A DNA stretch of 64,000 nucleotides, from positions 186,001-250,000 of IMG/VR virus record IMGVR_UViG_3300046665_000548; one strand, written 5' to 3'. Positions within the stretch are counted from its first letter, which is position 1. Each line of letters opens with the position of its first letter. Made by a program: the position numbers and the translations under genes. Below, piece after piece: positions 1 through 64,000 of this stretch. A model generated the notes under the pieces. It was not told where the DNA came from. It was given only the letters and a program-made list of their open reading frames with translations, and did no database searches.

Positions 1-2
1 AG

Positions 3-833
3 CCACTTATCGAGGGGCTAACGACACGAAGCCTTGGCGGAATAGATAAGCTGCTCATGTTTGATTGGTCTTGGGGGCGGATCGTCAACGCGTATAAAGG
101 CGAGCAGCCGTTGCTCGGTACAAACAAACCAACGGTGATAACTGGCGGAAAACCAATCCCGCCATCGTTCATTGAGAGCTTGCTGATCAACGGGGCAGGA
201 GAAGTCAAAGTCGCTTATGGAATGACCGAAGCCCCGCCACCAGTGATAGTGAAGTCTGTGACCTCGGTCGAAGGTTACAGTCGTTCATTTCTGGGCCAAC
301 CCCTGGAAGGCTGGCGTACAATCGTCATGGCAAACGGATCGCTTCTCCTACGAGGAGACGGCATTGGTTTAGACAATCGGGGCAGGTCTTTGAGCGACCC
401 GCTTGGATGGTTTATGACCCCTGACTTGTGCTGGTTGGAGGGCGATGAGATACACATTCGATCCAGGCGAACGATCAATAAACGAAACGGTCAAACCGTA
501 TTCCTTGACGACATTATCGCTGAGATGTTTTTCAAGCCGCTCGATGTGCCTTTTGTAATCTGTCCGCTTCAAACGAAAGAGGACGAAGACCTCAAAATAT
601 GTGCGTTCACGGGTCGCAATCAAATTATGATCGATGGTGGACCCACGAACCTGGAAACGATCAACTCGATAATTCGCTCCACCATGATACCCGAGTACCA
701 GATCGACCATCTGTTTCTGATGGATGAGATACCCGATAACGGTCTAAAGCCAGATCACACAAAGCTACGAAAGATTGCGCTTCAGACCATTGCGGAACAG
801 GGAGAAAAAGGGGAATATCTGGTGAAGATTTAA
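3..833 (+). CDS. Adenylate-forming (ANL/AMP-binding family) enzyme, C-terminal part; 5' end outside window
   Basis: Frame is open from the window edge. It has a YGMTEA motif, GRSLSD..GWFMTPD (A7-like) and a C-terminal KPDHTKLR (A10 Lys-like). Confidence 0.55.
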   Translation, partial: PLIEGLTTRSLGGIDKLLMFDWSWGRIVNAYKGEQPLLGTNKPTVITGGKPIPPSFIESLLINGAGEVKVAYGMTEAPPPVIVKSVTSVEGYSRSFLGQPLEGWRTIVMANGSLLLRGDGIGLDNRGRSLSDPLGWFMTPDLCWLEGDEIHIRSRRTINKRNGQTVFLDDIIAEMFFKPLDVPFVICPLQTKEDEDLKICAFTGRNQIMIDGGPTNLETINSIIRSTMIPEYQIDHLFLMDEIPDNGLKPDHTKLRKIALQTIAEQGEKGEYLVKI

Positions 834-847
834 CGCCGGGGATTTAA

Positions 848-1135
848 ATGACTCTCAGTGAGATGGAAACACTCTTCGAGAAACACGACGGGGAATACGG
901 CAAATACGACCGTGTGATACCTAAGGCCAGCGGAAGGCCCGATCTCGATGCTTTCATACTCTTGAACACGCTCTGCCCCGGTAGTGGCGACATTATTTCA
1001 GCGGCAGAGCACGACGAATTCTGGATAAGCGTTGACCCTGCCGATTTCGCCAAGGTTGCCGACGAGGGTCACATCCTTACGCTAATCCGCTGCGGCGTCT
1101 TCTTGATAGATGATGGTTTTAAGATGAATGCCTAG
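848..1135 (+). CDS. Hypothetical phage protein
   Basis: 95-aa ORF in the same orientation as the preceding gene. Confidence 0.6.
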   Translation: MTLSEMETLFEKHDGEYGKYDRVIPKASGRPDLDAFILLNTLCPGSGDIISAAEHDEFWISVDPADFAKVADEGHILTLIRCGVFLIDDGFKMNA

Positions 1136-2012
1136 CGGCAGAGTCCATCGCAGTAAGCTGGGCCTGTTCACGTCGTTGGTCAGGTACGGTGCGCTGGAGT
1201 TCTGGATTGAAGATCACGATTTCCATCGATTCTTTCTCATCTGCATATTGGTAGACATCGTTGGTGGAAGTAAACACCACAAAATCGTACTTTCCGAACA
1301 CCGCATCGCTAATCTTCGGAAGAACGTCTTCGTAAGCTTCACCGATCTGCTCACCAAAAATAATTTGTATCAGAGCGGCGCTCTCATAAAGACCCTCGTA
1401 TGGGCTCATGCGTGCGAGAAGCTGGAAAAGTTGGATACGAAACTGGCTGATCTTGCGGCCCTTCTCGTAATCGCGATCCTTGGGGCCAAACTTTACTTTG
1501 TTCTTAAGCTCTGCCAGGAGCGCGGCATCATCGAAGCGAGTCGCGTTCTGTCGGACAGTCTGCTCCATTTGTGGGGACCAGTCGCTGCGAGATTTTTGAA
1601 GGCATGTGATGAGTGCGTTCAGCACATCATCACGAGACATCTTCTTGTTTGCCGTGGAAACGAGCGGCGATCCGTTGTCCCAATGATCGTAGTTCTCACC
1701 GCATCGCTTGAACGCGGCTTTCAAAGCGCGAAGAACTAGGCTGAAACCGGTGTTCTTCCACGAGGCGTCATTGATGCGCTTATATCGGCAGCCCTGGGGG
1801 ATAACAACGCGAAACACGTTCGGGCCAAACTGAGCCGCAAAGCGTGGATTGTTTGTCGCATACATTCCGTTACCGAGGGGATTCCAATACTGCTCGCCTT
1901 TGTCGGCCGCGTGCGGGTTGAACTTATCAAAGGCAGCACTCTTCGTGCCGTGATAAAAAACCCACTCTCTCTTATTGACCTCTTCGTCAATGACAATCTC
2001 GGAATAGCGCAT
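1119..2012 (-). CDS. ADP-ribosyltransferase-fold (YHGT...GxGxYxT) protein, putative capsid-packaged effector
   Basis: FYHGTKSAAFDKFN...LGNGMYATNNPRFAAQFG pattern and a late acidic EIVIFNPE strand; TAAATA 5 nt upstream of the ATG. Confidence 0.55.
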   Translation of the reverse strand: MRYSEIVIDEEVNKREWVFYHGTKSAAFDKFNPHAADKGEQYWNPLGNGMYATNNPRFAAQFGPNVFRVVIPQGCRYKRINDASWKNTGFSLVLRALKAAFKRCGENYDHWDNGSPLVSTANKKMSRDDVLNALITCLQKSRSDWSPQMEQTVRQNATRFDDAALLAELKNKVKFGPKDRDYEKGRKISQFRIQLFQLLARMSPYEGLYESAALIQIIFGEQIGEAYEDVLPKISDAVFGKYDFVVFTSTNDVYQYADEKESMEIVIFNPELQRTVPDQRREQAQLTAMDSAARHSS

Positions 2013-2020
2013 AGTCTTAT

Positions 2021-2428
2021 TTACTTCGGTTCTCTAAACATTTCTTCTGTAAATTCGAGCATATCATCGGGGTCTGGGTTAGGTAGAAACTTGAAGCCGT
2101 ACTTACCGTACCATTTTTCTAGAGAGTCTTGGTCAGGTGCGGTGGCAAATCTGGGATCATCGTCGTGATCGTATGATGATCTAGGAAGCAGAGATAACCT
2201 AATACCAAGTTCGTCCGCTAGACCGGTGAGAAGGCTGATCGCCTGCGTACCAGCGCCTTTTCCAAATTGATTTCCTGTCTTTACTTCCAACACAGTGATT
2301 TCGACATCTCGATCACTCTTTGGCAAAAGGCCGACATCCAGTTTGTTGAGCAAACCCAATTTGCTCAATCGCTCTCGCGCAATGGAAACATAACGACTGG
2401 CCTTCGACGCAACCTCGAAAATCTTCAT
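2021..2428 (-). CDS. GNAT-family acetyltransferase
   Basis: QFGKGAGTQAI (motif A, Q/RxxGxG) and LEKWYGKYGF (motif B); TAAATA 5 nt upstream. Confidence 0.65.
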   Translation of the reverse strand: MKIFEVASKASRYVSIARERLSKLGLLNKLDVGLLPKSDRDVEITVLEVKTGNQFGKGAGTQAISLLTGLADELGIRLSLLPRSSYDHDDDPRFATAPDQDSLEKWYGKYGFKFLPNPDPDDMLEFTEEMFREPK

Positions 2429-2433
2429 ATCGA

Positions 2434-2450
2434 TATTTAGCGGCTAAATA
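2434..2450. promoter_or_regulatory. Divergent pair of T4-like late promoters (TATTTAG-CGG-CTAAATA)
   Basis: Palindromic TAAATA boxes lie 5 and 6 nt from the two divergent ATGs (2428 and 2457). Confidence 0.7.
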
Positions 2451-2456
2451 ACCTTC

Positions 2457-2843
2457 ATGCGTTTGGATGAAATGTTTTTGCCAGAAGAAGGCCGTATCGT
2501 TAAGGGCGTCAACACGACCTGCGATGTCGGCCCTAACGAGATCGCCATTCAATCATCAAAATTCCGGCTCGGCGTAACCAAGAACGGCATTCCAATTCGC
2601 GTGTTCAATAAAACGCATCCTCGCGACATGCTAGTCAGCGAAGCTACGCTCCAGACCGAGGCGCTGGACATCACTACCCTGCATGACACGGCTACTCATA
2701 TCTTGGCGTTGATAAAGCAAGGCTGGACAGTCTCTGATGCAGTGCACGACGTGATGCAAGGGCTAAAGGGTAACTTCCCTAAAATGAAGGACCTGATCAC
2801 TGTCCTTCGTGGAATGGGCGTGATGGTGTCCAAGAGGAATTAA
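2457..2843 (+). CDS. Hypothetical late protein
   Basis: 128-aa ORF starting MRLDEMF, directly behind TAAATA. Confidence 0.65.
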   Translation: MRLDEMFLPEEGRIVKGVNTTCDVGPNEIAIQSSKFRLGVTKNGIPIRVFNKTHPRDMLVSEATLQTEALDITTLHDTATHILALIKQGWTVSDAVHDVMQGLKGNFPKMKDLITVLRGMGVMVSKRN

Positions 2844-3778
2844 TCCTCGCGTCCTTTACGCACGGCCAAATCGAGCGGGTTATTGCAAGTAGGCCGGGTA
2901 CAGATCACGCCTTCGGTTGGCTTCTCGAAATCTTCGTCTTGGATCGTACCAAGCTTGCCACCGACGCGACACCAGCCTCCCCTAATGGTTCCATCCTGGT
3001 CTACCACAAGCTGATCCACACCGATCCGGCAAGCCATACCCGTGAACGAGTTTCGCTTCTTCATGATGATATCGTACGAGTGATGGAAGGGCTCTATCGT
3101 CCCGTCGTCCTGCTCAATAAAATGGTCTGAGGTTTGGACAGTGGGAGCACTCATTGTGCTTTGAAACTTAGCCATCTGCGCTTCCGAGTAAGGCAGAAGA
3201 TGCTTCCTGGTTGTATGATCCTGGAAAAGTAACTGGATGTCCGTGTACAAATGCGGGTGCCGGGCACGAAATTCGTCTCGATAGGAGAAAATCTCATCGA
3301 AATTGCCGGGCGTTACCGCGAAGGACACCATGAGACCAACAAACTCCTGCTTGAGGAGCTTCGCAACGGCCTCCAGGTGGTCCTGGGACAGCTTACCGTG
3401 ATGATATGTCAGAGTGACGTGGCTGAGGTGCTGAGCGAGGCTCTTCCACCCTGCGAGGTCCAGAGAGCCGTTCGTCTTGATCTCGACAACAAAGCCATAA
3501 GACCGCATGTGTTCGCACAAGGCGGCCAGATCGCTATACTCAGTTGGCTCCCCGCCGACGAGTGAGACGCGGATCACGCGATTTGAATGTATCTTGTGGT
3601 GACGGTCGGCTATCCGATCAACAAAAAGCTTTGCCTTTCGGAGTTCAGGAAACGGATTAGTCCCAGTTCGAAAATGAGAGTGGCAGTAAGAACATCCGAA
3701 ATTGCAGGTATTCCCAAGGTTCCAGTCTACTGTAACCTCGAAAGCCTCTTCTCGTGATTTGGAATAGACACGTTTCAC
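2840..3778 (-). CDS. Radical SAM protein with C-terminal Cys-rich (SPASM/twitch-like) domain
   Basis: CNFGCSYC (CxxxCxxC), SLVGGEPT, and C-terminal CRIG...WC...C..C. The GTG start at 3778 is my estimate. Confidence 0.85.
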   Translation of the reverse strand: MKRVYSKSREEAFEVTVDWNLGNTCNFGCSYCHSHFRTGTNPFPELRKAKLFVDRIADRHHKIHSNRVIRVSLVGGEPTEYSDLAALCEHMRSYGFVVEIKTNGSLDLAGWKSLAQHLSHVTLTYHHGKLSQDHLEAVAKLLKQEFVGLMVSFAVTPGNFDEIFSYRDEFRARHPHLYTDIQLLFQDHTTRKHLLPYSEAQMAKFQSTMSAPTVQTSDHFIEQDDGTIEPFHHSYDIIMKKRNSFTGMACRIGVDQLVVDQDGTIRGGWCRVGGKLGTIQDEDFEKPTEGVICTRPTCNNPLDLAVRKGRED

Positions 3779-3791
3779 ATGTCTATTTACG

Positions 3792-4247
3792 TCAGGCTGC
3801 CAGAATATACTTACCGTAGAGCCCGACGAAATCCTTCCAGTTATGGACGGCTTTGGGGCTGAACACGACACGGTGAGTATTGAGGATTTCTCGCATGACA
3901 ACCACCGGAACCAATGCTTCGGGGGTGAAATGCAAGCGATCCAGGCCGAGTCTATCCGGGCCTTCGGAAAAAACAGCATGAATGCCCTGTATCATCAGGT
4001 CGTCACAGTCCATATCAACATCCATTCCGGAATACTGATCTAGAAGATACCTGATAAGTTCACAGATTTTACTGTTAAGAATCTGCTTTTGTTCTTCGGC
4101 TTTGCCGTGATCTTTGAATGCATGCCACGCTACGAGCACATCATTTGCTCGCGTCCGCGCCGTTTCATAGCCTATTTCAATGCTCACGGGCTCTAGCCCT
4201 CCCGCCAGACGCGGGCCGCATGTTCCATTGTGCATACCATAGTGCAT
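3792..4247 (-). CDS. Hypothetical protein (start uncertain)
   Basis: 151-aa ORF co-oriented with its neighbours. Confidence 0.5.
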   Translation of the reverse strand: MHYGMHNGTCGPRLAGGLEPVSIEIGYETARTRANDVLVAWHAFKDHGKAEEQKQILNSKICELIRYLLDQYSGMDVDMDCDDLMIQGIHAVFSEGPDRLGLDRLHFTPEALVPVVVMREILNTHRVVFSPKAVHNWKDFVGLYGKYILAA

Positions 4248-4376
4248 TCGTCAAGCCTAATGAGTCCAATTTTTCTATCCGACAACAACTCCTATATTCC
4301 GACATCGTTCCGCCAAATAGTAAAAAAGCCTCCGGGTTTCCCCGAAGGCTCTATATGGGGGACAAGTCAGAGCCGA

Positions 4377-5084
4377 TCAGCGTCCTGCCGTCGTCGCGCG
4401 ACGAACGACCGCTGGGGCCTGCCGGACGACCTGCACATTAGGTTCGAACGACGCAACGCCATCGTTACGAGCAGCACGCTGGCGCTGACGCTCCTGGGAC
4501 TCCTCGACCGGCCGCATGATGGCCTTGGTGAAAGCCGAAAACTCGCCGGTTCGATGATCCGCGTTCAAGTTCACGAACTTGTCTGCCTGACGACGGAGTT
4601 CATCGGCAATCATCGGAGACTGAACCTGACCGCCAGAGAGCGCCGAGACGACGGTGACCCGACGACCTTTGCGCTGGATGGCATCGACCAGAGACCGGAA
4701 ATCACCGTCGCCCGTGTAGAGAATGATCTCGTCCAGGTGAGGCGCGAGTTCGAGCGCGTCGATGGCAAGCTCGATGTCCATGTTGCCCTTGAGCTTGCGA
4801 CGACCCATGGAATCGGTGAATTCCTTGGTCGGCTTGGTCACAACGCTGTAGCCGTTGTAGTCGAGCCAGTCGATCAGAGGGCGAATAGATGCATATTCAT
4901 CATCTTCGCTCAGAGCCGTGTAGTAAAACACGCGAACGAGATTGCACTCTGCTTCGTAAAGACTACGCATTTTCTTGTAGTCGATGTCGAAGCCGCATGC
5001 CTTTGTGGTGGCGTAGAGATTGGCTCCGTCGATGAAAACCGCGACTCGGTCGCTGGGCTTCAATCCTGTAAGGGAAGAGGACAT
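4377..5084 (-). CDS. NYN-domain (LabA/DUF88, PIN-like) nuclease, host-like
   Basis: VFIDGANLY, GNMDIELAIDA, LYTGDGDF and IADELRRQAD motifs; AAGGAA RBS before ATG 5084. Confidence 0.9.
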   Translation of the reverse strand: MSSSLTGLKPSDRVAVFIDGANLYATTKACGFDIDYKKMRSLYEAECNLVRVFYYTALSEDDEYASIRPLIDWLDYNGYSVVTKPTKEFTDSMGRRKLKGNMDIELAIDALELAPHLDEIILYTGDGDFRSLVDAIQRKGRRVTVVSALSGGQVQSPMIADELRRQADKFVNLNADHRTGEFSAFTKAIMRPVEESQERQRQRAARNDGVASFEPNVQVVRQAPAVVRRATTAGR

Positions 5085-5317
5085 CGCTATTCCTTTTGGT
5101 CTAAAAGGTCTCACTTCGAAAAGCTACTCGTAGTTAAAATAAGCAGCGGGCTAAGGAGGGCCGTGAGACGGTAACTCCCCTAAGCTCCAGTGACTGAGTT
5201 TTCTCACAGGTCCCGAGAATGGTCAAGCCTAACTTCCAAACTAAATGCCGAAAAAATTAGGTTTGCCGATCACGATAGCGTATTCTGGATTTTAGCCTTA
5301 TTTGGTAACACCCTGAA

Positions 5318-5974
5318 ATGTATGACGTTTTCTTTCTAAGCTATGATGAACCGATGGCCACAAGCCACTGGAATATGATCAAACGCAACGTTCCGACTGC
5401 GCAATCTGTCGCAGGAATAGATGGTATTCACGAAGCGCATTTACAATGTGCAAAGCTTTGTAAAACATCACATTTTTTCGTTATTGATGCAGACAACGAA
5501 GTCCTTTCGTATGACTTTGGGTTCAAAATCCCCCGATGGGATTTGGATTTTGTGCATCTTTGGTACGCAAAAAATCCCCTCAATGGGCTCGAATACGGCT
5601 GGGGAGGAGTGAAACTGTTTCCAAAGCGGAAGGTCCTGGAGATGTCCTCCGGTTCCCTCGATATGACGACTAGCTTTTCTCTAAAGGTAATTCCGGAAGT
5701 TAAATCCCGAACCCATTTCAATTATGCCCCATTGGAAACCTGGAGATCGGCCTTCCGAGAATGCGTAAAGCTCTCGCTTTCCTCTGATCCGGAGGCGGCG
5801 GTGCGTCTGGAAACCTGGAAGACCAAGGCGGAGGGTCCCTATAGCTGGGAATGCCTAGGCGGAGCAGAAGCGGGATCGCAATACGCTATCGCCAATCAAA
5901 CCGACCCTGACGCCCTTCGAAAGATCAACGATTTTAAATGGCTTTCCGCCCAATTCGAGGAGTGGAAGCGATGA
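5318..5974 (+). CDS. GT-A-like glycosyltransferase paralog 1
   Basis: DVFFLSYDEP, GIHEAH, DADN (DxD), NPLNGLEYGWGGVKLF, SAFRECVKL. Confidence 0.6.
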   Translation: MYDVFFLSYDEPMATSHWNMIKRNVPTAQSVAGIDGIHEAHLQCAKLCKTSHFFVIDADNEVLSYDFGFKIPRWDLDFVHLWYAKNPLNGLEYGWGGVKLFPKRKVLEMSSGSLDMTTSFSLKVIPEVKSRTHFNYAPLETWRSAFRECVKLSLSSDPEAAVRLETWKTKAEGPYSWECLGGAEAGSQYAIANQTDPDALRKINDFKWLSAQFEEWKR

Positions 5975-6885
5975 AGCTGAGACTGCGCGACCTAGATGTT
6001 TTCTACATTTCATATGACGAGCCGGATTGCGATTTCACGCATCGCGAACTTGTTGAGCGAACTGGTAAGCAGGTGAAGCGGGTTCACGGCGTAAAGGGCT
6101 TCCATGCCGCTCATCGCAGATGCGCGGAGCTTAGCGAGACCAAGAGATTCGTCACCATTGATGGGGACAACATCGTGATGGACGACCTCTTCGATCAAGT
6201 GATTGATATCTCGCAAGGGGCCGACCTTGTGTTCAGCTTTCGAGCCCAAAACATTATCAACGGTCTCGAATACGGTAATGGCGGTGTCAAAGTGTGGCCT
6301 CGTGGATTAGTTCTCCAGGTGCCCACTCACGAACAGGGCTCGAACCCTAACGAGAACGATTTTTGCTGGCGATACCGATATATGCAAGTCGATCATCTCG
6401 GCTCCCAAGTGCACTGCAATTATAGTCCATATCAGGCATTTCGTGCCGGTTATCGCGAGGCGATCAAGCTCAGTCTGATTGAGGGTAAGAAACTCGCAAC
6501 GTGGAAAGCTACAGAGGCAGTCATAAACAAATGGAATTTGTCTCGTCTAAAAACTTGGTTGAGCACTGGGGCGGAAATTCAGAACGGGCTTTGGGCTATT
6601 CTTGGTGCGCGGCGAGGCTTCTACGATCTCTGGAATAATCAAGTTCAATTACAAGACATCAACGATTACGACTACATGAACATGTACTTCCATGCGACCG
6701 GATACAAAGATGAAGATGTCGAAAATAACATTATCGATATGTTTGACCCATTGTATACTATTGGAATGTACACTCGTTTACTCTCTCCAAAACTGAGTGT
6801 TTGGTTCAAGGACGTTTACGTGAATGCTCCTCGCTCCGGAATCATGAACCCTGTAGTTCCACCGGTAGAGTTCGATGATGTTTGA
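5971..6885 (+). CDS. GT-A-like glycosyltransferase paralog 2
   Basis: DVFYISYDEP, GFHAAH, DGDN, NGLEYGNGGVKVW, QAFRAGYRE; ATGA overlap with paralog 1 and GAGGAG RBS. Confidence 0.6.
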   Translation: MKLRLRDLDVFYISYDEPDCDFTHRELVERTGKQVKRVHGVKGFHAAHRRCAELSETKRFVTIDGDNIVMDDLFDQVIDISQGADLVFSFRAQNIINGLEYGNGGVKVWPRGLVLQVPTHEQGSNPNENDFCWRYRYMQVDHLGSQVHCNYSPYQAFRAGYREAIKLSLIEGKKLATWKATEAVINKWNLSRLKTWLSTGAEIQNGLWAILGARRGFYDLWNNQVQLQDINDYDYMNMYFHATGYKDEDVENNIIDMFDPLYTIGMYTRLLSPKLSVWFKDVYVNAPRSGIMNPVVPPVEFDDV

Positions 6886-7573
6886 TGTGTTTTTCATCTC
6901 CTACTATGAGAAAAATGCCAAAGAAAATCTGGAACGTTTGAGAGAGTTTGCTCCTCAGGCGAAGCACATTGAAAGCGTCAGAGGTATTCACGCTGCTCAC
7001 GAACGAGCGGCCCGACAAGCCACCACAGAACATTTCTTCACCGTGGATGCCGACAACTGGGTGCTCGACGGCTTCTCTTTTAACATCGATTTCACGCCGA
7101 TGAAAGAAGCAGTGTACGTTTGGCGTTGCCGAAATCCAGTGAACCAGTTGGTTTATGGATATGGAGCTATCAAGCTTTTCGACACAAACCAGATGAGGAA
7201 GATTGACCATGCGAGCGTAGACATGACCTCTTCTGCCAACCGCAACTACCACATAGTAGATGTCCTGGCGTCGGAAACACGTTTCAATATTTCGCAATTC
7301 GATGCGTGGCGTTCGGCCTTCAGAGAAACATGTAAGCTGGCGAGTGGTGCAATTGCCAATCAATCACCCGAGACCGTAAAGCGTCTAGATGCGTGGTGCT
7401 CGCATGGTCTTTGTGAGAACTTTGGGACTTGGGCTTTGGACGGAGCACGAGAAGGCCGAGAGTATGGTATCCTTCATGCCGGAAACGCAGAAGCACTGGC
7501 GAAAATAAACGATTTTGGATGGGTTAGGTCTCGTTACTACGCATTCTGCCAAACGTACCATCTAGAAGCATGA
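6875..7573 (+). CDS. GT-A-like glycosyltransferase paralog 3
   Basis: DVFFISYYE, GIHAAH, DADN, NQLVYGYGAIKLF, SAFRETCKL. Confidence 0.6.
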   Translation: MMFDVFFISYYEKNAKENLERLREFAPQAKHIESVRGIHAAHERAARQATTEHFFTVDADNWVLDGFSFNIDFTPMKEAVYVWRCRNPVNQLVYGYGAIKLFDTNQMRKIDHASVDMTSSANRNYHIVDVLASETRFNISQFDAWRSAFRETCKLASGAIANQSPETVKRLDAWCSHGLCENFGTWALDGAREGREYGILHAGNAEALAKINDFGWVRSRYYAFCQTYHLEA

Positions 7574-8220
7574 GAACTGCCAACGACGATCTCGCTCTGA
7601 TGCTGACCGATCTACAGCGCGCCGAACACAAGTTCCCTGGCTCGAATTGGAAAGACGCGCTCTCCTACGGTCAGCTTGCCAGTAAGACGTGGCTGATTGA
7701 AGAGCTAAGCGCGATTCGGCCCCAACTGGGTAATGTTTTCGTATTGGGTGGATGGGTAGGAACTCTCTCGATGCTCATGTTTTACGACGAGCGTCTTGAG
7801 ATCGAACGCATCCGTAGCTTCGATTTGGACCCCGCGTGTGAGAACGCGGCAGATATGTTGAACATCAGCCATCACTCGCGCTTCAAAGCGATCACGGCCA
7901 ATATTCAGACACTCGCCTTCGATCCATGTAAATTTGTCGCTCGATACGCAGACGGAACGATAGTTGAGCACGAAGAGACTCCGGATACGATCATCAACAC
8001 TTCCGGTGATCACATGGATACATCGTGGATTGAAAAAGTCCCATCCGGGAAGATGGTAGTCATCCAGAACAACAACTACGTAGAGTGCGACGAAACACAT
8101 ACTCATACAGTGACTAATCTGGACGAAATGGTATCTACACTACCGCTAAGCCGGATCATCTATCAAGGTGAGATGGTTTTCCCCCAGTATACGAGATATA
8201 TGGCAATAGGAATTCGATAA
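7570..8220 (+). CDS. Class I SAM-dependent methyltransferase
   Basis: VFVLGGWVG (motif I), IRSFDLDP (motif II), IINTSGDH; ATGA-coupled to the GT genes. Confidence 0.75.
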   Translation: MRTANDDLALMLTDLQRAEHKFPGSNWKDALSYGQLASKTWLIEELSAIRPQLGNVFVLGGWVGTLSMLMFYDERLEIERIRSFDLDPACENAADMLNISHHSRFKAITANIQTLAFDPCKFVARYADGTIVEHEETPDTIINTSGDHMDTSWIEKVPSGKMVVIQNNNYVECDETHTHTVTNLDEMVSTLPLSRIIYQGEMVFPQYTRYMAIGIR

Positions 8221-8256
8221 CAATACTATCTAATTTGTATTTTTATTGAAGGATTA

Positions 8257-8691
8257 TTGATGGTTGATACCACCATCTACCTACTTCCATATGCGCTCAT
8301 GACTGGAGTAGCTTGGCTGGCTTTCTATTGCGGTTATCGGATTGAGAAAAAGCCAAAGAACAAAGACGACGAGATCACTGCCGCTCCGGGTAATTGCTAT
8401 GCTGGTTATTTCGAGCAGTTGAAGGCGTTGAAGGCCAAGGACAGCCGTGAGATCGCTCTCTACACTCAGAGAGGTCAGTGGTACGACATGAATCAGGTTC
8501 TCACTATGGGCCTTGATATCGGTCGTGAGCTTACCGAACTGGGAATTCCTCTCCCGGAAGTCTCCCTATGGGATGACGGTAGACGCTTTCGATGGGTGTT
8601 CGAGGATGAAAAATCCGCATTCACCTTCAAGATGAAATTCTCAAGCGAGATCGTTGATCCGCCATATGAGGGATTCGTGACGGGGGAGTGA
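8257..8691 (+). CDS. Hypothetical protein with N-terminal TM helix and C-terminal F-x-x-E-x-x-A-x-x-F-K-(L/M) motif
   Basis: Hydrophobic residues 8-26; C-terminal WVFEDEKSAFTFKMKF. Confidence 0.6.
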   Translation: MMVDTTIYLLPYALMTGVAWLAFYCGYRIEKKPKNKDDEITAAPGNCYAGYFEQLKALKAKDSREIALYTQRGQWYDMNQVLTMGLDIGRELTELGIPLPEVSLWDDGRRFRWVFEDEKSAFTFKMKFSSEIVDPPYEGFVTGE

Positions 8692-8708
8692 GCCCCGTCA
8701 CGAATGTT

Positions 8709-9104
8709 TCAGTGTGCTTGCCGGATGTACGAGAATTCAAGCGTGTCGAGGAACGTCGAGTAAACCTGACAATCAGGGCCTACGCGGGGAGCCATACCCT
8801 GCATCACCACCCGAGTAGAGCCGGTGACGATTGGACCAGCCACGCGATATGGCGTCGGGCCGCAATCGCGTGAGAAAATGAACGCAGTTCCGACATACTG
8901 CGATCCTACAACTTGGCCTCGAAATACGATGTCACCAGACCCGGCTCCGGCAGCACGCATTCCGGTACGAGGTACCTCGTAGACGAACGCACGCTGGTTT
9001 CCGTCTGCGAGAAGCCGCATGATGGAGCCATTGTGGTCCCATAGTGAATCTGCATTGGCTGGAAACGCAGCAAGTGATAGAGCAATAGCAATTAGGTATT
9101 TCAT
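8709..9104 (-). CDS. Exported protein (signal peptide), alphaproteobacterial SLWDHNGS-type domain
   Basis: MKYLIAIALSLAAFPANA signal peptide; two Cys. Confidence 0.7.
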   Translation of the reverse strand: MKYLIAIALSLAAFPANADSLWDHNGSIMRLLADGNQRAFVYEVPRTGMRAAGAGSGDIVFRGQVVGSQYVGTAFIFSRDCGPTPYRVAGPIVTGSTRVVMQGMAPRVGPDCQVYSTFLDTLEFSYIRQAH

Positions 9105-9115
9105 TTCTTCTCCCG

Positions 9116-9730
9116 TTAACGACGTGCTTGTTGTTGACGCTTTTCTAGGCGCTCGACGGCGACCTGCCTAGCCTTCATGACAAGGCCAGCGATGTAGTCG
9201 TTGGCCTGCGCGCGGGTGTATCCCTGACGTTCGAGCGCGGCCACGCCGGAAGGCGTATATTGGGCACAACGCGCCAGAACAGCGTCGGGATTGTTCGTCG
9301 TATCCTCTAGGAGTGACCGATCCAGACAGTTGGACCAATCCACCGCCATGGACCCTAGAAGCCCCTTAGGGGACACGGGAGGGGCTGGGGGAGCCTGCTG
9401 GACAACAGGAGGCGGGACAGCAACCACATCCGACTCATATTCGTCATCCAGATACGGCGATGGTGCGCCATACTGCGGGATCATGTTGCGACGCCGCCAA
9501 TTGTCGTAGGTATTCTGCTGGGGTGCCGGATAATATCGCATCGGAGGGCCACCGTAATAGGATGGGCCGCCATAGGGGCGATATTGCACCGGAGCATAGG
9601 CGTTCTGTTGTGCAATCGCTCCCATCACATCCATGAACACGGAGAGGACCATCTGTCCATCTCGCGACCCAGCATTTGCGGGTTGAGCGATAAAGAAGAG
9701 TGCAGTAACAGCCCAGACAAAATTTCGCAT
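9116..9730 (-). CDS. Exported Pro/Tyr-rich hypothetical protein
   Basis: MRNFVWAVTALFFIAQPANA signal peptide; AGGAGG RBS; early promoter upstream. Confidence 0.7.
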   Translation of the reverse strand: MRNFVWAVTALFFIAQPANAGSRDGQMVLSVFMDVMGAIAQQNAYAPVQYRPYGGPSYYGGPPMRYYPAPQQNTYDNWRRRNMIPQYGAPSPYLDDEYESDVVAVPPPVVQQAPPAPPVSPKGLLGSMAVDWSNCLDRSLLEDTTNNPDAVLARCAQYTPSGVAALERQGYTRAQANDYIAGLVMKARQVAVERLEKRQQQARR

Positions 9731-9750
9731 AGGTTCCTCCTGAACTATCC

Positions 9751-9778
9751 AGGATAACCGTTTTTAGCTATTCGTCAA
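9751..9778 (-). promoter_or_regulatory. Early sigma70-type promoter TTGACG-N16-TATCCT (one of six copies)
   Basis: The same TTGACG-N16-TA(G/T)(T/C)(C/T)T layout occurs at 12804-12831, 26042-26069, 32741-32768, 39231-39258 and 40088-40115, all on the minus strand ahead of gene starts. Confidence 0.75.
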
Positions 9779-10125
9779 GCGTTTTTAACATCATTGCTGG
9801 AGAGTTGAGATATTGCTGCGATGCGAGATCGAAGAGCATCATCGCCATTGCGGTATGCCGGGGCGAGACCGATAACCGCATCGGCAATCTTTTGGAAATC
9901 CTGGATGGACGAAGCCCCTCTGCGAACAGCAACTCGGAAACTACGGTTCAAGATAGCAGAAATTGTTTTCTGCCCGACATCATCGCCGGGAAGCTGTTGC
10001 GCGATCTCGTTTTCGGCGGTGAGGGTAACCTCTTTAAGGCCGTTCACCGTTTCATGCGACGTGACGGCGGGCTGTTTGCCCGCCTTCAAGCCAGCAAGTG
10101 CTCTAAGGCGACTCAAGTCTTCCAT
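9775..10125 (-). CDS. Hypothetical late protein (LxRLRxLAGL N-terminus)
   Basis: TAAATA 8 nt upstream; MEDLSRLRALAGLK start. Confidence 0.65.
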   Translation of the reverse strand: MEDLSRLRALAGLKAGKQPAVTSHETVNGLKEVTLTAENEIAQQLPGDDVGQKTISAILNRSFRVAVRRGASSIQDFQKIADAVIGLAPAYRNGDDALRSRIAAISQLSSNDVKNA

Positions 10126-10136
10126 AACATCCGTAT

Positions 10137-10667
10137 TTATCTCGGACCTTGGACCGTCCTAAGAGCTTCAGCCTTTTTAATCAGAGCAATACGCAGTCGC
10201 TCATATTCTTCTCTTGCCATTTGAACTGGCGCTGTCGGAATGTCAGCGCTCCCAGCAGGTATCAAGCGTTCCGGATCGAATGGACGAGTAGCGACCTTTC
10301 CGTTCCCGTAGGTCACCGTTTCCGTTTTATTTTTTACGTCGTACGTGATGGAGGCAATATCGTCCGGCTTCAGGTCCGGAGGAATTGCACCAACTGAACT
10401 GCGAGCAATTGGGAGAGGCGTTTTCTCATCACCATCGCGTTCTTCTACCTCTTGTTTGTTACGTTTAGAGCCGCTAGCCTCGTGCTTTGCGAAGCGTCCG
10501 TGCACCCATCGGCCGTTGACGCGCTTTTTGGTAAAATATGACTTGGCATCGGCAGACGTAATGAGCCCCATATCACCGTAGATCGGCAGATTGGCGCAAA
10601 ACATAACGGCTAGCGAAAGAATGCCCGCCTGGATACAACGTGTAACCCGCATATGTAAAAACCTCAC
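10137..10667 (-). CDS. Membrane-anchored/exported hypothetical protein
   Basis: Hydrophobic N-terminal segment in a 176-aa ORF. Confidence 0.55.
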   Translation of the reverse strand: MRFLHMRVTRCIQAGILSLAVMFCANLPIYGDMGLITSADAKSYFTKKRVNGRWVHGRFAKHEASGSKRNKQEVEERDGDEKTPLPIARSSVGAIPPDLKPDDIASITYDVKNKTETVTYGNGKVATRPFDPERLIPAGSADIPTAPVQMAREEYERLRIALIKKAEALRTVQGPR

Positions 10668-10735
10668 TGGTGTTGCCAGCGAGGTTTTACTCGATTTGAA
10701 AACTAATTGGAAGCCAAACCGGCTAGGAGGCGTGA

Positions 10736-10879
10736 TTACTCGCCGCCGCCGCCGCCGCTGGTCTCGCCGCCCTTATCCTTGTCGTCGCCGGTTGACGGCT
10801 TGCCCTTAGGCACGTTCGAGTAATCCGGGTTCTGTTCGAAATCTTCGCCGTTTTCGCCGCCCTTGTTCTTATCAGACAT
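10736..10879 (-). CDS. 47-aa acidic Gly-rich small protein (not in ORF track)
   Basis: MSDKNKGGENGEDFEQNPDYSNVPKGKPSTGDDKDKGGETSGGGGGE*; AAGGGAG RBS and TAAATA at 10911-10916. Confidence 0.6.
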   Translation of the reverse strand: MSDKNKGGENGEDFEQNPDYSNVPKGKPSTGDDKDKGGETSGGGGGE

Positions 10880-10941
10880 ATTACACACTCCCTTGTTGGT
10901 GGTTACCGTATATTTATCCCGCCGATATGCGTTCTACGTAA

Positions 10942-11214
10942 CTAGTCAGCAAGTTTGATGGATACGATCTCCTGGCGCACAACTCCGGCAGGGTTCGGAA
11001 TATTCCAATAGAATAGAATTTCCGCCATGTCTTTGCGCAATGCTTCAAAGACAGTAGTTCCTCGTGTAGTATGACCGTCCGCCCATTGCTGCTCATAGTC
11101 TACTACGAAATTGTGAATCATCTTCTCGGCGGAAATGGCTTCGGCGTTCAACATCGAAAAGCTCCTCACAATGTGTATATTAAAGAAATACCTCGCAACT
11201 CGACCGTAGGTCAA
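10942..11214 (-). CDS. Hypothetical protein
   Basis: ORF track; start uncertain. Confidence 0.45.
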   Translation of the reverse strand: MTYGRVARYFFNIHIVRSFSMLNAEAISAEKMIHNFVVDYEQQWADGHTTRGTTVFEALRKDMAEILFYWNIPNPAGVVRQEIVSIKLAD

Positions 11215-11349
11215 AATGAAACCCGGTCTATCCGGGGCTGCGAGGGGGAAAAAATTTGGTAATCTGAAGGCGGGATATTTAGTCGAACTCCAATCGGTTT
11301 TAGGTAGGATAATTTGACGAGATTTCGGTGATTCGTTACGGTCAGATAT

Positions 11350-11893
11350 ATGGCAGACAGTATGCGCGAATACATCGAGAAATACGCACTGACACGAGCG
11401 CCAAAGGACAAGCCATTCAAGTTGGCTGCCGGTGGCGAGACCTCGTATTACGTCAACATGCGCAACGTGCCGTTGTGCGATGGTGACGCCTGTCGCCTTG
11501 TCGGATCAGGTCTCCGCACGCTCGTTCCGCACGGCGTCACATATGTTGGTGGAGTACCCACGGCTGGTTTGCTGCTGATCCCGCCTCTCCTGATGGCAGA
11601 TGGCAGAGGACACCTTGAAGGGGTTCTACGTTCGCAAGACTCAGAAGGATTACGGATTGGGCTTGCAGATCGAAGGTTACATTGGGCATGACGCTGGGGC
11701 TGCCTTGCTTGAAGACACAGTGACCACAGGCAAATCAATTCTTGAGGCAGCACTGGCGGTTCGCGCGGCTGGCTATGAGATCAACTATGCCTTGGCTCTT
11801 TTCGACCGTGAGGAAGGAGCAAAAGACAATCTGGCGCGAGAGGGAATCGAATTACGTTCCCTCTACAAAGCCAGCGATTTCAACCTATCGTGA
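11350..11893 (+). pseudogene. pyrE: Orotate phosphoribosyltransferase split by a 7-nt tandem duplication
   Basis: The N-half has FKLAAGGETSYYVNMR; the C-half has YVRKTQKDYG and LLEDTVTTGKSI (PRPP-binding). ATGGCAG is duplicated at 11593-11606, and removing one copy fuses the frames. Confidence 0.8.
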
Positions 11894-12235
11894 CGCGCGG
11901 ACGTAAGCTGGTTGCAAATTTCCGGACCACTCGACGTGCGGTGTTTTAGCGCGTCTTCCACCACTACTAATACGCCAAATCTTTGGACGACGATTGCCAC
12001 GCTCTGGAGTCGGCTGCCCCCAACGGCTGCGAACCAGTCCTTCTTCTTCGAGTTCATCGAGTTTCGAATATAGCCTCCAAAGCGAAATGCCTGGGGGCCA
12101 AACCTTCGCGATCCCGTAGTAGAAATCTAGAGACGTGCGCTCTGAACCTAGCGGGAGATCGGCCAAGATGAAGCTTTCAAGCTCCAAATCAGTCGGTATT
12201 CCTCGCCACTTACGATAAACGTCGAGTAGACCCAT
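11885..12235 (-). CDS. PadR-like winged-helix transcription regulator
   Basis: LYSKLDELEEEGLVRSRW...RRPKIWRIS. Confidence 0.7.
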   Translation of the reverse strand: MGLLDVYRKWRGIPTDLELESFILADLPLGSERTSLDFYYGIAKVWPPGISLWRLYSKLDELEEEGLVRSRWGQPTPERGNRRPKIWRISSGGRRAKTPHVEWSGNLQPAYVRASR

Positions 12236-12605
12236 TGGTCTCTGTTCCTAAGATTTGGATGGCCTTGTTTAAGCCACGAGCAGTGGGTTGGATCAGAGGC
12301 GTGCCACCGTTCGCATAGAGGGCTGCGCTAATGACATTCAGAACCCATTCGACTTGGGCCTCGTAGAGACGCCAGTACCAATAATCGGCACGGCGTTCAA
12401 CCCTAGCCCACTGGGTTCTCTCCGTCGCATACCGATGAATTGTCAGCAGTTGATCTGTCTGCTGTGCTCGACATGCCTCGAAGCCATCCAGAGCGCCTTC
12501 ACGCTTCATCGATTGATCAGGTCGAAGGTATTCCGTACGAACCTCGTCCTGACCATCATCGATGATTGCGTTCAGAAAATCCACGTATGGCATGCCGCTA
12601 GTCAT
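12210..12605 (-). CDS. Hypothetical protein
   Basis: 131-aa ORF in an early-promoter operon. Confidence 0.6.
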   Translation of the reverse strand: MTSGMPYVDFLNAIIDDGQDEVRTEYLRPDQSMKREGALDGFEACRAQQTDQLLTIHRYATERTQWARVERRADYWYWRLYEAQVEWVLNVISAALYANGGTPLIQPTARGLNKAIQILGTETNGSTRRLS

Positions 12606-12613
12606 GGGCGACC

Positions 12614-12781
12614 TCAGCGCAAGAAGGCGAAATCCATATTTCGCTTGCGACCTTCCTTCGCGGCCAGTTCGGCATAATCACGCCGCCCAGCAGACTTCTC
12701 TTTCTGATAGACGCCCTCGACCTGCTGATTCGTGCAGTTGGCAAGATAGCTATTGAACTCTTGGGTGTCATTTGCGGTCAT
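12614..12781 (-). CDS. Small hypothetical early protein
   Basis: GAGGA RBS; first gene after the early promoter at 12804-12831. Confidence 0.6.
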   Translation of the reverse strand: MTANDTQEFNSYLANCTNQQVEGVYQKEKSAGRRDYAELAAKEGRKRNMDFAFLR

Positions 12782-12920
12782 TGCGTCCTCATGTGTGAGC
12801 AGCAGACTATACTGAAAAAACAATTCGTCAAGCGTTTTTAGTCGGAGAAATCACCTAGAGGATAACTTCCCTAGTATTGCAATAAATACATTACACTTCT
12901 TTGGGAAAGGAATTTTAACT

Positions 12921-13751
12921 ATGGGCCGTGGATTACATCCTCGCTTGTTCAGTGCCTACACAGGCGCTAATAAGCAGCTTCGCGTCTCTTCCTGCTGGAT
13001 CGCAGGCGAGGGCAGCGCAAACACTACATCTTACATCGTTCGTCAGACCGGCGAGAGCACTTTCGTCGTGAAGAACACAGCAACCGGTAATACGGGCGCA
13101 GTTCGTCTTCAGGCAGCAAACGTCACAGCAGCCGGTCAGGCCGTCATCAACGTCGATCCTGTCGGCGCTGGTACAGGCGCAACCGTTACCGCTCGTATGC
13201 GCGCCAAGTCTGCTGTTGTTGTCAACGGCGGCACCTCTGGCTACGCAGTAGCCGACACCATCACCCTGGCTGGCGGCACCTCGACCACCGCTGCTATCCT
13301 CACGGTTGCGTCGGTTGACGGTAGCGGCAAGATTCTTACCGCAACGGTAAGCACCGCTGGTAGCTACTCCGTTCTTCCGGCAAACCCGGTAGCACAGGGC
13401 TCCAGGACTGGTACTGGTGTTGGTACCCCGACATTCACCGTGACTTGGGAAGTTCTGTCCTACACGGTTGGTGCTGGCGGTTCGGCATACGTCAACGCAG
13501 TCGCTGATATCTCCGGCGACGGCGGCGCAACCGCAACTGTCACTGTGACCACTGGAGCAGTTTCTGCGGTGGCTCCTGGTGATCGCGGAACGTTCACCAC
13601 GATCCCAACCGTCACGATCATCGGTTCGGCCGCGACAGAGCACGCAAAGCGCTTCTCTGGTCATCGCGTCGTCACGTTCGAAGGCAACGCTTATCCGTGG
13701 CACGAGGATGGTTCTTCTGGTGCAGGCGAAGCAGAGCTTCCCCTCCTCTAA
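12921..13751 (+). CDS. Virion structural protein (Gly/Thr/Ala/Val-rich beta protein)
   Basis: AATAAATA late promoter at 12883, AAAGGA RBS, low-complexity beta-type composition, own terminator. Confidence 0.65.
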   Translation: MGRGLHPRLFSAYTGANKQLRVSSCWIAGEGSANTTSYIVRQTGESTFVVKNTATGNTGAVRLQAANVTAAGQAVINVDPVGAGTGATVTARMRAKSAVVVNGGTSGYAVADTITLAGGTSTTAAILTVASVDGSGKILTATVSTAGSYSVLPANPVAQGSRTGTGVGTPTFTVTWEVLSYTVGAGGSAYVNAVADISGDGGATATVTVTTGAVSAVAPGDRGTFTTIPTVTIIGSAATEHAKRFSGHRVVTFEGNAYPWHEDGSSGAGEAELPLL

Positions 13752-13760
13752 CAATTCTAA

Positions 13761-14081
13761 TCAGGAAGGCGGCTTCGGAGCCGCCTTCTTTCTTTCTACT
13801 GTATCCCAACGCAGCTTCACGTAGATCGCATCTGTCTCAGACATAACAGTGACTTCTTTACCGAGTGTGTACCATCGAACATGCACTTGCCCGTCACCGA
13901 TCATATGACGCCCGCCAAATTGCTCGGTGCACCAGTCAACGAATTCGTCCCAATTCCGTGACGCATGATACGTCGCAGGCAAGAAGCAATGCCCCACTGT
14001 CGGGATGATTTCGTGAACGAGCACAAAATTCATTTCGATACCGATGTCAGCACTCCGAAAACATTTTTCAAAGGCGTCCAA
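13761..14081 (-). CDS. Small protein of the dispersed W..F..DA..FKLxW paralog family
   Basis: FVDWCTEQFGG...SETDAIYVKLRWD. Confidence 0.65.
   Translation of the reverse strand: MDAFEKCFRSADIGIEMNFVLVHEIIPTVGHCFLPATYHASRNWDEFVDWCTEQFGGRHMIGDGQVHVRWYTLGKEVTVMSETDAIYVKLRWDTVERKKAAPKPPS
13765..13796. terminator. Intrinsic terminator between convergent genes
   Basis: GAAGGCGGC-TTCGGA-GCCGCCTTC followed by a T-rich run. Confidence 0.85.
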
Positions 14082-14335
14082 CCGTTCACGAAACCTTTGT
14101 TGTTGGATATCTGAACCTGATCAGGCTTCACACCAGTAATGATGTGCAAATAATGCTTACCCTTCACCTTACAAAGAACGATTTGTCCAGTAATAAGAAC
14201 AGTAGTTCCTACAGGAACTACTGTGCAGAGTTCACCGCTCTTGATAAGAGGAACCATGGAATTGCCGCGCGGTCGAAAGCTAACTGTTTCTCCGGCGTTT
14301 AGCTTAGTGATGTGATGGGTTGCCCAGGTGCTCAT
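14030..14335 (-). CDS. Peptidase S24/S26-like protein
   Basis: SFRPRGNSMVPLIKSGE (catalytic Ser in GNSM); YLHII where the general base usually sits. Confidence 0.65.
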   Translation of the reverse strand: MSTWATHHITKLNAGETVSFRPRGNSMVPLIKSGELCTVVPVGTTVLITGQIVLCKVKGKHYLHIITGVKPDQVQISNNKGFVNGWTPLKNVFGVLTSVSK

Positions 14336-14577
14336 ATAAGCTCTTTAGCATCAAAACGACGGTAATTTCCAGTCGTGAATTGGTAGCGTGGTGCTGATTT
14401 AAATGAATAAATCGCATTTTGTTACGAAAAAATGAATTTCGATTAAATTTATCTGGTTGACCGGGGAACAAAACGCATTTAGTCGTTCGGAGGCCGGGAC
14501 CTAATCCCCTAAATCCTGACATGGCGGCTCATTAAGCCGAAAGGCGTCCATTCATTGCGGGGCAACAGGATTTTGTA

Positions 14578-16074
14578 ATGAGCCGATCAGCCCTGAGGGT
14601 ATTGCCCTCTCACAAACAATTTGTCCTGGCTCCTTCTTCACAAGCTCTCGGGACTAGCTTTTCGATTATGAAGACTCCGCATTCTAACCGCGCAGTGGAC
14701 CTCGCTAGCTCACAAGACGCCCCGTGGTTCGGTGATATCCTCGATGCTATCCCAGTCGCGGTCTGTAGGACCGACGCCAAGGGACGGCTAACCTATCTCA
14801 ACCAAGCTGCTGCTGATTTTGCCGGTATGGAGTCTAAATTAGGCGACACGCTTTGGAATGGTTTGCACAAAATTTACACCATGGCCGGTTTGCCTATTAC
14901 TCTTAAAAATTGCCCGATGGCAGTTTCTTTGAAGGAAGGAAGGGCGATACATGGGGCCGAAGCTCAATGCCAGCGCAAAGATGGCAGCCTGTTTCCTGTT
15001 CTCGTCTATTCAACGCCAATTTTCGACCGGCACGGGAAAGTTACTGGCGCGGTCCATATGCTTGTGGATGTCAGCGAACGTCATGCAACTTCCCGGTTTC
15101 TTACCCTTGCAGAGAAGCGTCTTCAGACAACGTATGATGTCGTGAGCGTTGGTATTGCCGAAACCGATGGGGCGGGACGTTTTTTGAACGCTAACCAGCG
15201 CGTCATAGACAACACCGGCCTTAGCCTAGATCAACTCAAAAACATGACGTTTTTCGATCTCTGTTCTCCCGAGGATCGCAACATCGAGCGTGAAAATTAC
15301 GAAAACCTGATCAAGGGCGACATCCTCAGCTACACTCTGGAAAGAAAGACCGCATTCACCCAAAATCTTTGGTTTCGGGTGACGACCAACGCGGTATGCG
15401 ATGACCACGGTCGGTTTATGTACGCGGTAAGGGTTTCGAGCGACATCACGAAACGCATGAAAGCAGAGGAAAAGCAGAGACTTCTGCTTAACGAATTGAA
15501 CCATCGTGTGAAAAACACTTTGGCGACGATTCAATCCATTGCGTTTCAGACCGCAAGAGCTACCACGGAACCAAAGGAATTCAAAAAAGCTTTCGAAGGA
15601 AGGCTTCTTGGCATCTCGCAAACTCACGATCTCCTCACGTCATCGGGATGGGAGGGGGCAACTCTGGCCGATGTGGTTCGAGCCGAGCTTATGCCATTTC
15701 ACGGCGAAGACACTCTGAGATGGGTCATGAGCGGGCCATCCGTAAATCTGGTTCCGGCATCGGTTGTTTCACTTGGTATGGTGATCCACGAACTAGCCAC
15801 CAACGCGATCAAATACGGCGCGCTGTCTGATGCGGACGGACAGGTGGACGTGACGTGGAATTTTACCAGAAAAGGACCAGAGGGGCGACGGCTGAAGCTT
15901 CGATGGATCGAGTTTGACGGCCCACCGGTCGTCAAGCCAACGCGCCAGGGCTTTGGTTCGAAGTTGTTTCGAAGCCTAGCTCGTCAACTTGATGCCAAGT
16001 TGGATGTCGAGTACGCACCGAGTGGAGTCCGTTGTTTGCTCGACATCCCGGTCGAGTCAATCACTGCGACCTAA
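14578..16074 (+). CDS. PAS-PAS-HWE histidine kinase (start may be downstream)
   Basis: ELNHRVKNTLA H-box, HELATNAIKYGALS N-box, RWIEFDGP (WxE) and GFGS G-box; two PAS/PAC domains. Confidence 0.92.
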   Translation: MSRSALRVLPSHKQFVLAPSSQALGTSFSIMKTPHSNRAVDLASSQDAPWFGDILDAIPVAVCRTDAKGRLTYLNQAAADFAGMESKLGDTLWNGLHKIYTMAGLPITLKNCPMAVSLKEGRAIHGAEAQCQRKDGSLFPVLVYSTPIFDRHGKVTGAVHMLVDVSERHATSRFLTLAEKRLQTTYDVVSVGIAETDGAGRFLNANQRVIDNTGLSLDQLKNMTFFDLCSPEDRNIERENYENLIKGDILSYTLERKTAFTQNLWFRVTTNAVCDDHGRFMYAVRVSSDITKRMKAEEKQRLLLNELNHRVKNTLATIQSIAFQTARATTEPKEFKKAFEGRLLGISQTHDLLTSSGWEGATLADVVRAELMPFHGEDTLRWVMSGPSVNLVPASVVSLGMVIHELATNAIKYGALSDADGQVDVTWNFTRKGPEGRRLKLRWIEFDGPPVVKPTRQGFGSKLFRSLARQLDAKLDVEYAPSGVRCLLDIPVESITAT

Positions 16075-16230
16075 CAGGGTGACCTCTCCAAATGCCCCGT
16101 GCGGATGATACGGGTCGTTTGGATCAAGGCTGCGCAAGCGAGCGATTTCAGCCGCTTGCTTTCGTATTTTCCAAACAGATACTCCCAACAAGACAAGAAG
16201 CACGATAGAAATTACATCTGAAATAGACAT

Positions 16231-16245
16231 TTAACTGTTCCTTAA
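16231..16245. promoter_or_regulatory. Putative CtrA-binding site
   Basis: TTAA-CTGTTCC-TTAA (TTAA-N7-TTAA) in an intergenic AT-rich stretch. Confidence 0.5.
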
Positions 16246-16292
16246 GGTTTCTGGATCATTGTGAAAATAGGAAGCATTTTAAGGAGTTTTTC

Positions 16293-16460
16293 ATGAGCCC
16301 GTATCTTCGTCGTCCCTGTGCTACGCCAGAGCAAGCACGTGATCGCTTGCTGCAAGAAGCAAAGTATTTGACCGAAGCGGGGCTCATGGATTTAGCAAAG
16401 GAAAGGCAGATCGACGCGGTTCGTCTCGAAAACTACATGAGACATTGCCCATCTGTTTGA
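16293..16460 (+). CDS. 55-aa small protein (not in ORF track)
   Basis: AAGGAG RBS; MSPYLRRPCATPEQARDRLLQEAKYL...; overlaps the 3' end of the convergent GNAT gene. Confidence 0.45.
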   Translation: MSPYLRRPCATPEQARDRLLQEAKYLTEAGLMDLAKERQIDAVRLENYMRHCPSV

Positions 16461-16896
16461 GAGCATAGGCGTTGGGTCCAAACTCAACCCCTTGATCGAA
16501 CCAATCAGAGGTCCTGCCAAAGCCCATTCTCTCGTAATATGGCATCGCGCTCTGACGCGGGATCGTCCAAAGGTTCGCACATTGGTGAGCGACGGCGCTG
16601 TTCTCTAGGGCGTTCATTAGAGCCCGCCCATACCCCCGGCCGGTAACTTGGGGATCGACCCACACACCACGGCTCCTGAACCATCCAGGGGCCGTTTGAA
16701 ACCCACTAATCACGCCAACGATTTCCTGGTTCTCTTCAGCGACGAAGAAGACCGGCTTATATTTGTAGATGTCCATGTCGTAGCCGCCGAGATAGGCCAT
16801 CGAACTTATAGGTTTGATTGGCGTCTCTCGGCCCGGCCACAGCTTGTCTCGCCAGAACGGCAAGACTGTATCAAAATCAGATTCGCGAACGATCAC
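16384..16896 (-). CDS. GNAT-family acetyltransferase
   Basis: RGVWVDPQVTGRGYGRAL and YYERMGF. Confidence 0.85.
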   Translation of the reverse strand: MIVRESDFDTVLPFWRDKLWPGRETPIKPISSMAYLGGYDMDIYKYKPVFFVAEENQEIVGVISGFQTAPGWFRSRGVWVDPQVTGRGYGRALMNALENSAVAHQCANLWTIPRQSAMPYYERMGFGRTSDWFDQGVEFGPNAYALKQMGNVSCSFRDEPRRSAFPLLNP

Positions 16897-17831
16897 TGAC
16901 TCTCGCCGGGGAGAGTCTTGCGGTACTGGACAAAACCAGAAAAGTTTCCGTGCAGTTCTCCGAGTACCCAGGCATTTTCGCCTTCAACGAATCTATCAGG
17001 GAATGCCTGATGCTCGGCCGGGGAGGCGTGCAGCGGGACCGCATCCAAAAGCCTATCGTACAAGCCTACGTCCTTCTCGAATGTAGTCTCCGCACCATCA
17101 TGAAGCTTGTAGCTGGTGCGCGCGCAACGGGCGACGCTGACCCGAATAAGAAGATCAGTGACATGATCGGCCACGTACGGGTTTATAGTCAGCGCGTAGG
17201 TTTGGTTTGCAACCGCCTCCCTAGCCGCAACAATGTCATCCTCTCGAACGTATGGTAGGTGCCACTGGTCATATTCGAGTTGATTGGGTACTGATTCTTG
17301 ATGAGCCGCATACATCGCATCAGCAAGAGCTTTGATTTCAGGCTGAGCGTCTTCGTGACGGCGTAGTGCGTAAAAGTTTGACCAGTTGGTCGAGGTAATA
17401 CACACGTTCATATGCATGAACGGTTCGAGAATACGGTTGACTATCTGCTTGTGATATCCAGCACCATCAAAAGCACGGGCTACCTCAACGGCCTTGTCTC
17501 TAGCACGAAGCCATGCTTCGAGATGTGTATAAGGTCCCTGTGAACATGCACAGGCAGAGTCGCCCGGAAGAAAGATTGCGGCGTCATGCTCTTCTTTCGC
17601 CTGCATCCCCGGAATGTTCTTTCCCCAATGAATTGGCATCGCTGGATCGAGAAGAACGTCTTCGACAACCTTTTTGACGGGGATTGCGCGAGAGCTTGAT
17701 GAGTTTCTGGAAAACACTCGATGAGTCATCAGTTCCCCATGTATAAAACGGGGATACCGAACCTGCATCGTCGTGATACGCTCACCCAAAGGGGAACGGC
17801 TGTCGCAAATTATCTTTGCTAAAATTGTCAT
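16893..17831 (-). CDS. thyX: FAD-dependent thymidylate synthase
   Basis: RFIHGELMTHRVFSRNSSSSRAIP (RHRxxSxxxxSxR-like), LRRHEDAQPEI, LHASPAEH. Confidence 0.9.
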   Translation of the reverse strand: MTILAKIICDSRSPLGERITTMQVRYPRFIHGELMTHRVFSRNSSSSRAIPVKKVVEDVLLDPAMPIHWGKNIPGMQAKEEHDAAIFLPGDSACACSQGPYTHLEAWLRARDKAVEVARAFDGAGYHKQIVNRILEPFMHMNVCITSTNWSNFYALRRHEDAQPEIKALADAMYAAHQESVPNQLEYDQWHLPYVREDDIVAAREAVANQTYALTINPYVADHVTDLLIRVSVARCARTSYKLHDGAETTFEKDVGLYDRLLDAVPLHASPAEHQAFPDRFVEGENAWVLGELHGNFSGFVQYRKTLPGESQ

Positions 17832-17877
17832 GAAATGTCCTGAATAAGAAATTGGTAATTGTAGTAGCGAAAGATAA

Positions 17878-18141
17878 TCAGCTAAATGCGCCGGTTTCTT
17901 TGAGGTAATCCTCTTCACCGGACATCTTCAAAAATGTGAGAAAGCGTTCCCACTCTGACTGAAGCGTTGGATTTTCGAGTATCTGCTTTTGGAGATCGTT
18001 ATAGAACCTAGCAGGCATCCTCAATCTTTCGATGTCGCGATACTGCTGATCTAATTTCTGTTGCAACTGAGCGTTATCCGCGCGAAGCTTTGAAATAAGC
18101 TCTGCCTGCTTTTCAATCATCATGTCGCTCTGGTCACGCAT
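17878..18141 (-). CDS. Coiled-coil hypothetical protein
   Basis: Heptad-rich 87-aa ORF. Confidence 0.6.
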   Translation of the reverse strand: MRDQSDMMIEKQAELISKLRADNAQLQQKLDQQYRDIERLRMPARFYNDLQKQILENPTLQSEWERFLTFLKMSGEEDYLKETGAFS

Positions 18142-18197
18142 GGCCGTCCCTCATCAATACTGATGGATGTGAGATTAACGAACCATACGTTCTAGGT

Positions 18198-18509
18198 CTA
18201 TTTCTTCGCCGCCATATTAAAGCGACGATTGACCTCATCGTAGATGTAGTTGACCTGAGTAGCGATAGCTTTGCGCATCTTCTTCACATTCAACACCACG
18301 CGTGCTTCAGCGATCTGATGAAGCTCGGGGTTCTTCAGCATCTCTTCAAGCTCTTTTCCTTTGACCAGCTTTGTCGTGCCTTGGAAGTCTGTGATCTTGG
18401 CCATCACAATATATTCCGGCGGCACTTCTTCGGGGTCAAGGCGGCTTATAATATCATCGAGAACGTCGGTAGGCGTCATGTCTGCTCCAGCGACAATATT
18501 TTCATTCAT
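18198..18509 (-). CDS. Hypothetical late protein
   Basis: TAAATA at 18512-18517 immediately before ATG 18509. Confidence 0.6.
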   Translation of the reverse strand: MNENIVAGADMTPTDVLDDIISRLDPEEVPPEYIVMAKITDFQGTTKLVKGKELEEMLKNPELHQIAEARVVLNVKKMRKAIATQVNYIYDEVNRRFNMAAKK

Positions 18510-18592
18510 GTTATTTACTCCAACCCATTGATCACATGGATGTTTAGTAAGCGCATAGAAAAGGGCGCGATATGCGCCCTTCGCTCCGCGAA

Positions 18593-18883
18593 TTAATCTT
18601 CGTCGGTCAGGCCGGATGAGCACAGCATCAGTGTAAGCTGATACATTTCCCAGGCTGATTTGACTGTGGGGTACGAATCTCGAAGACGTTTATCGGACGT
18701 GTTTTGCTTGATAAAATCCGCAATATCACCTCCGGTCAAAGTGTGCTCATTGATTGTGAGCGATCCACTGATTTGGAGATGGCCTTGAACGCGGAGGTCA
18801 CCCTTGCACGTCATACTACTGGCAGTAGGATTGATACAAAGCGTCCCGTTTCCCGTTACAAGAACGCTGCTACCGCCACTCAT
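18593..18883 (-). CDS. Hypothetical protein
   Basis: ATGA-coupled ORF. Confidence 0.55.
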   Translation of the reverse strand: MSGGSSVLVTGNGTLCINPTASSMTCKGDLRVQGHLQISGSLTINEHTLTGGDIADFIKQNTSDKRLRDSYPTVKSAWEMYQLTLMLCSSGLTDED

Positions 18884-19143
18884 CTAAAATCTTTCTTCAT
18901 GATCGTATCGCTATGCTCAAGAGCGGCGATAATCACGGCGGCAGCTTTTATGAGACTGGCTTCGAATGCAGCCTTGTCGGGGAAATTTCCACCACGACGA
19001 ACGTTTTCATTGAGATAGTGGGAAGCGATTGCCGCCCAATCATTCGGTGTATTACGGGCATCGAATTCAGAGCCCGGCAGATTGAACTGCCGGACCCGTT
19101 CTTCTCTAATCCGCTCTACGATCTCGTCGCGGCGGCTCGTCAT
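18880..19143 (-). CDS. Small all-alpha hypothetical protein
   Basis: 87-aa ORF in an operon. Confidence 0.55.
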   Translation of the reverse strand: MTSRRDEIVERIREERVRQFNLPGSEFDARNTPNDWAAIASHYLNENVRRGGNFPDKAAFEASLIKAAAVIIAALEHSDTIMKKDFR

Positions 19144-19148
19144 ATCCG

Positions 19149-19811
19149 TTAAGCCTTAGCCTTGGTGGAACGCTTCGCCTTCGGGCGAGTCGTTGCTGTC
19201 GTATTCGTAGCTACCGCTACTTCGACGTTTTCAGACTTGCGGCTGGCACGCTTTCCAAGCTCCGGCACGTACACTGCTGCCTGATCCTGCTTGCGATCAG
19301 CCTCAGCCATGAGAACCTGGGCTTGACTGCGCAAGTCTTCTGCCTGACGAATCAGATTCTGAGCAATTGCCTGCTTGTCATCAGAACTTGCTGCTGCCGC
19401 GTTGGCGACATGCGGATTGTACTTGTTGACTGAGTGGGCGTAGTCAGGAGTTGCCGGGGGCAGAACGCTGCCCATGTTTTCCAAAATCTGGCGGAGCGGG
19501 AACGGCATGTTCGGGCGAGGGGTCATCACGACCTGATCGACGTGAACTGCCGTCATATAACCCTGCGTGTGAAGGGCTTCCATGACGTTCTGGCCTGTGT
19601 CGGGGAGGAGGCGTCGTCCCAGCACGGTGGCGAGATCGCGTTCAGCTTGGCCTTCAGGGCTTTCCACAATATCCATGACGGCGTTGTGAAAGCGCTCGGG
19701 CAGATTGTCAGTGGAAACAACCAGAGAATGATCGTCCTTGCCTGGAATCTGCATGAATACTACCACTACCCGCTGATCGGTATTGGCAATCCGTCCAATA
19801 TGTTTCTTCAT
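19149..19811 (-). CDS. Large-phage hypothetical protein
   Basis: 220-aa ORF with a coiled-coil/basic C-terminus. Confidence 0.65.
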   Translation of the reverse strand: MKKHIGRIANTDQRVVVVFMQIPGKDDHSLVVSTDNLPERFHNAVMDIVESPEGQAERDLATVLGRRLLPDTGQNVMEALHTQGYMTAVHVDQVVMTPRPNMPFPLRQILENMGSVLPPATPDYAHSVNKYNPHVANAAAASSDDKQAIAQNLIRQAEDLRSQAQVLMAEADRKQDQAAVYVPELGKRASRKSENVEVAVATNTTATTRPKAKRSTKAKA

Positions 19812-19812
19812 A

Positions 19813-20076
19813 TTAGGACTTTACAGCGGTAGCTGCTGCGGCAGCACCTTCGGCGGACTGATTCTTCTGTGCATCTTCAGCAGCGCTGAGGAAGGTATTC
19901 AGACGATTGCGAACAGTAAGAACCTGCTCGATTGTCTGCCATCCTTTGAACGCACCCTGCTCGGCAGCAAAGTCGATGACCTTAACGGCATTCTGGATGT
20001 CAGTGAGAGAAAGCACGACCTGCTCGTCAGCAGTGGTTGCCTCAGGCGCTGCCGCGCCTTTCTTCTTAGTAGTCAT
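19813..20076 (-). CDS. Small T4-like-phage hypothetical protein
   Basis: LSLTDIQNAVKVIDFAAEQGAF core; AAGGAG RBS. Confidence 0.6.
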   Translation of the reverse strand: MTTKKKGAAAPEATTADEQVVLSLTDIQNAVKVIDFAAEQGAFKGWQTIEQVLTVRNRLNTFLSAAEDAQKNQSAEGAAAAATAVKS

Positions 20077-20207
20077 TCGAATTGAAACTCCTTGGTTTTT
20101 AAAGTAGTTGATCAATATATCGCATCAACTTTTGGCCAATAATTGAATTGTCGCATAGTAAAGCAGTAAAGCGCAAATAAAAAGGGACGCGATGTGCGTC
20201 CCTTTTC

Positions 20208-20837
20208 TTACTCTTCATTGAGGTCTCGAAGACCTAGCTTCTTCGCTAGACGCTCGGGCTCTGTTTCCAAGCTCGTATAGCCAAGCTCGCCTGATGGCGG
20301 GTTGATACGGATCAGATCATCCTGCCATCCAATGTACGCCTTCCAAGACTCATGAGGAATCGAGATCGGAAAGCTCCGGCACTTGTTGACCAACTCATGA
20401 TAGGTCGGCCGATACGGCTTAGTCTTCGGCTGAATGCGCGCGTCGTTGCCGCGCTTGAAGTTGCACGGTCCACAGCACGCGACAAAATTCAGGTAACCAG
20501 TGCCACCCTTCTTCGACTTGGGGATCACATGGTCCACAGTCAGCTTGCCTGCCGGAAATACCTTGCAGCAATACTGGCACGTGTAGAGGTCTCGAAGGTA
20601 CAACAAATCCTTCGAGTAACCGATCCCACGTCGGAACTTGACGTAATCCTTAAAGATGATGACGCTCGGTACCTTGTAGGAACGAGACGGGCTTTTAACC
20701 TCCCATCCCTCATAGGTGTGGAGCGGGCGCGCAGCATCCAGATAGACGGCCTTAATCGCATCCTGCCAGCTAAGCGAGCTTAGCGGGAGAATGCTGATCG
20801 GCTGCCAGTCGGCATTAAGCGCAAGAACGTGTCCCAT
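20208..20837 (-). CDS. HNH endonuclease
   Basis: RDLYTCQYC...TVDHVIPKSK.G...N.VACCGPCNFKRG. Confidence 0.9.
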   Translation of the reverse strand: MGHVLALNADWQPISILPLSSLSWQDAIKAVYLDAARPLHTYEGWEVKSPSRSYKVPSVIIFKDYVKFRRGIGYSKDLLYLRDLYTCQYCCKVFPAGKLTVDHVIPKSKKGGTGYLNFVACCGPCNFKRGNDARIQPKTKPYRPTYHELVNKCRSFPISIPHESWKAYIGWQDDLIRINPPSGELGYTSLETEPERLAKKLGLRDLNEE

Positions 20838-20884
20838 ACTCCACCTGTTTGGTTTCTATTCCTATTTAATGAACCAAATTTGGT

Positions 20885-22084
20885 TCAATACATGTTGAAG
20901 TTGGCGACTTTTAGTCCATCGCCGTCAATTCGTAAAGCCGCAGATGACAATCGGCCGCCTTTTCCGGAGCCCGTGTCGAGGAAGATCGTGTTACCGCCGT
21001 TGCTGTTGACGACCGTCATTGGCTTGGCTGTTGAACGAATGTCATGGCCAACGATGACAGTCATATCGGCAGGAACATTCTCCGTCCAAGTGTAACGACG
21101 TGCTGGGCGTTCTTCATTATAGTTCGCATCGAATTCTCCAAAGAGCGCCCAGGTTTCTAATTCTTTTGCAGTTGCCGATCCCGTCCAGAAACCTGGATGT
21201 ACCCCAGCGTGAGTGAAAAGAATGTTGCCGATCACTCGCCAATGACTTGACCTACTGACGAGACCTTTGAACCGCCCCTGCCAGCGCTTTCTGGCGGGCA
21301 ATCCCAATGATCCTAGGGCGTCCGTGGTGACCTTGTTGCCGTCGCTCAGTCGAACAGACGTGCGACCTCGCTCAATCTGATTGATCCATCTCATGATCTT
21401 TCGTTCATGATTACCAAGGATCATCTCACCCTGGCCGCGCATAACAACGCGATAGACCTCATCAGCGACTTCCAGCGTGTCGGAGCCGTAATCGATCACA
21501 TCACCCAGGAAGATCATGTAATGGTTTCGAGATCGAGCCCAGTCCAACGCGCTCAACAGAGATTGATACATCCCGTGAACGTCCCCAATGACGGTGATGC
21601 CATTCCAGTTCGCTTTGAGGCTTTCCAGATCGGGCTTTGTTTTGTCTACAAGCGACGGCTGATGAATTCTCCAGTCAATGACCTCGGCCAGTCCGTCGCC
21701 ACGAAGCAAGTCTTTTTCAGCCGCGTAGAAACGCTGCACGGATTGTTCGTCCGCTCCAGCAGGATCACAAAGGAAGTAGAAAACCGGAACACCAATATCG
21801 CTTCCCAATCGCGCGAGAGACATTCGGTCTTCCCGTCGAAGATTAGGAGCGTCAACAACAACGCGTTCGCCAAGATCAAGCTTCACCTGAATGCGGTGCC
21901 TGATCTCAGCGAAAACAATCGAATTGATTTCTGGTTTACTTTTCTCACCTACGAGATTGTAGGTCACATTGGCAGCACTAAGAATCTCGTAATCGGGGAA
22001 ATAACGAGCAAGTGTTTGCTCTCGATTTACTTGAGATGGACTTACCGCAATTACTAAAGAATGAGAAGGAACAACTTTTTGCAT
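20885..22084 (-). CDS. Polynucleotide kinase-phosphatase-like protein: degenerate AAA_33 kinase plus intact calcineurin-like phosphoesterase
   Basis: GDVHG, GDVIDYG, GNHE, THAG, VGHD and LDTG motifs; the P-loop reads VSPSQVNRE. Confidence 0.8.
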   Translation of the reverse strand: MQKVVPSHSLVIAVSPSQVNREQTLARYFPDYEILSAANVTYNLVGEKSKPEINSIVFAEIRHRIQVKLDLGERVVVDAPNLRREDRMSLARLGSDIGVPVFYFLCDPAGADEQSVQRFYAAEKDLLRGDGLAEVIDWRIHQPSLVDKTKPDLESLKANWNGITVIGDVHGMYQSLLSALDWARSRNHYMIFLGDVIDYGSDTLEVADEVYRVVMRGQGEMILGNHERKIMRWINQIERGRTSVRLSDGNKVTTDALGSLGLPARKRWQGRFKGLVSRSSHWRVIGNILFTHAGVHPGFWTGSATAKELETWALFGEFDANYNEERPARRYTWTENVPADMTVIVGHDIRSTAKPMTVVNSNGGNTIFLDTGSGKGGRLSSAALRIDGDGLKVANFNMY

Positions 22085-22313
22085 TATAGAACACTGTACT
22101 GAAAACTTGAATGTAACTTCAAGTTTATTGTGTTCTACTACTACGTCGCCTAATTCGACGGAGCCAAAATGGCAGCGAGACGGAGTACACTCATCTCGCT
22201 ACGCAGCACGGTGAGGATCGCGTTGGCTTGCTTGATCTCACCTTCCGAGCGCAACTCACCCTCAAGCTTCGTGAGGGCTGCGCGCGTCTTTGTAACCTGG
22301 GTATTCGCGTCGG

Positions 22314-23708
22314 TCATTGCTTCTCCATAACCTCACTCATTGCTTGCATATCGAGCGCCGCAATCGGCGTATCGCCAGAGTACGCAAGCTTTGCGAATAG
22401 TGCGTCATTTGCCGTTGGAACGGCCATTGCTATGCAATAGTTGTCTTTGGCGCGGCGAACCTTGAAACTTACATTCGAGGCAATTTCCTCGAACGCTTTG
22501 ATGTCGTCCGGGCTGAGTTCGCTCTCGTAGCTAATCCGCCATTCTTTATCGATTTTCGCACGAACGACGACCATGCCTTGATATTTGTCGAGTTCGCCGC
22601 GTTTCTCGATATCGTTGAACAGTTTCCGAACCGGAGAGCCGAATTGAACGGTGAGCGCACGAAGTTTCCACGTTCGCTTGTACCATTCCTGGAGATCGAT
22701 GGTCTCAACCTCCTGCTTCGCGAGTTTGTCGAACTTAACCGCTTCCCAGGTTTCGGGTAGGTCCATTGCCTTCGAGTCGCCAGCCCAATCGGGCCGATCC
22801 GTGCCGGGCATGTCTTGATAATATCCGGACCAACCGAGGATTGACTGCTTCACTCGCGCCATATCATCAAAACGCTTGGCCTTCATGAACTTGTCCGTCA
22901 TGGTGAGCTTTACATCGGTACCGTTCCACTCAAGCCACGGCGTAGTTTCCATGAACAGCCCGGTCGAGCGGTCACGCAGAACGTATTGGAACGTGGTCGG
23001 AATATTGACGGCTTCCACAAACGGTCCGAGTTGGTTGAACGGTAGCAGGAAGTTATCCCCGTCAGCCTCGCAGGGCACACAGAGGCCGTCGTACAACATC
23101 CACACGTAACCGTTTCTCATCGCCGCGAGCGGATGAGTGGCGTTCCTAACGCCTGGAATCACGTTCCCACGACTGAACTTGCCGGTGACTTTGATCTCGG
23201 TCCCGGCCGCGAGCTTCACGTAAGGTTGGGCGATGTATTCGAACACCCCTTTGGCCTCAAGGGCAGCTTCGAGGTCCTTCAAAGAGCCCGAGACGCCAGC
23301 CTTTGACCGCTTAGCATCGTGAAACTTTCGATGGGCTTCGCTCCATCGATCATCGTTTTCGTTATACGTGAACGCGACATCTTCGGTAAGACGCCAGATC
23401 GAGCCCTTCACCATCTGCTGTTGCTTAGTGATTGCGCGCTCTTTTTTCGGAGCCGACGCCTTGGCGGGCTCTTCGGCAGGAGTGACGTAGCCGATCAGAG
23501 TCCGCTTTCCGGACCATTCAACGTAGCGAAGATCATTGCCTGGAACTGCGCCGAGACGAGGCAAGTACGCCGAGTGAAGATCATGAATGTATTTGACCTT
23601 CACGACCTGATCACGAGACGCTGGCTTAGGGTCGTCAAACCCATACCCATCGTAAACAGGAGTGCCCTTCGGTACGCGCACGTATCCGCCAACAACGATC
23701 TCCGACAT
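22314..23708 (-). CDS. Hypothetical protein (464 aa)
   Basis: Long ORF with AAAGGA RBS; no motif recognised. Confidence 0.7.
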   Translation of the reverse strand: MSEIVVGGYVRVPKGTPVYDGYGFDDPKPASRDQVVKVKYIHDLHSAYLPRLGAVPGNDLRYVEWSGKRTLIGYVTPAEEPAKASAPKKERAITKQQQMVKGSIWRLTEDVAFTYNENDDRWSEAHRKFHDAKRSKAGVSGSLKDLEAALEAKGVFEYIAQPYVKLAAGTEIKVTGKFSRGNVIPGVRNATHPLAAMRNGYVWMLYDGLCVPCEADGDNFLLPFNQLGPFVEAVNIPTTFQYVLRDRSTGLFMETTPWLEWNGTDVKLTMTDKFMKAKRFDDMARVKQSILGWSGYYQDMPGTDRPDWAGDSKAMDLPETWEAVKFDKLAKQEVETIDLQEWYKRTWKLRALTVQFGSPVRKLFNDIEKRGELDKYQGMVVVRAKIDKEWRISYESELSPDDIKAFEEIASNVSFKVRRAKDNYCIAMAVPTANDALFAKLAYSGDTPIAALDMQAMSEVMEKQ

Positions 23709-24004
23709 GCCGTCTCTTCCTTTATAGGGCTGGCTCTGGCGCTTCGCGCCTCAAAACATCAACCAGCGATGAGTAATAGATACGAGGAACGCCGAAGCGC
23801 CCGTCAGCAAACGTCGAAGCACGCCAATCACGACCGGTACTCCAGACGGTTATGCCGCCCTTCGTGAACGTAGCGGGATTGTGCCAATGATCGTTTCGAA
23901 AAGACACTTCCCAACCAGCCGCCTCGGCGTCCGGTATCGCCAAGAGATCGTCGCGAATCTTCTTTTTCTCTTTGATCTCGTCAACTACATATCCGGGTAG
24001 CAAA

Positions 24005-24673
24005 TTAAGCGCACTCATTTTCTTCCTCCGTGAACAATCTTGGGCCATCCCCAAACAGAGCCCAGCGGTCATCATCCGCAATCACAACGGGACCCGGCAA
24101 TGTCGATTGACCGAATCTGCTAATCAGAAACCACCCAAACCGATCCTCGGGCTTCCCAATGGAACGCAGTGGCGGGGGCCTATCGCTTCCTCCCTGGAAT
24201 GGCGCACCTGACCAATAATGGTCATGGATATCGCCAATAAATCCGTCTGTGACGCAGATCGCCGTGATTGGCTCTTTCGCCCCGATCATATAATCCGACA
24301 CCGGGCGGATCAGCGTTCCTCCACCACCCTGGAGTTGGATGCGGACCGCTTGCTCGGGTGAACCAATGCGCTGAACGCTCCGAACATCGGCGTCAAACTG
24401 CATCACAGACATCAGCGCGTGTTGTCCGACCTTCTCAGTTATGTACTGAAAAATAAATTTGGTCACACCGAGTATATGCCGAACGGGCATTCCTCCACTG
24501 ACATCGAGAGCGACCACGTAATGGCGTTCCGCCGTCAGAGGACCAAGTTGGCCCAAGAGACCGGCAGCACTTGCCTTCCAGATCGGTTTGAGCCCGTCAC
24601 TATTCATTTCGGTTTGTTTCGCGAAAGCTTGAACTGCGCAGTCGGATCGCATTTCTGGAATACAGCGAGCCAT
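24005..24673 (-). CDS. vWA-like domain protein (DUF2201 C-terminal type); start uncertain
   Basis: VALDVSGGM (DxSxS-like), QFDADV, GGGGT, CVTDG. Confidence 0.65.
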   Translation of the reverse strand: MARCIPEMRSDCAVQAFAKQTEMNSDGLKPIWKASAAGLLGQLGPLTAERHYVVALDVSGGMPVRHILGVTKFIFQYITEKVGQHALMSVMQFDADVRSVQRIGSPEQAVRIQLQGGGGTLIRPVSDYMIGAKEPITAICVTDGFIGDIHDHYWSGAPFQGGSDRPPPLRSIGKPEDRFGWFLISRFGQSTLPGPVVIADDDRWALFGDGPRLFTEEENECA

Positions 24674-25537
24674 TGATTCGCTGTTTCGTCCAAGCAGGAT
24701 CGCTCATGCACCCAGTAGCCGGTGACTGCATTGAAACGCCAAACACTCAAGGCTTTCTTCATGAAGTCATCCAAAAGTAGAGATAAAGAAGTCCCACGAG
24801 GATAATAGGCAACATCATGTAGATGATCAATAGGGTTCGAGGCCCGCCTATTTTTTCCAAGAAGAGCCGCGTCACTTAAGGCCCGCGTGCATCTGCTTCC
24901 AGAACTCCTGAGCATTGCCGTGACAGCCGCAATAGATGAACAACGCACGCATTGCGTCTTCGACAGTCCTGAACCACGTTGCGCCGGGCATGATGTTGCA
25001 GAGACCATCCGTGACGACGAAGCCGTGCTTCACGAAACCATAGTTTCCGGTGCCGGTGGTACCAGCGTTGCGCATCCAGTAGCCGGGGCCGCTGCCGAAA
25101 TCACGCTTTGGAACGATCCGAAAACGAGCCATTTTTAGTACCTCTCTTCAAAACCGTACATGGTTTTTCGGGCTTCCTGACTGTCGGTTTCAACGAAGTC
25201 AGAACCATCGTTGTACGCGTATCCAAAGATCAACGGCTCCTTGCCGCTCGCGATCTTATCCGAGACGTTGCTAACCGTCAGGTCTGACATTCCAGCGAAA
25301 GCTAGCTTGATCGCGTCCGCGTGGTTTTCACCGACGAATACCTTTCGACGGAACGTGACGGCTTTCAACCTGCCTGCCGGGGACGCCATTAGTCGTCGCC
25401 GTCGTCATTGGCGGCGAACATTCCTGCAACAATCGCCCCGAGCACAAGCCCGACAAAGTATCCGTCTGAGGCGTGGGCCTGTACCATTAGGCCCCATGAG
25501 ATCGCGAAGGCGGCGAAAATGATTGCGTACTTCATGA

Positions 25538-26014
25538 TCAGCGCTCGTAACGGGCCATGCGCTTCATCGCGCGGCGCTCTGCGGCAGCTTCCTGGGCCAT
25601 CGTCGGCATCGGCATCGGGACGCTCTTGTCACCGAATTGCGAGGCCACGTCGTAAAGGCGGAACAGATATTCCTTGCCCTTCGGGTTCTTCGCCTTGATC
25701 GGAGTGGCATCGCGAGTCGGCGCGACGCCCGTGATCGTATAGATGGTATTGCCCTGACGGAACGACTTGCCGAACCATTCCTTCTTGTAGCCGATGATGT
25801 TGGCGTAATTCTCGAATTCTTCCTTCGCGCTGTCCTTCGCGGCCTTCTGATCCTTCACCACAGCCTTGATCTTGAAGGTGCATTCCGTCGTGCCGATGCT
25901 GCCACCGCTGTTGATGAACATGAGGCCGTGCTTTTGGGCGACCTCCTGGAGAGCAGCGAGAATGTCGGCCTGAACGGCGGTGGCGTTTTCACGGTCGAAC
26001 TTGGTGACAGTCAT
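25538..26014 (-). CDS. Hypothetical early protein
   Basis: GGAGAG RBS; follows the early promoter at 26042-26069. Confidence 0.65.
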   Translation of the reverse strand: MTVTKFDRENATAVQADILAALQEVAQKHGLMFINSGGSIGTTECTFKIKAVVKDQKAAKDSAKEEFENYANIIGYKKEWFGKSFRQGNTIYTITGVAPTRDATPIKAKNPKGKEYLFRLYDVASQFGDKSVPMPMPTMAQEAAAERRAMKRMARYER

Positions 26015-26065
26015 GTGGCTCTCCAGCGTTTCGATAGACACAACATACCACGATTCGACAATACG

Positions 26066-26953
26066 TCAAGCGTTGCGTTTCATCTGCTTGTATCGACGGT
26101 CGTAAAAATCGAGCTTCTGCTCGTCAAAATTGGCGTTGGACGCCCGCATCTTTCCGCCATCCAGGAATAGCTCTGTCGCCCGAGCACGGTCCATGAAGGT
26201 CGATGCTTTGTCATCGACCCTCGGCCCCCAACCGAGACGGAGCAGAAAATTCAGAATACCGTCCGGATCATAGCCACGATCACGGTAATCGAGCAGGCTA
26301 GCCGCGCCGTCGCGCTTTGCCATTTTCTTGTTGGCCTTGAAGATCAAACCAACGTGCGCAAATTTAGGAATGTCCAGCGGGTTATCCGAGGCGTGGTTCA
26401 GCGCGGAAAAGATCGCAACCTGCTTAGCGGTATTCGCGATATGGTCGGTGCCACGGATGATGAAATTCACCTCCAGGTCCCAATCATCAACGATAGACGC
26501 GAACTGATAGGTGGCCTGTCCTAGCTTATCGCCGCCGCGCACCAGACATAGCCGTCCGTCGATCTCCTCAACCGCTTTGTCGGAAACCTGAATGTCGCCA
26601 GCGATCTCATCGCGCCAAACACGAGGCATGAACGGCTGCCAAGACAGCATGATCGCCCCATTGTCGGCGGTCGTGGCAAAGCCAGCGTCAAGAAGACGCC
26701 TAGCATAGGCGCTGTAAATCGGACCGCGCTCAGACTGGCGCACGAAACGATCCCAGTCCAGCCCAAGCCATTTCAGACCGTCAAAGATCGGCTGCTCGAC
26801 CTCAACCATATTCCTGTCGGCATCGGTATCGTCCATTCGCAAAATGAACTGACCGCCCGAAGCCTTTGCGGCGAGCCAATTGAAATAAGCCGTACGGGCC
26901 GTCCCGATATGCATCATGCCGGTCGGTGATGGTGCAATGCGCGTCTTGTACAT
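26066..26953 (-). CDS. Truncated glutamyl-tRNA synthetase-like protein (catalytic core only)
   Basis: RIAPSPTG, HIGT (HIGH), LRMDDTD, IRGTDH, KMAKRDG (KMSKS-like). It ends at 295 aa with no anticodon-binding domains. Confidence 0.9.
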   Translation of the reverse strand: MYKTRIAPSPTGMMHIGTARTAYFNWLAAKASGGQFILRMDDTDADRNMVEVEQPIFDGLKWLGLDWDRFVRQSERGPIYSAYARRLLDAGFATTADNGAIMLSWQPFMPRVWRDEIAGDIQVSDKAVEEIDGRLCLVRGGDKLGQATYQFASIVDDWDLEVNFIIRGTDHIANTAKQVAIFSALNHASDNPLDIPKFAHVGLIFKANKKMAKRDGAASLLDYRDRGYDPDGILNFLLRLGWGPRVDDKASTFMDRARATELFLDGGKMRASNANFDEQKLDFYDRRYKQMKRNA

Positions 26954-27240
26954 GGTTTACCAAAGGTTCGATTAAGAGTCGGACAGAACGTAGTAGGTGC
27001 GTGGCCTCGTTCGCATGCGCCACACGAAGTGCAACCACACTACGCGCGGCCACCCACCGGTAAGTTTTGACCGATCCCATTCGGCAGGCCCGTACAACCG
27101 GACCGGCCGCCACGCGAACCATCTGTGATAGGTATCGTCAATCGTGCGCTCGAAGATCATTTCGCCACCTTTAGCGTTTGTAAGAACACAAGAAGTATAC
27201 TTCGTCAAGCACTTCTCTGTGAATTTTGACTTGTCCTAGT

Positions 27241-27923
27241 AAAGGATTCGATAGTGCATCACGAATACCATACATCCAGGAGTGTAAAGGGGTCACCTCC
27301 GCCCCACAACCGATATCCGGGACAGTATACGAGACCTTCTGAAACAATGAGGTCGCAGACCGGACTTATGAGGCAGGGTGTGCCACCGAGCCGAGCACGA
27401 TCCCACAGGGGATGTGAAAGCGGCTGCTCGTCGGAGTTTAGCTCCGAAAAAAGGCACCGTCAGTAAGAGGAGAATTGTGTCTTGATCCATTTGACACGTC
27501 TCCGCGTGCAGTATGTCTTCTCATGCAACTGCACGAGTTTGGAAAAATCCCATAACCGTTGATGCCGTAACGACACCGGAAGCACAAGGCGCGTATCTGT
27601 TCAAGGCTCGTCCACAGAACGCATAACCCTAAAGCTTCGATTGTAGGTGGTCGGGCAGAGAAAGGGCGATTATGAGTGGTCTAGGGTGACCGCCACTCGC
27701 TATGTAAAAATAGCTACTCGCTTCGAGAGATGATGAACTCAGGTACAGATCATTGTTGCTTTCTCTCCTCTATGTTCGCAAGAACGTAGGGGGGAGAAAG
27801 CGAATCAAATCTAGGTACAGGATTATTATAAGTGATAATAATCGTGTATGGGTGCTCATGCGAGCTTGCGAGCAATGAGTGCACAGGAACAGGGGTGGTG
27901 AGCGAAGCGAGTACACCCCTCGC
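27241..27923. other. Hairpin-dense non-coding region (candidate origin or ncRNA)
   Basis: No credible ORF; hairpins at 27758-27801, 27821-27843, 27852-27883 and 27891-27920. Confidence 0.4.
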
Positions 27924-27937
27924 TAAATATCCATCCT

Positions 27938-28489
27938 ATGCGAGGAAATATTATCGATCTGCTTCTAGCTGAAGCGAAACGCAAGCCAGCTATCAAGGCT
28001 CTGGTAGACAAAATTCATGAACTCACTGACGAAGACATTGCGAATGCGCAAGTCCCGTTGCCTTGGTATCGGCAAGCCCTTAAGGGTTTGAAGCAGCAGA
28101 GTTCATTGAAAGATTTTGCACGAGATGTGGACAAGCACATCATTCATGGTTCTGTGCCTAATCCTGATGGAGAAGTTTTCCAGTGGATAGGCGGAGAAGA
28201 CTTTCTCCCATCAGGTCCATTTGGGAGCCTGCTCCAGATTACCCACGGAAAGTTACTTTGGCTCCCCACCAGCGGAGGAGTGTGGTTTGAGACAAGCTTC
28301 TCGCCGTCTGTACATCCAAGCATTCGAATGAACAGCCGCAAGGTCTGTGATGCAAACAAGACCGAGTACATGGAGATGTACAAGCGAGTAACTTCGCGCA
28401 ATGCTCCACCGGATACTCCTGTCATTGAAATATCAAGATCAACACCGCAAAGTCCTCTTGCGGCATTGGGAGTTCGCATCTATCGTTGA
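27938..28489 (+). CDS. Hypothetical late protein
   Basis: TAAATA at 27924-27929; starts MRGNIIDLLLAE. Confidence 0.65.
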   Translation: MRGNIIDLLLAEAKRKPAIKALVDKIHELTDEDIANAQVPLPWYRQALKGLKQQSSLKDFARDVDKHIIHGSVPNPDGEVFQWIGGEDFLPSGPFGSLLQITHGKLLWLPTSGGVWFETSFSPSVHPSIRMNSRKVCDANKTEYMEMYKRVTSRNAPPDTPVIEISRSTPQSPLAALGVRIYR

Positions 28490-28492
28490 CGG

Positions 28493-29128
28493 ATGTGGAA
28501 AAGCATCGGTGAACGTGAATTCAAACTAGGCAACAGGTTCTTGCATTGGCTGCACGAGCAGGTAGCCGATAACGAAGACGACTGGCTCCCTAATCCAATC
28601 GACATCGCCAAGAGTGCCCCGTTTGTGGATGACGGCCAGGGCGAAGATGACATGGAAACCCTACTTGGGATCATGCTCTGGATCAGGACCGCCCGCGCCG
28701 CAGGATATTATGGCGGTAAGAACTGGATACCCAGTCCGTCAGACCTGAGCAAGAGCGCGCTATTCGAGCGAATTCGAAGTGGCGTAGTGCCTCTTCCTGA
28801 GCCGCCGCCGCTTGGCTTTGCCTGTCCGTGGTACGCCGTGGTAGAGGACCCAGGCCCGCATTACGGCTATGAGGTGGCCTTTCATTCTGACGGCGGTTGG
28901 ATGAAGGAATGGCGAAAAGAGAACGAGGTTTCTGTTTACTCAAACATCTACGAGATCGTAGAAACGATTGACGCGAAGCATTTCATCGTCAAAGACAAGA
29001 ACCACGATACATCGTATCGCTTCCATCTCTGGTACGACGCAGACTGGCAGCATCCGTCGAATAGTCCTCACATTCTCCATGGTGGCTGGTTCCTACAGAA
29101 CGCTGTATTTCATGGAAAGACACCGTGA
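28493..29128 (+). CDS. Hypothetical Trp-rich protein
   Basis: 211-aa ORF. Confidence 0.65.
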   Translation: MWKSIGEREFKLGNRFLHWLHEQVADNEDDWLPNPIDIAKSAPFVDDGQGEDDMETLLGIMLWIRTARAAGYYGGKNWIPSPSDLSKSALFERIRSGVVPLPEPPPLGFACPWYAVVEDPGPHYGYEVAFHSDGGWMKEWRKENEVSVYSNIYEIVETIDAKHFIVKDKNHDTSYRFHLWYDADWQHPSNSPHILHGGWFLQNAVFHGKTP

Positions 29129-29460
29129 GACCCGGCGCTAATCAACAAGCGTGGATTGATAAACATCCGTGGTGGATTGCAAAACAAACACCACGGGAGT
29201 TTCGATTCGAAGAACATCCATACTACGCCGAATGGAAATATGATTTCCTAATGGAAGGTTGTCAGAATCAGGTTGTCGATTGCAACAAGTGCCTGCCTGA
29301 TTATCGCGTCGAACACATGTGCCCGTGTCGATATTTCCAACTAGAAATAGTTCGTGATTGGCTCAAGAAGAATTGTCGCGGACAAGTTTATATCGTCGGT
29401 GAGCGCGTTTCGATGATGGATGACCGAGATGCGGTTGATTTCAAACTTCGCTGGTGCTGA
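29125..29460 (+). CDS. W..DA..FKLxW paralog family protein
   Basis: VRDWLKKNC...MDDRDAVDFKLRWC. Confidence 0.65.
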   Translation: MRPGANQQAWIDKHPWWIAKQTPREFRFEEHPYYAEWKYDFLMEGCQNQVVDCNKCLPDYRVEHMCPCRYFQLEIVRDWLKKNCRGQVYIVGERVSMMDDRDAVDFKLRWC

Positions 29461-29462
29461 AG

Positions 29463-30056
29463 CTATTTGTTGAAATACGCACGAACTGCTGCGAAATACT
29501 CACGAACTGCTGCGGTATGGAACGGGAAAGCCGTTTCAACTGGCTCGTGGATTACAGTGACTTCACTGATCTCATGATCGTGCGTGAATGCCCCCTCGTG
29601 TGTAATCTCTAAGAGAGATTTGCAGAAAAGCAAATTCACGCCTCCATCAGGCGTCGTCCGAACATCTGAGATCACAAGCCCTTCTGGAATGATATCCACG
29701 CCGGTCTCTTCTTTGACCTCTTTGCAAGCGGCCTGTTGCCACGTCAGAGGACGTTCCTGAAACCCTCCAGGGAGAGCGAGCTTTCCATAACCGTCTTTGA
29801 GAGCCCGTCTAACCATCAGCAGACCGCCGTTGCAGGGGACCAGCACGACGACCACGGTGGGTGTGTTATCGTATCGCGGCGATGCCGCTAGGCTGGCTTC
29901 CGCTGCCTCTACGTAATGTCTCCAAGCCGGTAGCGTGGCATCAGGAATCCACGCAGGAAGGTTCTCGAACAAAGGCTCATTCAGGTCTTTGTCGGGATGC
30001 ATTGTTCGGCAAATCGCCTTGGCAGATGCTTCAATTTCCGGAGATACTTTGTGCAT
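29463..30056 (-). CDS. NUDIX hydrolase
   Basis: ALPGGFQE...AACKEVKEETG Nudix box. Confidence 0.88.
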   Translation of the reverse strand: MHKVSPEIEASAKAICRTMHPDKDLNEPLFENLPAWIPDATLPAWRHYVEAAEASLAASPRYDNTPTVVVVLVPCNGGLLMVRRALKDGYGKLALPGGFQERPLTWQQAACKEVKEETGVDIIPEGLVISDVRTTPDGGVNLLFCKSLLEITHEGAFTHDHEISEVTVIHEPVETAFPFHTAAVREYFAAVRAYFNK

Positions 30057-30586
30057 TAAGATAGGTCCACTTTGATCCAGTTGCCTTTTTTATCCTGCTC
30101 TGAAAATAGTTTTCGCAACAGAATAGCCTTGTGAATCTCTTTGTAACGATGCGGGAGCATTTGCGCCATAGTCATGATCCAATCAGGCACGGAGTTATCG
30201 CGAAGGCTTTCAAGATAAAAATCTGTTGTGGCTGAGAATGTTACTTGCTGTAGCTTGGTGTCGAAGACGAGACCCGAGCGAATGGCCTTAACAGCTTCGC
30301 GCCCGTTATTTGTGAGACGGAATATCGCGTCCATCGTGGTATATTCTTTGTCCGCCCTACACTCGGTCGTGACTAGTTTGGCTCGCACCAATGGGTCGGT
30401 ATCGTAACCGCGTTTTCGCATATCAAAGATATCGCGTCGAGATTGGCGATCTTTGACCGATCTAACGTCCCATTCAAAACTATTGATTTCTGCGTAATGA
30501 ACCCTGGGCATGATTTTATGGCTACCGCCATTTTGATCAAGTCGAATTAGACTGGCCGCTAAATTTGATCCAGGGGTGACTAGCAT
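30056..30586 (-). CDS. Hypothetical protein
   Basis: ORF track; translationally coupled. Confidence 0.6.
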   Translation of the reverse strand: MLVTPGSNLAASLIRLDQNGGSHKIMPRVHYAEINSFEWDVRSVKDRQSRRDIFDMRKRGYDTDPLVRAKLVTTECRADKEYTTMDAIFRLTNNGREAVKAIRSGLVFDTKLQQVTFSATTDFYLESLRDNSVPDWIMTMAQMLPHRYKEIHKAILLRKLFSEQDKKGNWIKVDLS

Positions 30587-30812
30587 GGTTCATTTAATTT
30601 TAAGCTCGACGCCGAGCTTGGTATCAGGACCTCTATTGCCCATGACGTATTGTCGGTTGAGCGTAACAGGAAACCAACACGTAGAAGGTGACAGGCTACT
30701 AAGCTTCTTATAGCTTGCGTAATTCAACGACACAGTAGGATAGGCGTTATCACGCGCGCGAGTATTGGTACAGACTTGAAGCTTTATCTTCATCAGACCA
30801 TGATATCGAAAG

Positions 30813-31325
30813 TCAAACAGAATTTCCACTTTCTCGAAGCTTGCCGATGATCTTGTTGAACATAATCCTGGAACGATGCGTGAACAGGGCTACCTGTTCC
30901 TCATAGTCTCCGAAGCCTCCGTGAATTCGGCCGGGCTGAGTCATGACCTCTTGGACAAACCAGTTATCAAGCTCTTCTGCGCTCAGGTCATCGATACTTT
31001 TTACGATATCCCTCCAGGCAAACTGCATTTGCCTTTCTTCGGAAACGCCATCGACGGTGTGGCGATAGATACACGAAATTACCTGATAAAGAGCGGCCCT
31101 ATTCAATTCGCTCGTGGTCCATCGATCTTGGGCGTCCAACCATTCGATCCAAGGCATCACATGCGGATCGGAAAGTTGCGTAAGACTACCCAGTCGCCTA
31201 GATTCGAGCGACGGTTCGGAAACAGGCGCGCGATTTCGCCATGAAATGCCAGCGGCAGCCCTGAACATCAGGGCTACCCTTTCTTGGAATGGCATTAGCT
31301 TAAGTGGGCGCGTCGTGCGCGTCAT
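30813..31325 (-). CDS. Hypothetical protein
   Basis: ORF track. Confidence 0.6.
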   Translation of the reverse strand: MTRTTRPLKLMPFQERVALMFRAAAGISWRNRAPVSEPSLESRRLGSLTQLSDPHVMPWIEWLDAQDRWTTSELNRAALYQVISCIYRHTVDGVSEERQMQFAWRDIVKSIDDLSAEELDNWFVQEVMTQPGRIHGGFGDYEEQVALFTHRSRIMFNKIIGKLRESGNSV

Positions 31326-31777
31326 TAGTTTGCTCCCTGCGGCGCGAACACATGCTTTTCTGGTGGCTCGCGCTTGCGGATTTTAACGCAAAGAAACTGC
31401 ATCACGAGAATGCTCAGCAAATCTACTATGGCCATCATGTATCGCCCCTCAAAGAGACGAATAATAGTGATGACCAAAGAACAAACATTAAACCCGCGCC
31501 GCATAAAACTGACGTGCCATAGCTGCGCAGTATAATTGAAGACCTCGAAAAATCCGTTGGACTGGAGATAATGGTAGCGGGTCATGAAGCCGCCAATGAT
31601 GGCGAATAAACATAAACCAAACACACTGAGGTTCATGTCAAAAATAATGAATGTCGTAATCACCCACGCGGGAAACGCGATCATCGCCACCGTGATGCCG
31701 GTGCGATCCCAAATCCAAAGATAAGCGGAATTGAGATATGCGATGATCGCGTCGTCCATTTTTAGGATTGCGTCCAT
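31325..31777 (-). CDS. Multi-pass membrane hypothetical protein
   Basis: Three to four hydrophobic segments. Confidence 0.65.
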   Translation of the reverse strand: MDAILKMDDAIIAYLNSAYLWIWDRTGITVAMIAFPAWVITTFIIFDMNLSVFGLCLFAIIGGFMTRYHYLQSNGFFEVFNYTAQLWHVSFMRRGFNVCSLVITIIRLFEGRYMMAIVDLLSILVMQFLCVKIRKREPPEKHVFAPQGAN

Positions 31778-31780
31778 AGG

Positions 31781-32707
31781 TTAAGCGGCCATCTGCTGGA
31801 GATCGTCTCCGTCCTGCTCGCCGCCATCCTCCGTGGGCGCATCCTTGAGGGCGAGGCCACGGAGATAGTCTGCTGCCTTCTGTGCGGCGCTGGCGGCCCG
31901 CATAAAGGCCCGGTCGTCCTTTTCCAGCACGCCGATCCAGGTCTCGATGTATCCGGCGTGGCGGAGATCGCCGTCATAATCGAACTCGGCACAGAGGAAC
32001 GCGGAGGTCAGTTCGGCCACAAGCTCTTCCAGAGCATAGCCAGAATCACCGAACTTGTTCTTCAAGTCGCGGTCGAGCCGCTTCTTGTTGCCGGTCCAGT
32101 GACCAAGCTCGTGGAAAAGCGTCGCGTAATAGTGGTCGCGAGACTTGAACGCGCCATAGGCGGGCATACCAATATCATCGCGCTTGGTGCTGTACGAGGC
32201 CAGACCCTGATTTTCGCGGATTACCGCGCCGGTTGACTTGATGAAACCGTCAGCGAGTTCATCGCGCTCGGCCGTATTGAGCGGAGCCTTGCCGACGAAA
32301 AGCTTCTCGGGCAGGCCATCGCACTGCGCGATATTGAAGACCCGATAGCCCTTCACGACGAAGCGCTTTTCGTCTTCTTCGGTCGAAGTCTTGGCCTTCT
32401 TCACATAGGTCTTGGTGAACATGATCATGGTGGACTTTTCGCCCTTGCGGACGTGGCCGCCGAGCGAGACCGCCTGATCATAGGTGAGCCACATGGGGGT
32501 GACGAAACCGGCCGCTGCGGCAGCCATCCAGAGAAGCACAACGTTACCGCCCGAATAGGGACGACCGCTGACAGCATTTACCGGCTGGTGAGTGCCAGTA
32601 CCGGCCTCGCGCCACGGCTTCACCCACGGAGCAGCGCCGCTGCGCAGTTCGTCCAGAATGCGGTCGGTGATCGCCTTGTGAACATTGAACTTCTCGGTCT
32701 CGGCCAT
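31781..32707 (-). CDS. ardC: ArdC-family ssDNA-binding antirestriction protein (DUF1738 plus zincin-like domain)
   Basis: PWVKPW, NAVSGRPYSGGN, WLTYDQA..LGGHVRKGEK, FHELGHWTG, YALEELVAE; early promoter upstream. Confidence 0.9.
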   Translation of the reverse strand: MAETEKFNVHKAITDRILDELRSGAAPWVKPWREAGTGTHQPVNAVSGRPYSGGNVVLLWMAAAAAGFVTPMWLTYDQAVSLGGHVRKGEKSTMIMFTKTYVKKAKTSTEEDEKRFVVKGYRVFNIAQCDGLPEKLFVGKAPLNTAERDELADGFIKSTGAVIRENQGLASYSTKRDDIGMPAYGAFKSRDHYYATLFHELGHWTGNKKRLDRDLKNKFGDSGYALEELVAELTSAFLCAEFDYDGDLRHAGYIETWIGVLEKDDRAFMRAASAAQKAADYLRGLALKDAPTEDGGEQDGDDLQQMAA

Positions 32708-32771
32708 GCGTCGCTCCAGCGCTTGTGAATCGATGATCACAAACTACCAGAATTTGGACGTTCGTCAAGCC

Positions 32772-33026
32772 CTATTGGCTATAATCACTCACATTTAACG
32801 GGGTAATTACGCGAGGGAAAAACTTGACCACTGCCCAATCCGGGCAAAACCGGCGAGCAAGAGTCTCGTTACGGTTGCATTGAGGCGATCCGAAGCCCTT
32901 ACCATAGAACGTCAATCCCTTTTCGGGATGAACCACCCACCAACTATCAAGCCACTGATGAACCATAGAATGCCGTGAAGTTTCGATCTCATGCTCAGGC
33001 ATGAAATGATATTTTTCAATGTCCAT
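32772..33026 (-). CDS. Hypothetical protein directly downstream of the tRNA
   Basis: ATG 33026 lies just after the tRNA CCA end; the longer ORF call would overlap the tRNA. Confidence 0.55.
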   Translation of the reverse strand: MDIEKYHFMPEHEIETSRHSMVHQWLDSWWVVHPEKGLTFYGKGFGSPQCNRNETLARRFCPDWAVVKFFPRVITPLNVSDYSQ

Positions 33027-33039
33027 GTAAAACTCTGTG

Positions 33040-33116
33040 TGGTAGGCGCGGTGGGATTCGAACCCACGTGACCAGGATTTTAAGTCCCGTACGGTAACCA
33101 ACTACGTCACGCGCCC
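33040..33116 (-). tRNA. tRNA-Leu(TAA) with a short (class I) variable region
   Basis: GGGCGCG/CGCGCCT acceptor stem, CGGGA-CTTAAAA-TCCTG anticodon arm, 5-nt variable loop GTCAC, GTGGG-TTCGAAT-CCCAC T arm, ACCA. Confidence 0.85.
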
Positions 33117-33130
33117 AAAAAGAGATGGGG

Positions 33131-33179
33131 TCAGCGAGAGAGACGTAAGTGGCCGAGTGAGTTCATGAAATTATTTATA
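33131..33179 (-). promoter_or_regulatory. TATAAATA late promoter plus 11-codon leader ORF (MNSLGHLRLSR) before tRNA-Leu(TAA)
   Basis: Promoter at 33172-33179, ATG 33166, TGA 33131-33133; contains TTA and two CTC codons. Confidence 0.5.
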
Positions 33180-33181
33180 CA

Positions 33182-33490
33182 CTAACCAAACCACATACGG
33201 AAGAGAATTGCATCACGATCAGACGCAAATGAAACTCCACTGAAGTTGTAGGCCCACGTGTCGTTGCAGTTGTTGTTCAGCCAACGCCGAACCTCATTCT
33301 TTGCTCGACCTTGCTTTGCACTGGACCAATCGGGGTCAACATGGTGGGGCAAGTTCTGCTCCAACCATTCGTACATTTCACGCATGTGGTCTTTGCGCCA
33401 CTCGTCCGGCCAAGAATGCCACGTCTCGCAATGAAAATTGATTTCTTTTTTCTTCTGACGAACGTCGATGTATTTGAATGTGCTGGACAT
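33182..33490 (-). CDS. W..DA..F(R)xW paralog family protein
   Basis: VRRWLNNNC...SFASDRDAILFRMWFG. Confidence 0.65.
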   Translation of the reverse strand: MSSTFKYIDVRQKKKEINFHCETWHSWPDEWRKDHMREMYEWLEQNLPHHVDPDWSSAKQGRAKNEVRRWLNNNCNDTWAYNFSGVSFASDRDAILFRMWFG

Positions 33491-33534
33491 TAGGTATGTC
33501 TACTGGGTGTCGCGCGTAGAGTAAATACTGGACA

Positions 33535-36150
33535 ATGAAATTGTCCCTTTACCCCAACGCCACAAATCTAATCAGCGGAACTGTTGCAGGTGTGCAGGAG
33601 GGCGCGACCGTGCAGTATCCTCTGTCGCTGTTCATGTCCGCATCTACAGCGGTGGCAACTTTCGCGCCAATCGATTCTCCGACGTTTACGGGAACGGTTG
33701 CTGGTATCACGGCTGCAATGGTGGGTCTTGGCAACGTCAACAACACGTCCGATGCCAACAAGCCACCTTCGACTGCGGTGCAGAGCGCCCTCGATCTTAA
33801 GGCCCCCCTGGCATCTCCGGTGTTTAGCGGAAACGTTTCTGGTATCACGGCGGGCATGGTCGGTTTGCCGAACGTGGATAACACGGCAGACATCGACAAA
33901 CCAGTTTCGGCCGCCACACAGACTGCGCTTAACCTCAAGGCTCCTATTGCATCTCCAACCTTTACCGGGACCGTGTTCGGTATCACGGCGGACATGGTGG
34001 GTCTGGGTAATGTGGACAATACGCCAGATAACAGTAAGCCAGTATCAACATCTCAGCAGAACGCACTGAACCTAAAGGCCAATATAGCCTCACCGACATT
34101 CACCGGCACCGTGTCGGGCATTACGGCTGCAATGGTGGGTCTTGGCAACGTCAACAACACGTCCGATGCCAACAAGCCGATCTCGACGGCGACACAAAGC
34201 GCTCTCGATGCGCTCACGACTACTGTCACGACGACCATTCAAGCCTCATTAGACCTTAAGGCACCACTCGCCTCTCCGGCCTTCACTGGCACGGTAACGG
34301 GTATCACTGCGGCGATGGTTGGCCTTGGGAACGTCAACAACACCAGCGACGCGAGTAAGCCTGTTTCGACTGCAACGCAGACTGCGCTTAATCTAAAAGC
34401 GGATGTTGCTTCTCCGACGTTCAGCGGCACTGTGTCTGGCATTACGGCTGCAATGGTTGGCTTGGGTAATGTCAACAATACCACCGATGCAAACAAACCG
34501 GTTTCGACAGCGACTCAGACCGCGCTGGACCTCAAGGCCAATCTAGCCTCTCCGACTTTCACCGGAACTGTAGCAGGCATTACGGCAGCCATGGTCGGTT
34601 TGAGTAATGTGACTAACACGTCCGATGCTAATAAGCCTGTTTCTACAGCGCAACAGACAGCGCTTGATCTGAAAGCAAATCTGGCGTCTCCGACCTTTAC
34701 TGGAACTGTAGCGGGTATTACCGCGACAATGGTCGGTCTCGGCAACGTAAACAATACGAGTGATGCTAACAAGCCGGTTTCAACTGCACAGCAGACAGCG
34801 CTTGATCTAAAGGCAAATCTGGCTTCACCAACCTTCACCGGTACTGTCGCTGGCATCACTGCGGCCATGGTCGGACTTGGCAATGTCAACAATACATCAG
34901 ATGCCAACAAGCCGATCTCCACCGCAGAACAAACGGCCTTGAATCTGAAGGCTGATTTGGCCTCTCCGACATTTACTGGAACGGCGACCATACCAACCGC
35001 GACAATCACAAGTCGGGCGGCCATTGGCCCTAACTATACAGTCAATCAATATAGTGCGTTAATTAATGCTCGCGCGGTCGGCCCTGTATTCGAATTCGGC
35101 TCTACTAATACGGCCGGGTATGGTTCCGTACTAGGTTCGGAATCAACTTCTGGTATCCCGTATATAGCCTTCAACTCTGGGCCTGGAACAAACGCTAATA
35201 CCTATAAAACATTAGGACTTTCAGGTTCAGTTCTCCGAGCAGACAACTCTGGTGGTTTCACTTGGGGCAGTGTTGCTACTGCTAGCGCGGATAACCAAAC
35301 TCTGACATCACTGATGACTCTTAGCAGTGCCGGAGCACTTACCGTGACTGGTGCGGTCTACGGCACACTTTTTTACGATAAGGACAATACTGGTTACTAC
35401 GTAGACCCGGCGTCAACAAGCAACATGAATGCCATTACGGGTGCTGGTGTTATTCAAAGTAACGCTAGCGTACGAGCGCCAATTTTCTATGATTCCGCCA
35501 ACACGGGTTACTACGTCCAGCCGAGAGGCCAATCGCGAGTAAGCAGTTTCAATAAGGACGTGGGAGTTTGGAACTACTCATCGGAAGGTTATCAACGTAC
35601 GCTGTATAACAATGGCGACTCTACATCACATTCTGGCGGCAACGGCGGCACTTACAATCACACGTTCATGTATCATGGCGGACCCGCCCAGTGGCTTATG
35701 TATGCGACAAACTTCTACGCGGCTGGAAACATCATCGCATACTGGTCGGACAAACGCCTCAAGAAAAACCTTGATCCTCTTTCAGACTGGAGGACGATCA
35801 TTGATGGTGTCGCTGGTTATCGATTCGACTGGAACGAATGGGGCGAGAAAATCTATAAGCCTAATGAGGATGGCAAACGAGAAATCGGTCTCCTTGCACA
35901 AGATGTGCTCGCTGTATTTCCAGAAGCTGTTGTCATCCAGGAAATGCAATACAAGTCGCAAGGCGTGCCTCGTGATGACATCAACTACGATCCTGCCGAT
36001 CCATACAAAACAATTCTTTATGACAAATTCGTTCCTGTTTTGATAGAATCGTCAAAGGCTGCTCATGGAAAACTAGATGATCATGATGCCTTACTAAGAC
36101 AGATACTTGAACGCCTAGAAAGGATTGAAAATGGCAAACGTTCCGATTGA
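33535..36150 (+). CDS. Long tail fibre with 46-aa repeats and C-terminal intramolecular chaperone (peptidase S74)
   Basis: Nine full repeats plus a partial one; SDKRLKKN...GYRFDWN...IGLLAQDV chaperone motifs; TAAATA at 33522. Confidence 0.9.
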   Translation: MKLSLYPNATNLISGTVAGVQEGATVQYPLSLFMSASTAVATFAPIDSPTFTGTVAGITAAMVGLGNVNNTSDANKPPSTAVQSALDLKAPLASPVFSGNVSGITAGMVGLPNVDNTADIDKPVSAATQTALNLKAPIASPTFTGTVFGITADMVGLGNVDNTPDNSKPVSTSQQNALNLKANIASPTFTGTVSGITAAMVGLGNVNNTSDANKPISTATQSALDALTTTVTTTIQASLDLKAPLASPAFTGTVTGITAAMVGLGNVNNTSDASKPVSTATQTALNLKADVASPTFSGTVSGITAAMVGLGNVNNTTDANKPVSTATQTALDLKANLASPTFTGTVAGITAAMVGLSNVTNTSDANKPVSTAQQTALDLKANLASPTFTGTVAGITATMVGLGNVNNTSDANKPVSTAQQTALDLKANLASPTFTGTVAGITAAMVGLGNVNNTSDANKPISTAEQTALNLKADLASPTFTGTATIPTATITSRAAIGPNYTVNQYSALINARAVGPVFEFGSTNTAGYGSVLGSESTSGIPYIAFNSGPGTNANTYKTLGLSGSVLRADNSGGFTWGSVATASADNQTLTSLMTLSSAGALTVTGAVYGTLFYDKDNTGYYVDPASTSNMNAITGAGVIQSNASVRAPIFYDSANTGYYVQPRGQSRVSSFNKDVGVWNYSSEGYQRTLYNNGDSTSHSGGNGGTYNHTFMYHGGPAQWLMYATNFYAAGNIIAYWSDKRLKKNLDPLSDWRTIIDGVAGYRFDWNEWGEKIYKPNEDGKREIGLLAQDVLAVFPEAVVIQEMQYKSQGVPRDDINYDPADPYKTILYDKFVPVLIESSKAAHGKLDDHDALLRQILERLERIENGKRSD
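33673..34983 (+). repeat. Tandem ~138-nt (46-aa) coding repeats
   Basis: Unit ASPTFTGTVAGITAAMVGLGNVNNTSDANKPVSTAQQTALDLKANL. Confidence 0.9.
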
Positions 36151-36505
36151 TCAGACATTCAGCATTGATCCGGCTGTTGAAGAAATTGTCATTCCGCCTG
36201 AAGCGGTGTTCGTCATTGATATCACTCGCCTACAGATGTCAGCCGCCGACCCGACTGTGATCGAGAATGTCATCTGGGAAATGAAGATGACCTATGGCCA
36301 GTACAAGGGTACAGTCAACGGAGCAGTAAAATTGGGATCACCCAACCCGGATAACTTCATCCCTGTTGCTGACCTTACAAAGACGCAAGTTATTGAATGG
36401 GTCGAAGCTCAAGAAAACATGCAAGAGATGAAAGAACGCATGGTTCAAGCTATGAATGAAAGGCTCCGAGTCATCATCGAACGACCAGTCTTCAAGCCAG
36501 AGTAA
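36131..36505 (+). CDS. Tail-fibre-associated small protein
   Basis: Overlaps the fibre 3' end; NFIPVADLTKTQVIEWV motif typical of fibre-adjacent genes. Confidence 0.65.
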   Translation: MANVPIDQTFSIDPAVEEIVIPPEAVFVIDITRLQMSAADPTVIENVIWEMKMTYGQYKGTVNGAVKLGSPNPDNFIPVADLTKTQVIEWVEAQENMQEMKERMVQAMNERLRVIIERPVFKPE

Positions 36506-36584
36506 TTCGAATATTGGCGATCACGAAGCGAATTGTTATCGTTCATTTTTAGAGGACTTATTAGTGAACTCACAAGAACAACCA

Positions 36585-36755
36585 ATGAAAATTGATGCTG
36601 AATTTCGCATCAAGATGATAATCGGTGAGCAGACGTTCCAGATTCAAATGATGATGGATAAGATCGCAGAGCTTACCGCAGAAAATGAAGCACTCAAGGC
36701 TGCTATGGCCGAAACGAGTGTCGCGACGAAATCGGCAGGTCTGGATTTACGCTAG
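36585..36755 (+). CDS. Small coiled-coil protein
   Basis: ATG 36585; DKIAELTAENEALKAA. Confidence 0.55.
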   Translation: MKIDAEFRIKMIIGEQTFQIQMMMDKIAELTAENEALKAAMAETSVATKSAGLDLR

Positions 36756-36967
36756 CGCTTACGTGAGGCAGGCGGCGGAGACATTGGTTTCCATTCGCCC
36801 GCCACCTTGCTCCAAGCAAGCCGCGCGTTTCTCTCGCCTACCTCAAATGGCCCAGCGACCCCGCATAGGCAAACCATTCTGGTCCCGCGCAGGATCGTAT
36901 AGTTGGGTTCTGGTGTACGCCCGCAAGCCGGACAGCCGTTTATTGCAGTCAATGGTTGCCAGCCCAT
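36752..36967 (-). CDS. Lar-like zinc-ribbon protein
   Basis: GCPACG...CLCGVAGP...ARLAW. Confidence 0.45.
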   Translation of the reverse strand: MGWQPLTAINGCPACGRTPEPNYTILRGTRMVCLCGVAGPFEVGERNARLAWSKVAGEWKPMSPPPASRKR

Positions 36968-36973
36968 AATCCC

Positions 36974-37369
36974 TCAGCCATTTGTCAGGAAACCTACCGT
37001 TTCCAGATTCTTCATATTCTGGCCGAAGGTAGCAACGCCGATCTCCGTCAGTTTTTGTGTGGCCTCTGCTCGGCCATGAAGACAAACCCACAAAGAGAAC
37101 GGTGCGTGCTGACCATCTGCGTAACGCACCTCAATTCCGTGAGGCCGAAACTCTCTTGGAACCGCAATTAGATACACCGGGAGATCGAGCCGCCGCAAGT
37201 CTCGTTCGCACTGAACGAAGTCCTTAGCCAATCCTTCATTGATCATCTTCATGAAGGTAAGCGTGATCACACCAACATCGTTGGCATCGACGGCGAGCTT
37301 TATTCGCTCATCACGTTCAGGATGATCAACGCCAGATGGAGGCTCGGAATAATACGCGAGATAATCCAT
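36974..37369 (-). CDS. Hypothetical protein
   Basis: ORF track. Confidence 0.6.
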   Translation of the reverse strand: MDYLAYYSEPPSGVDHPERDERIKLAVDANDVGVITLTFMKMINEGLAKDFVQCERDLRRLDLPVYLIAVPREFRPHGIEVRYADGQHAPFSLWVCLHGRAEATQKLTEIGVATFGQNMKNLETVGFLTNG

Positions 37370-38055
37370 TAGAATGGTTCCGTGAGAATAGTGATTCCAT
37401 CGCGGCCTTCCTGCTCATAAGCAGGTGTTTGTAAACGCGACATCGACAAAGCACCCGACAGGTCGGACGCCTCTGGCTCTGGATCACCAAAGACCCAAGC
37501 GGTAAGCTTGCGGTAATCGTGCGCACAGAAGCGATAATTTGCAATCACAATATGCGCGTCCAGCGCGGCATGGCGCAAATAGGGCTGCTTCGTGAAATCA
37601 ATGACGGCGATACGAGAAATCGTTCCAGGCGTGATCGTGCCCAAATAGGAACACGTTCCGAGAACCTTCAAGCTGTCTTCATAGGACCACCGCTGCTCCA
37701 GCAGAAGATCGCGATAATGCTCCACACGCTGCTTTGGAGTGTAATGGGCAGGGAGGTCATCCTTGCGTCTCCCAAGCTGTTCTAGGGCATCCTCGTCCGC
37801 ATTGAACCAATCCTCCACGAGAAGATCGTGATCAATCTCAACTACCACTCCAACGTGGCGGTGCCGCTTGGCCGTGAGAGACGCTACGGCGGCGAAATAG
37901 ACCGGATATGCATCGGTCAGGTAGACCGCATCGGGACAGCTTTGTGGGGCATCGTCGGTCCAGTGACCACCGCGCTTTTTCCGTTCACGCGGCTCGATAC
38001 CCCGTTTGAGGATCAAGTCCAACGCGGCTCTGGCTGTGCCGTGATAAAGCTTCAT
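37369..38055 (-). CDS. ADP-ribosyltransferase-fold protein
   Basis: KLYHGT...ILKRGIEP...AVYLTD...VVVEID. Confidence 0.55.
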   Translation of the reverse strand: MKLYHGTARAALDLILKRGIEPRERKKRGGHWTDDAPQSCPDAVYLTDAYPVYFAAVASLTAKRHRHVGVVVEIDHDLLVEDWFNADEDALEQLGRRKDDLPAHYTPKQRVEHYRDLLLEQRWSYEDSLKVLGTCSYLGTITPGTISRIAVIDFTKQPYLRHAALDAHIVIANYRFCAHDYRKLTAWVFGDPEPEASDLSGALSMSRLQTPAYEQEGRDGITILTEPF

Positions 38056-38303
38056 CGTTGAGGGTATCTCTCAGCGAGGGAATCGAAGATGTCTAGCATC
38101 TCAGCCTCGAAGAAAGTCTCCAAGAAAACAGCCACATCTTCCGTGCCGTTGTACCCGGCAAGAAAGCGGTCGTATCTACCAGAGCGTGGCAAAACATAGA
38201 TTTGCGAGCCCCGACCCTTGAGCAGATAGATTGGCTCTTCGCCGTCTTTATCCGTCCGCTCAACGATGATTGATCCCTGGTAGATGACTGTGTGCATGTA
38301 TCC

Positions 38304-38870
38304 TCAGGTGTAGACGATCATAGCGAGTCGCAGACTGCGACGAATGAGTTCGTTGTGGTCCGCGAACAGCGTCATCGCGTCAATCTCGGTAGGGGTCTTC
38401 CAGGTTACGGCAGCGGCGTCGTCAGCCGCCTCGACGGTCACCGTCGCGTCAGGATAAACTCGGAGATCGAACAGGAAGCAGTGCGAAACGATTCGCGCAC
38501 GAGGGTCGCGCTCGGGAGCGTCACCGATAACCGTGACGCCACGTTGCGCAGCCTTGATGAGATCATCCGAGGGATGACCCTTCGGCTCACTCGTCTCGAC
38601 TCGCAGCTTGGTCTCTTCATCAAGCTCGCGCACGGCGCAGCCGAGAGCCGACTCGTCGTCGTAGTTCATGAAGCCACCCGGAAGAGCCCACATGCCTTCG
38701 CCGGGCCACTTGGCGCGCTGGACGAGCAGAATTTCAGGCTCGAAGGTCAGGGACTTGTCGCCATCGACAGCGGGAAGGCGATGTCGAACCACCACGGAAT
38801 CGCCGGTCAGAAACGGCCCTTTGCCATATTTCCGATGATAGTCGGCAACGCGAGGGTCAAGCTCAGTCAT
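38304..38870 (-). CDS. NUDIX hydrolase, ADP-ribose pyrophosphatase (NadM-Nudix/NrtR-like)
   Basis: WALPGGFM...CAVRELDEET, PERDPRARIVS, ADDAAAV.W, LFADH. Confidence 0.85.
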   Translation of the reverse strand: MTELDPRVADYHRKYGKGPFLTGDSVVVRHRLPAVDGDKSLTFEPEILLVQRAKWPGEGMWALPGGFMNYDDESALGCAVRELDEETKLRVETSEPKGHPSDDLIKAAQRGVTVIGDAPERDPRARIVSHCFLFDLRVYPDATVTVEAADDAAAVTWKTPTEIDAMTLFADHNELIRRSLRLAMIVYT

Positions 38871-39264
38871 TATTTACTTCCTCTGTTTAAATCAAAAATC
38901 CACTGAACGAAACGACCGCGATAGCCGCGACCACTGCGGCTACAAGCAGCAATGTTGCGTTGGTTGCCGGTGAATTCCACCAATCACGCAATTTCTTCAT
39001 GACAAGATCGCCTGATGCTTGATCGCGCTCAGCTTCGGTAACACGTCCGTGCTGAGATACGCGTAATCGTTGTCCGGACCCTGAAACTTGGGGGACAGAA
39101 AGTAAAGCTGCTGCTCGGTGATCAGCGCCTGGATGGCGGCAAGCTGCGCCTTGAGTTCGGCGTTCTCGGTCTCAAGACGGTGGATGTAGTTATTGTCGCC
39201 CTTGGCCATGCGAATCTCCGTGATAGCCATAGACTACCACGGATAATTCTTTCGTCAACTGTTT

Positions 39265-39837
39265 TTACAGCAATCCACGAAAAGTCAGGCTGATTCGCGG
39301 CTTCGCCTCGAAATCCGCCTTCGGGATACGATGCTGGTGCGTATCCTGCATTCCTGCACGCATCAGGGCGAGCGATCCCGATTCGAGCATCAGCGTTTCG
39401 ACCGGGCCAAATTCACCCTTGTCGCCCTTGCCAGTGCTCTTGCGCAGAACTTTACGGAACTGAATGTTCCGCCCCTGCCCGACCGTGAGGATAGCGATAG
39501 GCAGCGAGTGATCGATACCCGGATCATCATCCTCGTGCCAGCCAAGCCAATCGCGCTTTCCTTCGTAGCCATTCAGAAAACAGCCACTGAAAAATCCGTG
39601 CCCGCCAGCCTTGAGCCGGTCGCGAGCAACGTCGATCAGGACATGCGAGGGACGCGGATGATACGTACGCTCACCTGCGCCGCGCCCATACGTGTACGAG
39701 CGACCAAGCGTGTTGGTCCAATACTCGCGACGCGGCGCGTCGGGTCGCTGCTCCCAATCTAGTTCTCCCCACAAGCGGGTGAACCATGCATCGGGGTGTT
39801 CAGCAAATCCGGGTATGTATGTGACCGGAGCATCCAT
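39265..39837 (-). CDS. alkB: AlkB-family 2OG-Fe(II) dioxygenase
   Basis: LNGY...WHEDDD (HxD), HRIPK, RISLTFR. Confidence 0.9.
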   Translation of the reverse strand: MDAPVTYIPGFAEHPDAWFTRLWGELDWEQRPDAPRREYWTNTLGRSYTYGRGAGERTYHPRPSHVLIDVARDRLKAGGHGFFSGCFLNGYEGKRDWLGWHEDDDPGIDHSLPIAILTVGQGRNIQFRKVLRKSTGKGDKGEFGPVETLMLESGSLALMRAGMQDTHQHRIPKADFEAKPRISLTFRGLL

Positions 39838-39861
39838 CGTCGTTGTCCTATGTTAAAAGCA

Positions 39862-40085
39862 GAAAAGGCCACCCGAAGGCAGCCTTCTCCGGACGAAATG
39901 AGTCGCGCTGAACTAAGCCGTAGCTGTTTCAACCACTCAAACTAACTCTCGCTTCGAGCCAGCAGGCTGTTTTACAAGGGAGCCCACCCCTCCATTCACA
40001 TTCTCAGTTTTAAGCCGAAGGTAGGTTTTTCAAAAAAGTACCGAGAGACTTACATCTGAGTTCTCCGTGATTGTTTCTGTTAGAT
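39862..40085 (-). ncRNA. Structured non-coding leader/sRNA upstream of alkB
   Basis: Own early promoter (40088-40115), H-type pseudoknot at 39962-39993, terminal intrinsic terminator at 39862-39889. Confidence 0.4.
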
Positions 40086-40184
40086 TAAACATACCACGAA
40101 TCAGAAGAACGTCAAGCAGTTTTATACGAGACGGTTCTGTTTTATTGCGGCCTCGACAAAACTACTGAATATAGTGGACGCAAT

Positions 40185-41441
40185 TTAAGAGACGCCACGC
40201 CTGACAACATAACTCGGTTCAGTCACGCCAAGGCGCGCATCACCCCGTTGATGATCATCGATCCAGCGAATCATGCGTTCGCAGCGTTCGCAGAAGCCAA
40301 CGCCGTCTTCCATAATCAACGGAACATGGCGACACACGTATGGAAGTTTGTTGCCATACTCAATGACCCGATAGTGACCTCGAACCTGATGGAGAGCCCT
40401 TTGCGCGTGCGTGGCCGCTTTATCGAGGCTGCGCGAGACAGTCTTGACCGCCTTGCTTTTCGGAACGTTGATCTTCACCACCGAATGGTCGAAATATTTC
40501 AGACGATGCGCCCCAACTGTTCGCTCGCCCTTCCGACCTTTTACGTCGCGCACGGTTGTGGGAGCATCATTCATGCTGCCTAGCAAACAAATCAGATATC
40601 TCAGAACTCCGGCGCGCTCCTGCATATCGCTGGAGACGAGCTTCATAAAGGTCCCGCGCTTTTTCGGATCGGAATAATGTGATTCCCAAAGCGGTTCAGG
40701 AACAGCGGCTACCTTGAACTGTGCCCAAGCTGGTGGAACTGCGCGAACCTGATCAGAAGACAGTTCTCCATCTGGCTCGTAAATTCCGACGAGCGCAAAC
40801 TCCGGGTCTAACATGGTGTCAACCAACTTATCCCCGACGACGATTTGACCACGCAACGGAACTGCGCCGTCGATCAAAGAATAGGTCGGTGATTTGAGAA
40901 TAGTCGAGCCCGTAACCTGTCGGAACGATGTCCCCTCGGGATCGAAGACCATAACAGAAGGAGACGGGACAATCTCGGCCTCACTCCAGGCATCGTCTGA
41001 CCCATCCCAGGTCGATTCTGGTTCTTTGTTGAGGTAAACAAATTCGGTCGCAATCCAGCGAGTGCTGTCGGGCTCGCGCTGCAAGAGATAGCCCGCTCGC
41101 GGACTTACTTGTGAAGGATCAAACGGATTCTGGAGAGTGCTCATGGCTTCGAACTCTCGCACCTTTACGTGCAAATCTAGTTCAAGCCAGATGCTATCAT
41201 AAGGGAGACGAGCCAATACTGCCCATGTACCAATCTTCTGCCTCTCATGAGCCAAATGGCATGTGAGACGCACCATGTCGTCGTCAACGACAAACCGCCG
41301 AGCACGTCGCAACGCTTCGCGATATCTGCGAAGATTGAACTGGAAGGTCGGATTGTTCTTCGAACCCTTCCAGCCCTTGAAAAGAAATCGGTGCACGTCA
41401 TCCATCATAGGGAAGAGCGCGTCGGTGGTTTCTTGCGACAT
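40185..41441 (-). CDS. Hypothetical protein (HQVRGHYR motif)
   Basis: 418-aa ORF. Confidence 0.7.
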   Translation of the reverse strand: MSQETTDALFPMMDDVHRFLFKGWKGSKNNPTFQFNLRRYREALRRARRFVVDDDMVRLTCHLAHERQKIGTWAVLARLPYDSIWLELDLHVKVREFEAMSTLQNPFDPSQVSPRAGYLLQREPDSTRWIATEFVYLNKEPESTWDGSDDAWSEAEIVPSPSVMVFDPEGTSFRQVTGSTILKSPTYSLIDGAVPLRGQIVVGDKLVDTMLDPEFALVGIYEPDGELSSDQVRAVPPAWAQFKVAAVPEPLWESHYSDPKKRGTFMKLVSSDMQERAGVLRYLICLLGSMNDAPTTVRDVKGRKGERTVGAHRLKYFDHSVVKINVPKSKAVKTVSRSLDKAATHAQRALHQVRGHYRVIEYGNKLPYVCRHVPLIMEDGVGFCERCERMIRWIDDHQRGDARLGVTEPSYVVRRGVS

Positions 41442-41845
41442 CAGTGCACCAAATGACTTTTGAGCGTTAAACGGCGCAGATCAGACCGTCGTTCTGCGCG
41501 CCCGCGATGATGTCCTCGGCATAACGATGCTCGATACAGACACTATCGCCCATCATCATAGCATCTTCGGGGATATTTTCATCCACCCATTCCTGCCCAG
41601 CCGGGCTTGCGGGCGTCATCTTCACGATAGAGCCATGGTTTTCGAAGCGAAGATCGGTCATTGTGTCCTCCGTTGTCCGTCTGTCCACGCAAAATGCCAG
41701 AAATCGTAAATCTGTCAAGCATTAAGCACAGTTTTGGTCAGTCTACAGTAATTTTTTGGTAAACCGGTCTTGACCGAGAAGTGTTCCTGACGTAGAGAAC
41801 ACAAGTCAACATTTGAGTGACACCACGCAGGATTAGGAGAGAAGA

Positions 41846-43447
41846 GTGGATCAACTGAGCCCATTTCGTGAAATCGACTGGCAAAAAGAAGATGTTCAGG
41901 TGGAGCGCGCTGGTAAGCGCATCATCCTTCCGGGCGAGCCCGGCGAGATGCCTATCGATGATGCTATCAATGCGCTTCATCGAGTCAAAACCGACGAAGA
42001 GCAGCAGTTCAACGTTCACGAGGTGATCGACGCACATCCGGTCGATGCCATTGTGTCTTTCGTCGCTGCAATGCGTTCGATCTATGGATGGGCATCGGCA
42101 GTCCCGACCCCCGGTTTCTTCGGCCCCCGTCCGCCGCAGATGATCTCCATCAAGACCGGCCCCGACGCAGACGACGTGATCCAGGTGCCGTGGGGCAGCT
42201 TCAAGCTCCCGAATGTCGAGAACCTGATTCAGGTCGCGAACCAAGAGCATGAAGGACGCCCAGTCCTCATCATCCACGGAACGGTGCGCAAGAAAGAGCG
42301 CGGTGTTTTGCTCGAACTGGCCAAGCTCACCCGTGAATTCTTGAAGACTCATTCGATCTTCAAGGGCAAGGCATTCACCATTCCAGTGGATGAAGACGGC
42401 GACCTCGAAGTGATGGAGCCGCCGACCTTCATGGACGTAGCCAGCGCGAAGCGCGATCAGCTTCTGCTGAACGATGAGGTGATCCGGCAGGTCGAGACCT
42501 CGCTGTGGGGACCGATCCAGCATACCGCCCTTTGCCGTCAGCATCAGATTCCGCTGAAGCGTGGTGTTCTGCTTGAAGGCCCGTACGGCTGCGGCAAGTC
42601 TCTGACTGCCTCGATCACGGCCAAGCTCGCTCAGGACAACGGCTGGACCTTCGTCAACCTCGACAAGGTGCAGGGTCTCAAAGCGGCACTGGAATTCGCA
42701 GTGCGCTATCAGCCCGCCGTGGTCTTCGCGGAAGATATCGACCGCATCATGGAAGAGCGCGACGAAGAAGCGAACGATCTGATCAATACCATCGATGGCG
42801 TTCTGTCGAAGAATGCCGAAGTCATGGTGGTGCTGACGACGAACCACGTCGAGAAGATTCAGCCCGTCATGCTGCGCCCCGGTCGTCTGGATGCGGTCAT
42901 TCGTATTCCGGCTCCGGATGCGGCGACGGTCGAGAAGCTGGTTCATTTCTACGGGCGCAACCTGATCGACAAGGACTCCGATCTGTCCAGCGTTGGTAAG
43001 GAACTCGAAGGTCAGATTCCGGCAACCATTCGGGAAGTGGTCGAGCGTTCGAAGCTGGCGATGGTCGTTCGCGGCGAGACGAGTGTTTCGGGTGAAGCAC
43101 TGCTCGTTACTGCTCAGGGCATGACCCAGCATCTGGCCCTGCTCAACGCGCCAGTCGAAGAGAAGACCGATGCTGACCGTCTGTGGGATGCTCTCGGAAG
43201 CCTCATCGGCGGCCAGACCGGCAGCGGCCAGACTCCGCAACAGCTAGCAAACGCTGTGACGAACACGGTGTCAAATGCCACTGTGCAGACCGCGCGCAAG
43301 ATCGACCGCGCGGTGGACTCCATCGGTCAAGTTGCGATGGGCGGAGCCGCTGCGGTGGTCGAGCGCGTTGATCAGGCGGAGAAGCGTCTCGGCGCGAAGA
43401 TTGCCGATCCCGCGCCGAAGAAGAAGAGCGCCGCATTCGACCGCTAA
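41846..43447 (+). CDS. AAA+ ATPase (single module, chaperone-like)
   Basis: GPYGCGKS Walker A, VFAEDID Walker B, TTNH sensor 1, LRPGRLD arginine finger. Confidence 0.92.
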   Translation: MDQLSPFREIDWQKEDVQVERAGKRIILPGEPGEMPIDDAINALHRVKTDEEQQFNVHEVIDAHPVDAIVSFVAAMRSIYGWASAVPTPGFFGPRPPQMISIKTGPDADDVIQVPWGSFKLPNVENLIQVANQEHEGRPVLIIHGTVRKKERGVLLELAKLTREFLKTHSIFKGKAFTIPVDEDGDLEVMEPPTFMDVASAKRDQLLLNDEVIRQVETSLWGPIQHTALCRQHQIPLKRGVLLEGPYGCGKSLTASITAKLAQDNGWTFVNLDKVQGLKAALEFAVRYQPAVVFAEDIDRIMEERDEEANDLINTIDGVLSKNAEVMVVLTTNHVEKIQPVMLRPGRLDAVIRIPAPDAATVEKLVHFYGRNLIDKDSDLSSVGKELEGQIPATIREVVERSKLAMVVRGETSVSGEALLVTAQGMTQHLALLNAPVEEKTDADRLWDALGSLIGGQTGSGQTPQQLANAVTNTVSNATVQTARKIDRAVDSIGQVAMGGAAAVVERVDQAEKRLGAKIADPAPKKKSAAFDR

Positions 43448-43460
43448 GAACGAGAATGAG

Positions 43461-43486
43461 AACGGCGGCTTCGGCCGCCGTTTTTC
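43461..43486 (+). terminator. Intrinsic terminator
   Basis: AACGGCGGC-TTCG-GCCGCCGTT plus T run. Confidence 0.9.
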
Positions 43487-43653
43487 GTTTGACAGAAAGG
43501 TAGAGCGCCATGGCTATCAGTAAAACTGAAGAGAAATTGAAAGAATTTCAACAGGCATTGAAAGACACTGGTGTAATCGCCCCTTGGCGAGCAGAATCCA
43601 TAGCTAACTTGCTCAAAGAATACGTCGATTTGAGACTGCAAGAGGAAAAGTGA

Positions 43654-44022
43654 ATGTCCGTTCGTTCAGCAACCGGTCACGACAAAATCATTGGGCAGAA
43701 GATCAGAGCCCGCCGTCTCATCGAAAAGATGTCCCAGGAGACGTTGGGAGAAAAGATCGGCGTATCCTTTCAGCAAGTGCAGAAATATGAGAAGGGCACG
43801 AATCGCGTCAGCTACTCCAGGCTGGTGCAGATTGCAGACACGTTAAACGAAGGCGTTTCGTTCTTCACCGAGGATACCAGCACGGTCAGTGAAGAAGGCC
43901 GCGCGATCCAGGAGGCAATGGCCCAGCCTGACGTTCAAAAAATTGCGCTCAGTGTTATGAGGATGACGCCTGTGATGAGAAAGGCGATCCTCGACTTCGT
44001 GAAGACACTCGAAGCCAGTTGA
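43654..44022 (+). CDS. XRE-family HTH regulator (alphaproteobacterial type)
   Basis: MSQETLGEKIGVSFQQVQKYEKGTNRVS. Confidence 0.92.
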   Translation: MSVRSATGHDKIIGQKIRARRLIEKMSQETLGEKIGVSFQQVQKYEKGTNRVSYSRLVQIADTLNEGVSFFTEDTSTVSEEGRAIQEAMAQPDVQKIALSVMRMTPVMRKAILDFVKTLEAS

Positions 44023-44376
44023 GGAGTGTGCGGTGAAAGAAGCCGACGAAATAACGCTGTTGCGTGAAGCGTTGAAGAATATGCTCGGACGAATTGAGAT
44101 CATGAAATTGAACTCGCCATTCGGCGGTGATCCTCAATCCGAAGACGAACGTATTGCGCTTTGCTTGTCGGAGAACCGTTTTCCTTACCCGCCTTACGGA
44201 GAACTCAAGAAATTTGAGTTAGAAGATTTCCGGCAGGCGTATGCGGAATTTGAAAAAAGGGGACGCACGTGAACCGGATAGCAAAGCTGTTTTTGATCTA
44301 TTTCGGAATTGCGGTCATATCAGCAGTGACGTTCTTGATCGGCTACGAAATCCACGTAATTCTTCATCTCTGATAG

Positions 44377-44591
44377 TGGTGGAGGCGACGGGATTCGAAC
44401 CCGCGACGCAGCCAGCACCCAAGCATTACCAAGGGCTGAAATTGGGTTTAGAACAGCGTTTCGCCGTATACCATTCACCATAGCACACGGCTGTATCGAA
44501 ACGTCCCCGCTTCCATTTAACTAGCTGCCAGTTTTACCTGGACCGGCATCCTGTTCTCCGGTGCTCTGCCGAGCGCTGAGCATTCGCCCCC
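44377..44591 (-). ncRNA. ssrA: Compact one-piece tmRNA (215 nt)
   Basis: GGGGGCG/CGCCTCC-ACCA acceptor with G3:U70, T arm GCGGG-TTCGAAT-CCCGT, helix 2 AGCACC/GGTGCT, PK1-like ATGCCGG..GTAAAACTGGCA, and an H5-like hairpin at 44463-44491 with TGA in the loop. Confidence 0.8.
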
Positions 44592-44612
44592 TAAGGGTTT
44601 ATTTGCGTATTC

Positions 44613-44687
44613 TGGAGGTTGAGGTGGGGATCGAACCCACTCGTGGAGGTTTTGCAGACCTCAGCGTTCCCATTTCGCCACTCAACC
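44613..44687 (-). tRNA. tRNA-Cys(GCA)
   Basis: GGTTGAG/CTCAACC, GAGGT-CTGCAAA-ACCTC, U73, CCA. Confidence 0.95.
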
Positions 44688-44688
44688 G

Positions 44689-44764
44689 TCAACGCGACAG
44701 GATTCGAACCTGTGATCCCCAGTCTCCCGAACTGGTAGGGACGGCCAGACTCCCCTACGCGCTG
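44689..44764 (-). tRNA. Atypical tRNA-Pro(GGG) (C33, A37, G38; no encoded CCA)
   Basis: CAGCGCG/CGCGTTG, A73, CCAGT-TCGGGAG-ACTGG, ACAGG-TTCGAAT-CCTGT. Confidence 0.75.
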
Positions 44765-44772
44765 TAACTCAA

Positions 44773-44979
44773 TTAGTCTAGCTTGAACCGCTCTGCGACA
44801 GGCAGACGGCGATAGCGCTCGATAACTCCGCTATAGAATTTGATAGCTTCGAGCGCGATCTCTCTGACTTCAACTAGGCTGTCGGCTTCGACGCAAAAGT
44901 AAGGCGAACTACTCGACATAGCCACCCAACGGCCCGGTTCGTATTCTCTGACGGTGACCGTCACGATGTTATCCGTCAT
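44773..44979 (-). CDS. HicB-like antitoxin-fold small protein inside the tRNA array
   Basis: VTVREYEPGRWVAMS...FCVEADSLVEVREIALEAIKFY resembles the HicB N-terminal domain; GAAGGGG RBS. Confidence 0.5.
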   Translation of the reverse strand: MTDNIVTVTVREYEPGRWVAMSSSSPYFCVEADSLVEVREIALEAIKFYSGVIERYRRLPVAERFKLD

Positions 44980-45000
44980 GACGGTCCCCTTCAAAACCTA

Positions 45001-45077
45001 TGGAGTCGGCGGCAGGACTTGAACCTGCATACTCCGGGTTTGCAACCCGGCTGACTAGCCATTCTCAACACGCCGAC
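45001..45077 (-). tRNA. tRNA-Cys(GCA), second copy
   Basis: GTCGGCG/CGCCGAC, CCGGG-TTGCAAA-CCCGG, U73, CCA. Confidence 0.92.
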
Positions 45078-45078
45078 G

Positions 45079-45153
45079 TGGTGACGGAACCTGGGATCGA
45101 ACCAGGGACATGCGCCGTATGAAAGCGCCGCTCTACCGCTGAGCTATACCGCC
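45079..45153 (-). tRNA. tRNA-Met(CAT), elongator-type (Ile2 not excluded)
   Basis: GGCGGTA/TTCCGTC, GCGCT-TTCATAC-GGCGC, ACCA. Confidence 0.88.
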
Positions 45154-45160
45154 GAAAGCA

Positions 45161-45246
45161 TTGTTCGTGACCCACCGGACTACTCAAAGGACCGGGAGGC
45201 TGTCCTTGTCCATATGAGAGTTTGCCTCCCGATGGGTCTCGAACAA
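45161..45246 (-). ncRNA. Unassigned structured element within the tRNA array
   Basis: Nested stems TTGTTCG/CGAACAA, GACCCA/TGGGTC and CGGGAGGC/GCCTCCCG. Confidence 0.35.
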
Positions 45247-45261
45247 CGCTCTATTAACTTG

Positions 45262-45338
45262 TGGTCAGGGTGGCAGGCTACGACCCTGCGATTTCCTCTT
45301 CCCGAAAGAGGCGGATTACCAGACTTTCCCACACCCTG
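45262..45338 (-). tRNA. tRNA-Pro(CGG) with non-canonical T loop (GTCGTAG)
   Basis: CAGGGTG/CACCCTG, CCTCT-TTCGGGA-AGAGG, ACCA. Confidence 0.9.
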
Positions 45339-45352
45339 TAACTCTGTATGCT

Positions 45353-45438
45353 TGGTGCGGCCAAGAGGACTCGAACCTCCACTCTTTTTGGGAACTACCA
45401 CCTCAAGGTAGCGCGTCTACCAGTTCCGCCATGGCCGC
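45353..45438 (-). tRNA. tRNA-Leu(GAG)
   Basis: GCGGCCA/TGGCCGC, CTACC-TTGAGGT-GGTAG, long variable arm, ACCA. Confidence 0.95.
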
Positions 45439-45462
45439 ATTCGTGGTGTTAGATGTGCTCTG

Positions 45463-45537
45463 TCAGGCGTCTCGGATTCGAACCGAGGATACTCCTGTAC
45501 CCAAAACAGGCGGATTACCAGACTTTCCCAACGCCTG
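45463..45537 (-). tRNA. tRNA-Pro(TGG) embedded in a 16-bp acceptor-stem extension
   Basis: CAGGCGT/ACGCCTG, CCTGT-TTTGGGT-ACAGG; no CCA at the normal position; flanks pair (45448-45463 with 45538-45553). Confidence 0.9.
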
Positions 45538-45590
45538 ACAGAACACATCTAACGCACGCGACTAGAGTAATCTCTTGCTCCAGTCAGTAT

Positions 45591-45678
45591 TGGTGGGCGG
45601 AGTAGGACTCGAACCTACGTAGGTTTTGAAGCCGGGAGGTTTACAGCCTCCGCCGATTGCCGCTCCGGTCACCCGCCC
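45591..45678 (-). tRNA. tRNA-Tyr(GTA)
   Basis: GGGCGGG/TCCGCCC, GGAGG-CTGTAAA-CCTCC, long variable arm, ACCA. Confidence 0.95.
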
Positions 45679-45740
45679 ATGGAAGACGATCTCCGACTGT
45701 CCGCAGACAGTTCATCAATCGTCATCACTAAACTTTAGAC

Positions 45741-45776
45741 AAAGAAAAACCCCGGTCAGATTTCTCTGCCGGGGCT
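45741..45776 (-). terminator. Attenuator terminator upstream of the tRNA array
   Basis: AGCCCCGG-CAGA-GAAA-TCTG-A-CCGGGGT followed by TTTTCTTT. Confidence 0.9.
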
Positions 45777-45800
45777 CTTCTGCTTTCGGGTTCTGCTCGC

Positions 45801-45887
45801 TTACACCACCAAGATGCGCGCGACCAGCCCGAGGGCAGAAAGCCCCCTGGTGGGATAGCACGGCATTGGGTAAAGAGCGTTGAACAT
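45801..45887 (-). CDS. Attenuator leader peptide MFNALYPMPCYPTRGLSALGLVARILVV (not in ORF track)
   Basis: GAGGAAG RBS; codons 5-12 match the downstream tRNAs; codons 14-20 can pair with the terminator 5' arm. Confidence 0.8.
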   Translation of the reverse strand: MFNALYPMPCYPTRGLSALGLVARILVV

Positions 45888-45931
45888 CGAATTCTTCCTC
45901 TGACGCGTCCGGTTGGACCGTCTGACAGTTT

Positions 45932-45939
45932 TATTTATA
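45932..45939 (-). promoter_or_regulatory. T4-type late promoter TATAAATA driving the leader and tRNA array
   Basis: Exact T4 late consensus 45 nt upstream of the leader ATG. Confidence 0.75.
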
Positions 45940-45969
45940 TAACCAGACTGATTCGAGTGTCAACAACTT

Positions 45970-46245
45970 TTATTGGGAAAGTCGTTGGATATCTTTTTCA
46001 AGACCAGCCATGACATTTGCAAGCCGTTCACGATGCTTTTCCAGTATGGCGAGCATGCCCGTTTCGGACTTTGGCTTGCGCCGAGCAGCGCGACCCTCCT
46101 CGGACATCGGCTTCTTGACCTTCTTCAAGATACGCTGTCCGCTCGCGTCTTTCTCTTTTGACTTGTAATACCGGTCTCCAGTCTCCGGGTCCTGGTAATA
46201 GCCTTTGTACTGGCCAGTCATGATTTCAAGCATTGTCTTGTGCAT
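45970..46245 (-). CDS. Basic hypothetical protein
   Basis: 91-aa ORF with GGAGGG RBS. Confidence 0.6.
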   Translation of the reverse strand: MHKTMLEIMTGQYKGYYQDPETGDRYYKSKEKDASGQRILKKVKKPMSEEGRAARRKPKSETGMLAILEKHRERLANVMAGLEKDIQRLSQ

Positions 46246-46376
46246 CGGATTTACCCTCCAAAAAGTAACTTACCTTCGCATGGGGTAAAATTGCCGTCAA
46301 TGGCTTTGTTGTATTGAAAATTATGGTATTTTAGTTCGCGTAAACGCGGTATGACAGGGCAAAGGAAAGGCCATAT

Positions 46377-47873
46377 ATGTCCATTGATGATCTTTTGAAG
46401 CACTTCGAGATTTCGTATCCCACGTCCGAAGCAACGCTGCAAAGCGTATCCCCGATATGGGGCGGGGCGATTACCAGCGTCGAAGAGACGAACATGGAAC
46501 AGTTCGTCACCATCATGGAAGATGCCCAGACCGCGTACGAGCAGTGGCGGAACGTCCCGGCTCCTCGTCGGGGCGAACTGATCCGTATCTTTGGAAATCT
46601 CCTTCGAGAGAACAAAGAACAGCTTGGAATGCTCGTCACCGTCGAGAGCGGCAAGATCGTCTCGGAAGGTCTCGGTGAGGTTCAGGAAATGATCGACATC
46701 TGCGATTTCGCGGTTGGTCTCTCGCGGCAGCTATATGGGCTGACCATCGCGACCGAGCGCCGCGACCATCGCATGATGGAGACGTGGCACCCAATGGGCG
46801 TGGTCGGGATCATCTCGGCCTTCAATTTCCCGGTCGCTGTATGGGCCTGGAACGCCGCCCTGGCGCTTGTTTGCGGAAACGCGTGTGTATGGAAGCCTTC
46901 CGAGAAGACCCCTCTCACGGCCCTCGCTACGCAGCGATTATTCCTTCAGGCGTGTGAGCAGTTCGGATCGGATGCTCCGGTTGGCCTATCCGGGCTGATC
47001 ATTGGTGATCATGCAATCGGTAAGCATCTCGTGACGCATCGTCATACGAAAGTCATTTCAGCAACCGGTTCGACTCGGATGGGTAGGCAGGTTGCTGCGG
47101 CAGCGTCGGGTGATTTCAAACGCACCATTCTGGAGCTTGGCGGCAACAACGCGGCGATTGTCTCGATGGCCGCCGATCTTGATCTTGCCATTCGTGGTAT
47201 CGCGTTTGCTGCCATGGGAACGGCTGGACAGCGCTGCACGACGCTTCGTAGGCTCTTTGTGGATGTGACCGTCTATACGCCGTTCCTAGAGCGCTTGAAG
47301 GCAGCCTATTCGAGCGTGAAGATTGGCGACCCTCGCGAGCCCGACACGCTCATTGGCCCGCTGATCGACAGGAATGCCTTCGGAATGATGCAGATGGCTC
47401 TGGAGCAAGCTCGCAGCGAAGGCGGGACCGTTCATGGTGGCGAAGAAGTGGAGGTTACCGGCCGCGCTGGTATCTACGTCAGACCGGCTCTGGTTGAGAT
47501 GCCGGGACAAACTCCCATCATGCTTCGGGAGACCTTCGCGCCTATTCTGTACGTCACCGCGTATAGGTATTTGGAAGATGCCATTCAGATGAATAACGCG
47601 GCCGAACACGGCTTGTCGTCTTCGATCTTCACGAATGACTTGCGTGAGGCCGAACTGTTTCTATCCGCTGCCGGTTCGGATTGCGGCATCGCCAACGTCA
47701 ACATCGGTCCATCTGGCGCAGAGATCGGCGGCGCATTCGGCGGTGAGAAGGATACCGGAGGAGGTCGCGAGTCTGGTTCTGATGCGTGGAAGGCGTACAT
47801 GCGTCGCGCCACGAACACTATCAACTATGGCAGTGATCTCCCGCTAGCCCAGGGCGTCAAGTTCACAGTATAG
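46377..47873 (+). CDS. Aldehyde dehydrogenase family 7 (alpha-aminoadipic semialdehyde/P6C dehydrogenase-like)
   Basis: ISAFNFPVAVW, LELGGNN, GTAGQRCT, ETFAPI, GAEIGGAFGGEKDTGGGRESGSD. Confidence 0.92.
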   Translation: MSIDDLLKHFEISYPTSEATLQSVSPIWGGAITSVEETNMEQFVTIMEDAQTAYEQWRNVPAPRRGELIRIFGNLLRENKEQLGMLVTVESGKIVSEGLGEVQEMIDICDFAVGLSRQLYGLTIATERRDHRMMETWHPMGVVGIISAFNFPVAVWAWNAALALVCGNACVWKPSEKTPLTALATQRLFLQACEQFGSDAPVGLSGLIIGDHAIGKHLVTHRHTKVISATGSTRMGRQVAAAASGDFKRTILELGGNNAAIVSMAADLDLAIRGIAFAAMGTAGQRCTTLRRLFVDVTVYTPFLERLKAAYSSVKIGDPREPDTLIGPLIDRNAFGMMQMALEQARSEGGTVHGGEEVEVTGRAGIYVRPALVEMPGQTPIMLRETFAPILYVTAYRYLEDAIQMNNAAEHGLSSSIFTNDLREAELFLSAAGSDCGIANVNIGPSGAEIGGAFGGEKDTGGGRESGSDAWKAYMRRATNTINYGSDLPLAQGVKFTV

Positions 47874-47882
47874 TATAGTAAC

Positions 47883-47966
47883 GCGGGCGTGCCGGAACCG
47901 GTAGACGGAAGGGACTTAAAATCCCTCGCCTCGTGCGTGCGGGTTCGAGTCCCGCCGCCCGCACCA
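47883..47966 (+). tRNA. tRNA-Leu(TAA), canonical class II
   Basis: GCGGGCG/CGCCCGC, AGGGA-CTTAAAA-TCCCT, variable arm, ACCA. Confidence 0.95.
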
Positions 47967-47976
47967 CTAGGTAGGA

Positions 47977-48591
47977 ATGATCATGCGTGATTTCGATGAG
48001 ATAGCGGAAGGTGTTTACGTTAGACGCGAATACACGCCAGAGCAGATCAAGAAGCTCACCACGCGGCCGAACAAAATGATCAATGATGCGATTGAGAAAT
48101 CTCGCGAGCGCATGAAAGAGGACATGGGACGGTTTGGAAAGAATGGTTTGAAGAAACGGAGCGCATGGCAGTTCGAACAGCCTGCGTCTCGCACCGTTCC
48201 GCTTCGATATATCCCGGACAAATTGGCTTGGGCATATGCGGAAGCAGAGCTTCCGTTTATTCTTTTCATCGATGCTGAAAAATGCTCCTCCCCTGAGATG
48301 TTTGACTGGTGTGCGGAACAGTTCGGTGAACCGTTGCTAAGCGAGCAGCGACCAGTCGATTATCGATCCAGGAGACGTGACAGAGATTATCTTCAAGGCA
48401 AGATTGCCACGACGGATCAAACACGCAATTGCAGGAGAATGTACCGGACCGCTGATGGTGGTGGTCAATGGCTCGGTTGGATATCACTCAATCCGGCAGT
48501 AACGTCAGCGTTCATACTACCTCAGCGCGGCACTTACTGGTTTTTCCGAACAGAGACACAGCGTATTGCTTTTAAGTTGCGTTGGTATTAA
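47977..48591 (+). CDS. W..FKLxW paralog family protein
   Basis: EMFDWCAEQFG...WFFRTETQRIAFKLRWY. Confidence 0.65.
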   Translation: MIMRDFDEIAEGVYVRREYTPEQIKKLTTRPNKMINDAIEKSRERMKEDMGRFGKNGLKKRSAWQFEQPASRTVPLRYIPDKLAWAYAEAELPFILFIDAEKCSSPEMFDWCAEQFGEPLLSEQRPVDYRSRRRDRDYLQGKIATTDQTRNCRRMYRTADGGGQWLGWISLNPAVTSAFILPQRGTYWFFRTETQRIAFKLRWY

Positions 48592-49018
48592 GTAACTGCG
48601 TGGGTTCAGTCTCATCTATCAAGGTCCAGACTGACGTTAGGCGTTCGTGCGTGAGCGATGTTCGCCTGGACCATTAAAAGCAAACGGTGAACGTAGCTCA
48701 CGGGGCGTTCATCTACTCGGAGACGCGGGGCGAGGCGGATGCCGTTCGGAGCCCGGCCGGGGGCGAGAAGCGTAAGGGAAGAGCGATTGGTGATTATATA
48801 AGCCGTCGCTCTTCCTCTTCTTGTTTCCTAAGACCAGAACCTACATACCTCACAACGACAATCAGGACTGTGCTCGTCCATTAGTTCGTTTTGGACCTTC
48901 GAGTCATGCATCGCCGCTAGTCCGAACTGCCGAAGCAGTTCGATGACGTTTGCTTTCGCATTGTCCTGAGTAACGGCCATCACGATCTTCTCGGCTGTCT
49001 CAACAAGCATGGATCACC

Positions 49019-50179
49019 TTAGAAATAATTTTCGCCTTCATAGCCGTTGGCGGTCTTAAACGTGCCGTGAAAGCCAAACCAACTAATCTGATCAGTCGGT
49101 TGAATTTCATGTGTCGCGTGTTCGTCGCGACCCCATAAGCTATAGCTGTTTCTACTGCGGGAAAGGATGTGATCGAGCTTATTGTGCTCGGTCAAACTTT
49201 TGATGTGAAGGAGGCTAAGATGCGCTGGTTTGTTGTGGTAAATGGTCCTGGAGTATAGCCCCCACGTCTCGCCCATCTGTCCGATGATGCAGCCATAATT
49301 ATTAATGGCGGCCATGGCTTCTGAGAGACTGCCAAACGGCTTGAGAGCGTATGAAAACTCAGGAGCCGCCGCTGATACAGCGACGCATGTGATGTAGCCA
49401 GAACCTTCGATTTGCGCGCCGTTCTTGCACGCATCGTTGATGTATTTTTCCGCATCAGCAGGAGTGATCGCTTCTCCGGCAGTGATCTCGCTGATCTTAG
49501 GGGACGAGACCGCGACGAACACTGTCTTGTTGTCCTTACCCTGGGTTTCGATGATGAAACTCTTTTTTGTGGCGGTAAGGAAGCTGCGTGTCTGATAGGT
49601 TTCTTTTTTGATCAAGAACATGTTGCCGAGGTATCGACCTTCGACACCGTTGTGCATGATCACGCGATCACCGCCCTTAACGTCTTTCAGGCTAACCTTC
49701 TTCGAAACGCGCTCGGTGTTAGCGGATGCCGCCTTATAGGCTTCACTTGAAATCGGCAGGAGAATGTTGTCCGCGCCCAGACGACCCCAGGTACACTTTT
49801 CGAGGATTTCACCATTCTCGACAGTCGTGCAGGCGAGGATCGAAGCAAGGTTCGGGCTGGTGATCTCAAGCTCGAAACCACGTGGGTCTTCGATGCGCCA
49901 CTTGACGTTGCCCTGGCCCCATCCGCTGTAATTGTGCCGGATGTTACGGCCTAGCTTGAAGCCGCTGAGCGGCTTGTTTTCGAATGACTGTGCGGGAATC
50001 TTGTTTTTATTGCCGCCACCAGCCCACGAATCGACCGTAGACTTGCGCTTTACCGCTGCTGCGTCGTCACCATCTGGAGTCATAAAGCCGAGAGGTATCT
50101 CGTCGTCACCACGCTTGTTGAAGCCCACGTAATGCTGAGCGGGTATCTTGATCGACTTGTTATCGCCTGAGATAGACAT
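49019..50179 (-). CDS. Jumbo-phage-type hypothetical protein
   Basis: 386-aa ORF; WRIEDPRGFELEI motif; GGGGAA RBS. Confidence 0.7.
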   Translation of the reverse strand: MSISGDNKSIKIPAQHYVGFNKRGDDEIPLGFMTPDGDDAAAVKRKSTVDSWAGGGNKNKIPAQSFENKPLSGFKLGRNIRHNYSGWGQGNVKWRIEDPRGFELEITSPNLASILACTTVENGEILEKCTWGRLGADNILLPISSEAYKAASANTERVSKKVSLKDVKGGDRVIMHNGVEGRYLGNMFLIKKETYQTRSFLTATKKSFIIETQGKDNKTVFVAVSSPKISEITAGEAITPADAEKYINDACKNGAQIEGSGYITCVAVSAAAPEFSYALKPFGSLSEAMAAINNYGCIIGQMGETWGLYSRTIYHNKPAHLSLLHIKSLTEHNKLDHILSRSRNSYSLWGRDEHATHEIQPTDQISWFGFHGTFKTANGYEGENYF

Positions 50180-50752
50180 ACAGTAATTCCCCTATTTGCG
50201 GGATGATGTCTATACTATCCAGAAGCAAGTTTCAAATACAGAGCGTAGTTTTCTTCAAGGTTCTTGATCGCTTCGAGGTACGGTTTTGCAGCCTCGATCA
50301 TGGCGGCTTTCTTTGCCTCGTTCATCTCATCTTTGAGTTCTTGAATTTGAACAAGCATCTCTTGAAGAGATTCGTTCTCCGCGACAGCAGCAAATTCACT
50401 GTTGCCGTGATGGCGCGAGATTTCCGCTCGCGCTCTTCTCAGTGCATCGCCGTTAGACATGATGGTCACAAGTCTCTTAGTGGCTTCCAAACCGCGTCTG
50501 GTATCAGGCGTTCCGTGCCGTCTTTGGCCACACATTTATGCCCATAATTGGTGACGGCATCCCATCCACGGCTTGCACAGAACTCGTTATGAATTTTTTC
50601 CCTCAGCGCTGAATGCTTATTGGCCGAAGGGATCGCCAAGAATAGGGTAAACACTAGAGCGACCGCCAGAGCGACCCCTGCCCATATTAACGGAGTAGAG
50701 AGTTTGTAGCTCACGCCGGTCTTAACCACTACTGTTTCTCTTTCTGTAGGCA

Positions 50753-51368
50753 TCACGCCCCCATAGCAAGCATTAGTCGATCCACGCCGACCGCCCATCC
50801 TACACCTTCCTGGTAAGTTCCGCCACCAGCAACTTGCTTTTGAGCGCCTAAACTTTCCACGGCGGCTTCGAAACCGTCCTCGACATAGTAGGATAGACCT
50901 CGTTTTACCGAATCGCTCCAAGTATAGGCCATGCCAAGCTTATCCAAGCAAAGTCGCAAAAGTTGTTTTGCTTGATCTGATTCGGCCGAACCAAGCATCT
51001 CGATGCCGAACTGGGTGAATTCGCGGTAGCGGCCCTTCTGGGGGCGCTCGTAGCGGTAGCAGCGCTGCACATAGAAGACGTTGCGGGTCTTCATGCGCTT
51101 GGACCAATCGTCCCGCCACGTCTCCTGAACGAGCCCGGTAACTTCAGGAATCAGGCACACGTTGCGTTCGCCCTTATCCTGGAAACGCCACATCATCTGG
51201 GAATTCTCGGCCCCGACTTTTTCATCAAAGGTGGCGCTCTCCCAAATGCTTGGGACAATAATTTCCTCGAATTCAGCGTCGATGAAGACACTCCCGAAGA
51301 GTATTGACAACCTTATTGTAGAGCCGGGCCTCGTCGCCGGACAAAATTCGTGTTCCTCTTAACATCAT
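50753..51368 (-). CDS. Minimal histidyl-tRNA synthetase-like catalytic core, interrupted by a +1 frameshift near 51299-51293
   Basis: Frame 1: MMLRGTRILSGDEARLYNKVVNTLR (stop at 51273). Frame 2: VFIDAEFEEIIVP (motif 1), YRYERPQKGRYREFTQ (motif 2), RGLSYY, GGG.Y, GWAVGVDRL (motif 3). No insertion or anticodon domain. Confidence 0.8.
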
Positions 51369-51414
51369 ATTCTCCATTCAGTTGCAATTTTGTGTTTTCG
51401 TGGTATTTTTAGGC

Positions 51415-51780
51415 ATGGAACCTGACGAGGAAGATGGCAAAGGATTGGCCCTGCAAGTCATAGCGGGTCGTGATTCAATCTCCATCCACGCGTCTGCTTA
51501 TGAATCCAACTTTTGGCTTCCGCATCAAGATGACTCAGCTTGGTCGATGGTTCTGTGCCCGGTCGGTAACATTCCAGGCCATTATCGAGTAGAGCCTGAC
51601 GACGCATATATCGAACTCGACGGCCATCCTCGTTATCTTCACGCGTCTCGATGCATCGCTCGTCTCCAGGTTCAATTTCCGAGGCTAACTCGCCGCTTTG
51701 ACGGAGAGAACAGGCTCTACATCGAAATCCACAACGAAGACCTTCTCCACTTTCGAATGTTTTGGGAGATGATCGACTAG
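51415..51780 (+). CDS. Hypothetical protein, distant member of the C-terminal FxxxW family
   Basis: Ends EDLLHFRMFWEMID. Confidence 0.55.
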   Translation: MEPDEEDGKGLALQVIAGRDSISIHASAYESNFWLPHQDDSAWSMVLCPVGNIPGHYRVEPDDAYIELDGHPRYLHASRCIARLQVQFPRLTRRFDGENRLYIEIHNEDLLHFRMFWEMID

Positions 51781-51824
51781 CGGTTGGTAATCACGTTGTC
51801 TTGGAACATATTGGTTCCTTTTAT

Positions 51825-51900
51825 TGGTACCAGTTGGGAGAATCGAACTCACCGTATTCCGATCCACAGTCGGACGCTACTACCATTGAGCTAAACTGGC
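51825..51900 (-). tRNA. tRNA-His(GTG), alphaproteobacterial type (no G-1, G1:U72, A73)
   Basis: GCCAGTT/AACTGGT-A-CCA; TCCGA-CTGTGGA-TCGGA; T at position -1. Confidence 0.92.
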
Positions 51901-51911
51901 ATATGTATGTG

Positions 51912-51987
51912 TGGGGTGACTAACGGGTACCGCCCCCGCTTAAACCGCTTCACAGGCGGTCCTCTGATCTTACCGAGTCTAGTCACC
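51912..51987 (-). tRNA. tRNA-His(GTG), canonical G-1:C73 type, with atypical D and T loops
   Basis: G-GTGACTA/TAGTCAC-C-CCA; ACCGC-CTGTGAA-GCGGT; T loop GGCGGTA. Confidence 0.8.
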
Positions 51988-51988
51988 A

Positions 51989-52022
51989 TAGAAAAAGCCC
52001 CCGATCTTGCGACCGAGGGCTT
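51989..52022 (-). terminator. Attenuator terminator upstream of the tRNA-His pair
   Basis: AAGCCCTCGGTC-GCAA-GATCGGGGGCTT followed by TTTCT. Confidence 0.9.
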
Positions 52023-52049
52023 CGAAAACTCAACCGATGAAGACGCGCG

Positions 52050-52130
52050 TTATCGCATCACGGTTGGCCGAAGCCCCGAGGTATGATGCGAATGCTGGTG
52101 CGAGAAGTTCTTCATGATGGGGTATTTATA
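52050..52130 (-). promoter_or_regulatory. Late promoter plus His-rich leader peptide MKNFSHQHSHHTSGLRPTVMR
   Basis: TATAAATA at 52123-52130, ATG 52115; in frame with the tail of ORF 52050-52637; antiterminator pairing with the terminator arm. Confidence 0.8.
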
Positions 52131-52637
52131 CTTGTGGTTTGTGTCATCGTCAAGTTGTTTTTCCAATATGAAGGAATGGGTGGTTTCCTTCAGCAGTTCA
52201 GCCACGCCATTTGCGGCCGAAACCATCTCAGCGTGTCGGTCGCCGGGGATTTTCCCCTCCAAACTATTCGCGGTGCCGTGCAACCAGGATAGCGCGGTTG
52301 GATAATTGATGTCGAAATTCGGAGCCATTTTCTCGTCAATTCCCTCGTCGGAAATCTGAGCGAGCGGATAGATGCTCCTGATCATGTATGAGGCGATGTA
52401 TTCGAACAGCCACCACTGAATATCACCCCTGGGATGCTTCCATTCAAGCTTCCTCGGAGAGATGCGCCAAAACCAAAAAGTTTCGTCTTCTGGCGTCAGA
52501 ACGCTGATCCCGTTGTCGCCGTAAAGCTCGATGCGCAAGCAACCATCGAACCGTGATGCGTTGACCTCACGCAGTTTTTCCACGCACAGATTGAGATCGA
52601 TGTTTTTCTTGAAGGAAACGAATGCGCAATTACCCAT
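52050..52637 (-). CDS. Hypothetical protein whose last 21 codons double as the His leader
   Basis: ORF track. Confidence 0.6.
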   Translation of the reverse strand: MGNCAFVSFKKNIDLNLCVEKLREVNASRFDGCLRIELYGDNGISVLTPEDETFWFWRISPRKLEWKHPRGDIQWWLFEYIASYMIRSIYPLAQISDEGIDEKMAPNFDINYPTALSWLHGTANSLEGKIPGDRHAEMVSAANGVAELLKETTHSFILEKQLDDDTNHKYKYPIMKNFSHQHSHHTSGLRPTVMR

Positions 52638-52883
52638 CTATGCTAATCTCCCCATCCCGCCCGATTGCATGCGCTGTTGAAGCGGCGTGAGTGGCTTTTT
52701 GCGCTGCCCCCTGGTTTTCCTGCCATGTTCGAAGAACGCCCTCGCGGTTTCGCGCACCTTCTCATCTTGGATATGGGCAACCGATTGCCATACCGACCGA
52801 TAAGGTGCCGGGCGTTGACGGTTAGGAGTTTTATCCTTCGCATAGGCTTTCCACGAAGGTCTGCGACGAGCTTTTCTTGCCAT
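52638..52883 (-). CDS. Small basic protein
   Basis: Arg/Lys-rich 81-aa ORF. Confidence 0.55.
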   Translation of the reverse strand: MARKARRRPSWKAYAKDKTPNRQRPAPYRSVWQSVAHIQDEKVRETARAFFEHGRKTRGQRKKPLTPLQQRMQSGGMGRLA

Positions 52884-52970
52884 TTCGGCCTCTTGGTTCG
52901 GTCTAGACTGTATCAGGTAGTCGGCTATTGCTCAAGCGTTTGCCCTTAATATCATTGGGTAAATAGAGCC

Positions 52971-54353
52971 ATGCGCCAGTTCATCACCCTTATTGAAAAA
53001 TTGCTTACGAATACTGGGATTACCCGGAATCCCTATCGTATTTCAACTCGTCTACCGACCGGCAAGACAGCGACCGAAAATCCCTTCGATCATGCGCTGA
53101 CAGTTGATGTGGATTCCGCCAAGAAAGACCCCAAGTCCTTTGAGCACAACGTAAACCTTGTGAAGGGATACGCCGCGATCCCGCATGATCTCCATGGCGG
53201 AAGCCATGAAGAGGTAGCAGACCACTTTATCAATCACGTCAAAGATAATCTGCTTTGGCTCCATGACAAAATGCCAGAAGCGGTTCGTGAACGCGCCCGC
53301 AAATGGTATGACGGCGCGAATAAGCTGACCGAAGAACGAGCGCGCGAGTACGGTCTTCCTCACAGCACTACTGCTGCGGTGTACGCCGCTCTATCTCCGC
53401 AGAAGGCATGGCATGAAAATGTTGCTCTTGGTGATCGCGTCCTTGAAGCATTCCTGCGTAAGCAGAAGTCTGGTTGGACCGATGCCATGGAGGCGGTCGC
53501 GCAACGCATTTGGATGAACGACCGCAATCGTCCGATCCATATGGCGATTAAAGACAAGAAACTGTCCCAGCTTGAGGATATCGATCACATTGCGGCTTGG
53601 ATTCGTACCTATGATGAAGCGCACAATCCGAACTCATATCAGACAGTTGAGCCAGAAGGCCGTCTAGGACGCCCCTATACGAACCGTGATGCTTACGGAC
53701 ATGGCACAAAGAACCCAGAGGCACATGCATCGGTGCGCTGGGGCTCTCTGGCGGAAATCGGAAAGGCTGTTGCAGCGATCAATGCAGGCGACGATCTGGA
53801 AAAGATTTCAGAATTGATGGGTGAGCGCCATAAGGTTCGTAATTTCTACAACAATATTGTCGATCCGAACGGCCAGCACGGCGATGTGACGATTGATACG
53901 CACGCGGTCGCGGGTGGCCTTCTTCATCCCCTCGGCGGAAACACGACTGAGGTTGCGCATAACTTCAAGAACTCTCTTCCGGCCGGTCACAAAGATTCGG
54001 ATACTTTCGTGGCAGCGAAGGGCTCTGTTATTAACGGCGTGAAGGGCACATATCCGCTCTATGCGGACGCGTACCGCCGCGCTGCTAAAGAACGTAATCT
54101 TTTGGCACGCGAGATGCAGTCTATTACTTGGGAAGCCGCCAAGGGGTTGTTCAACGGCAAGGGTAATGGCAAGGCTAAACATCTTGCGCAAATCAAGTCT
54201 CTGTGGCAGCAATACCAATCAGGCAAGATGAGCGCTCATGATGTTCGAGAGAAAATTCACGACTTGTCTGGTGGCATTGCGATGCCTGATTGGGCATCAG
54301 ATCAGGCCGGAAAACCATCTGCTGCGCCAGTAGACTTGGGAGGAAAAAAATGA
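52971..54353 (+). CDS. Late protein with putative HhH DNA-glycosylase-like (polyvalent-protein) domain
   Basis: WYDGA, AALSPQKAW, KVRNFYNNI, VTIDTH, MQSITW pattern; TAAATA 5 nt upstream; starts MRQFITLIE. Confidence 0.5.
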   Translation: MRQFITLIEKLLTNTGITRNPYRISTRLPTGKTATENPFDHALTVDVDSAKKDPKSFEHNVNLVKGYAAIPHDLHGGSHEEVADHFINHVKDNLLWLHDKMPEAVRERARKWYDGANKLTEERAREYGLPHSTTAAVYAALSPQKAWHENVALGDRVLEAFLRKQKSGWTDAMEAVAQRIWMNDRNRPIHMAIKDKKLSQLEDIDHIAAWIRTYDEAHNPNSYQTVEPEGRLGRPYTNRDAYGHGTKNPEAHASVRWGSLAEIGKAVAAINAGDDLEKISELMGERHKVRNFYNNIVDPNGQHGDVTIDTHAVAGGLLHPLGGNTTEVAHNFKNSLPAGHKDSDTFVAAKGSVINGVKGTYPLYADAYRRAAKERNLLAREMQSITWEAAKGLFNGKGNGKAKHLAQIKSLWQQYQSGKMSAHDVREKIHDLSGGIAMPDWASDQAGKPSAAPVDLGGKK

Positions 54354-54577
54354 CCGACGAAGTAAAGTTCACTGACGACGAGATCAACGCCGATCCTATC
54401 CTATTTGGTTTACATCGCGATGGGATTCCGCTCACTCGCGAAAACTACATTATCCGAAACTGGGGCATGCTGCCGGTGGATTGGGACGCCGAATCCGAAG
54501 ACGCACTTCCTGAGAAGTTTCAAAACTGGGATCAGTTCGAAAAACCCGCTCCTTCCGTTCCTCCTGCTCGTCGGTAA
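54350..54577 (+). CDS. Small acidic protein coupled to the preceding gene
   Basis: ATGA overlap; MTDEVKF...TRENYI...WDAESE. Confidence 0.6.
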   Translation: MTDEVKFTDDEINADPILFGLHRDGIPLTRENYIIRNWGMLPVDWDAESEDALPEKFQNWDQFEKPAPSVPPARR

Positions 54578-54921
54578 GAACGAAGCTTGTTTACATCTTC
54601 CGCCCGGTGCCAGCCTATGTCGCTTTGGGAAAGCCCCAGTTCAGTAACGATATGGCTGACCAGGAAGGTGGAGTTCTCCAACGATCTTTTGCCCGGTCTA
54701 TTAGATACCATTGGGAAATAGATCGAACACGTTTTTGCGGGGAAACCAACATACGTGCGTACCGAGAACAAGAAACCATGCAACTCTAATTCGACTGCTT
54801 CGTAATGGCTCAATTGATCTTCATCTGTGTACGTGGAAAACCCTAGAGCTTTCACTTCTATGTTCAAGACCGCCGCTGGCTCAGCATTATCCCACAGACG
54901 ATTATTAGATACTTTCAGCAC
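54532..54921 (-). CDS. Hypothetical protein
   Basis: ORF track. Confidence 0.5.
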   Translation of the reverse strand: MLKVSNNRLWDNAEPAAVLNIEVKALGFSTYTDEDQLSHYEAVELELHGFLFSVRTYVGFPAKTCSIYFPMVSNRPGKRSLENSTFLVSHIVTELGLSQSDIGWHRAEDVNKLRSYRRAGGTEGAGFSN

Positions 54922-54956
54922 GATAAATACTCACAAATCCTTTGGGAGACCCTTTA

Positions 54957-55415
54957 ATGACTATTACCGTTTCACCGACTACTGAACAAGTAGCAAATTC
55001 ATGGGCAGCAAGCCACAGCTTGGTTCGTCCAAACTGCACGCTTTTCCCGTCGCAAAACGCCGTAGACAACCGCACCTACGTTGCGAATGCGGAATTGGCC
55101 GAGAACCCCGCAATCACCTATCTTAAGGCCGAGCTTGATGGACAGATCGCCGCCGTTGTGATGGGCTACGAGAGCGAGCCAGATGTGTATCGGGTACGAG
55201 TTCTGCGTATCGCACAAACTGACTTGTGGATTGATCTGGGCGAAGCTCTGGTTAGTGCCATGATCGCCCAAGCACAACTTGAGGGATGCACATCTATTTG
55301 GGCCACCGTGGTCCCCGAGCGCCTTCCGATTTGGGTCGATCTCGATTTTGACGTTGGTGAGTATATCGCCGCATCGGAGACCTACAAGGTCAGCCGACTA
55401 GTTCCCACCACCTAA
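54957..55415 (+). CDS. GNAT-fold-like late protein
   Basis: TAAATA at 54924 and GGGAG RBS; beta/alpha pattern like GNAT but no clear acetyl-CoA motif. Confidence 0.45.
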   Translation: MTITVSPTTEQVANSWAASHSLVRPNCTLFPSQNAVDNRTYVANAELAENPAITYLKAELDGQIAAVVMGYESEPDVYRVRVLRIAQTDLWIDLGEALVSAMIAQAQLEGCTSIWATVVPERLPIWVDLDFDVGEYIAASETYKVSRLVPTT

Positions 55416-55442
55416 CAAAAACGCCCCATTAGGGGCGTTTTT

Positions 55443-55733
55443 TTATTGGAAGCCAGCAAGCTTGAAGAGGATAGCTTTATTCTCTTCTTTGAAGGCGTAG
55501 ATCGATCCCGGCTGGCCAGGATAGTGCGTCCAACTCCAATCGATAGAATAGTGCCCGACCTTCTCGTTCAACCACTCTTCAATTTCCGGCGTTATCTTGT
55601 CGTCAGAAAGGTGCCAATGCTCCAACTTATCGTTGAAACCTATAAGCTCATACGCCAACCATAGGCACCATCTTTGGGTCATCTGGCCGGTAATGCGTTG
55701 AACGATGATTGGGAGGGATAGGACGCTAGACAA
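55443..55733 (-). CDS. W..A..FKL paralog family protein
   Basis: EIEEWLNEKVG...YAFKEENKAILFKLAGFQ. Confidence 0.6.
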   Translation of the reverse strand: MSSVLSLPIIVQRITGQMTQRWCLWLAYELIGFNDKLEHWHLSDDKITPEIEEWLNEKVGHYSIDWSWTHYPGQPGSIYAFKEENKAILFKLAGFQ

Positions 55734-56010
55734 GGAATTAACCCTTCTCGTTGTCCATCGACGGACTGTCCTGCGTGTTTTGTTTTTTCATAGCGGTTTC
55801 ACACCTACCAACTCCAGCACTGGCCCGTTCGGAAAGTTCCGAGGCATTTCGGCACGGCTTTTCGATATCTTGTCCACAAAATTTACACTGCATTGCCGTC
55901 TCCTTTTCTGAGTCGCGAGCCTATCAAGAAACTATGTCGCATTCAACGGCATCGTGGGTTCCACCACTTAACGCTAAATAATCGATGCCTAACTAGGAGG
56001 TAAATTTATT

Positions 56011-57228
56011 ATGGTCACTACAGTTCCGGTAGTTCTCCCGTATGATGGGAAGTCTCTTCTACAATTCAATGCATTTCGTATCGTAAACAATTCCAGGATT
56101 GCTTCTCCTGCTCAGTTACTGAACCCTACAATCGCGGTTACCAAGGGAGTGAGTAACGTCAACTCCACGATTATTACTCCCGCGACAACAACCCTCCCCT
56201 CTATTCTTCCAACAGACAGTCGTATGCGCGTTGGTTCCGCTGGATCGCTAACCAATTTCGGTAACGGTTTCTATGGTCCGATTTACATTACCGAAGCTGG
56301 TGCCACTGCCACCGATGGCTGGTCTCTGATTTTTGAAACGGATGCGGAAGCTGTTGACGTTTGTATAAGAGAGGCACCAGGAACAAAGGTTCGTGTTCGA
56401 ATTGAAAGCCAATACTGGGTCTCGCTGTCCGACCTAGATGTTTCCGGTGACGGTTCCACAAGCACGTACGTCAAATACGATTTTGGTACAGGTAACGGTA
56501 AACCACGTCGTTGGGAAATTTGTTTCTCTGGCCCCACCCAGATTCGGGGCCTGAACGCGGGTCTGAGCACAGGCGGTTCAACGATCTCTAACAACCCATT
56601 CCGTTGCTGGAGCCCGGCGACCGGTCTTAGCACTCGTCTGATGGTCTGGGGCGATGATCTCGCTTACGGTATGGGAGCTAGCTCGATCCGCAATGGCTTC
56701 GCGTACCTGCTCGGTGAGGCTCTAGGAAGTCTAACTCCCACGCCTAGTGGTGTTTTGGGCCAGGGGCATCTCACAACCAGCGCTGGCGGCCTTGCCGCAG
56801 GTGATCGTGTTGTCGATGTCGAGCGTTTTCCTACTCTCGATATTTTGGTTGACACTTATGGTCTCTACGACCGTGGTCAAAACATCACTGATCTTCAGAA
56901 TGCTGTAACTCAGCATACTGCCGGTCTTCGTGCCGCGCTACCCAACGCGTTCATCTTCAAGATGCCTATGACGATGCCGGGTCTCTCTCTTCCGGCCGAC
57001 CGCCTCAACGCTATCATGAACGGGTTCAACAACGCTGCCGATCCAGACAGAATGGTATTTTTCGATCCGTCCACCACCCCTACGATTGGAAACGTGTTCT
57101 TTACGTCAACTAACACAACCATGTATTTCAATAGCAACGGTATTCATCTGAATGACCGTGGTCATGCGTATCTGGCTCGCCGTGTCTCGCAATTGATCTT
57201 GCGAAACCTTCGAACTTGGCAAGGCTAA
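56011..57228 (+). CDS. Virion protein with degenerate SGNH/GDSL hydrolase domain
   Basis: VWGDDLAYG (block I), GLYD (block III), NGIHLNDRGH (block V); TAAATA at 55975 and AGGAGG RBS. Confidence 0.7.
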   Translation: MVTTVPVVLPYDGKSLLQFNAFRIVNNSRIASPAQLLNPTIAVTKGVSNVNSTIITPATTTLPSILPTDSRMRVGSAGSLTNFGNGFYGPIYITEAGATATDGWSLIFETDAEAVDVCIREAPGTKVRVRIESQYWVSLSDLDVSGDGSTSTYVKYDFGTGNGKPRRWEICFSGPTQIRGLNAGLSTGGSTISNNPFRCWSPATGLSTRLMVWGDDLAYGMGASSIRNGFAYLLGEALGSLTPTPSGVLGQGHLTTSAGGLAAGDRVVDVERFPTLDILVDTYGLYDRGQNITDLQNAVTQHTAGLRAALPNAFIFKMPMTMPGLSLPADRLNAIMNGFNNAADPDRMVFFDPSTTPTIGNVFFTSTNTTMYFNSNGIHLNDRGHAYLARRVSQLILRNLRTWQG

Positions 57229-57280
57229 GGCGATCTCAATCAAACAAAAGAAGGGCACCCGAAAGGTGCCCTTTTTTACT

Positions 57281-57592
57281 TCAGAATTGAAATCGAAGAC
57301 CAATACCAACGCCCTTATCGATGAAACCGCCAGCGCCGTCTCGGTCGATGATGAAATAGTTGTACAACTCTGGACCACGCCGAAACTGATACAGTTTGTT
57401 CTCGTACCTGTCATTGTCATCTAGAGGATAAACGTTTCTGTCATCATCCAGATCGTCTCCATCAGTATTGGCGCGACTAATATCGAGAGCCGAATTATCG
57501 TCGTGGCGGCTTTTGGGCGGGGTAGATTTGGCAGTGTTCTTTGCCAATGCAGGGCTTGCCGCTAGCAATGCGATAATCAAATACTTCAACAT
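57281..57592 (-). CDS. Exported protein ending in an aromatic beta-signal-like strand
   Basis: Signal peptide MLKYLIIALLAASPALA; C-terminal GVGIGLRFQF. Confidence 0.6.
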   Translation of the reverse strand: MLKYLIIALLAASPALAKNTAKSTPPKSRHDDNSALDISRANTDGDDLDDDRNVYPLDDNDRYENKLYQFRRGPELYNYFIIDRDGAGGFIDKGVGIGLRFQF

Positions 57593-58067
57593 AGACTAAT
57601 TATAGCTGAAACGATTGTCCGCAATCAGCTTAATATTGGAAAACGATACGTCGTTCGGTACTAATAAAGGCATGAACAAGTATCTGACTCTATTCTTCAA
57701 CCTGACGGCTGGTGGTTTCATCTACCTTCTGGCCTCCGTGATGTTCTCAATCGAACTTACGTGGAGCTTGGTCGGTTTTATTATCGTCACTCAAATCGGG
57801 TGCAACATTGCGGATGCGCTCTTCCCTATAGACGGAAAAAAATAACGTGTTGAAAATTTTTATCGTTACTTACATTGCCGGATCGCTTTTTTCTGCCGCA
57901 CCAGTATCAACTGACTTTTCCGCGTGCGAAGAGCACGCTGCGAAGTGGAATGGCTTCTTCCAAACACATGAAGATTTCAAACAACTCGAAGCCAAGTGCG
58001 AGATGCATGAGCAATCCCCAACGAAGCACAATGAGTGGTATCAGCAGTCACCGATGAGACAAGACTG

Positions 58068-58388
58068 ATGACAACGCCAGACTACCCGTTCACAACAGAC
58101 GGCTGTTCCGGTGGCATGACATGGCTATGGAAAGTTCTGTTCAGGAATGATCCACCATGGAATGATCTATGCGTCGAGCATGACCGTGCTTATTGGGCTG
58201 GTGGATCGGCAAAACAGCGATGGGACGCTGACACCGCATTGATGATCGGAGTGGCTGGCCGGGGATACCCGGCATGGGCTATGCTAATGTGGCTCAGTGT
58301 CCGCCTTGGCGGACACCCATTGCTTCCTCTTCCTTGGCGATGGGCCTACGGATTCAAATATCCGCGAGGCTATTCGCCCTCTCCGTAA
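58068..58388 (+). CDS. Small protein with prokaryotic PLA2-like CxxHD motif
   Basis: TTDGCSGG...LCVEHDRAYW...ADTAL. Confidence 0.5.
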   Translation: MTTPDYPFTTDGCSGGMTWLWKVLFRNDPPWNDLCVEHDRAYWAGGSAKQRWDADTALMIGVAGRGYPAWAMLMWLSVRLGGHPLLPLPWRWAYGFKYPRGYSPSP

Positions 58389-59310
58389 ACTATAGCGCCG
58401 CGAGCTTCGCCGCGAAGAACGATCTCGGCGCATTTGATGCAAACCGCACCGTGACCTGGGCCACCGCTGCTGTCGATGGTTGTGCCGCATAGACTGCACG
58501 TGATGAGCGCCGCAGTAGCGAACGTCGGCCCGTCTGAATCCGGAATGGTGACGCGCTTCAATTCATAATATTCGAGTGGCATTACTGGCTCCCACAGTGA
58601 CAGCGATCTTTGGTGCAGTACGGCTTATGACCGTTCCCAGCGGGCTCGCTAGGGCTCTTTGGTTCTAGCTTATCAGCGAGCCTTCGGAAAGCGTCTCCTA
58701 TGCTTGTTGAAGACGAGCACGAGCTTGCTGTGTCGCGAAGAGCCTCAATTAGTCTTTTTGTATCCATTTGCTAACCTCTGCCGGAAAATTTCTGTCCGTC
58801 AGATATCACAAACCCACTCGGATCAACATAGACCTCGCCGTCCCGGCATAGGTCGTCATTCACCGTTATTGTTCGCGGTCCACTGACGTAGATTTGGTGA
58901 GCCACGAGAAACGCGTCAATGGCCGTAGCCACCTCGTCGCCCGACAGTTCAATGGTCACTCCAGGGCCGTACTCGGTCTTCCCTAGACCGCGCTTCACCA
59001 CAGGCATGATTGATTCCTAGTAATTGAACGAGCGGTGCTCATTTAACTGCGATTCCCAGTCCATCGAGACCTTATAGACCTCCATGAGCTTCGTCATGTT
59101 CGGGCCGTTGTTCTCGGCCGCGCGCTTGTGAACGTCTTCTCCGGGCATCACGCGCACTGGATAGTCAGACCAATCATAAGTGTCGCAGACCACTAACAGG
59201 TGACTAGCGCCCGTTGTTTTGGCTTCCTGGAGCCATCGTTGAATGTCTTCTCTGGTGGTTGGCATTTGTCCCTCCAAATGAAAAAGGCCGGAGTTTCCCC
59301 CGGCCTCTCT

Positions 59311-60705
59311 TTACTTGTCGCTGGCCTCATGAGCCGCGATGAACTTGATCACGTTCTCGGACCATCCGTCGATGTGAACCCACTTCGGCTTGTAGCCGAT
59401 GCCGTTCTTCTCGGTGGAGATGTTGATCAGGTAGTTGCGCTTCCCGAAGGCGTCCGCCTTGTCAGGCTTGTTCAACGGGTTGGTATCGCAATCCTGCTCG
59501 TCCGTGATAACGATCACACGATCCGCATTCTTCTCGGCCTTCGCAATCTGCTCCATGCACTGCACGAGGAAGATTCCCCCGCCACCCTGGGCGCTTGCAG
59601 CCTTGCGGATCGCATCAACCATCGCCATACCCTGGCGAGCAGGGATCAAACGAGTGTCATGGATGCGACGGCTATCCGAACCAGCCGTGGCGTAAACCAC
59701 CGGCTCTTCCGAAACACCAGACACGAAGGCAGACAAAGCCGCAGCCGTATCGAGACGGGTCAGTTCGGACTTGCGCGAGAGCATCGCGCCCATCGAACCC
59801 GACACGTCAACCACCAGAACAGTCTTGCCCGGCAGCTTCTCGATATCGGCAAGCGCACCCATCAGTGCCTGATCAAGCTCACGCTCGAACTTGGGCGCAT
59901 GACGAGCCGCCGTGATGAAGCGGAACGGGAGTACGCGGCCAGCACCCTTGCGGGCAGTGATCGCTTCCTTGATCAGCTTCGCATCGACCTTCTCCTGCTC
60001 CATCTTGCGGAGGTTCCGCAGAAGAGCGAGATAGCCAAGCTTGCCATCGGTCAGAAGACGCTCGAAAGTGTCCTTCTTGTCCGCACCGGCCGTGAGATTT
60101 GCCTCCCAAGTATCCGGGGTAGCCATCTTGTCAGCGACAAGACGCTCCCACAGGGCGCGCTGATCGACCGACTTCGGCTTCGGATGCACGAGGAAATACA
60201 CGTCGCGAAGCGTGATCGCGTTGTCGCGATTGTACTTGGCAAGCTGGTACTCATCGAACTTGAGGAACGCCTTGCGGAGGCCCTTACGCATCGCGTGAGA
60301 CATGACCTTCTTGAGCTTGTCCACACCAACGCCACGCTGCTTCGCATGGATCGCCAGCAATTCGGCAAGCTCGTCGGCACGCGTCACGACATTCGCAATC
60401 GTATCTGCGACGATTGCTCCCTTGTGCTGGGTCGCGAGGATCGAGCACAGGAGAAGCGAGACGTGTCGGAGGTTCTGCTCGTGGCGAGCCTCGATAGCGA
60501 TCTCGGCCAGGGTCTCCGGCTTCACACCATTCGCAAGCTCTACAATGCGGTCGTAGACGGACTTGCCGTCCACATAGAACGCATCCTCCCACAGGAGACA
60601 GGTCATGACGGTGCGACGCAGATTCCCCTCAACAGTCGTCTTGACCGCTTGAGCACCACCAGCCGTGAAAATCGGAGACGGCTTCTTCGCAACATTTGTT
60701 CGCAT
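59311..60705 (-). CDS. Ro60/Rsr-like TROVE plus vWA RNA-binding protein
   Basis: EARHEQNLR, RADELAE, AKYNR...LRDV.FLVHPKP, TWE, LGYLALLRNLR, VLPFRF, VDVSGSM (MIDAS), VITDEQ; GGAGGT RBS. Confidence 0.9.
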   Translation of the reverse strand: MRTNVAKKPSPIFTAGGAQAVKTTVEGNLRRTVMTCLLWEDAFYVDGKSVYDRIVELANGVKPETLAEIAIEARHEQNLRHVSLLLCSILATQHKGAIVADTIANVVTRADELAELLAIHAKQRGVGVDKLKKVMSHAMRKGLRKAFLKFDEYQLAKYNRDNAITLRDVYFLVHPKPKSVDQRALWERLVADKMATPDTWEANLTAGADKKDTFERLLTDGKLGYLALLRNLRKMEQEKVDAKLIKEAITARKGAGRVLPFRFITAARHAPKFERELDQALMGALADIEKLPGKTVLVVDVSGSMGAMLSRKSELTRLDTAAALSAFVSGVSEEPVVYATAGSDSRRIHDTRLIPARQGMAMVDAIRKAASAQGGGGIFLVQCMEQIAKAEKNADRVIVITDEQDCDTNPLNKPDKADAFGKRNYLINISTEKNGIGYKPKWVHIDGWSENVIKFIAAHEASDK

Positions 60706-60725
60706 GACATATACCTCCATCAGAT

Positions 60726-60752
60726 GCAAAAGCGGCCCCCTTGGACCGCTTT
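60726..60752 (-). terminator. Intrinsic terminator between the Y RNAs and the Ro60 RBS
   Basis: AAAGCGGTCC-AAGG-GGGCCGCTTT-T. Confidence 0.75.
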
Positions 60753-60763
60753 AGTAGAACTGG

Positions 60764-60894
60764 TAGAAAACGGAATTAGCCGAACCGGGTAACACCCCAC
60801 CCTAGAGTGAGGCTGTTGGCTTCGACGCCAACTCTGTCGGGGTTAAAACCCTAACATTCATCCTAAGTAACCCTGCTCTACGTCACGTTTTCTA
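60764..60894 (-). ncRNA. Y-RNA-like RNA A (long, degenerate tRNA-like module)
   Basis: Conserved core TGACGTA-GAGCAGGGT-TACTT...ACCCGGTTC-GGCTAATTC closed by TAGAAAACG/CGTTTTCTA. Confidence 0.8.
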
Positions 60895-60896
60895 GT

Positions 60897-60982
60897 GTAT
60901 TCGGAATTAGGCGGGAACGGTTATGGCCAGAGGCCATTCGTTATTTGACAAGCGAAGTAACCGCGCCCTACGTCACGAACAC
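60897..60982 (-). ncRNA. Y-RNA-like RNA B (short)
   Basis: Same core with a covarying stem GGGCGCGGT/ACCGTTCCC; promoter ATTGAC-N18-CTATAA at 60990-61019. Confidence 0.8.
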
Positions 60983-61035
60983 AATACACTTATAGCTGGA
61001 ACAATCCCGCCGCGTCAATACCAAATTACGAAAAA

Positions 61036-61305
61036 TTAAGCAACGATCTCGCCGCAATCCGAAGGATCGAGCGGGTTGATCATGACTGGATAATGCTTGG
61101 GCGACTGGGCGGCACGGACACACGGGGTCAGCCTGCCATTGGTGCTGCACCAGCCGGTATCGATCACGACCATATCTTCGATTGGATTGTCCTTGTTGCC
61201 GAACGGATGCTTGGAGAAATCCACCTTGATGCGCTGGCCGGGAGAGTAGGCGGTAACCGAACTGTGAAGCGGGTTCTTCTTCGACGCCTTTTGAAACCGG
61301 ACCAT
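61036..61305 (-). CDS. Hypothetical protein between the Y-RNA cassettes
   Basis: AAGGGAG RBS before MVRFQKASKK. Confidence 0.5.
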   Translation of the reverse strand: MVRFQKASKKNPLHSSVTAYSPGQRIKVDFSKHPFGNKDNPIEDMVVIDTGWCSTNGRLTPCVRAAQSPKHYPVMINPLDPSDCGEIVA

Positions 61306-61357
61306 GCAAATCTCCCTTGCTGACAACGATCTCAATCTACCACAAATTGATGATCTG

Positions 61358-61597
61358 TCAAGCACGTTTACCGAGGAAAACACGCGCGAAACGCGCGGCA
61401 TGGCGAATCAAAAGAGCAGGTTGATACCGGAACGTCGGTCCGCTCCTATTCTTGATGATCAAACGACCATTCGGATTGATCGCGTAGTCTGCGTGTTGCA
61501 ATGCAATTGGACGCTGCTTGTCATCGAGCGCTTGTGCAATAACCTCTTGGACGAACAGGATATTGCCGGATTTGTCATAGCAACGACGATACAACAT
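61358..61597 (-). CDS. Hypothetical protein between the Y-RNA cassettes
   Basis: AGGAG RBS. Confidence 0.55.
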   Translation of the reverse strand: MLYRRCYDKSGNILFVQEVIAQALDDKQRPIALQHADYAINPNGRLIIKNRSGPTFRYQPALLIRHAARFARVFLGKRA

Positions 61598-61611
61598 CGA
61601 AATCTCCTAAT

Positions 61612-61643
61612 GAAAAAGGCGGCCCCTCTTGCGAAGAACCGCC
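61612..61643 (-). terminator. Intrinsic terminator after Y RNA C
   Basis: GGCGG-TTCTT-CGC-AAGAG-GGG-CCGCC followed by TTTTT. Confidence 0.8.
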
Positions 61644-61661
61644 CTAATCAGGGTGCTTAAG

Positions 61662-61800
61662 TGGAAGACGGAATTAGGCGAACCGGGTCAGCTAGCGCTC
61701 TACCGCTGAGCTACCTAAACCTTGCGGCCTAGGGTTGGATTCGAACCAACGACCTCTCGTTTATCATACGAAGTAACCCTGCTCTACGTCACGTCTTCCA
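61662..61800 (-). ncRNA. YrlA-type Y RNA C (circularly permuted tRNA mimic)
   Basis: Order: T arm GTTGG-TTCGAAT-CCAAC, closed acceptor-like hairpin CCTAGGCC-GCAA-GGTTTAGG, D arm TAGCTCAGCGGTAGAGC, inside the shared core and TGGAAGACG/CGTCTTCCA. Confidence 0.88.
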
Positions 61801-61802
61801 TT

Positions 61803-61874
61803 GTACCGAGAATTAGGCTCGGACGGTCTTTTTAGCATTCAAAGCGAAGTAACCGCTCGATACGTCATCGGTAC
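61803..61874 (-). ncRNA. Y-RNA-like RNA D (minimal, 72 nt)
   Basis: GTACCGA/TCGGTAC closing stem, TCGAGCGGT/ACCGTCCGA inner stem, same conserved loops. Confidence 0.8.
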
Positions 61875-61881
61875 CGCGTCG

Positions 61882-61910
61882 ATATAGTCGAAGCACGCGA
61901 GACCGTCAAG
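61882..61910 (-). promoter_or_regulatory. Rhizobial-type sigma70 promoter CTTGAC-N17-CTATAT
   Basis: Exact match to the Sinorhizobium RpoD consensus; predicted TSS coincides with the 5' end of RNA D. Confidence 0.8.
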
Positions 61911-61926
61911 ACCAAATACGAAAATA

Positions 61927-62214
61927 TTAGCCCCAGGCTAGCTTGAACGAAATGGCGTCGCGATGATCCGCAAACCAGAATTTCAGCATGTTTTCTTGGA
62001 AAAAGGGGTGCATCGTTCGAGTTTCTTGGATGACGTGTTTGCTCACGAACACAGGAGGTTTGGTCCCGGTCTCGAAAAACCAATCGATCAACTCGGAGTC
62101 GAGCTTGCAGTGAACCTCCCGCTGTAGACCGTCGCCGCATCCGAAAGAGACGATGTTCTCTTCCATGACATGGGGGAAATCTTTATACGGAATTTCGACT
62201 ACGAGTTCGTGCAT
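61927..62214 (-). CDS. W..DA..FKLxW paralog family protein
   Basis: ELIDWFFETG...FWFADHRDAISFKLAWG. Confidence 0.65.
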   Translation of the reverse strand: MHELVVEIPYKDFPHVMEENIVSFGCGDGLQREVHCKLDSELIDWFFETGTKPPVFVSKHVIQETRTMHPFFQENMLKFWFADHRDAISFKLAWG

Positions 62215-62227
62215 GACCTTGGATTGT

Positions 62228-62317
62228 TGGCGGAGCAGGAGGGATTCGAACCCTCGGTACGGTTACCCGTACAACACCTTTCCAGGGTGTCACAATCGGC
62301 CACTCTGTCACCGCTCC
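62228..62317 (-). tRNA. tRNA-Ser(GGA)
   Basis: GGAGCGG/CTGCTCC, ACACC-CTGGAAA-GGTGT, long variable arm, GCCA. Confidence 0.95.
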
Positions 62318-62541
62318 ATATGCATTCATTTAGCTTGGCATTTTGGTGAATGCAATTTTCTTAACCCCGCTTACCTATCAGCGAGAAGGGCAACGGCGTT
62401 GTTCAATCTTTTGTCGCAACTGGTGAACGAGCGCATGTTGTGCGCACAACTCAGGCTCAGTCGAGTCCCACCCATATTTGGTAATCATTTTCGACAGCTT
62501 AGTAAGCTCGTTTCTCAGTTTGTCTTCATCTGTCATCTTGA

Positions 62542-63843
62542 TCACGCAATGAGTTGATTTCTGGCGGCAGGATCGCTTAAGAAAATCGGTTCGCCAAGTA
62601 AGTTTTCTTCGGCCTCCGAGAGACCTTGAACACGCCAATCACGACCAGACGTGAAAATCGCTTTGGTTAGCGGCATCGGCGGCAAATATTCACCTAAAGA
62701 GTCGAAGATCAGATTCGCCACGACAGGTCGAATATCACGAAGGCGAGCTTCCCGTTCAGGCCGTTCGAGGTTTACGTAACCGTGCTCGGAAAGGTGCGCG
62801 ATGATCCCGGCCTCAAGACTTCCCATCTTCTGCTTCTTTTGCGGCAGATACGGAACAAGCCACTCCTGCTCGTACGCGATGGGCGCAACCGAATAGGCGT
62901 TGCCGGTCTTGAGGATTTCGTCTTCCTCGTTTGCTTTGATGTGCAGGATGATGCTCGACACGTGATCCATCAACGGCACACCCGGCGTGTAGATGCACAG
63001 GTTGCACAGATGAATATCATCTTGTTTTGTAAAGACTGAAAGTTTAGCCCCACCATGCGAGGACAGAATTTTTCCTGTCTTCTCGATCTCGTATGTACAG
63101 TGCTTGCCTTCGATCCTAATCTTGTCACCGCTCAGGAACAGACGAGTGGTCGCCTTGCCGAGTAATTTTTCGCTCATCGCCACTGAACGACGAACCACCT
63201 TTCGATCCTGTTTGATCTGCTGGCGAATATAAGCGGACGCCTTTTCTACGTCTTGCTCTCGATAGGCCAAATCATTTGCGCCCGGCTCAGCGCCCAGGCT
63301 GCGACGAAGCTCATCAAGCGCGACAACTTGGTTCTGCCGACGACTCTCATAAAGATCGTTCGAAATCTTGAGCGCACGATCCAGACCGGGCACGGAATAG
63401 CCCTCCAGATCGTTATAGGCGCGCACACAGCCGCGTTTGAGAACGCTGAGGCTGTTCCATAGCCCGAAGCGCTGATCGACCTTACGGAGCGCCGCATCGG
63501 TCACCTCGGTCAAACCGAAATCGACTATCGATGACGAGATATGGCGAATAATCTCTTCGACTTGCGAGCCGGTCGATTCATAGACGGCTCGCGACGCAGC
63601 GAGGCGTTCTTCTGGCTTCTCCGCGCGCCACTTAACTAAACGCTCTTCGCAATACAGACCCATATCGGCAAGCGTGTGTATGTGCGCGCGGTGTTTCTTC
63701 CGCCGCCTACCCTCGGGATAGCCGTCGATGTACTGGTTCACGTCCTCCGCATGATACATGAAGTACCAATGCGTGTCGTTCGCGATGTGCAAGCACTCGA
63801 CGGAACAGTCTAGGAAATATTGGATATCCGGTGCTGCTGGCAT
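62542..63843 (-). CDS. Hypothetical protein (433 aa)
   Basis: Long ORF, TGATG-coupled to an upstream ORF that runs off the window. Confidence 0.7.
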   Translation of the reverse strand: MPAAPDIQYFLDCSVECLHIANDTHWYFMYHAEDVNQYIDGYPEGRRRKKHRAHIHTLADMGLYCEERLVKWRAEKPEERLAASRAVYESTGSQVEEIIRHISSSIVDFGLTEVTDAALRKVDQRFGLWNSLSVLKRGCVRAYNDLEGYSVPGLDRALKISNDLYESRRQNQVVALDELRRSLGAEPGANDLAYREQDVEKASAYIRQQIKQDRKVVRRSVAMSEKLLGKATTRLFLSGDKIRIEGKHCTYEIEKTGKILSSHGGAKLSVFTKQDDIHLCNLCIYTPGVPLMDHVSSIILHIKANEEDEILKTGNAYSVAPIAYEQEWLVPYLPQKKQKMGSLEAGIIAHLSEHGYVNLERPEREARLRDIRPVVANLIFDSLGEYLPPMPLTKAIFTSGRDWRVQGLSEAEENLLGEPIFLSDPAARNQLIA

Positions 63844-64000
63844 CAGCCGCCCTTAAACTGCTGAACCCCAACGGACGAGCCCGAGGCGGCCTCGTTCGCG
63901 CTCGCCGCTAAATGCGTCGTAACGTGAACCTCGTCCGTATCGCGGCGAGAGAACTCGATCTTGCCAGACTCAAAGAGCTTCTGAATATCATGATCAGCAA

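Follow-up and report, generated by a model that had tools for sequence, protein, structure and literature searches.

Release factor 2 (RF2) controls its own synthesis through a programmed +1 ribosomal frameshift in prfB, in which a Shine-Dalgarno-like (SD-like) element, a 3-nt spacer and a CUU codon in the P site precede a slowly decoded UGA stop codon, after which translation continues in the +1 frame. The A-site codon is here the one whose decoding depends on the gene's own product (PMC2377451; PMC3711429). The prfB motif is CTT_TGA_C plus SD (PMC3711429), and the three features that favour +1 frameshifting are a hungry A-site codon, a slippery P site and an upstream SD-like element (PMC2377451). 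Hungry-codon frameshifting also takes place at sense codons, as at CUU-AGG-C of Ty1 and upon amino acid starvation, where a P-site CUU slips when the cognate aminoacyl-tRNA for the next codon is limiting (PMC5009743). Curran and Yarus used the RF2 site with sense codons as a reporter of decoding rate. However, in these cases the limiting tRNA is unrelated to the product, or the construct is artificial.

Canonical bacterial histidyl-tRNA synthetases (HisRS), like those of E. coli and Thermus thermophilus (1KMM; 4RDX), are proteins of about 420 aa with a class II core fold, motifs 1-3, the HisA and HisB peptides, the motif-2 loop ERPQKGRYR and an N-terminal RGT motif, to which an insertion domain and a C-terminal anticodon-binding domain are added. 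Canonical HisRS charges microhelices and anticodon-mutant tRNA-His (PMC4357726; PMC3875453), and minihelices and microhelices with G-1:C73 are substrates (PMC4357726). Engineered HisRS catalytic fragments ('urzymes') function without anticodon recognition, but these are laboratory constructs. Bacteria have two orthogonal HisRS/tRNA-His systems, one based on G-1:C73 and one, described for Rhodobacterales, Rhizobiales, Caulobacterales and Hyphomonadaceae, in which tRNA-His lacks a templated G-1 (delta-G-1) and has G1:U72 and A73 (PMC3064791; PMC3937112). HisRS of the latter type, like that of Caulobacter, charges a G-1/C72/C73 (E. coli-type) tRNA-His about 250-fold worse, with U72C alone costing 91-fold (PMC3064791), and the E. 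coli pair is orthogonal in Caulobacter in vivo (PMC3875453). Truncated paralogues of aminoacyl-tRNA synthetases with other roles include HisZ, EpmA/PoxA, GluQRS and the amino acid:carrier-protein ligases. HisZ, the regulatory subunit of ATP phosphoribosyltransferase, lacks the anticodon-binding domain but keeps the insertion region, measures 280-430 aa by the NCBIfam models and works with HisG.

Here, we analyse a locus in a 64,000-nt stretch of a giant phage genome (IMGVR_UViG_3300046665_000548, positions 186,001 to 250,000; hereafter the window, to which all coordinates refer). A sequence-only reading had described a HisRS core of about 205 aa without insertion and anticodon-binding domains, with two tRNA-His genes of opposite identity types about 460 bp away (448 nt upstream of ORF1 by our measurement), and this observation is confirmed (Table 1). 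It had further proposed that the host enzyme charges the A73 tRNA, while the phage enzyme charges the G-1:C73 tRNA through the acceptor stem alone, giving a host-independent supply of charged histidine tRNA, and it treated the break in the reading frame as something to be restored. This interpretation is only partly supported by our results. The orthogonal pair is plausible for this phage lineage, but the frame break is not damage: it is a conserved +1 split of the prfB type, placed on a histidine codon.

Table 1. Features of the mini-HisRS and tRNA-His unit in the window.
Position	Strand	Feature	Details
50753..51310	-	ORF2	185 aa; Pfam tRNA-synt_His, 2.1e-15
51273..51377	-	ORF1	34 aa; upstream of ORF2, in the -1 frame; begins MENMMLRGTR, the HisRS N-terminus
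51285..51377	-	0-frame segment of the mini-HisRS gene	From ATG 51377 (other possible starts at 51368 and 51365, behind a GGAG) through the P-site codon CUU; encodes MENMMLRGTRILSGDEARLYNKVVNTLRECL
51291..51295	-	SD-like element	GGGAG, ending 3 nt (UGU) before the P-site codon
51282..51287	-	Shift site	CUU CAU; the P-site Leu codon can re-pair on UUC; the 0-frame A-site codon is His
51273..51275	-	0-frame stop	UGA, two codons after the His codon; ends the 34-aa product made when no shift occurs
50753..51283	-	+1-frame segment	176 aa, from AUC 51283 to stop UGA 50755..50753; motif 1, motif 2 (YRYERPQKGRYREFTQ), HisA (RGLSYY), GGGTY, motif 3 (GVGWAVGVDRL)
51378..51824	.	Spacer between tRNA-His and ORF1	448 nt; contains an orphan 132-aa ORF on the + strand
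51825..51900	-	tRNA-His(GUG), alphaproteobacterial delta-G-1 type	U at position -1, G1:U72, A73, CCA encoded
51912..51987	-	tRNA-His-like cloverleaf, G-1:C73 type	8-bp acceptor stem, G1:C72, GUG anticodon in a CUGUGAA loop, CCA; G8, aberrant D loop, T loop GGCGGUA; decayed or atypical
51992..52020	-	Intrinsic terminator of the upstream gene 52050..52637	GC-rich hairpin plus U run; 5' boundary of the tRNA/HisRS unit

The same +1 split was found in 49 of 67 loci from viral and genome collections and in 51 of 65 metagenome loci. Pooled, this gives 98 loci with 83 unique site sequences, from jumbo phages, metagenomes and chromosomes of Pseudomonas, Burkholderia, Chromobacterium and Azospirillum, with the consensus CGG-AGG-NNN-[C/G]UU-CAY. 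In the 83 unique sites UU-CA is invariant, the preceding base is C or G, and the base after CA is U (70) or C (13), but never A or G. That third base is the second base of the +1-frame codon and changes Ile to Thr there, while unshifted relatives have L, F, M, V, T, H, D, K or R at that residue, indicating that the constraint is the 0-frame His codon and not the protein. At least four of five bases match GGAGG at exactly the prfB spacing in 66 of 83 unique shifted sites, compared to 0 of 10 unshifted relatives; one locus (L016; L numbers designate individual loci) reads CGG GGG UAU CUU CAU. In contrast to prfB, the A-site codon is a sense codon (CAY) instead of UGA, the landing codon is UUC instead of UUU, GUU replaces CUU in about a quarter of sites, and the shift lies only about 27 codons into the gene. 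No conserved RNA structure was found downstream of the site, as in prfB.

Several analyses indicate that both parts are translated as one protein, which in the window would measure about 203-207 aa. The most variable codon position moves by +1 at the site, with an entropy of 1.74 at 0-frame position 3 upstream and of 1.52 at +1-frame position 3 downstream, and there is purifying selection in both frames. The distance from the GTR motif to the LIPE motif is 201 nt in unshifted loci and 202 or 205 nt in shifted ones, a net shift of +1. In 53 of 89 unique shifted loci there is no ATG, GTG or TTG in the ORF2 frame upstream of UUC, and in L010 and L126 the two reading frames overlap only on the two codons of the shift site (GUU CAC in L010). 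The shifted state lies on both sides of the midpoint root of the family tree with unshifted members scattered, and is ancient on the tree. Transcriptional slippage was rejected, since there is no homopolymer run at the site. A shift with tRNA-His in the P site on CAY-UGA was rejected as the general mechanism, because in 44 of 83 unique sites, including the window, the base after CAY is not U and sense codons follow the His codon; re-pairing of tRNA-His on AUN would also be poor. The alternative site CUU-CGG in the window (51299..51294) was rejected because it is not conserved in Sinorhizobium phage Phosso or the other loci.

The enzyme is an anticodon-blind HisRS core. Alignment to Thermus HisRS (4RDX/1ADJ) covers chain residues 6-156 and 227-314, skips residues from about 157 to 226 and then stops, and the protein ends 10 residues after motif 3, so that both the insertion domain and the anticodon-binding domain are absent. 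The score against the NCBIfam hisS model (TIGR00442) is 130 bits, far below the equivalog cut-off of 286.75, and PHROGs has no family for the mini enzyme. The motif-2 loop reads YRYERPQKGRYREF, as the sequence-only reading had stated, and an alignment of motif-2 loops, which that reading had proposed as a check, shows it to be of the canonical type with the ancestral Gln retained (PMC3937112). In alignments of 24 and 63 sequences the motif-2 R, E, R-P-Q, G-R-Y-R, F, Q and E, the R-G-L-x-Y-Y of HisA and the motif-3 R are invariant or nearly invariant. The HisA peptide (RGLDYY) reads RGLSYY in the window and is invariant in R, G, Y and Y. GGGxY of HisB (GGGRYD) is present, but x is T in the window, and across 120 relatives it is R in 56, A in 28 and other residues in the rest. 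Structure prediction, also named in advance for the dimer, was carried out on P0006, an intact relative with 74% identity; the read-through protein of the window itself was not submitted to any tool and intact natural relatives were used instead, and the dimer with a tRNA acceptor stem was not predicted. The P0006 model has a pLDDT of 89.5; its top 19 PDB matches are all HisRS with TM (query) 0.71-0.86, the best ones reaching 0.82-0.86. The 0-frame segment (ORF1) is homologous to the N-terminus of intact relatives such as P0006 and of Thermus HisRS.

Thermus residues Arg7, Glu114, Arg115, Gln117, Arg120 and Arg122, which hold G-1, the 5' phosphate, C74 and A76 (PMC4357726), are all conserved. 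Arg7, which contacts the tRNA 5' end and corresponds to the R of LRGTR, is encoded in ORF1 and thus before the shift. However, Lys118 is kept in the window's enzyme but varies in the family, Thermus Glu64, reported as essential, is Met or Gln in the family, and the second Gly of the G-1 pocket (Gly72'Gly73') is Glu in the window and Asp, Glu or Asn in most members. The missing insertion domain is the one that clamps the 3' strand of the acceptor stem. The gene is linked to tRNA genes: tRNA-His is the nearest tRNA in 16 of 44 loci that have tRNAs, and in 24 of 26 loci with a tRNA-His at least one is of the G-1:C73 type.

The two tRNA-His elements of the window differ in quality. For the delta-G-1 element, the nine-nucleotide D loop with U20a expected of this type could be neither assigned nor excluded, because a C13-U22 mismatch in the D arm makes the loop length depend on how the stem is drawn. 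The G-1:C73 element was missed by ARAGORN and by the Rfam tRNA model even at E<=10. Its minimum-free-energy fold is nevertheless a cloverleaf, and a covariance model built only from G-1:C73 tRNA-His genes of related phages scores it 51.3 bits (E about 1e-10) over the full length, which is far beyond chance and makes it homologous to that tRNA class. It lacks the universal tertiary nucleotides, with U8, T54, Psi55 and A58 lost and a D loop of GGUAAGAUCA/GUAAGAUC without a normal GG, whereas the closest relative of the window, L123, has a normal one; its use in translation is doubtful. Its exact 27-mer is found only in this contig. The other 540 kb of the contig were not scanned for a second, normal G-1:C73 tRNA-His or for a full-length hisS.

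Our best explanation, to which we assign a probability of roughly 0.6, is that the two ORFs are one gene for a minimal HisRS, expressed by a prfB-type programmed +1 frameshift that responds to the supply of charged histidine tRNA. In this model, ribosomes start at the ORF1 AUG, translate 31 codons and, with peptidyl-tRNA-Leu on CUU and the SD-like element behind the P site, meet the His codon in the A site. When His-tRNAHis arrives quickly, His would be inserted and translation would stop two codons later, giving the 34-aa peptide. When it is scarce, the P-site tRNA would re-pair on UUC and the ribosome would continue in the +1 frame, so that the full enzyme is probably made mainly when charged histidine tRNA runs short. 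The enzyme, presumably a dimer like HisRS, would activate histidine and charge tRNA-His through the acceptor end (G-1:C73, 5' phosphate, CCA) without reading the anticodon, which would raise His-tRNAHis and close a negative feedback loop running through an aminoacyl-tRNA pool instead of a release factor. In phages of alphaproteobacteria that use delta-G-1 tRNA-His, it would also give a phage-encoded G-1:C73 tRNA-His its only efficient charging enzyme. The sequences themselves demonstrate the conserved split, its site and SD-like element, coding constraint in both frames, conservation of catalytic and acceptor-contact residues and the linkage to tRNA-His genes, whereas it is by inference that we take the shift to be ribosomal and sensitive to His-tRNA supply and the enzyme to charge tRNA. 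Frameshifting, feedback by the product, His activation and tRNA charging were not measured here, and there are no experimental data on them for any member of the family; sensitivity to His-tRNA supply is inferred only from codon identity, and with a sense codon in the A site basal shifting may be low or constitutive. The benefit to bacteria with chromosomal copies is unexplained, as their full-length HisRS should already serve the same tRNA.

Literature searches found no report of this frameshift or of this mini enzyme; a 'tRNA synthetase' +1 cluster in the GeneTack paper is classed there as phase variation, and nothing ties it to HisRS. If the model holds, which in its fullest form we consider about as likely as not, this would be a natural aminoacyl-tRNA sensor built into a coding sequence, widespread in jumbo phages and several proteobacterial chromosomes, and the first aminoacyl-tRNA synthetase known to be autoregulated by frameshifting on its own cognate codon; in phages of delta-G-1 alphaproteobacteria it would be the enzyme half of a virus-borne orthogonal His-tRNA pair. 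It would extend the RF2 paradigm from termination to aminoacylation, as a natural and evolutionarily ancient example of regulatory hungry-codon frameshifting, which has been discussed for decades mainly from artificial constructs and Ty1. The family defines a compact, natural, widespread and strongly conserved HisRS core that apparently works without anticodon or insertion domains, which bears on minimal-synthetase ideas and offers a small scaffold for orthogonal pairs. It also suggests that giant phages monitor and top up one specific charged tRNA and, in hosts with the divergent delta-G-1 system, would bring both halves of the canonical one. Hundreds of database entries record ORF2 only, named HisZ or HisRS, and are probably mis-annotated. 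The cassette is short and easily tested with reporters.

Of the alternatives, the orthogonal pair as the whole story, with the frame break incidental, survives best but is unlikely. Besides the published kinetics, the orthogonality of the E. coli pair in Caulobacter and the ancestral Gln in the motif-2 loop, it is supported by the presence of both tRNA types in the window and six further loci (L003, L004, L005, L007, L123 and L125), and by Phosso, whose host belongs to the delta-G-1 clade and which pairs the same mini enzyme with a normal G-1:C73 tRNA-His. In contrast to the two described bacterial systems, both sit here in a single phage genome, the G-1-type enzyme is a minimal core and its presumed partner in the window is degenerate. 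However, the frame break is conserved and patterned, and the family thrives in Pseudomonas, Burkholderia, Chromobacterium, Rhodospirillales and Myxococcota, outside the alphaproteobacterial clade that lost G-1, so orthogonality cannot be its general function.

Less likely still, the frameshift may be real but constitutive, setting a fixed low ratio of full-length enzyme to short peptide. Many programmed frameshifts, like those of dnaX and phage tail chaperones, set fixed ratios, and a codon served by a normally abundant tRNA may rarely be limiting. However, only the two His codons are tolerated at the A site in the 83 unique sites, whereas a fixed-ratio device would accept any slow codon or a stop, and the product is a His-specific synthetase, matching the prfB logic.

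It is also doubtful that the protein activates histidine for another acceptor (a carrier protein, protein side chain or small molecule), the alternative raised in the sequence-only reading with EpmA and the carrier-protein ligases as examples, or that it acts as a HisZ-like histidine sensor or regulator, with the His-codon frameshift reporting histidine starvation for that purpose. The absence of two of the three HisRS domains, the precedent of truncated paralogues, the changes at Glu64 and the G-1 pocket, and the database name 'ATP phosphoribosyltransferase regulatory subunit' for the Pseudomonas copies could point this way. However, the best HisZ model scores 58 bits against a cut-off of 271.65, hisS is the better match, and the best structural matches are HisRS and not HisZ. 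Apart from the gene itself no ORF family is shared by more than 6 of 18 chromosomal loci, so that no carrier protein or hisG partner is evident and a non-tRNA acceptor finds no support, and the phage copies lie in tRNA arrays, most often next to tRNA-His. ATP-binding, His-binding and acceptor-contact residues are invariant or nearly so, which a regulator would not need.

Two separate polypeptides, with ORF1 as a leader or N-terminal peptide and ORF2 initiated independently or by coupling, the pieces either assembling or ORF1 only regulating, are very unlikely. Gene callers routinely start ORF2 at an internal ATG, GTG or TTG, and in the window a TTG lies 8 codons upstream of UUC in the ORF2 frame, but besides the loci without an upstream start, 40 of 89 have none for a further 12 codons, ORF1 is the homologue of the HisRS N-terminus including most of helix 1, and unshifted relatives have exactly the length predicted for a +1 fusion. 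A pseudogene or assembly error, which a 1-nt frame break in a single metagenomic contig would normally suggest, is refuted by the same break at the same motif in 98 loci, including isolate genomes.

Searches of the phage collection with the region (megablast) or with the A73 tRNA (blastn) gave no match, and the odd tRNA gave only weak partial hits to Streptomyces phages. An 871-aa ORF used to look for relatives is a collagen-like repeat protein and was uninformative. The orphan ORF in the spacer has no Pfam or PHROG hit. The terminator shows a weak match to the terminator part of rteR and is conserved in L123. The spacer is absent from L123, where the tRNAs lie 29 nt from the start codon, and the nucleotide match between L123 and the window begins exactly at the A of the ORF1 start codon (51377).

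The genes studied here lie on a 607,744-bp phage contig from IMG/VR. On the minus strand, an intrinsic terminator is followed by a tRNA-like element, a spacer of 11 nt, tRNA-His(GUG), a longer spacer and two overlapping reading frames, the second of which (ORF2) is in the +1 frame relative to the first (ORF1). ORF2 hits Pfam tRNA-synt_His at 2.1e-15. ORF1 (MENMMLRGTRILSGDEARLYNKVVNTLRECLHRR) has no Pfam hit, but is nevertheless the N-terminus that is seen in intact relatives such as protein P0006 (MLRGTRIIAGDEARKYNEIISVLRGLLLGADFEE...) and in Thermus HisRS (VRGTKDLFGKE...).

Coordinates of the features described in the text (positions are those of the window unless another record is named).
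Feature	Record	Position	Strand	Remarks
Intrinsic terminator	window	52020..51992	-	
tRNA-like element	window	51987..51912	-	
tRNA-His(GUG)	window	51900..51825	-	
Spacer between tRNA-His and mini-HisRS start	window	51378..51824		448 nt; absent from L123, the closest relative
Orphan ORF within this spacer	window	51382..51780	+	132 aa; no Pfam or PHROG match
ORF1	window	51377..51273	-	34 aa
ORF2	window	51310..50753	-	185 aa
Predicted membrane protein	window	50466..50753	-	95 aa; AUG overlaps the stop of the mini-HisRS gene (UGAUG), suggesting translational coupling
Eleven further tRNA genes (Leu x3, Cys x2, Pro x3, Met, Tyr, Ser)	window	44613..45678; 33040..33116; 47883..47966; 62228..62317	-; -; +; -	
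tRNA-Leu(GAG), one of the eleven	window	45353..45438		
Weak tRNA-like hit	window	61723..61790	-	20.4 bits, E about 0.007
Aldehyde dehydrogenase	window	46377..47873	+	full-length; Pfam Aldedh 1.7e-126
ORF with collagen-like repeat region	window	33535..36150	+	871 aa
DUF7178 protein	window	52971..54353	+	460 aa; function unknown
DUF7178 protein	L123	1021..2406		
Unshifted family member beside a tRNA array	L047 (Pararhizobium sp. BT-229, NZ_JAOYTJ010000003.1)	124..1198		

Among solved structures the best matches are HisRS of Thermus, Staphylococcus and E. coli. The alignment covers chain residues 6-156 and 227-314 of Thermus HisRS, after which the protein ends, and the insertion domain and the anticodon-binding domain are therefore absent. 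An AlphaFold model of the 74%-identical intact relative P0006, built from a 63-sequence alignment, is confident (pLDDT 89.5, pTM 0.87), and its top PDB matches are all HisRS, with TM 0.82-0.86 normalised to the query. Alignments of 24 and 63 family members have a mean column identity of 57% and 50%, respectively, and show that motif 2 (Y-R-Y-E-R-P-Q-x-G-R-Y-R-E-F-T-Q), R-G-L-x-Y-Y, G-G-G-x-Y and motif 3 (G-x-G-x-x-x-G-x-[DE]-R) are invariant or nearly invariant. In the Thermus HisRS-tRNA structure, Arg7, Arg115 and Arg122 hold the 5' phosphate and base of G-1, Gln117 and Lys118 contact the 3' strand, Arg120 contacts C74 and Glu114 contacts A76 (PMC4357726). Arg7, Glu114, Arg115, Gln117, Arg120 and Arg122 are conserved across the family, while Lys118 is kept in the enzyme of the window but varies in relatives. 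Arg7 is the R of LRGTR and is thus encoded in ORF1. However, there are also deviations. Thermus Glu64, reported as essential, is Met or Gln here, and the G-1 pocket dipeptide Gly72'Gly73' is Gly-Glu in the window and, among 120 relatives, GD in 38, GG in 24, GE in 22 and GN in 17. The NCBIfam models for hisS and hisZ both match below their cut-offs, with hisS the stronger (130 bits against 58). The protein thus belongs to a distinct minimal HisRS-like family and is not HisZ. This family is large, with 1,575 proteins of similar length at E<=1e-3.

The break between the two frames is not restricted to the window. Sinorhizobium phage Phosso has the same split, although its protein is only 62% identical; its ORF1 is MLRGTRVISGNEARAYTNAIDTLRGCLHRS followed by a stop, its ORF2 is +1, and its site is CGA GGU UGU CUU CAU CGA AGC UGA, where the window reads CGG GAG UGU CUU CAU CGA CGC UGA. 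Loci were then collected from IMG/VR (41 loci), GTDB genomes (26 family loci) and JGI metagenomes (65 usable loci), together with the closest relative, L123, at 88% amino-acid identity. The split is present in 49 of 67 loci and in 51 of 65 loci, and in every one of these the 0-frame codons at the junction are [C/G]UU CAY. Pooling gives 98 loci and 83 unique site sequences, in which UU-CA is invariant, the preceding base is C in 64 and G in 19, and the third base of the His codon is U in 70 and C in 13, but never A or G. G is invariant at -11 and is found at -10 in 77 of 83 and at -8 in 75 of 83. In 66 of 83 sites at least 4 of 5 positions match GGAGG, ending exactly 3 nt before the P-site codon, while none of 10 unshifted relatives has such a match. 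Among the shifted sites, that of locus L016 reads CGG GGG UAU CUU CAU. The published prfB signal is CTT_TGA_C with an upstream Shine-Dalgarno-type stimulator (PMC3711429), and the three features known to favour +1 frameshifting are a hungry A-site codon, a P-site tRNA that can re-pair in +1 and an upstream SD-like sequence (PMC2377451), all of which are present here. We infer that tRNA-Leu(GAG) reading CUU could re-pair on UUC as U-G, U-A, C-G. The window itself encodes a tRNA-Leu(GAG), the isoacceptor expected to read the CUU of the shift site.

Several controls bear on the frameshift. In 49 gap-free unique sequences the most variable codon phase is 0-frame position 3 upstream of the site (entropy 1.74, against 1.10 and 0.84) and +1-frame position 3 downstream of it (1.52, against 0.77 and 0.56). 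The distance from the GTR motif to the LIPE motif is 201 nt in unshifted genes and 202 or 205 nt in shifted ones, and a +1 event therefore restores the canonical length. Independent initiation of ORF2 is unlikely, as 53 of 89 unique shifted loci have no ATG, GTG or TTG in the ORF2 frame between the nearest stop and UUC, and only 13 have an ATG. In loci L010/L126 an ORF2-frame UAG lies directly before UUC and the 0-frame UGA directly after CAC, which pins the event to those two codons. The His codon is not a by-product of protein constraint, since U versus C at its third base changes Ile to Thr in the +1 frame, while unshifted relatives carry L, F, M, V, T, H, D, K or R at that residue. On a tree of 99 core sequences the shifted state lies on both sides of the midpoint root and unshifted members are scattered; parsimony needs 8 changes, of which at least 4 are forced by well-supported branches. 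All 32 rows of the Pseudomonas/Burkholderia/Chromobacterium clade, isolate chromosomes and metagenome contigs alike, are shifted. A search for conserved RNA structure downstream of the site found none.

The frameshift is not annotated in the databases. Only 14 of the 120 best database proteins begin with the LRGTR N-terminus, the rest being ORF2-only gene calls. The copies of the Pseudomonas syringae group are named 'ATP phosphoribosyltransferase regulatory subunit' or 'histidyl-tRNA synthetase', at 173-193 aa, and the chromosomal copies of the family (loci L050-L068 from Pseudomonas, Paraburkholderia, Burkholderia and Chromobacterium; proteins P0121-P0135) are recorded in the same way; these are ORF2 only, so both the name and the gene model are probably wrong. 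In the literature searched, including the 2016 recoding review and the GeneTack survey with its supplements, no description of the frameshift was found. Taken together, we consider the existence of programmed frameshifting very likely.

In prfB the A-site codon is the one decoded by the gene's own product. Here the only tolerated A-site codons are the two His codons, and the product is a His-specific synthetase core. The simplest reading is the same feedback logic, in which ample His-tRNAHis would lead to decoding of CAY and termination 0-12 codons later, giving a peptide of roughly 25-45 aa, whereas scarce His-tRNAHis would lead to a pause, a +1 slip and full-length enzyme. While the split, its site and its conservation were observed directly, this responsive step is inferred and has not been shown, and we put the probability of autoregulation by His-tRNA at about 0.55-0.65. 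The inference does bear on function, because it makes most sense if the enzyme raises the His-tRNAHis pool. Other observations agree with this. The acceptor-contact residues are conserved, and no neighbouring gene is conserved around the chromosomal copies. The phage copies lie in tRNA arrays, where tRNA-His is the nearest tRNA in 16 of 44 loci that have tRNAs and the most frequent tRNA in the flanks (36 of 276), and in 24 of 26 loci with a tRNA-His at least one is of the G-1:C73 type. Canonical HisRS depends mainly on G-1:C73 and charges microhelices (PMC4357726), and it also charges an anticodon-mutant tRNA-His in vivo (PMC3875453). An anticodon-blind core is therefore biochemically reasonable, and charging of tRNA-His by the mini enzyme seems somewhat more likely than not. 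RF2-type autoregulatory frameshifting and truncated aaRS paralogues are both known; what differs here is that a deeply conserved prfB-like +1 cassette carries a His codon in the A site and lies inside a minimal HisRS gene. This is of high interest because it is cheap to test and widely distributed.

The called tRNA-His has U at -1, G1:U72 and A73, which is the signature of the delta-G-1 group of Rhizobiales, Rhodobacterales, Caulobacterales and Hyphomonadaceae (PMC3064791, PMC3937112) and points to a host in that clade. The second, tRNA-like element is homologous to the G-1:C73 tRNA-His genes of related phages, as indicated by their alignment and by a score of 51.3 bits (E about 1e-10) with a covariance model that excluded it. 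All its stems are intact. However, U8 is G, the D loop is aberrant and the T loop is GGCGGUA where relatives have UUCGAAN, which explains why ARAGORN and Rfam miss it. The tRNA-His covariance model also gave the weak tRNA-like hit listed in the table, which ARAGORN and Rfam do not call and which may be another degenerate tRNA. In L123 a delta-G-1-type and a perfectly normal G-1:C73 tRNA-His sit side by side, 29 nt upstream of ORF1, and the related loci L003, L004, L005, L007 and L125 also carry both types. The window differs from L123 by a rearranged tRNA pair and the 448-nt insertion. At locus L047, on a 1.6-Mb replicon, the tRNA array beside the unshifted family member includes a tRNA called 'His (AUG anticodon)' by ARAGORN and a G1:U72 tRNA-His with G73, which is an unusual set.

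What the sequence-only reading observed at this locus is confirmed, although it treated as damage the frame break that we regard as the most important feature. Its interpretation, that the host enzyme serves the A73 tRNA and the phage enzyme the G-1:C73 tRNA, is supported in part. Caulobacter HisRS charges E. coli tRNA-His 250-fold worse than its own, and U72C alone costs 91-fold (PMC3064791); its G-1 pocket glycines are replaced by aspartates (PMC4357726). The motif-2 loops, whose alignment had been proposed at the outset as a way to examine the pairing, differ in that the clade has Gly (PMC3937112) where others, and this mini enzyme, have Gln. The proposal is therefore a good hypothesis for this phage lineage. 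It cannot be the general role of the family, which is also found in Pseudomonas, Burkholderia, Chromobacterium, Azospirillum, Thalassospira and Myxococcota, bacteria outside that alphaproteobacterial clade. In this particular window the partner tRNA may be decaying, and a functional orthogonal pair is here considered unlikely, although whether the tRNA can still be charged through its intact acceptor stem is not decided by this analysis. Upstream of the tRNA/HisRS unit, the DUF7178 protein is the conserved neighbour in both the window and L123. Elsewhere in the window, the ORF with collagen-like repeats matches 'minor tail proteins' of Arthrobacter and Mycobacterium phages only through the repeats, and the aldehyde dehydrogenase, which is encoded next to the tRNA array, looks like an auxiliary metabolic gene.

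What the first reader, a model, noticed from the sequence alone, without database searches (positions are those of the whole stretch)
51825..52130. Second, independent attenuator: His-rich leader controlling two tRNA-His genes
Seen: TATAAATA (52123-52130) is followed 7 nt later by a leaderless ATG encoding MKNFSHQHSHHTSGLRPTVMR, with His codons at positions 6, 8, 10 and 11. Next come a 12-bp GCAA-capped terminator with U tract (51989-52022) and, within a few nt, two tRNA-His(GTG) genes. The codons just after the His run (52079-52056) pair with 52039-52017 (GGGCTTCGG/TCGAAGCCC, CAACC/GGTTG, GATG/CATC), which includes the terminator 5' arm. The promoter and leader are hidden in the last 27 codons of an unrelated ORF, so standard annotation would miss them. 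The same logic appearing twice, with unrelated sequence and a different cognate tRNA, argues strongly against coincidence.
Basis: partly seen in the sequence, partly recalled or inferred. Interest (0 to 1): 0.93.

Follow-up and report, generated by a model that had tools for sequence, protein, structure and literature searches.

The report
His-codon attenuator before phage tRNA-His
A giant phage puts a tiny histidine-rich reading frame and a terminator hairpin in front of its own histidine tRNA genes, apparently so that the tRNA is transcribed only when ribosomes run short of it; related giant phages carry at least a dozen such codon-matched switches, and my literature searches found no earlier description of this use of attenuation.

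Summary
One detail fails. Only 51900-51825 is a bona fide tRNA-His. 51987-51912 is a tRNA-His-like cloverleaf with a non-canonical T loop that ARAGORN and Rfam reject.

The attenuator reading is supported:
- The antiterminator (52082-52012) folds at -33.7 kcal/mol (z -4.56), encloses the stop codon and sequesters the terminator's 5' arm.
- No other promoter lies before the tRNAs.
- Two homologues of the overlapping ORF end about 30 residues earlier, lack the His tail and have no tRNA-His downstream.

Related megaphage contigs carry the same architecture upstream of tRNA clusters. Each has a promoter, a short ORF whose codon run mirrors the tRNAs downstream, a stop codon 21-31 nt before a terminator, and in most a long-range antiterminator. 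Each leader matches its own cluster best in 9 of 9 cases (0 of 100,000 permutations).

The mechanism is classical leader-peptide attenuation. The targets (tRNA genes), the phage setting and the multi-amino-acid matching appear new. Nothing has been tested experimentally.

The parts
52148..52153 (-). -35 hexamer TTGACG of the cassette promoter
   Evidence: Read. It lies 17 nt upstream of TATAAATA. The same TTGAC(A/G/C)-17/18-(T)ATAAATA arrangement precedes the leaders in window 45963-45932, L020, L024, L005 and L007. Protein homology of the overlapping ORF to its relatives ends about here.
52123..52130 (-). TATAAATA, the -10 region of the promoter
   Evidence: 3 copies in 64 kb, all on the minus strand and all upstream of tRNA genes (33179, 45939, 52130). 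The simple sigma-70 scan does not list it, because TATAAA lacks the T at hexamer position 6.
52050..52115 (-). Leader reading frame, 21 codons plus TAA (MKNFSHQHSHHTSGLRPTVMR), in frame with and forming the end of ORF 52637-52050
   Evidence: There is no Shine-Dalgarno sequence. The ATG lies 7 nt after TATAAATA, as in L020 (ATAAATAC-NN-CATCATG in both). Its N-terminus resembles the other leaders (MFNF.., MFNAL.., MFTNL.., MNFGS..).
52083..52100 (-). Regulatory codon run CAC CAG CAT TCG CAT CAT (H Q H S H H)
   Evidence: one of 5 windows with at least 4 His in 6 codons in the whole window in six frames. Both His codons are read by the GUG anticodon of the tRNA downstream.
52053..52091 (-). Hairpin 1:2 (UCGCAUCA pairs with UGAUGCGA), containing the last two His codons. 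It forms when the leader is not translated.
   Evidence: -17.0 kcal/mol. It is present in the minimum-energy fold of the whole leader together with the terminator.
52012..52082 (-). Antiterminator 2:3. GGGGCUUCG GC CAACCG (52077-52061) pairs with CGGUUG..GU..CGAAGCCCU (52036-52016). An inner hairpin has the stop codon in its loop.
   Evidence: -33.7 kcal/mol, z -4.56, 0 of 200 shuffles; p about 0.001. It overlaps 52023-52016 of the terminator's 5' arm.
51990..52023 (-). Intrinsic terminator: 13-bp stem (two G-U pairs), GCAA loop, U tract UUUUUCU
   Evidence: -22.4 kcal/mol. The stem starts 29 nt after the stop codon, within the 21-31 nt range of all 15 leaders. The tool scan missed it, probably because stem extension consumed the first U residues.
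51912..51987 (-). tRNA-His-like element: G-1:C73, anticodon GUG (51953-51951), encoded CCA, T stem GCGGG/CCCGU, but T loop GGCGGUA and no U8
   Evidence: It folds as a cloverleaf. Rfam does not find it at E<=10 and ARAGORN does not call it at relaxed settings. Its T stem and anticodon loop are identical to the canonical-type phage tRNA-His of L010 and L028.
51825..51900 (-). tRNA-His(GUG), alphaproteobacterial identity type: no G-1 (U at -1), G1:U72, A73
   Evidence: No promoter-like site lies between the terminator and this gene.
52050..52637 (-). ORF of 195 aa, no Pfam or PHROG family. Its last ~30-35 codons are encoded by the promoter and leader of the cassette.
   Evidence: Homologues P0002 and P0003 end at alignment column 161-166.
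45742..45963 (-). Sister attenuator in the same window. Promoter TTGACA-18-TATAAATA, SD, leader 45887-45801 (MFNALYPMPCYP...), terminator 45774-45750, then tRNAs Tyr, Pro, Leu, Pro, Met, Cys, Pro, Cys.
   Evidence: Codons CTT TAC CCA ATG CCG TGC TAT CCC match Leu(gag), Tyr, Pro(tgg), Met, Pro(cgg), Cys, Tyr and Pro(ggg). Antiterminator z -4.39.

Best explanation
This is a ribosome-mediated (leader-peptide) transcription attenuator, built into a megaphage, that gates transcription of the phage's tRNA-His genes according to the supply of His-tRNA(His).

Transcription and translation:
- Transcription starts at the TTGACG-17-TATAAATA promoter inside the end of ORF 52637-52050, and probably also at promoters further upstream.
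- A ribosome translates the 21-codon frame. It either initiates at the 5'-proximal AUG (a leaderless or 3-nt-leader mRNA) or arrives in the same frame from the long ORF.

When charged tRNA-His is scarce:
- The ribosome stalls in the H-Q-H-S-H-H run.
- The segment just downstream (52077-52056) stays free and pairs with 52036-52016 as soon as that is transcribed.
- This antiterminator sequesters the 5' arm of the terminator, and RNA polymerase reads through into the tRNA-His-like element and tRNA-His.

When His-tRNA is plentiful:
- The ribosome runs to the UAA in the loop of the antiterminator and melts it.
- The 13-bp terminator forms and transcription stops 2-4 nt before the first tRNA-like gene.
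- Untranslated RNA also terminates, through hairpin 1:2 plus the terminator.

The result would be negative feedback on the phage-supplied tRNA pool.

Shown: all sequence elements, the energetics and their non-randomness, the absence of the tail in homologues, and the recurrence of the architecture with codon-matched leaders in related phages.

Inferred: the transcription start, leaderless initiation, the stalling positions, and His-dependence of readthrough.
For: Anatomy and energetics.
- Terminator -22.4 kcal/mol; antiterminator -33.7 kcal/mol, z -4.56; hairpin 1:2 -17.0 kcal/mol.
- With a ribosome placed at the stop codon, the terminator refolds.

His run: rare in the window and absent from 13 other tRNA-His upstream regions.

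Promoter:
- The motif occurs only upstream of tRNA genes in the window and is shared by leaders in other loci.
- No other promoter lies before the tRNAs, so the tRNA can only be expressed by readthrough of this terminator.

Homologues of the overlapping ORF lack the tail and have no tRNA-His downstream.

Class evidence:
- Codon-matched leaders plus terminators lie upstream of tRNA clusters in L004, L005, L007, L020, L024, L027, L053/L061, L065, L084, L088 and L095, and at window 45963-45742.
- The stop codon lies 21-31 nt before the terminator in all 15.
- A long-range helix runs from just after the codon run to the terminator arm, with z at or below -3 in 8 leaders.
- Selection by structure alone recovers 12 loci, 11 of them codon-matched.
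- Each leader's own cluster is its best match in 9 of 9 leaders; 0 of 100,000 permutations reach the observed sum.
- 27 tRNA clusters of phage Phosso, used as a negative control, show nothing comparable.

Background:
- Leaderless mRNAs are common and efficiently translated in alphaproteobacteria (PMC4117421).
- Ribosome-dependent attenuation operates in Sinorhizobium (abstract of PMC6614838).
Against: - There is a single sequence and no homologous copy of this His leader, so there is no covariation for its helices.
- The leader has no Shine-Dalgarno sequence and the transcription start is unknown.
- TATAAA lacks the conserved T at -7, and the simple promoter scan did not list the site.
- The run is short and interrupted: 4 His in 6 codons, against 7 in the enterobacterial hisL.
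- A ribosome stalled at His10 or His11 would cover the first bases of region 2, so only stalls at His6 or His8 leave the antiterminator fully free. This rests on my footprint assumption of about 12 nt 3' of the A site.
- The first downstream 'tRNA' looks degenerate.
- In several other leaders (L007, L027, L005, L088) the automated antiterminator test was not significant.
- The phage is uncultured and there are no expression data.
Confidence: 0.75

Rival explanations
1. Coincidence. The His-rich stretch is just the C-terminal tail of ORF 52637-52050, and the hairpin is that gene's ordinary terminator. The tRNAs are made by constitutive leak-through or from an unrecognised promoter.
For: The 'leader' is in frame with, and is the end of, a 195-aa ORF. 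It has no SD. The promoter is not listed by the consensus scan. 4-of-6 His windows occur about 5 times per 64 kb in six frames, and the background test alone gives only p of about 0.005-0.02.
Against: Homologues lack the tail. The antiterminator has z -4.56 and overlaps the terminator arm. The promoter-to-ATG geometry is identical in L020. The stop-to-terminator spacing and overall architecture match a dozen codon-matched leaders. Three of three TATAAATA motifs lie upstream of tRNAs.
Confidence: 0.08
2. It is a real cis-regulatory leader, but the signal or output differs from His-specific termination control. It might be a general sensor of translation-transcription coupling or of ribosome availability, a control of processing or stability of the tRNA precursor, or a source of a peptide or attenuator RNA that acts in trans.
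For: Leaders share N-termini (MF N/V/T ...) and some share C-terminal motifs (DDTK in L065, L084 and L095), which could reflect peptide function. Terminated attenuator RNAs and leader peptides act in trans in Sinorhizobium (abstracts of PMC6614838 and PMC7298713). The antiterminator was not significant in some leaders.
Against: Codon content tracks the downstream tRNA set at isoacceptor level. For example, CCA, CCG and CCC pair with Pro(tgg), Pro(cgg) and Pro(ggg). A general sensor has no need for this. The DDTK codons coincide with a covarying hairpin (TACC..GGTA against CACC..GGTG).
Confidence: 0.1
3. It is a decaying relic. The cassette was once a Ser/His leader, as in L005, and is no longer functional, like the degenerate tRNA-like gene next to it.
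For: The His leader is unique to this contig. Its TCG Ser codons have no cognate tRNA downstream, and it scores 6 of 8 against the Ser+His clusters of L004 and L005. The first tRNA has a broken T loop.
Against: Promoter, start codon, open frame, stop position, antiterminator and terminator are all intact and energetically strong. The second tRNA-His is intact.
Confidence: 0.05

Closest known systems
his operon leader (hisL) attenuator of enterobacteria; Rfam His_leader
   Same: A short ORF with a run of His codons, followed by mutually exclusive antiterminator and terminator hairpins. Ribosome stalling at His codons is the sensor (established knowledge; general model in PMC1183508, abstract seen).
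   Different: There is no sequence or structure homology: Rfam gives only tRNA at gathering thresholds and no leader family at E<=10 over 51780-52160. It has 4 interrupted His codons rather than 7 consecutive. It is probably leaderless and is embedded in the end of another ORF. It controls tRNA-His genes rather than histidine biosynthesis. It is encoded by a phage.
trpL attenuator of Sinorhizobium meliloti and other amino-acid operon leaders (trpL, pheL, leuL, thrL, ilvL)
   Same: The same three-hairpin logic. It shows that the mechanism works in the likely host class, the alphaproteobacteria (abstract of PMC6614838).
   Different: Those leaders regulate biosynthetic enzymes for one amino acid (thrL and ilvL for two or three related ones). 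The phage leaders regulate tRNA genes. In sister loci they combine up to five unrelated amino acids chosen to mirror the tRNA cluster.
pheM leader of the E. coli pheST operon (attenuation of an aminoacyl-tRNA synthetase operon; from my own knowledge, not checked here)
   Same: Leader-peptide attenuation applied to a component of the translation apparatus for the same amino acid.
   Different: The target there is a synthetase, not the tRNA itself. It is bacterial and senses a single amino acid.
T-box riboswitches
   Same: A cis-acting leader with a terminator/antiterminator switch that reports on the state of a specific tRNA.
   Different: A T-box binds uncharged tRNA directly, without a ribosome. 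Here there is no T-box match in Rfam, no specifier loop, and a translated codon run instead.

Membership tests
Ribosome-mediated (leader-peptide) transcription attenuators | Short translated ORF containing a cluster of regulatory codons | tested here: met
   A 21-codon frame with 4 His codons among codons 6-11. Translation itself has not been shown.
Ribosome-mediated (leader-peptide) transcription attenuators | Intrinsic terminator between the leader ORF and the regulated genes, with no promoter in between | tested here: met
   A 13-bp stem plus U tract at 52023-51990, -22.4 kcal/mol. No promoter-like site lies downstream of it before the tRNAs.
Ribosome-mediated (leader-peptide) transcription attenuators | Antiterminator helix mutually exclusive with the terminator | tested here: met
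   52077-52061 pairs with 52036-52016 and overlaps the terminator's 5' arm: -33.7 kcal/mol, z -4.56, p about 0.001. This is a single sequence, so there is no covariation.
Ribosome-mediated (leader-peptide) transcription attenuators | Geometry: a stall at the regulatory codons frees the antiterminator, and a ribosome at the stop codon disrupts it | tested here: inconclusive
   The stop codon lies in the inner loop of the antiterminator. Folds with the ribosome-covered stretch removed behave as expected. However, stalls at His10 or His11 would cover the start of region 2. The ribosome footprint is an assumption.
Ribosome-mediated (leader-peptide) transcription attenuators | Readthrough responds to the supply of the cognate aminoacyl-tRNA | not testable with these tools
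   This needs a reporter assay, an in vitro assay, or transcript end mapping.
Rfam His_leader (enterobacterial hisL RNA) | Match to the covariance model | tested here: not met
   No hit at the gathering threshold in the window and none at E<=10 in 51780-52160.
T-box riboswitch | Match to the T-box covariance model, with specifier loop and T-box sequence | tested here: not met
   No hit.
tRNA (for 51987-51912) | Match to the tRNA covariance model or ARAGORN; canonical T loop and U8 | tested here: not met
   Rfam tRNA gives nothing at E<=10. ARAGORN at -ps40 does not call it. The T loop is GGCGGUA. The cloverleaf, G-1:C73, GUG anticodon and CCA are present.
tRNA (for 51900-51825) | Match to the tRNA covariance model or ARAGORN | tested here: met
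   Rfam at 53.3 bits. ARAGORN calls tRNA-His(gtg).
Codon-matched leaders upstream of megaphage tRNA clusters (class defined here) | TTGAC-N17/18-ATAAATA-type promoter; short ORF whose codon run matches the downstream tRNAs; stop codon 21-31 nt before an intrinsic terminator; helix from just after the run to the terminator arm | tested here: met
   For this element: promoter; run matched to tRNA-His, with its own cluster the best match; spacing 29 nt; helix z about -4.1.

The most novel reading that the evidence does not exclude
Megaphages run their imported tRNA repertoire under demand control.

Each tRNA cluster would be gated by a programmable leader peptide whose codons list the tRNAs behind it. 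The phage would then switch a cluster on only when those particular aminoacyl-tRNAs become limiting. Possible causes are codon-usage mismatch, host shut-off, or host tRNA-cleaving defences.

In this locus the His attenuator would be one of two His-tRNA sensors. The other is a conserved RF2-like +1 frameshift at a His codon in the adjacent mini-HisRS gene. Together with a second, canonical-type tRNA-His, they would form a small His-decoding regulon.
Probability: 0.5. Interest if true: 0.92.

Novelty: new variant of a known kind. Interest (0 to 1): 0.86.

Why it matters
Leader-peptide attenuation has been a textbook mechanism for amino-acid biosynthetic operons for about 50 years. Applying it to the tRNA genes themselves closes the shortest possible feedback loop, because the sensor reads the product.

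My full-text searches found no description of attenuation applied to tRNA genes.

- How huge phages regulate their large tRNA arsenals, which is an open question.
- Annotation. Any leader-controlled tRNA cluster gets a sequence-readable label, namely the codons in the leader. Some 'hypothetical' short ORFs and odd C-terminal tails would be explained.
- Synthetic biology. The leaders would be a natural set of compact, orthogonal sensors for individual aminoacyl-tRNA pools.

It also makes testable the idea that phage tRNAs are deployed in response to tRNA depletion during infection.

Tried and rejected
- Exact-pattern scans of IMG/VR for the promoter-plus-leaderless-ATG motif. The long pattern found only the window's own contig. 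The 15-base pattern gave more than 100 unrelated, chance-level hits. A scan for the conserved Ser/Tyr/Cys leader core found only the contigs already held.
- A first antiterminator test that used only the 55 nt before each terminator. It was misleading because the 5' strand of the helix starts right after the codon run. Redoing it from 6 nt after the run revealed the long-range helices.
- Phage Phosso, the only cultured relative. Its tRNA-His has a plain promoter with no leader. None of 27 tRNA clusters in 100 kb of its genome has a matched leader. It is a useful negative control, but it means no cultured model is available.
- The known RNA families His_leader and T-box gave no match.
- Relaxed ARAGORN settings did not rescue the first tRNA-like gene.
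- Pfam and PHROGs gave nothing for ORF 52637-52050.
- The third TATAAATA site (33179). Its short frame has a single UUA codon and no terminator, so I treat it as a plain tRNA promoter and not an attenuator.
- L008/L026 'MYMQQQQQ...' upstream of tRNA-Gln. The ORF is 52 codons long and its antiterminator is not significant, so I left it as uncertain.

Full report
**Source and layout**

The window is part of IMG/VR contig IMGVR_UViG_3300046665_000548, 607,744 bp. The nearest cultured relative is the 469-kb Sinorhizobium phage Phosso. Everything in the finding lies on the minus strand. In 5'-to-3' order:
- ORF 52637-52050, 195 aa, with no Pfam or PHROG family.
- Inside its last 35 codons, TTGACG (52153-52148), a 17-nt spacer, and TATAAATA (52130-52123).
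- Seven nt later, an ATG (52115) in frame with the ORF. It encodes MKNFSHQHSHHTSGLRPTVMR and ends at TAA 52052-52050.
- A 13-bp hairpin with a GCAA loop and a U tract (52023-51990).
- A tRNA-His-like element (51987-51912).
- tRNA-His(GUG) (51900-51825).
- About 450 nt further on, a 185-aa histidyl-tRNA-synthetase-like gene.

**Observation check**

- The terminator folds at -22.4 kcal/mol.
- The proposed antiterminator is the minimum-energy fold of 52082-52011, at -33.7 kcal/mol. This gives z -4.56, and 0 of 200 dinucleotide shuffles fold as well. Shuffling only the upstream strand gives p of about 0.001.
- A third hairpin (52091-52053, -17.0 kcal/mol) contains the last two His codons. It coexists with the terminator in the fold of the untranslated leader.
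- Windows with at least 4 His codons in 6 occur 5 times in the 64 kb over six frames.
- None of 13 other tRNA-His upstream regions in related loci has even 3 of 6.
- TATAAATA occurs three times in the window, each time on the minus strand within 260 nt upstream of tRNA genes. Such regions make up about 1% of the strand-positions.

One correction concerns the first 'tRNA-His'.
- It has a G-1:C73 acceptor end, a GUG anticodon and an encoded CCA, and it folds as a cloverleaf.
- It lacks U8, and its T loop is GGCGGUA where its closest relatives have UUCGAAC on an identical T stem.
- Rfam's tRNA model does not report it at E<=10, and ARAGORN does not call it at relaxed thresholds.

**The overlapping ORF**

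A search of 5.8 billion proteins found only two homologues, of 161 and 165 aa.
- They align with 68% and 66% identity up to about residue 160 and then stop.
- They lack the stretch encoded by the promoter and the leader.
- Neither has a tRNA-His downstream.
- Homology therefore ends where the -35 hexamer begins. The promoter-leader-terminator-tRNA cassette abuts the ORF and has replaced its native end.

**Comparative evidence**

I used the mini-HisRS as a handle and fetched 16 IMG/VR loci and 80 metagenome loci. I then scanned every tRNA cluster. Upstream of many clusters is a short ORF whose codon run lists the tRNAs that follow, and then one or two intrinsic terminators:

| Locus | Codon run in leader | tRNAs downstream |
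|---|---|---|
| L004 | SSHSYCYSSSYHS | Ser, Ser, Ser, Cys, Tyr, Tyr, His |
| L007, L024, L027 | variants of the L004 run | similar Ser/Tyr/Cys/His clusters |
| L005 | SSSSHCSSSHS | Ser, His, Ser, Ser |
| L020 | LLQQLQL | Gln, Gln, Leu, Leu, Leu, Gln, Gln |
| L065 | HDHDWHDD | Asp, Trp, His |
| L095 | RHDRRMHDD | an Asp/Met/Arg/His cluster |
| L084 | RHDRHMDD | Arg, His, Arg, His, Met, Arg |
| L053, L061 | LPLPLHHLPLYP | a His/Pro/Tyr/Leu cluster |
| L088 | VCHCVAVVV | Val, Val, Cys |
| window 45887-45801 | LYPMPCYP | see below |

In the window's other leader, the codons CTT, TAC, CCA, ATG, CCG, TGC, TAT and CCC correspond one-to-one to Leu(gag), Tyr, Pro(tgg), Met, Pro(cgg), Cys, Tyr and Pro(ggg).

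Statistics for the class:
- I selected candidates by structure alone: an ATG ORF of 10-45 codons whose stop lies 15-35 nt before a terminator, within 450 nt upstream of a tRNA cluster. Among 125 clusters this returns 12 loci, and 11 of them are codon-matched.
- For nine independent leaders, each one's own cluster is its best match. No permutation out of 100,000 reaches the observed matched score.
- Twenty-seven tRNA clusters of Phosso show nothing comparable.

**Shared architecture**

- In all 15 leaders examined, the terminator stem starts 21-31 nt after the stop codon. The His leader's spacing is 29 nt.
- I folded each leader from 6 nt after the codon run to the end of the terminator's 5' arm. 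In most, a long-range helix joins the G-rich segment just after the run to the terminator arm and encloses the stop codon. It has z at or below -3 in window_His, window 45887, L024, L020, L095, L084, L053 and L061.
- In L095, L084 and L065 the helices differ in sequence but are equivalent. GGUAGGG pairs with CCCUGCC in L095 and L084, and GGUGG with CCACC in L065.
- L007, L027, L005 and L088 were not significant in the automated test. By eye, L007 and L027 have a GAGC-AA-GGGUG / CACCC-G-GCUC helix that starts inside the run.
- The promoters are alike, of the form TTGAC(A/G/C)-17/18-(T)ATAAATA.
- Most leaders have a 40-50-nt 5' UTR with an SD.
- L020 shares the His leader's geometry exactly: TTGACG-17-GATAAATA-CGTCATC-ATG, against TTGACG-17-TATAAATA-CCCCATC-ATG. 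L020 is the contig that also carries an ORF195 homologue.
- That geometry places the transcript start at or within 3 nt of the AUG.
- Leaderless mRNAs are frequent and well translated in alphaproteobacteria (PMC4117421).
- The intact tRNA-His has the alphaproteobacterial identity set: no G-1, G1:U72 and A73 (PMC3875453). This points to such a host.

**Mechanism**

The evidence supports classical three-hairpin attenuation.
- A stall at the His codons leaves region 2 free to capture the terminator's 5' arm, giving readthrough.
- Unimpeded translation to the UAA inside the antiterminator loop lets the terminator form.
- No other promoter lies between the terminator and the tRNAs. A constitutive terminator at this position would therefore silence this tRNA-His gene.
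- The frame is shared with ORF195, so ribosomes finishing that ORF on longer transcripts would sense the same codons. Leaderless initiation is likely but not essential.

Weak points:
- There is a single sequence, so no covariation is available.
- The transcription start is unknown.
- The run is short.
- Stalls at His10 or His11 may occlude the start of region 2.
- There are no expression data.

**Comparison with known systems**

It works like the hisL and trpL attenuators. It is not a member of any Rfam leader family and it is not a T-box. Three things are different: the target is tRNA genes, the setting is a phage, and in the sister loci the codon runs combine unrelated amino acids tailored to the tRNA set. 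Six full-text searches found no precedent. I therefore rate it a new variant of a known kind, with high interest.

**Side observations**

- The mini-HisRS gene appears to need a +1 frameshift at a His codon, and this is conserved in about 17 loci.
- Close relatives carry two tRNA-His identity types. The canonical type lies next to the mini-HisRS.

Both fit a locus organised around His-tRNA supply. Details are under 'noticed in passing'.

Noticed in passing
window 51377-50753 (minus strand); shift site CTT CAT at 51287-51282; also L001, L004, L005, L007, L009, L010, L022, L023, L024, L027, L028, L035, L046, L056, L066: The histidyl-tRNA-synthetase-like gene is split between two frames. The frame-0 piece (MLRGTR...LR.CLH) ends at or just after a His codon. 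The class II core continues in the +1 frame, and in several loci that frame has no start codon of its own. The site is conserved: an SD-like GGAGG, GGGGG or GAGGU, a 3-nt spacer, (C/G)UU, CAY, then a stop or CGA. This looks like the RF2 (prfB) +1 frameshift site with a His codon in place of the stop. Full-length protein would then be made mainly when His-tRNA is scarce. Phosso's annotation starts the gene at an internal ATG.
   Followed up: partly
window 51900-51825 and 51987-51912; L004 3000 and 4558; L005 3285 and 2372; L007 3296 and 4594; L024 2208 and 3288; L027 1918 and 3554: These phages carry two tRNA-His identity types. One is an alphaproteobacterial type (no G-1, G1:U72, A/G/U73) inside leader-controlled clusters. 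The other is a canonical G-1:C73 type, which in L004, L007, L024 and L027 lies directly downstream of the mini-HisRS. The two identity systems are orthogonal in bacteria (PMC3875453). The mini-HisRS, which has a catalytic core only, and the canonical tRNA might therefore form a phage-private pair. In the window the canonical-type copy is the one with the degenerate T loop.
   Followed up: partly
window 45963-45742 (minus strand): This is the 'first' attenuator. It consists of TTGACA-18-TATAAATA, an SD, the leader MFNALYPMPCYPTRG..., an antiterminator (z -4.39) and a terminator, followed by eight tRNAs. The eight-codon run matches the cluster at isoacceptor level, including three different Pro codons for three Pro isoacceptors.
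   Followed up: yes
window 33179-33117 (minus strand): The third TATAAATA is followed 5 nt later by an ATG and an 11-codon frame (MNSLGHLRLSR) with one UUA codon, and then directly by tRNA-Leu(taa). There is no terminator. It is probably a plain promoter, and the short frame may be chance.
   Followed up: partly
L024 about 1900-2118: The 346-nt gap between the leader and the first ARAGORN-called tRNA holds two further tRNA-Ser-like genes with anticodon loops containing CGA and GGA. ARAGORN missed them, so tRNA counts in these phages are underestimates.
   Followed up: no
L004 8388-8462; Phosso record 446731-446806 (L213 27232-27307): There are tRNAs with a CUA anticodon, which ARAGORN and the Phosso annotation call 'tRNA-Pyl'. 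These are amber-suppressor-type tRNAs in this phage group, which hints at UAG readthrough or recoding.
   Followed up: no
window 52103-52077 (minus strand): The three Ser codons in and beside the His run are all TCG. The leader scores 6 of 8 against the Ser+His clusters of L004 and L005. The His leader may descend from a Ser/His leader, or it may also sense a tRNA-Ser(cga) encoded outside the window.
   Followed up: no
leaders in window, L005, L020, L027, L084, L088, L095: The leader peptides start alike (MFN, MFV, MFT, MNF, MKNF). The codon run begins at codon 4-7. L065, L084 and L095 share DDTK after the run, and those codons coincide with a covarying hairpin.
   Followed up: no
window 51803-51818 (plus strand) and ORF 51382-51780 (plus strand): A 132-aa ORF on the opposite strand converges on the 3' end of tRNA-His. 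Between them lies the hairpin GGAAC-N6-GUUCC, which has a U tract only on the plus strand. This ORF separates the tRNA-His unit from the mini-HisRS gene, unlike in Phosso.
   Followed up: no

What the first reader, a model, noticed from the sequence alone, without database searches (positions are those of the whole stretch)
59311..61910. Phage Ro60 with four covarying Y-like RNAs in two duplicated promoter-short-long-terminator cassettes
Seen: four elements (61803-61874, 61662-61800, 60897-60982, 60764-60894) share TGACGTA-[9-nt stem]-TACTT...[stem]-G(C/G)CTAATTC. The stems differ in sequence but keep pairing (TCGAGCGGT/ACCGTCCGA, GAGCAGGGT/ACCCGGTTC, GGGCGCGGT/ACCGTTCCC), and all four outer helices differ. 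They form two cassettes, each with a sigma70 promoter, a short RNA, a long RNA and a terminator, just upstream of a TROVE/vWA gene. RNA C is a circularly permuted tRNA mimic (T arm, closed acceptor hairpin, D arm); A has a degenerate module; B and D are minimal. Established: bacterial Ro60 (Rsr) binds Y RNAs, YrlA RNAs mimic tRNA, and such loci are linked to RNA decay and repair after tRNA damage. Inference: a panel of interchangeable tethers or decoys that retarget Ro60 or soak up host tRNA-attacking enzymes. Four Y RNAs of three architectures in one phage looks unusual.
Basis: partly seen in the sequence, partly recalled or inferred. Interest (0 to 1): 0.85.

Follow-up and report, generated by a model that had tools for sequence, protein, structure and literature searches.

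The report
Phage Ro60 gene with four Y RNAs
A giant uncultured phage carries a Ro60 RNA-binding protein gene preceded by four small partner "Y RNAs"; they are real and conserved, but they are an ordinary example of an arrangement already known in bacteria and phages.

Summary
Four minus-strand elements (B 61802-61875, C 61663-61799, D 60896-60983, A 60765-60893) share one module: closing helix, bulged U, 2 bp, internal loop with CGUA, 9-bp stem, then UACUU. They form two paralogous short+long units upstream of a TROVE/vWA (Ro60) gene.

A covariance model of this module hits exactly these four in 64 kb (39-67 bits). It finds nothing above 21 bits in 910 kb of control contigs. Across 61 related elements 89% of cells pair and all 19 pairs show compensatory changes.

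RNA C has the YrlA tRNA-like domain (T arm, closed acceptor hairpin, D arm). A is a decayed paralogue. B and D are minimal, like YrlB.

The claim that four Y RNAs are unusual fails. Related phage Ro60 loci hold 2-8 such elements (CcrColossus 8, Tenjo 5), and bacterial relatives hold up to 6.

Phage Ro60 with upstream Y RNAs is published (Chen 2014; Thermus phage phiLo, Hu 2025). The motif here is a CGUA variant of the published CGAA Ro60 site.

The decoy or retargeting function is untested, and no RNA-seq run was found.

Verdict: a new member of a known kind, of modest interest.

The parts
59311..60705 (-). Ro60 orthologue (TROVE HEAT-repeat ring + vWA with MIDAS DVSGS). The likely start is ATG 60705, 8 nt after GGAGG; the mechanical ORF starts at TTG 60729.
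   Evidence: Pfam TROVE 1.3e-17, vWA_Ro60 sub-threshold. phrog_850 RNA-binding protein 1.8e-45. Full-length match to Thermus phage phiLo Ro60 structures 9KOP/9L5Y, E 5e-19, DxSxS conserved. 49% identity to the CcrColossus TROVE protein.
60729..60752 (-). Hairpin after cassette 2, 24 nt before the Ro60 start codon. A weak intrinsic terminator or processing hairpin; Ro60 is probably expressed by read-through (inferred).
   Evidence: Fold -19.1 kcal/mol, z -2.5. Aligns with the cassette 1 terminator. Not called by the terminator scan.
60765..60893 (-). Y RNA A (long, 129 nt). Docking module intact. Apical part has a V-like hairpin, a T-arm-like hairpin with altered loop and an 8-bp hairpin, but no D arm.
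   Evidence: R1 38.9 bits, E 2e-8. Fold z -3.3. Docking module 53/60 identical to C, apical part 44/77.
60896..60983 (-). Y RNA D (short, 88 nt), YrlB-like minimal form.
   Evidence: R1 66.8 bits, E 2e-16. Fold z -3.0.
60989..61018 (-). Promoter-like site of cassette 2: TTGACG, 18 nt, TATAAG.
   Evidence: Read. Conserved with cassette 1 and L006. Not called by the generic scan.
61036..61305 (-). Small ORF (89 aa) between the cassettes, with its own TTGACA-16-TAGATT promoter. Not shown to belong to the system.
   Evidence: No Pfam or PHROG match. Absent from related loci.
61358..61597 (-). Small ORF (79 aa) directly behind the cassette 1 terminator. Not shown to belong to the system.
   Evidence: No family match. 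Absent from related loci.
61616..61645 (-). Intrinsic terminator of cassette 1.
   Evidence: Terminator scan: 13 pairs plus T run. Fold -25.9 kcal/mol, z -4.5.
61663..61799 (-). Y RNA C (long, 137 nt), YrlA-type. Docking module, anticodon-arm-like V hairpin (uucgu-AUGAUAA-acgag), T arm, 8-bp closed acceptor-like hairpin, D arm.
   Evidence: R1 46.1 bits. Rfam YrlA 30.7 bits, E 3e-4, model positions 24-84. Alignment fold of 14 homologues: 23 of 31 pairs with compensatory changes. Fold z -3.8.
61802..61875 (-). Y RNA B (short, 74 nt), YrlB-like minimal form.
   Evidence: R1 66.0 bits, E 3e-16. Fold.
61881..61909 (-). Promoter-like site of cassette 1: TTGACG, 17 nt, TATATC.
   Evidence: Not called by the generic scan.

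Best explanation
This is a phage-borne Ro60 / Y RNA ribonucleoprotein module of the known bacterial and phage type. A roughly 464-aa Ro60 orthologue is preceded on the same strand by two paralogous transcription units. Each unit makes a short and a long Y RNA only 2 nt apart, so probably as one precursor that is then trimmed. All four RNAs carry the same docking module: closing helix, bulged U, two base pairs (GA:UC here, GG:CC in most relatives), an internal loop whose 5' side reads CGUA, a 9-bp stem with one mismatch, then UACUU(C). The 5' strand G-A-C-G-U-A-G is a one-base variant of the published Ro60-recognition motif GNCGAAN0-1G, also called the 'CGAA bulge'. Relatives carry GGCGAAG, GGCGUAG or GGCGCAG at the same place. 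Inferred: this module docks each RNA on the outer face of the Ro60 ring. Inferred by analogy only: the variable apical part selects what the ring is coupled to. RNA C would present a tRNA-shaped domain to tRNA-recognising proteins. The minimal B and D would present a single-stranded pyrimidine-rich loop, as YrlB-type RNAs do. The most likely partner is the host exoribonuclease PNPase, as in D. radiodurans RYPER and Thermus phage phiLo. RNA A is a decaying or re-purposed paralogue of C. Ro60 itself and the 79-aa ORF sit directly behind the two terminator hairpins without promoters of their own, so they are probably expressed by read-through. My confidence that these are Ro60-partner Y RNAs is about 0.8. 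My confidence that the effector is PNPase or RNA decay control is about 0.35.
For: The motif and CM hits are specific to the locus. Covariation is strong: on 17 short elements 89.4% of cells pair against 64.5% in shuffles and about 50% when slid, with 17 of 19 pairs changed on both sides. On 61 elements the figures are 89.3% against 60.1%, with 19 of 19 pairs. Every hit lies on the TROVE strand next to a TROVE gene, in 16 phage sources and 22 bacterial loci. Unpaired positions are invariant: U9, G13, U31, C33 and the 3' U. RNA C matches Rfam YrlA and the alignment fold. The protein aligns over its full length with phiLo Ro60, with the MIDAS motif conserved. [quoted passage not shown] The docking module is better conserved between paralogues than the apical parts: 88% against 57% for C/A, and 80% against 36% for B/D.
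Against: There is no evidence of transcription, processing or Ro60 binding for this phage, because no RNA run was listed. No element reaches the Rfam YrlA gathering score (30.7 against 69). The central base of the binding motif differs from the published one (U for A). The promoters lack the canonical final T of the -10 box and were not called by the scan. The elements used for covariation were chosen partly by their ability to pair, which inflates the paired fraction. The conserved unpaired motifs, the strand and neighbour bias and the negative control were not part of that selection. The PNPase step rests wholly on analogy.
Confidence: 0.75

Rival explanations
1. The elements act mainly in cis. 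They would be structured leaders of the mRNAs behind them (Ro60 and the 79-aa ORF) that Ro60 binds to autoregulate read-through or stability, rather than free-standing Y RNAs.
For: Both cassettes end in a hairpin directly in front of a coding sequence that has no promoter of its own. The second hairpin is weak. In M. smegmatis the Y RNAs are cut from a precursor encoded upstream of rsr (PMC4201824).
Against: In L008 and L009 the same elements lie downstream of the TROVE gene. Arrays of up to 8 are far more than a leader needs. Closed terminal helices abutting each other 2-7 nt apart look like a processed array. Homologous RNAs in Salmonella, M. smegmatis and phiLo are stable Ro60-bound species.
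Confidence: 0.1
2. The RNAs are Ro60-independent tRNA decoys. The tRNA-shaped RNA C, and to a lesser degree A, would soak up host tRNA-cleaving or tRNA-modifying defence enzymes. Linkage to Ro60 would be historical.
For: C has T arm, D arm and acceptor-like stem plus a V hairpin with anticodon-arm geometry. The phage invests heavily in tRNA biology: 12 tRNAs, aaRS-like genes and a kinase/phosphoesterase.
Against: Two of the four RNAs have no tRNA-like part at all, yet they keep the docking module under covariation. The docking module is the best-conserved part. Linkage to TROVE is seen at every locus where the model hits; one TROVE locus (L004) has no hit.
Confidence: 0.07
3. The elements are non-functional debris: decayed tandem tRNA genes and a recent segmental duplication.
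For: The 5' two-thirds of C resembles a tRNA (Rfam tRNA 20.7 bits, E 0.31). A is visibly degenerating relative to C.
Against: Compensatory changes occur at 19 of 19 pairs across 61 elements. Unpaired motifs are invariant. The elements are conserved across phages and bacteria whose TROVE proteins share only 43-50% identity.
Confidence: 0.03

Closest known systems
YrlA / YrlB Y RNAs with Rsr (Ro60) in Salmonella Typhimurium and Mycobacterium smegmatis (Chen et al. 2014, PMC4201824; Rfam RF02553)
   Same: The RNAs are encoded next to Ro60 on the same strand. They share a 5' GNCG-A-G motif, a conserved YUAY after the stem, and the order V, T, closed acceptor-like stem, D arm. One tRNA-like RNA is paired with one minimal hairpin RNA, made from a common precursor.
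   Different: The motif reads GACGUAG rather than GNCGAA(N)G. Both strands of the closing helix and the 3' loop (GCCUAAUUC) are conserved here. The short+long pair is duplicated. There is no RtcR/RtcB operon context. Scores are below the Rfam gathering threshold.
Thermus phage phiLo Ro60 with Yrl1 and Yrl2 (Hu et al. 2025, PMC12135203; PDB 9KOP, 9L5Y)
   Same: It is a phage-encoded Ro60 with Y-like RNAs immediately upstream. The RNAs have stem / bulge with CGAA-type motif / stem architecture. It is the best solved-structure match of the window protein (E 5e-19, full length).
   Different: phiLo has two RNAs against four here, and no tRNA-like domain is reported for phiLo Yrls. Protein identity is low. 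PNPase binding was shown there and is not tested here.
Caulobacter phage CcrColossus TROVE locus (JX100810; listed among phages with Y-like RNAs)
   Same: It is one of the closest cultured-phage relatives of the protein (49%). It carries the same docking module upstream on the same strand, with a mixture of minimal, T-arm-only and full tRNA-like elements.
   Different: It has eight contiguous elements and no intervening ORFs. Its motif is GGCGUAG with GG:CC pairs and a 3' UGUUCCCC. One element is annotated there as tRNA-Gln.
Deinococcus radiodurans Rsr / Yrn1 / PNPase (RYPER)
   Same: Functional model: a Y RNA docks on Ro60 by its stem and tethers an exoribonuclease by its apical module.
   Different: Yrn1 belongs to a separate Y RNA lineage with a different arm order. 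No PNPase link is shown here.

Membership tests
Ro60 / Rsr protein | TROVE (HEAT-repeat ring) domain | tested here: met
   Pfam PF05731 at 64.6 bits against a cut-off of 23. phrog_850. Full-length alignment to phiLo Ro60.
Ro60 / Rsr protein | C-terminal vWA domain with MIDAS DxSxS | tested here: met
   VDVSGSM aligns with the phiLo MIDAS motif. Pfam vWA_Ro60 scores 21.9 bits, below its cut-off of 27.7, so this is met by motif and alignment, not by the curated score.
Ro60 / Rsr protein | Ring with central cavity that binds Y RNA on its outer surface | not tested
   No structure was predicted. This is inferred from homology to 9KOP/9L5Y.
Bacterial/phage Y RNA (YrlA type, Rfam RF02553) | Encoded within 4 kb of the Ro60 gene on the same strand | tested here: met
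   All four elements lie 60-1170 nt upstream of the Ro60 start on the minus strand.
Bacterial/phage Y RNA (YrlA type, Rfam RF02553) | 5' GNCGAAN0-1G motif (putative Ro60 site) | tested here: inconclusive
   The window has GACGUAG (three copies) and GACGUAU (one): one base off (U for A). Across 61 homologous elements this position is U in 34, C in 14 and A in 13, while G, C/U, G and A are kept. It is therefore a variant of the same motif, but binding is untested.
Bacterial/phage Y RNA (YrlA type, Rfam RF02553) | tRNA-like domain: T arm, acceptor-like stem-loop, D arm | tested here: met
   Met for RNA C only. A has a T-like hairpin without a D arm. B and D have none.
Bacterial/phage Y RNA (YrlA type, Rfam RF02553) | Score at or above the Rfam gathering threshold (69 bits) | tested here: not met
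   Nothing at gathering threshold. C gives 30.7 bits as a local match, E 3e-4. Relatives reach 30-56 bits.
Bacterial/phage Y RNA (YrlA type, Rfam RF02553) | Stable RNA bound by Ro60 in vivo; tRNA-type modifications | not testable with these tools
   No RNA-seq run was listed.
YrlB-like minimal Y RNA | [quoted passage not shown] | tested here: inconclusive
   B and D have the docking module and lie 2 nt from a long RNA. Their apical loops are 24-38 nt and start with UACUUCGCUU, so they are larger than a 'small' loop.

The most novel reading that the evidence does not exclude
Ro60 loci of this clade, in phages and in soil bacteria alike, may encode polycistronic arrays of 2-8 Y RNAs that share one docking module but carry deliberately diversified heads. 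The heads include a class I-like tRNA mimic with an anticodon-arm-shaped V hairpin, T-arm-only forms and bare loops. The array would then be a combinatorial adaptor panel that lets a single Ro60 ring be pointed at several different partners or substrates during infection. The window's duplicated short+long cassette would be one step in the birth-and-divergence process that builds such panels.
Probability: 0.2. Interest if true: 0.6.

Novelty: new member of a known kind. Interest (0 to 1): 0.3.

Why it matters
It adds a clean, covariation-supported example of a phage Ro60 / Y RNA module from a roughly 600-kb phage. It also shows that Rfam's YrlA model misses this clade at its curated threshold, so these RNAs go unannotated or are mislabelled as tRNAs. 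The side result may have more value than the finding itself: a simple model of the docking module recovers arrays of up to 8 Y RNAs beside Ro60 genes in many phages and bacteria. That gives a ready-made comparative data set for asking what the variable heads do. It does not open a new kind of system.

Tried and rejected
- Megablast of the locus against 50,697 phage records found no match, so relatives had to be found through the protein.
- A degenerate DNA pattern scan of IMG/VR returned 120 or more stretches, but only 6 of the loci it added encode a TROVE protein. The rest are chance matches, and they served as a negative control.
- Rfam at gathering threshold returned only tRNAs.
- I considered that the conserved GUAG and UUAC pair to form a D-arm-like hairpin, as the Rfam tRNA model aligned them. 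I rejected this because relatives with GAAG or GCAG keep UUAC or AUAC without compensation, and the 9-bp stem to the 3' strand covaries instead.
- My first pairing-based finder gave false positives of more than 200 nt in unrelated DNA, so I replaced it with the covariance model.
- An alphaproteobacterial-type promoter pattern matched only cassette 1 in the window, so the pattern says little about the promoter class.
- The two ORFs between the cassettes have no family match and no counterpart in related loci.
- Sequencing-run searches gave only 5-7% word shares in DNA runs and no RNA run.
- Chen 2014's supplementary tables and the 2020 Annual Review were not held. I therefore cannot say whether array sizes per phage have been tabulated in print.
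Full report
**What is there.**

On the minus strand, reading 5' to 3', the locus contains:
- a promoter-like site (TTGACG, 17 nt, TATATC; 61909-61881);
- short RNA B (61875-61802), then 2 nt, then long RNA C (61799-61663);
- a strong intrinsic terminator (61645-61616);
- a 79-aa ORF (61597-61358);
- an 89-aa ORF with its own TTGACA/TAGATT promoter (61305-61036);
- a second promoter-like site (TTGACG, 18 nt, TATAAG; 61018-60989);
- short RNA D (60983-60896), then 2 nt, then long RNA A (60893-60765);
- a weaker hairpin (60752-60729);
- 24 nt later, behind a GGAGG, the ATG (60705) of a TROVE/vWA protein that runs to 59311.

The window is part of IMGVR_UViG_3300046665_000548, a 607,744-bp viral contig. 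The window also encodes a tail fibre, 12 tRNAs and aminoacyl-tRNA-synthetase-like proteins. No near-identical phage record exists.

Yes. TGACGTA-N9-TACTT occurs four times against 0.08 expected, and only here. Four of the five GSCTAATTC sites in the window are the 3' partners.

All four RNAs fold the same way. An 8-bp closing helix is followed by a bulged U and two more pairs (GA with UC). Next comes an internal loop (CGUA opposite GCCUAAU), then a 9-bp stem with one mismatch, then UACUU.

Between paralogues the helices differ by compensatory changes. The docking module is more conserved than the apical part: C/A 53 of 60 against 44 of 77, and B/D 48 of 60 against 10 of 28.

The two cassettes align with each other, and with the single cassette of the closest relative (L006, TROVE 68% identical), from promoter to terminator.

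**Relatives and statistics.**

The TROVE protein has 43-50% identical homologues in several groups:
- the Caulobacter and Brevundimonas jumbo phages, and the Xanthomonas phages of the Tenjo group;
- several IMG/VR contigs;
- soil Acidobacteriota MAGs.

Reading the intergenic DNA beside those genes showed the same module repeated many times.

I aligned 17 short elements (A2) and counted pairs for the structure read from the window:
- 89.4% of cells pair, against 64.5% in shuffles and 43-53% when the partner is slid.
- 17 of 19 pairs change on both sides.

A covariance model of that alignment (R1) gave these results:
- 63 hits in 17 sources, every one on the TROVE strand.
- Exactly four in the window, at 38.9-66.8 bits.
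- 88 hits in 22 bacterial loci, all upstream of the TROVE gene on its strand.
- Nothing better than 20.6 bits (E 0.02) in 910 kb of viral contigs that match the 5' sequence pattern but lack a TROVE gene.

On the 61-element model alignment all 19 pairs show double changes. The GA:UC pairs of the window and L006 are themselves a compensated version of the GG:CC of the other 55.

One caveat applies. Both my first finder and the model select for pairing, so the paired fractions are inflated. The invariant unpaired bases, the strand and neighbour bias and the negative control are independent of that selection.

**What the four RNAs are.**

The family consensus is U-G-(G/A)-(C/U)-G-N-A-G, then the stem, then U-A-C-U-U-C, with ...G-N-N-U-R-U-U-C-C on the 3' side.

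Chen et al. 2014 described a 5' GNCGAAN0-1G as the likely Ro60 site of YrlA and YrlB. They also described a conserved YUAY that begins the V loop, followed by V, T, acceptor-like and D stem-loops. Hu et al. 2025 showed that the CGAA in the bulge of two upstream Yrl RNAs is needed for binding to the Ro60 of Thermus phage phiLo.

The window's GACGUAG / UUAC is that design with one base changed. Relatives carry GGCGAAG at the same place.

RNA C matches Rfam YrlA over the tRNA-like domain (30.7 bits, E 3e-4). An alignment fold of 14 homologues recovers the closing helix, docking stem, T arm, acceptor-like hairpin and D arm, with compensatory changes in 23 of 31 pairs.

RNA A keeps C's docking stem and T stem but has an altered T loop and no D arm. 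It is therefore a diverged paralogue.

B and D have only a loop beyond the docking stem, like the minimal second Y RNA reported in each studied bacterium.

The protein aligns over its full length with the phiLo Ro60 structures, and the MIDAS motif is conserved.

**How it most likely works.**

Shown:
- A Ro60 orthologue and four RNAs that share a covarying docking module.
- One of the RNAs is a YrlA-type tRNA mimic.

Inferred from the published systems:
- The module docks each RNA on Ro60.
- The apical part couples the ring to a partner, most plausibly host PNPase, or gates access to the cavity.

Inferred from anatomy:
- Each cassette is transcribed as a dimeric precursor.
- Ro60 and the 79-aa ORF are expressed by read-through of the cassette hairpins.

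Rivals (a cis-acting leader, Ro60-independent tRNA decoys, tRNA debris) are weighed in their own sections. The downstream position of the elements in L008 and L009, the conservation of tRNA-less members and the covariation argue against them.

**Comparison and novelty.**

Phage Ro60 with adjacent Y RNAs is established (22 phages in Chen 2014, including CcrColossus; phiLo in 2025).

R1 finds the following counts:
- 8 in CcrColossus;
- 5 in Tenjo, L007 and L075;
- 4 in L011, L017, L022, L079 and L091 (a fifth in L091 comes only from my pairing script).

Bacterial loci hold up to 6. These arrays mix minimal, T-arm-only and full tRNA-like members.

The particular features here are minor: the CGUA/GA:UC variant shared with L006, and a duplication of the short+long unit with two unrelated small ORFs in between.

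I file it as a new member of a known kind. It fails the Rfam gathering score, which reflects the model's reach rather than the biology.

**Limits.**

- No transcript evidence could be obtained.
- The supplementary tables of Chen 2014 and the 2020 review were not available, so I cannot say whether the size of such arrays has already been tabulated.
- The host is unknown. The promoter shape, an HWE histidine kinase and the nearest phage relatives hint at an alphaproteobacterium. This rests partly on my own knowledge of those families.

Noticed in passing
L001 2715-3912; L003 3361-3960; L133, L140, L151 (upstream 2.5 kb): Arrays of Y-like RNAs are the rule beside TROVE genes of this clade. Caulobacter phage CcrColossus has 8 contiguous elements, Xanthomonas phage Tenjo has 5, and Acidobacteriota MAGs have up to 6. 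All lie on the TROVE strand, often only 3-7 nt apart, like tRNA arrays.
   Followed up: partly
L001 3128-3195 (JX100810 109217-109284): The GenBank 'tRNA-Gln' of CcrColossus lies inside a 169-nt Y-like element (L001 3122-3290). It is probably the 5' part of a Y RNA, not a tRNA gene.
   Followed up: no
window 61753-61769 (-); L001 3475-3491; L003 3845-3861; L079, L008, L009, L022: The V hairpin of YrlA-type elements has anticodon-arm geometry in 10 of 26 long elements: a 5-bp stem, a 7-nt loop with U at position 2 and A at positions 6-7, then a 5-nt AGGUC before the T arm. The loop is AUGAUAA in the window. CUGUUAA recurs in four different loci. This suggests descent from tandem tRNAs, or a function for the loop.
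   Followed up: partly
window 20885-22084 (-) and 22314-23708 (-): A kinase (AAA_33) plus metallophosphoesterase protein, resembling polynucleotide kinase-phosphatase RNA-repair enzymes, sits next to an unassigned 464-aa ORF. This may be an RNA end-healing and sealing pair.
   Followed up: no
window 26066-26953 (-), 50753-51310 (-), and 12 tRNA genes (33040-62317): The window encodes a GluRS/GlnRS catalytic-domain protein, a HisRS-like fragment and 12 tRNAs, including a tRNA-Ser 350 nt upstream of cassette 1. The phage invests heavily in translation and tRNA functions.
   Followed up: no
window 14578-16074 (+): A PAS-PAS-HWE histidine kinase is encoded in a phage genome. The family is typical of alphaproteobacteria (own knowledge), which gives a hint to the host.
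   Followed up: no
L002 7779-8034: Brevundimonas phage Kabachok carries a permuted tmRNA (Rfam tmRNA_permuted, 57 bits) about 2.4 kb downstream of its TROVE gene.
   Followed up: no
window 59200-60792 (+): A 530-aa ORF lies antisense to the Ro60 gene. It is most likely a by-product of G+C-rich coding sequence on the other strand, not a gene.
   Followed up: no
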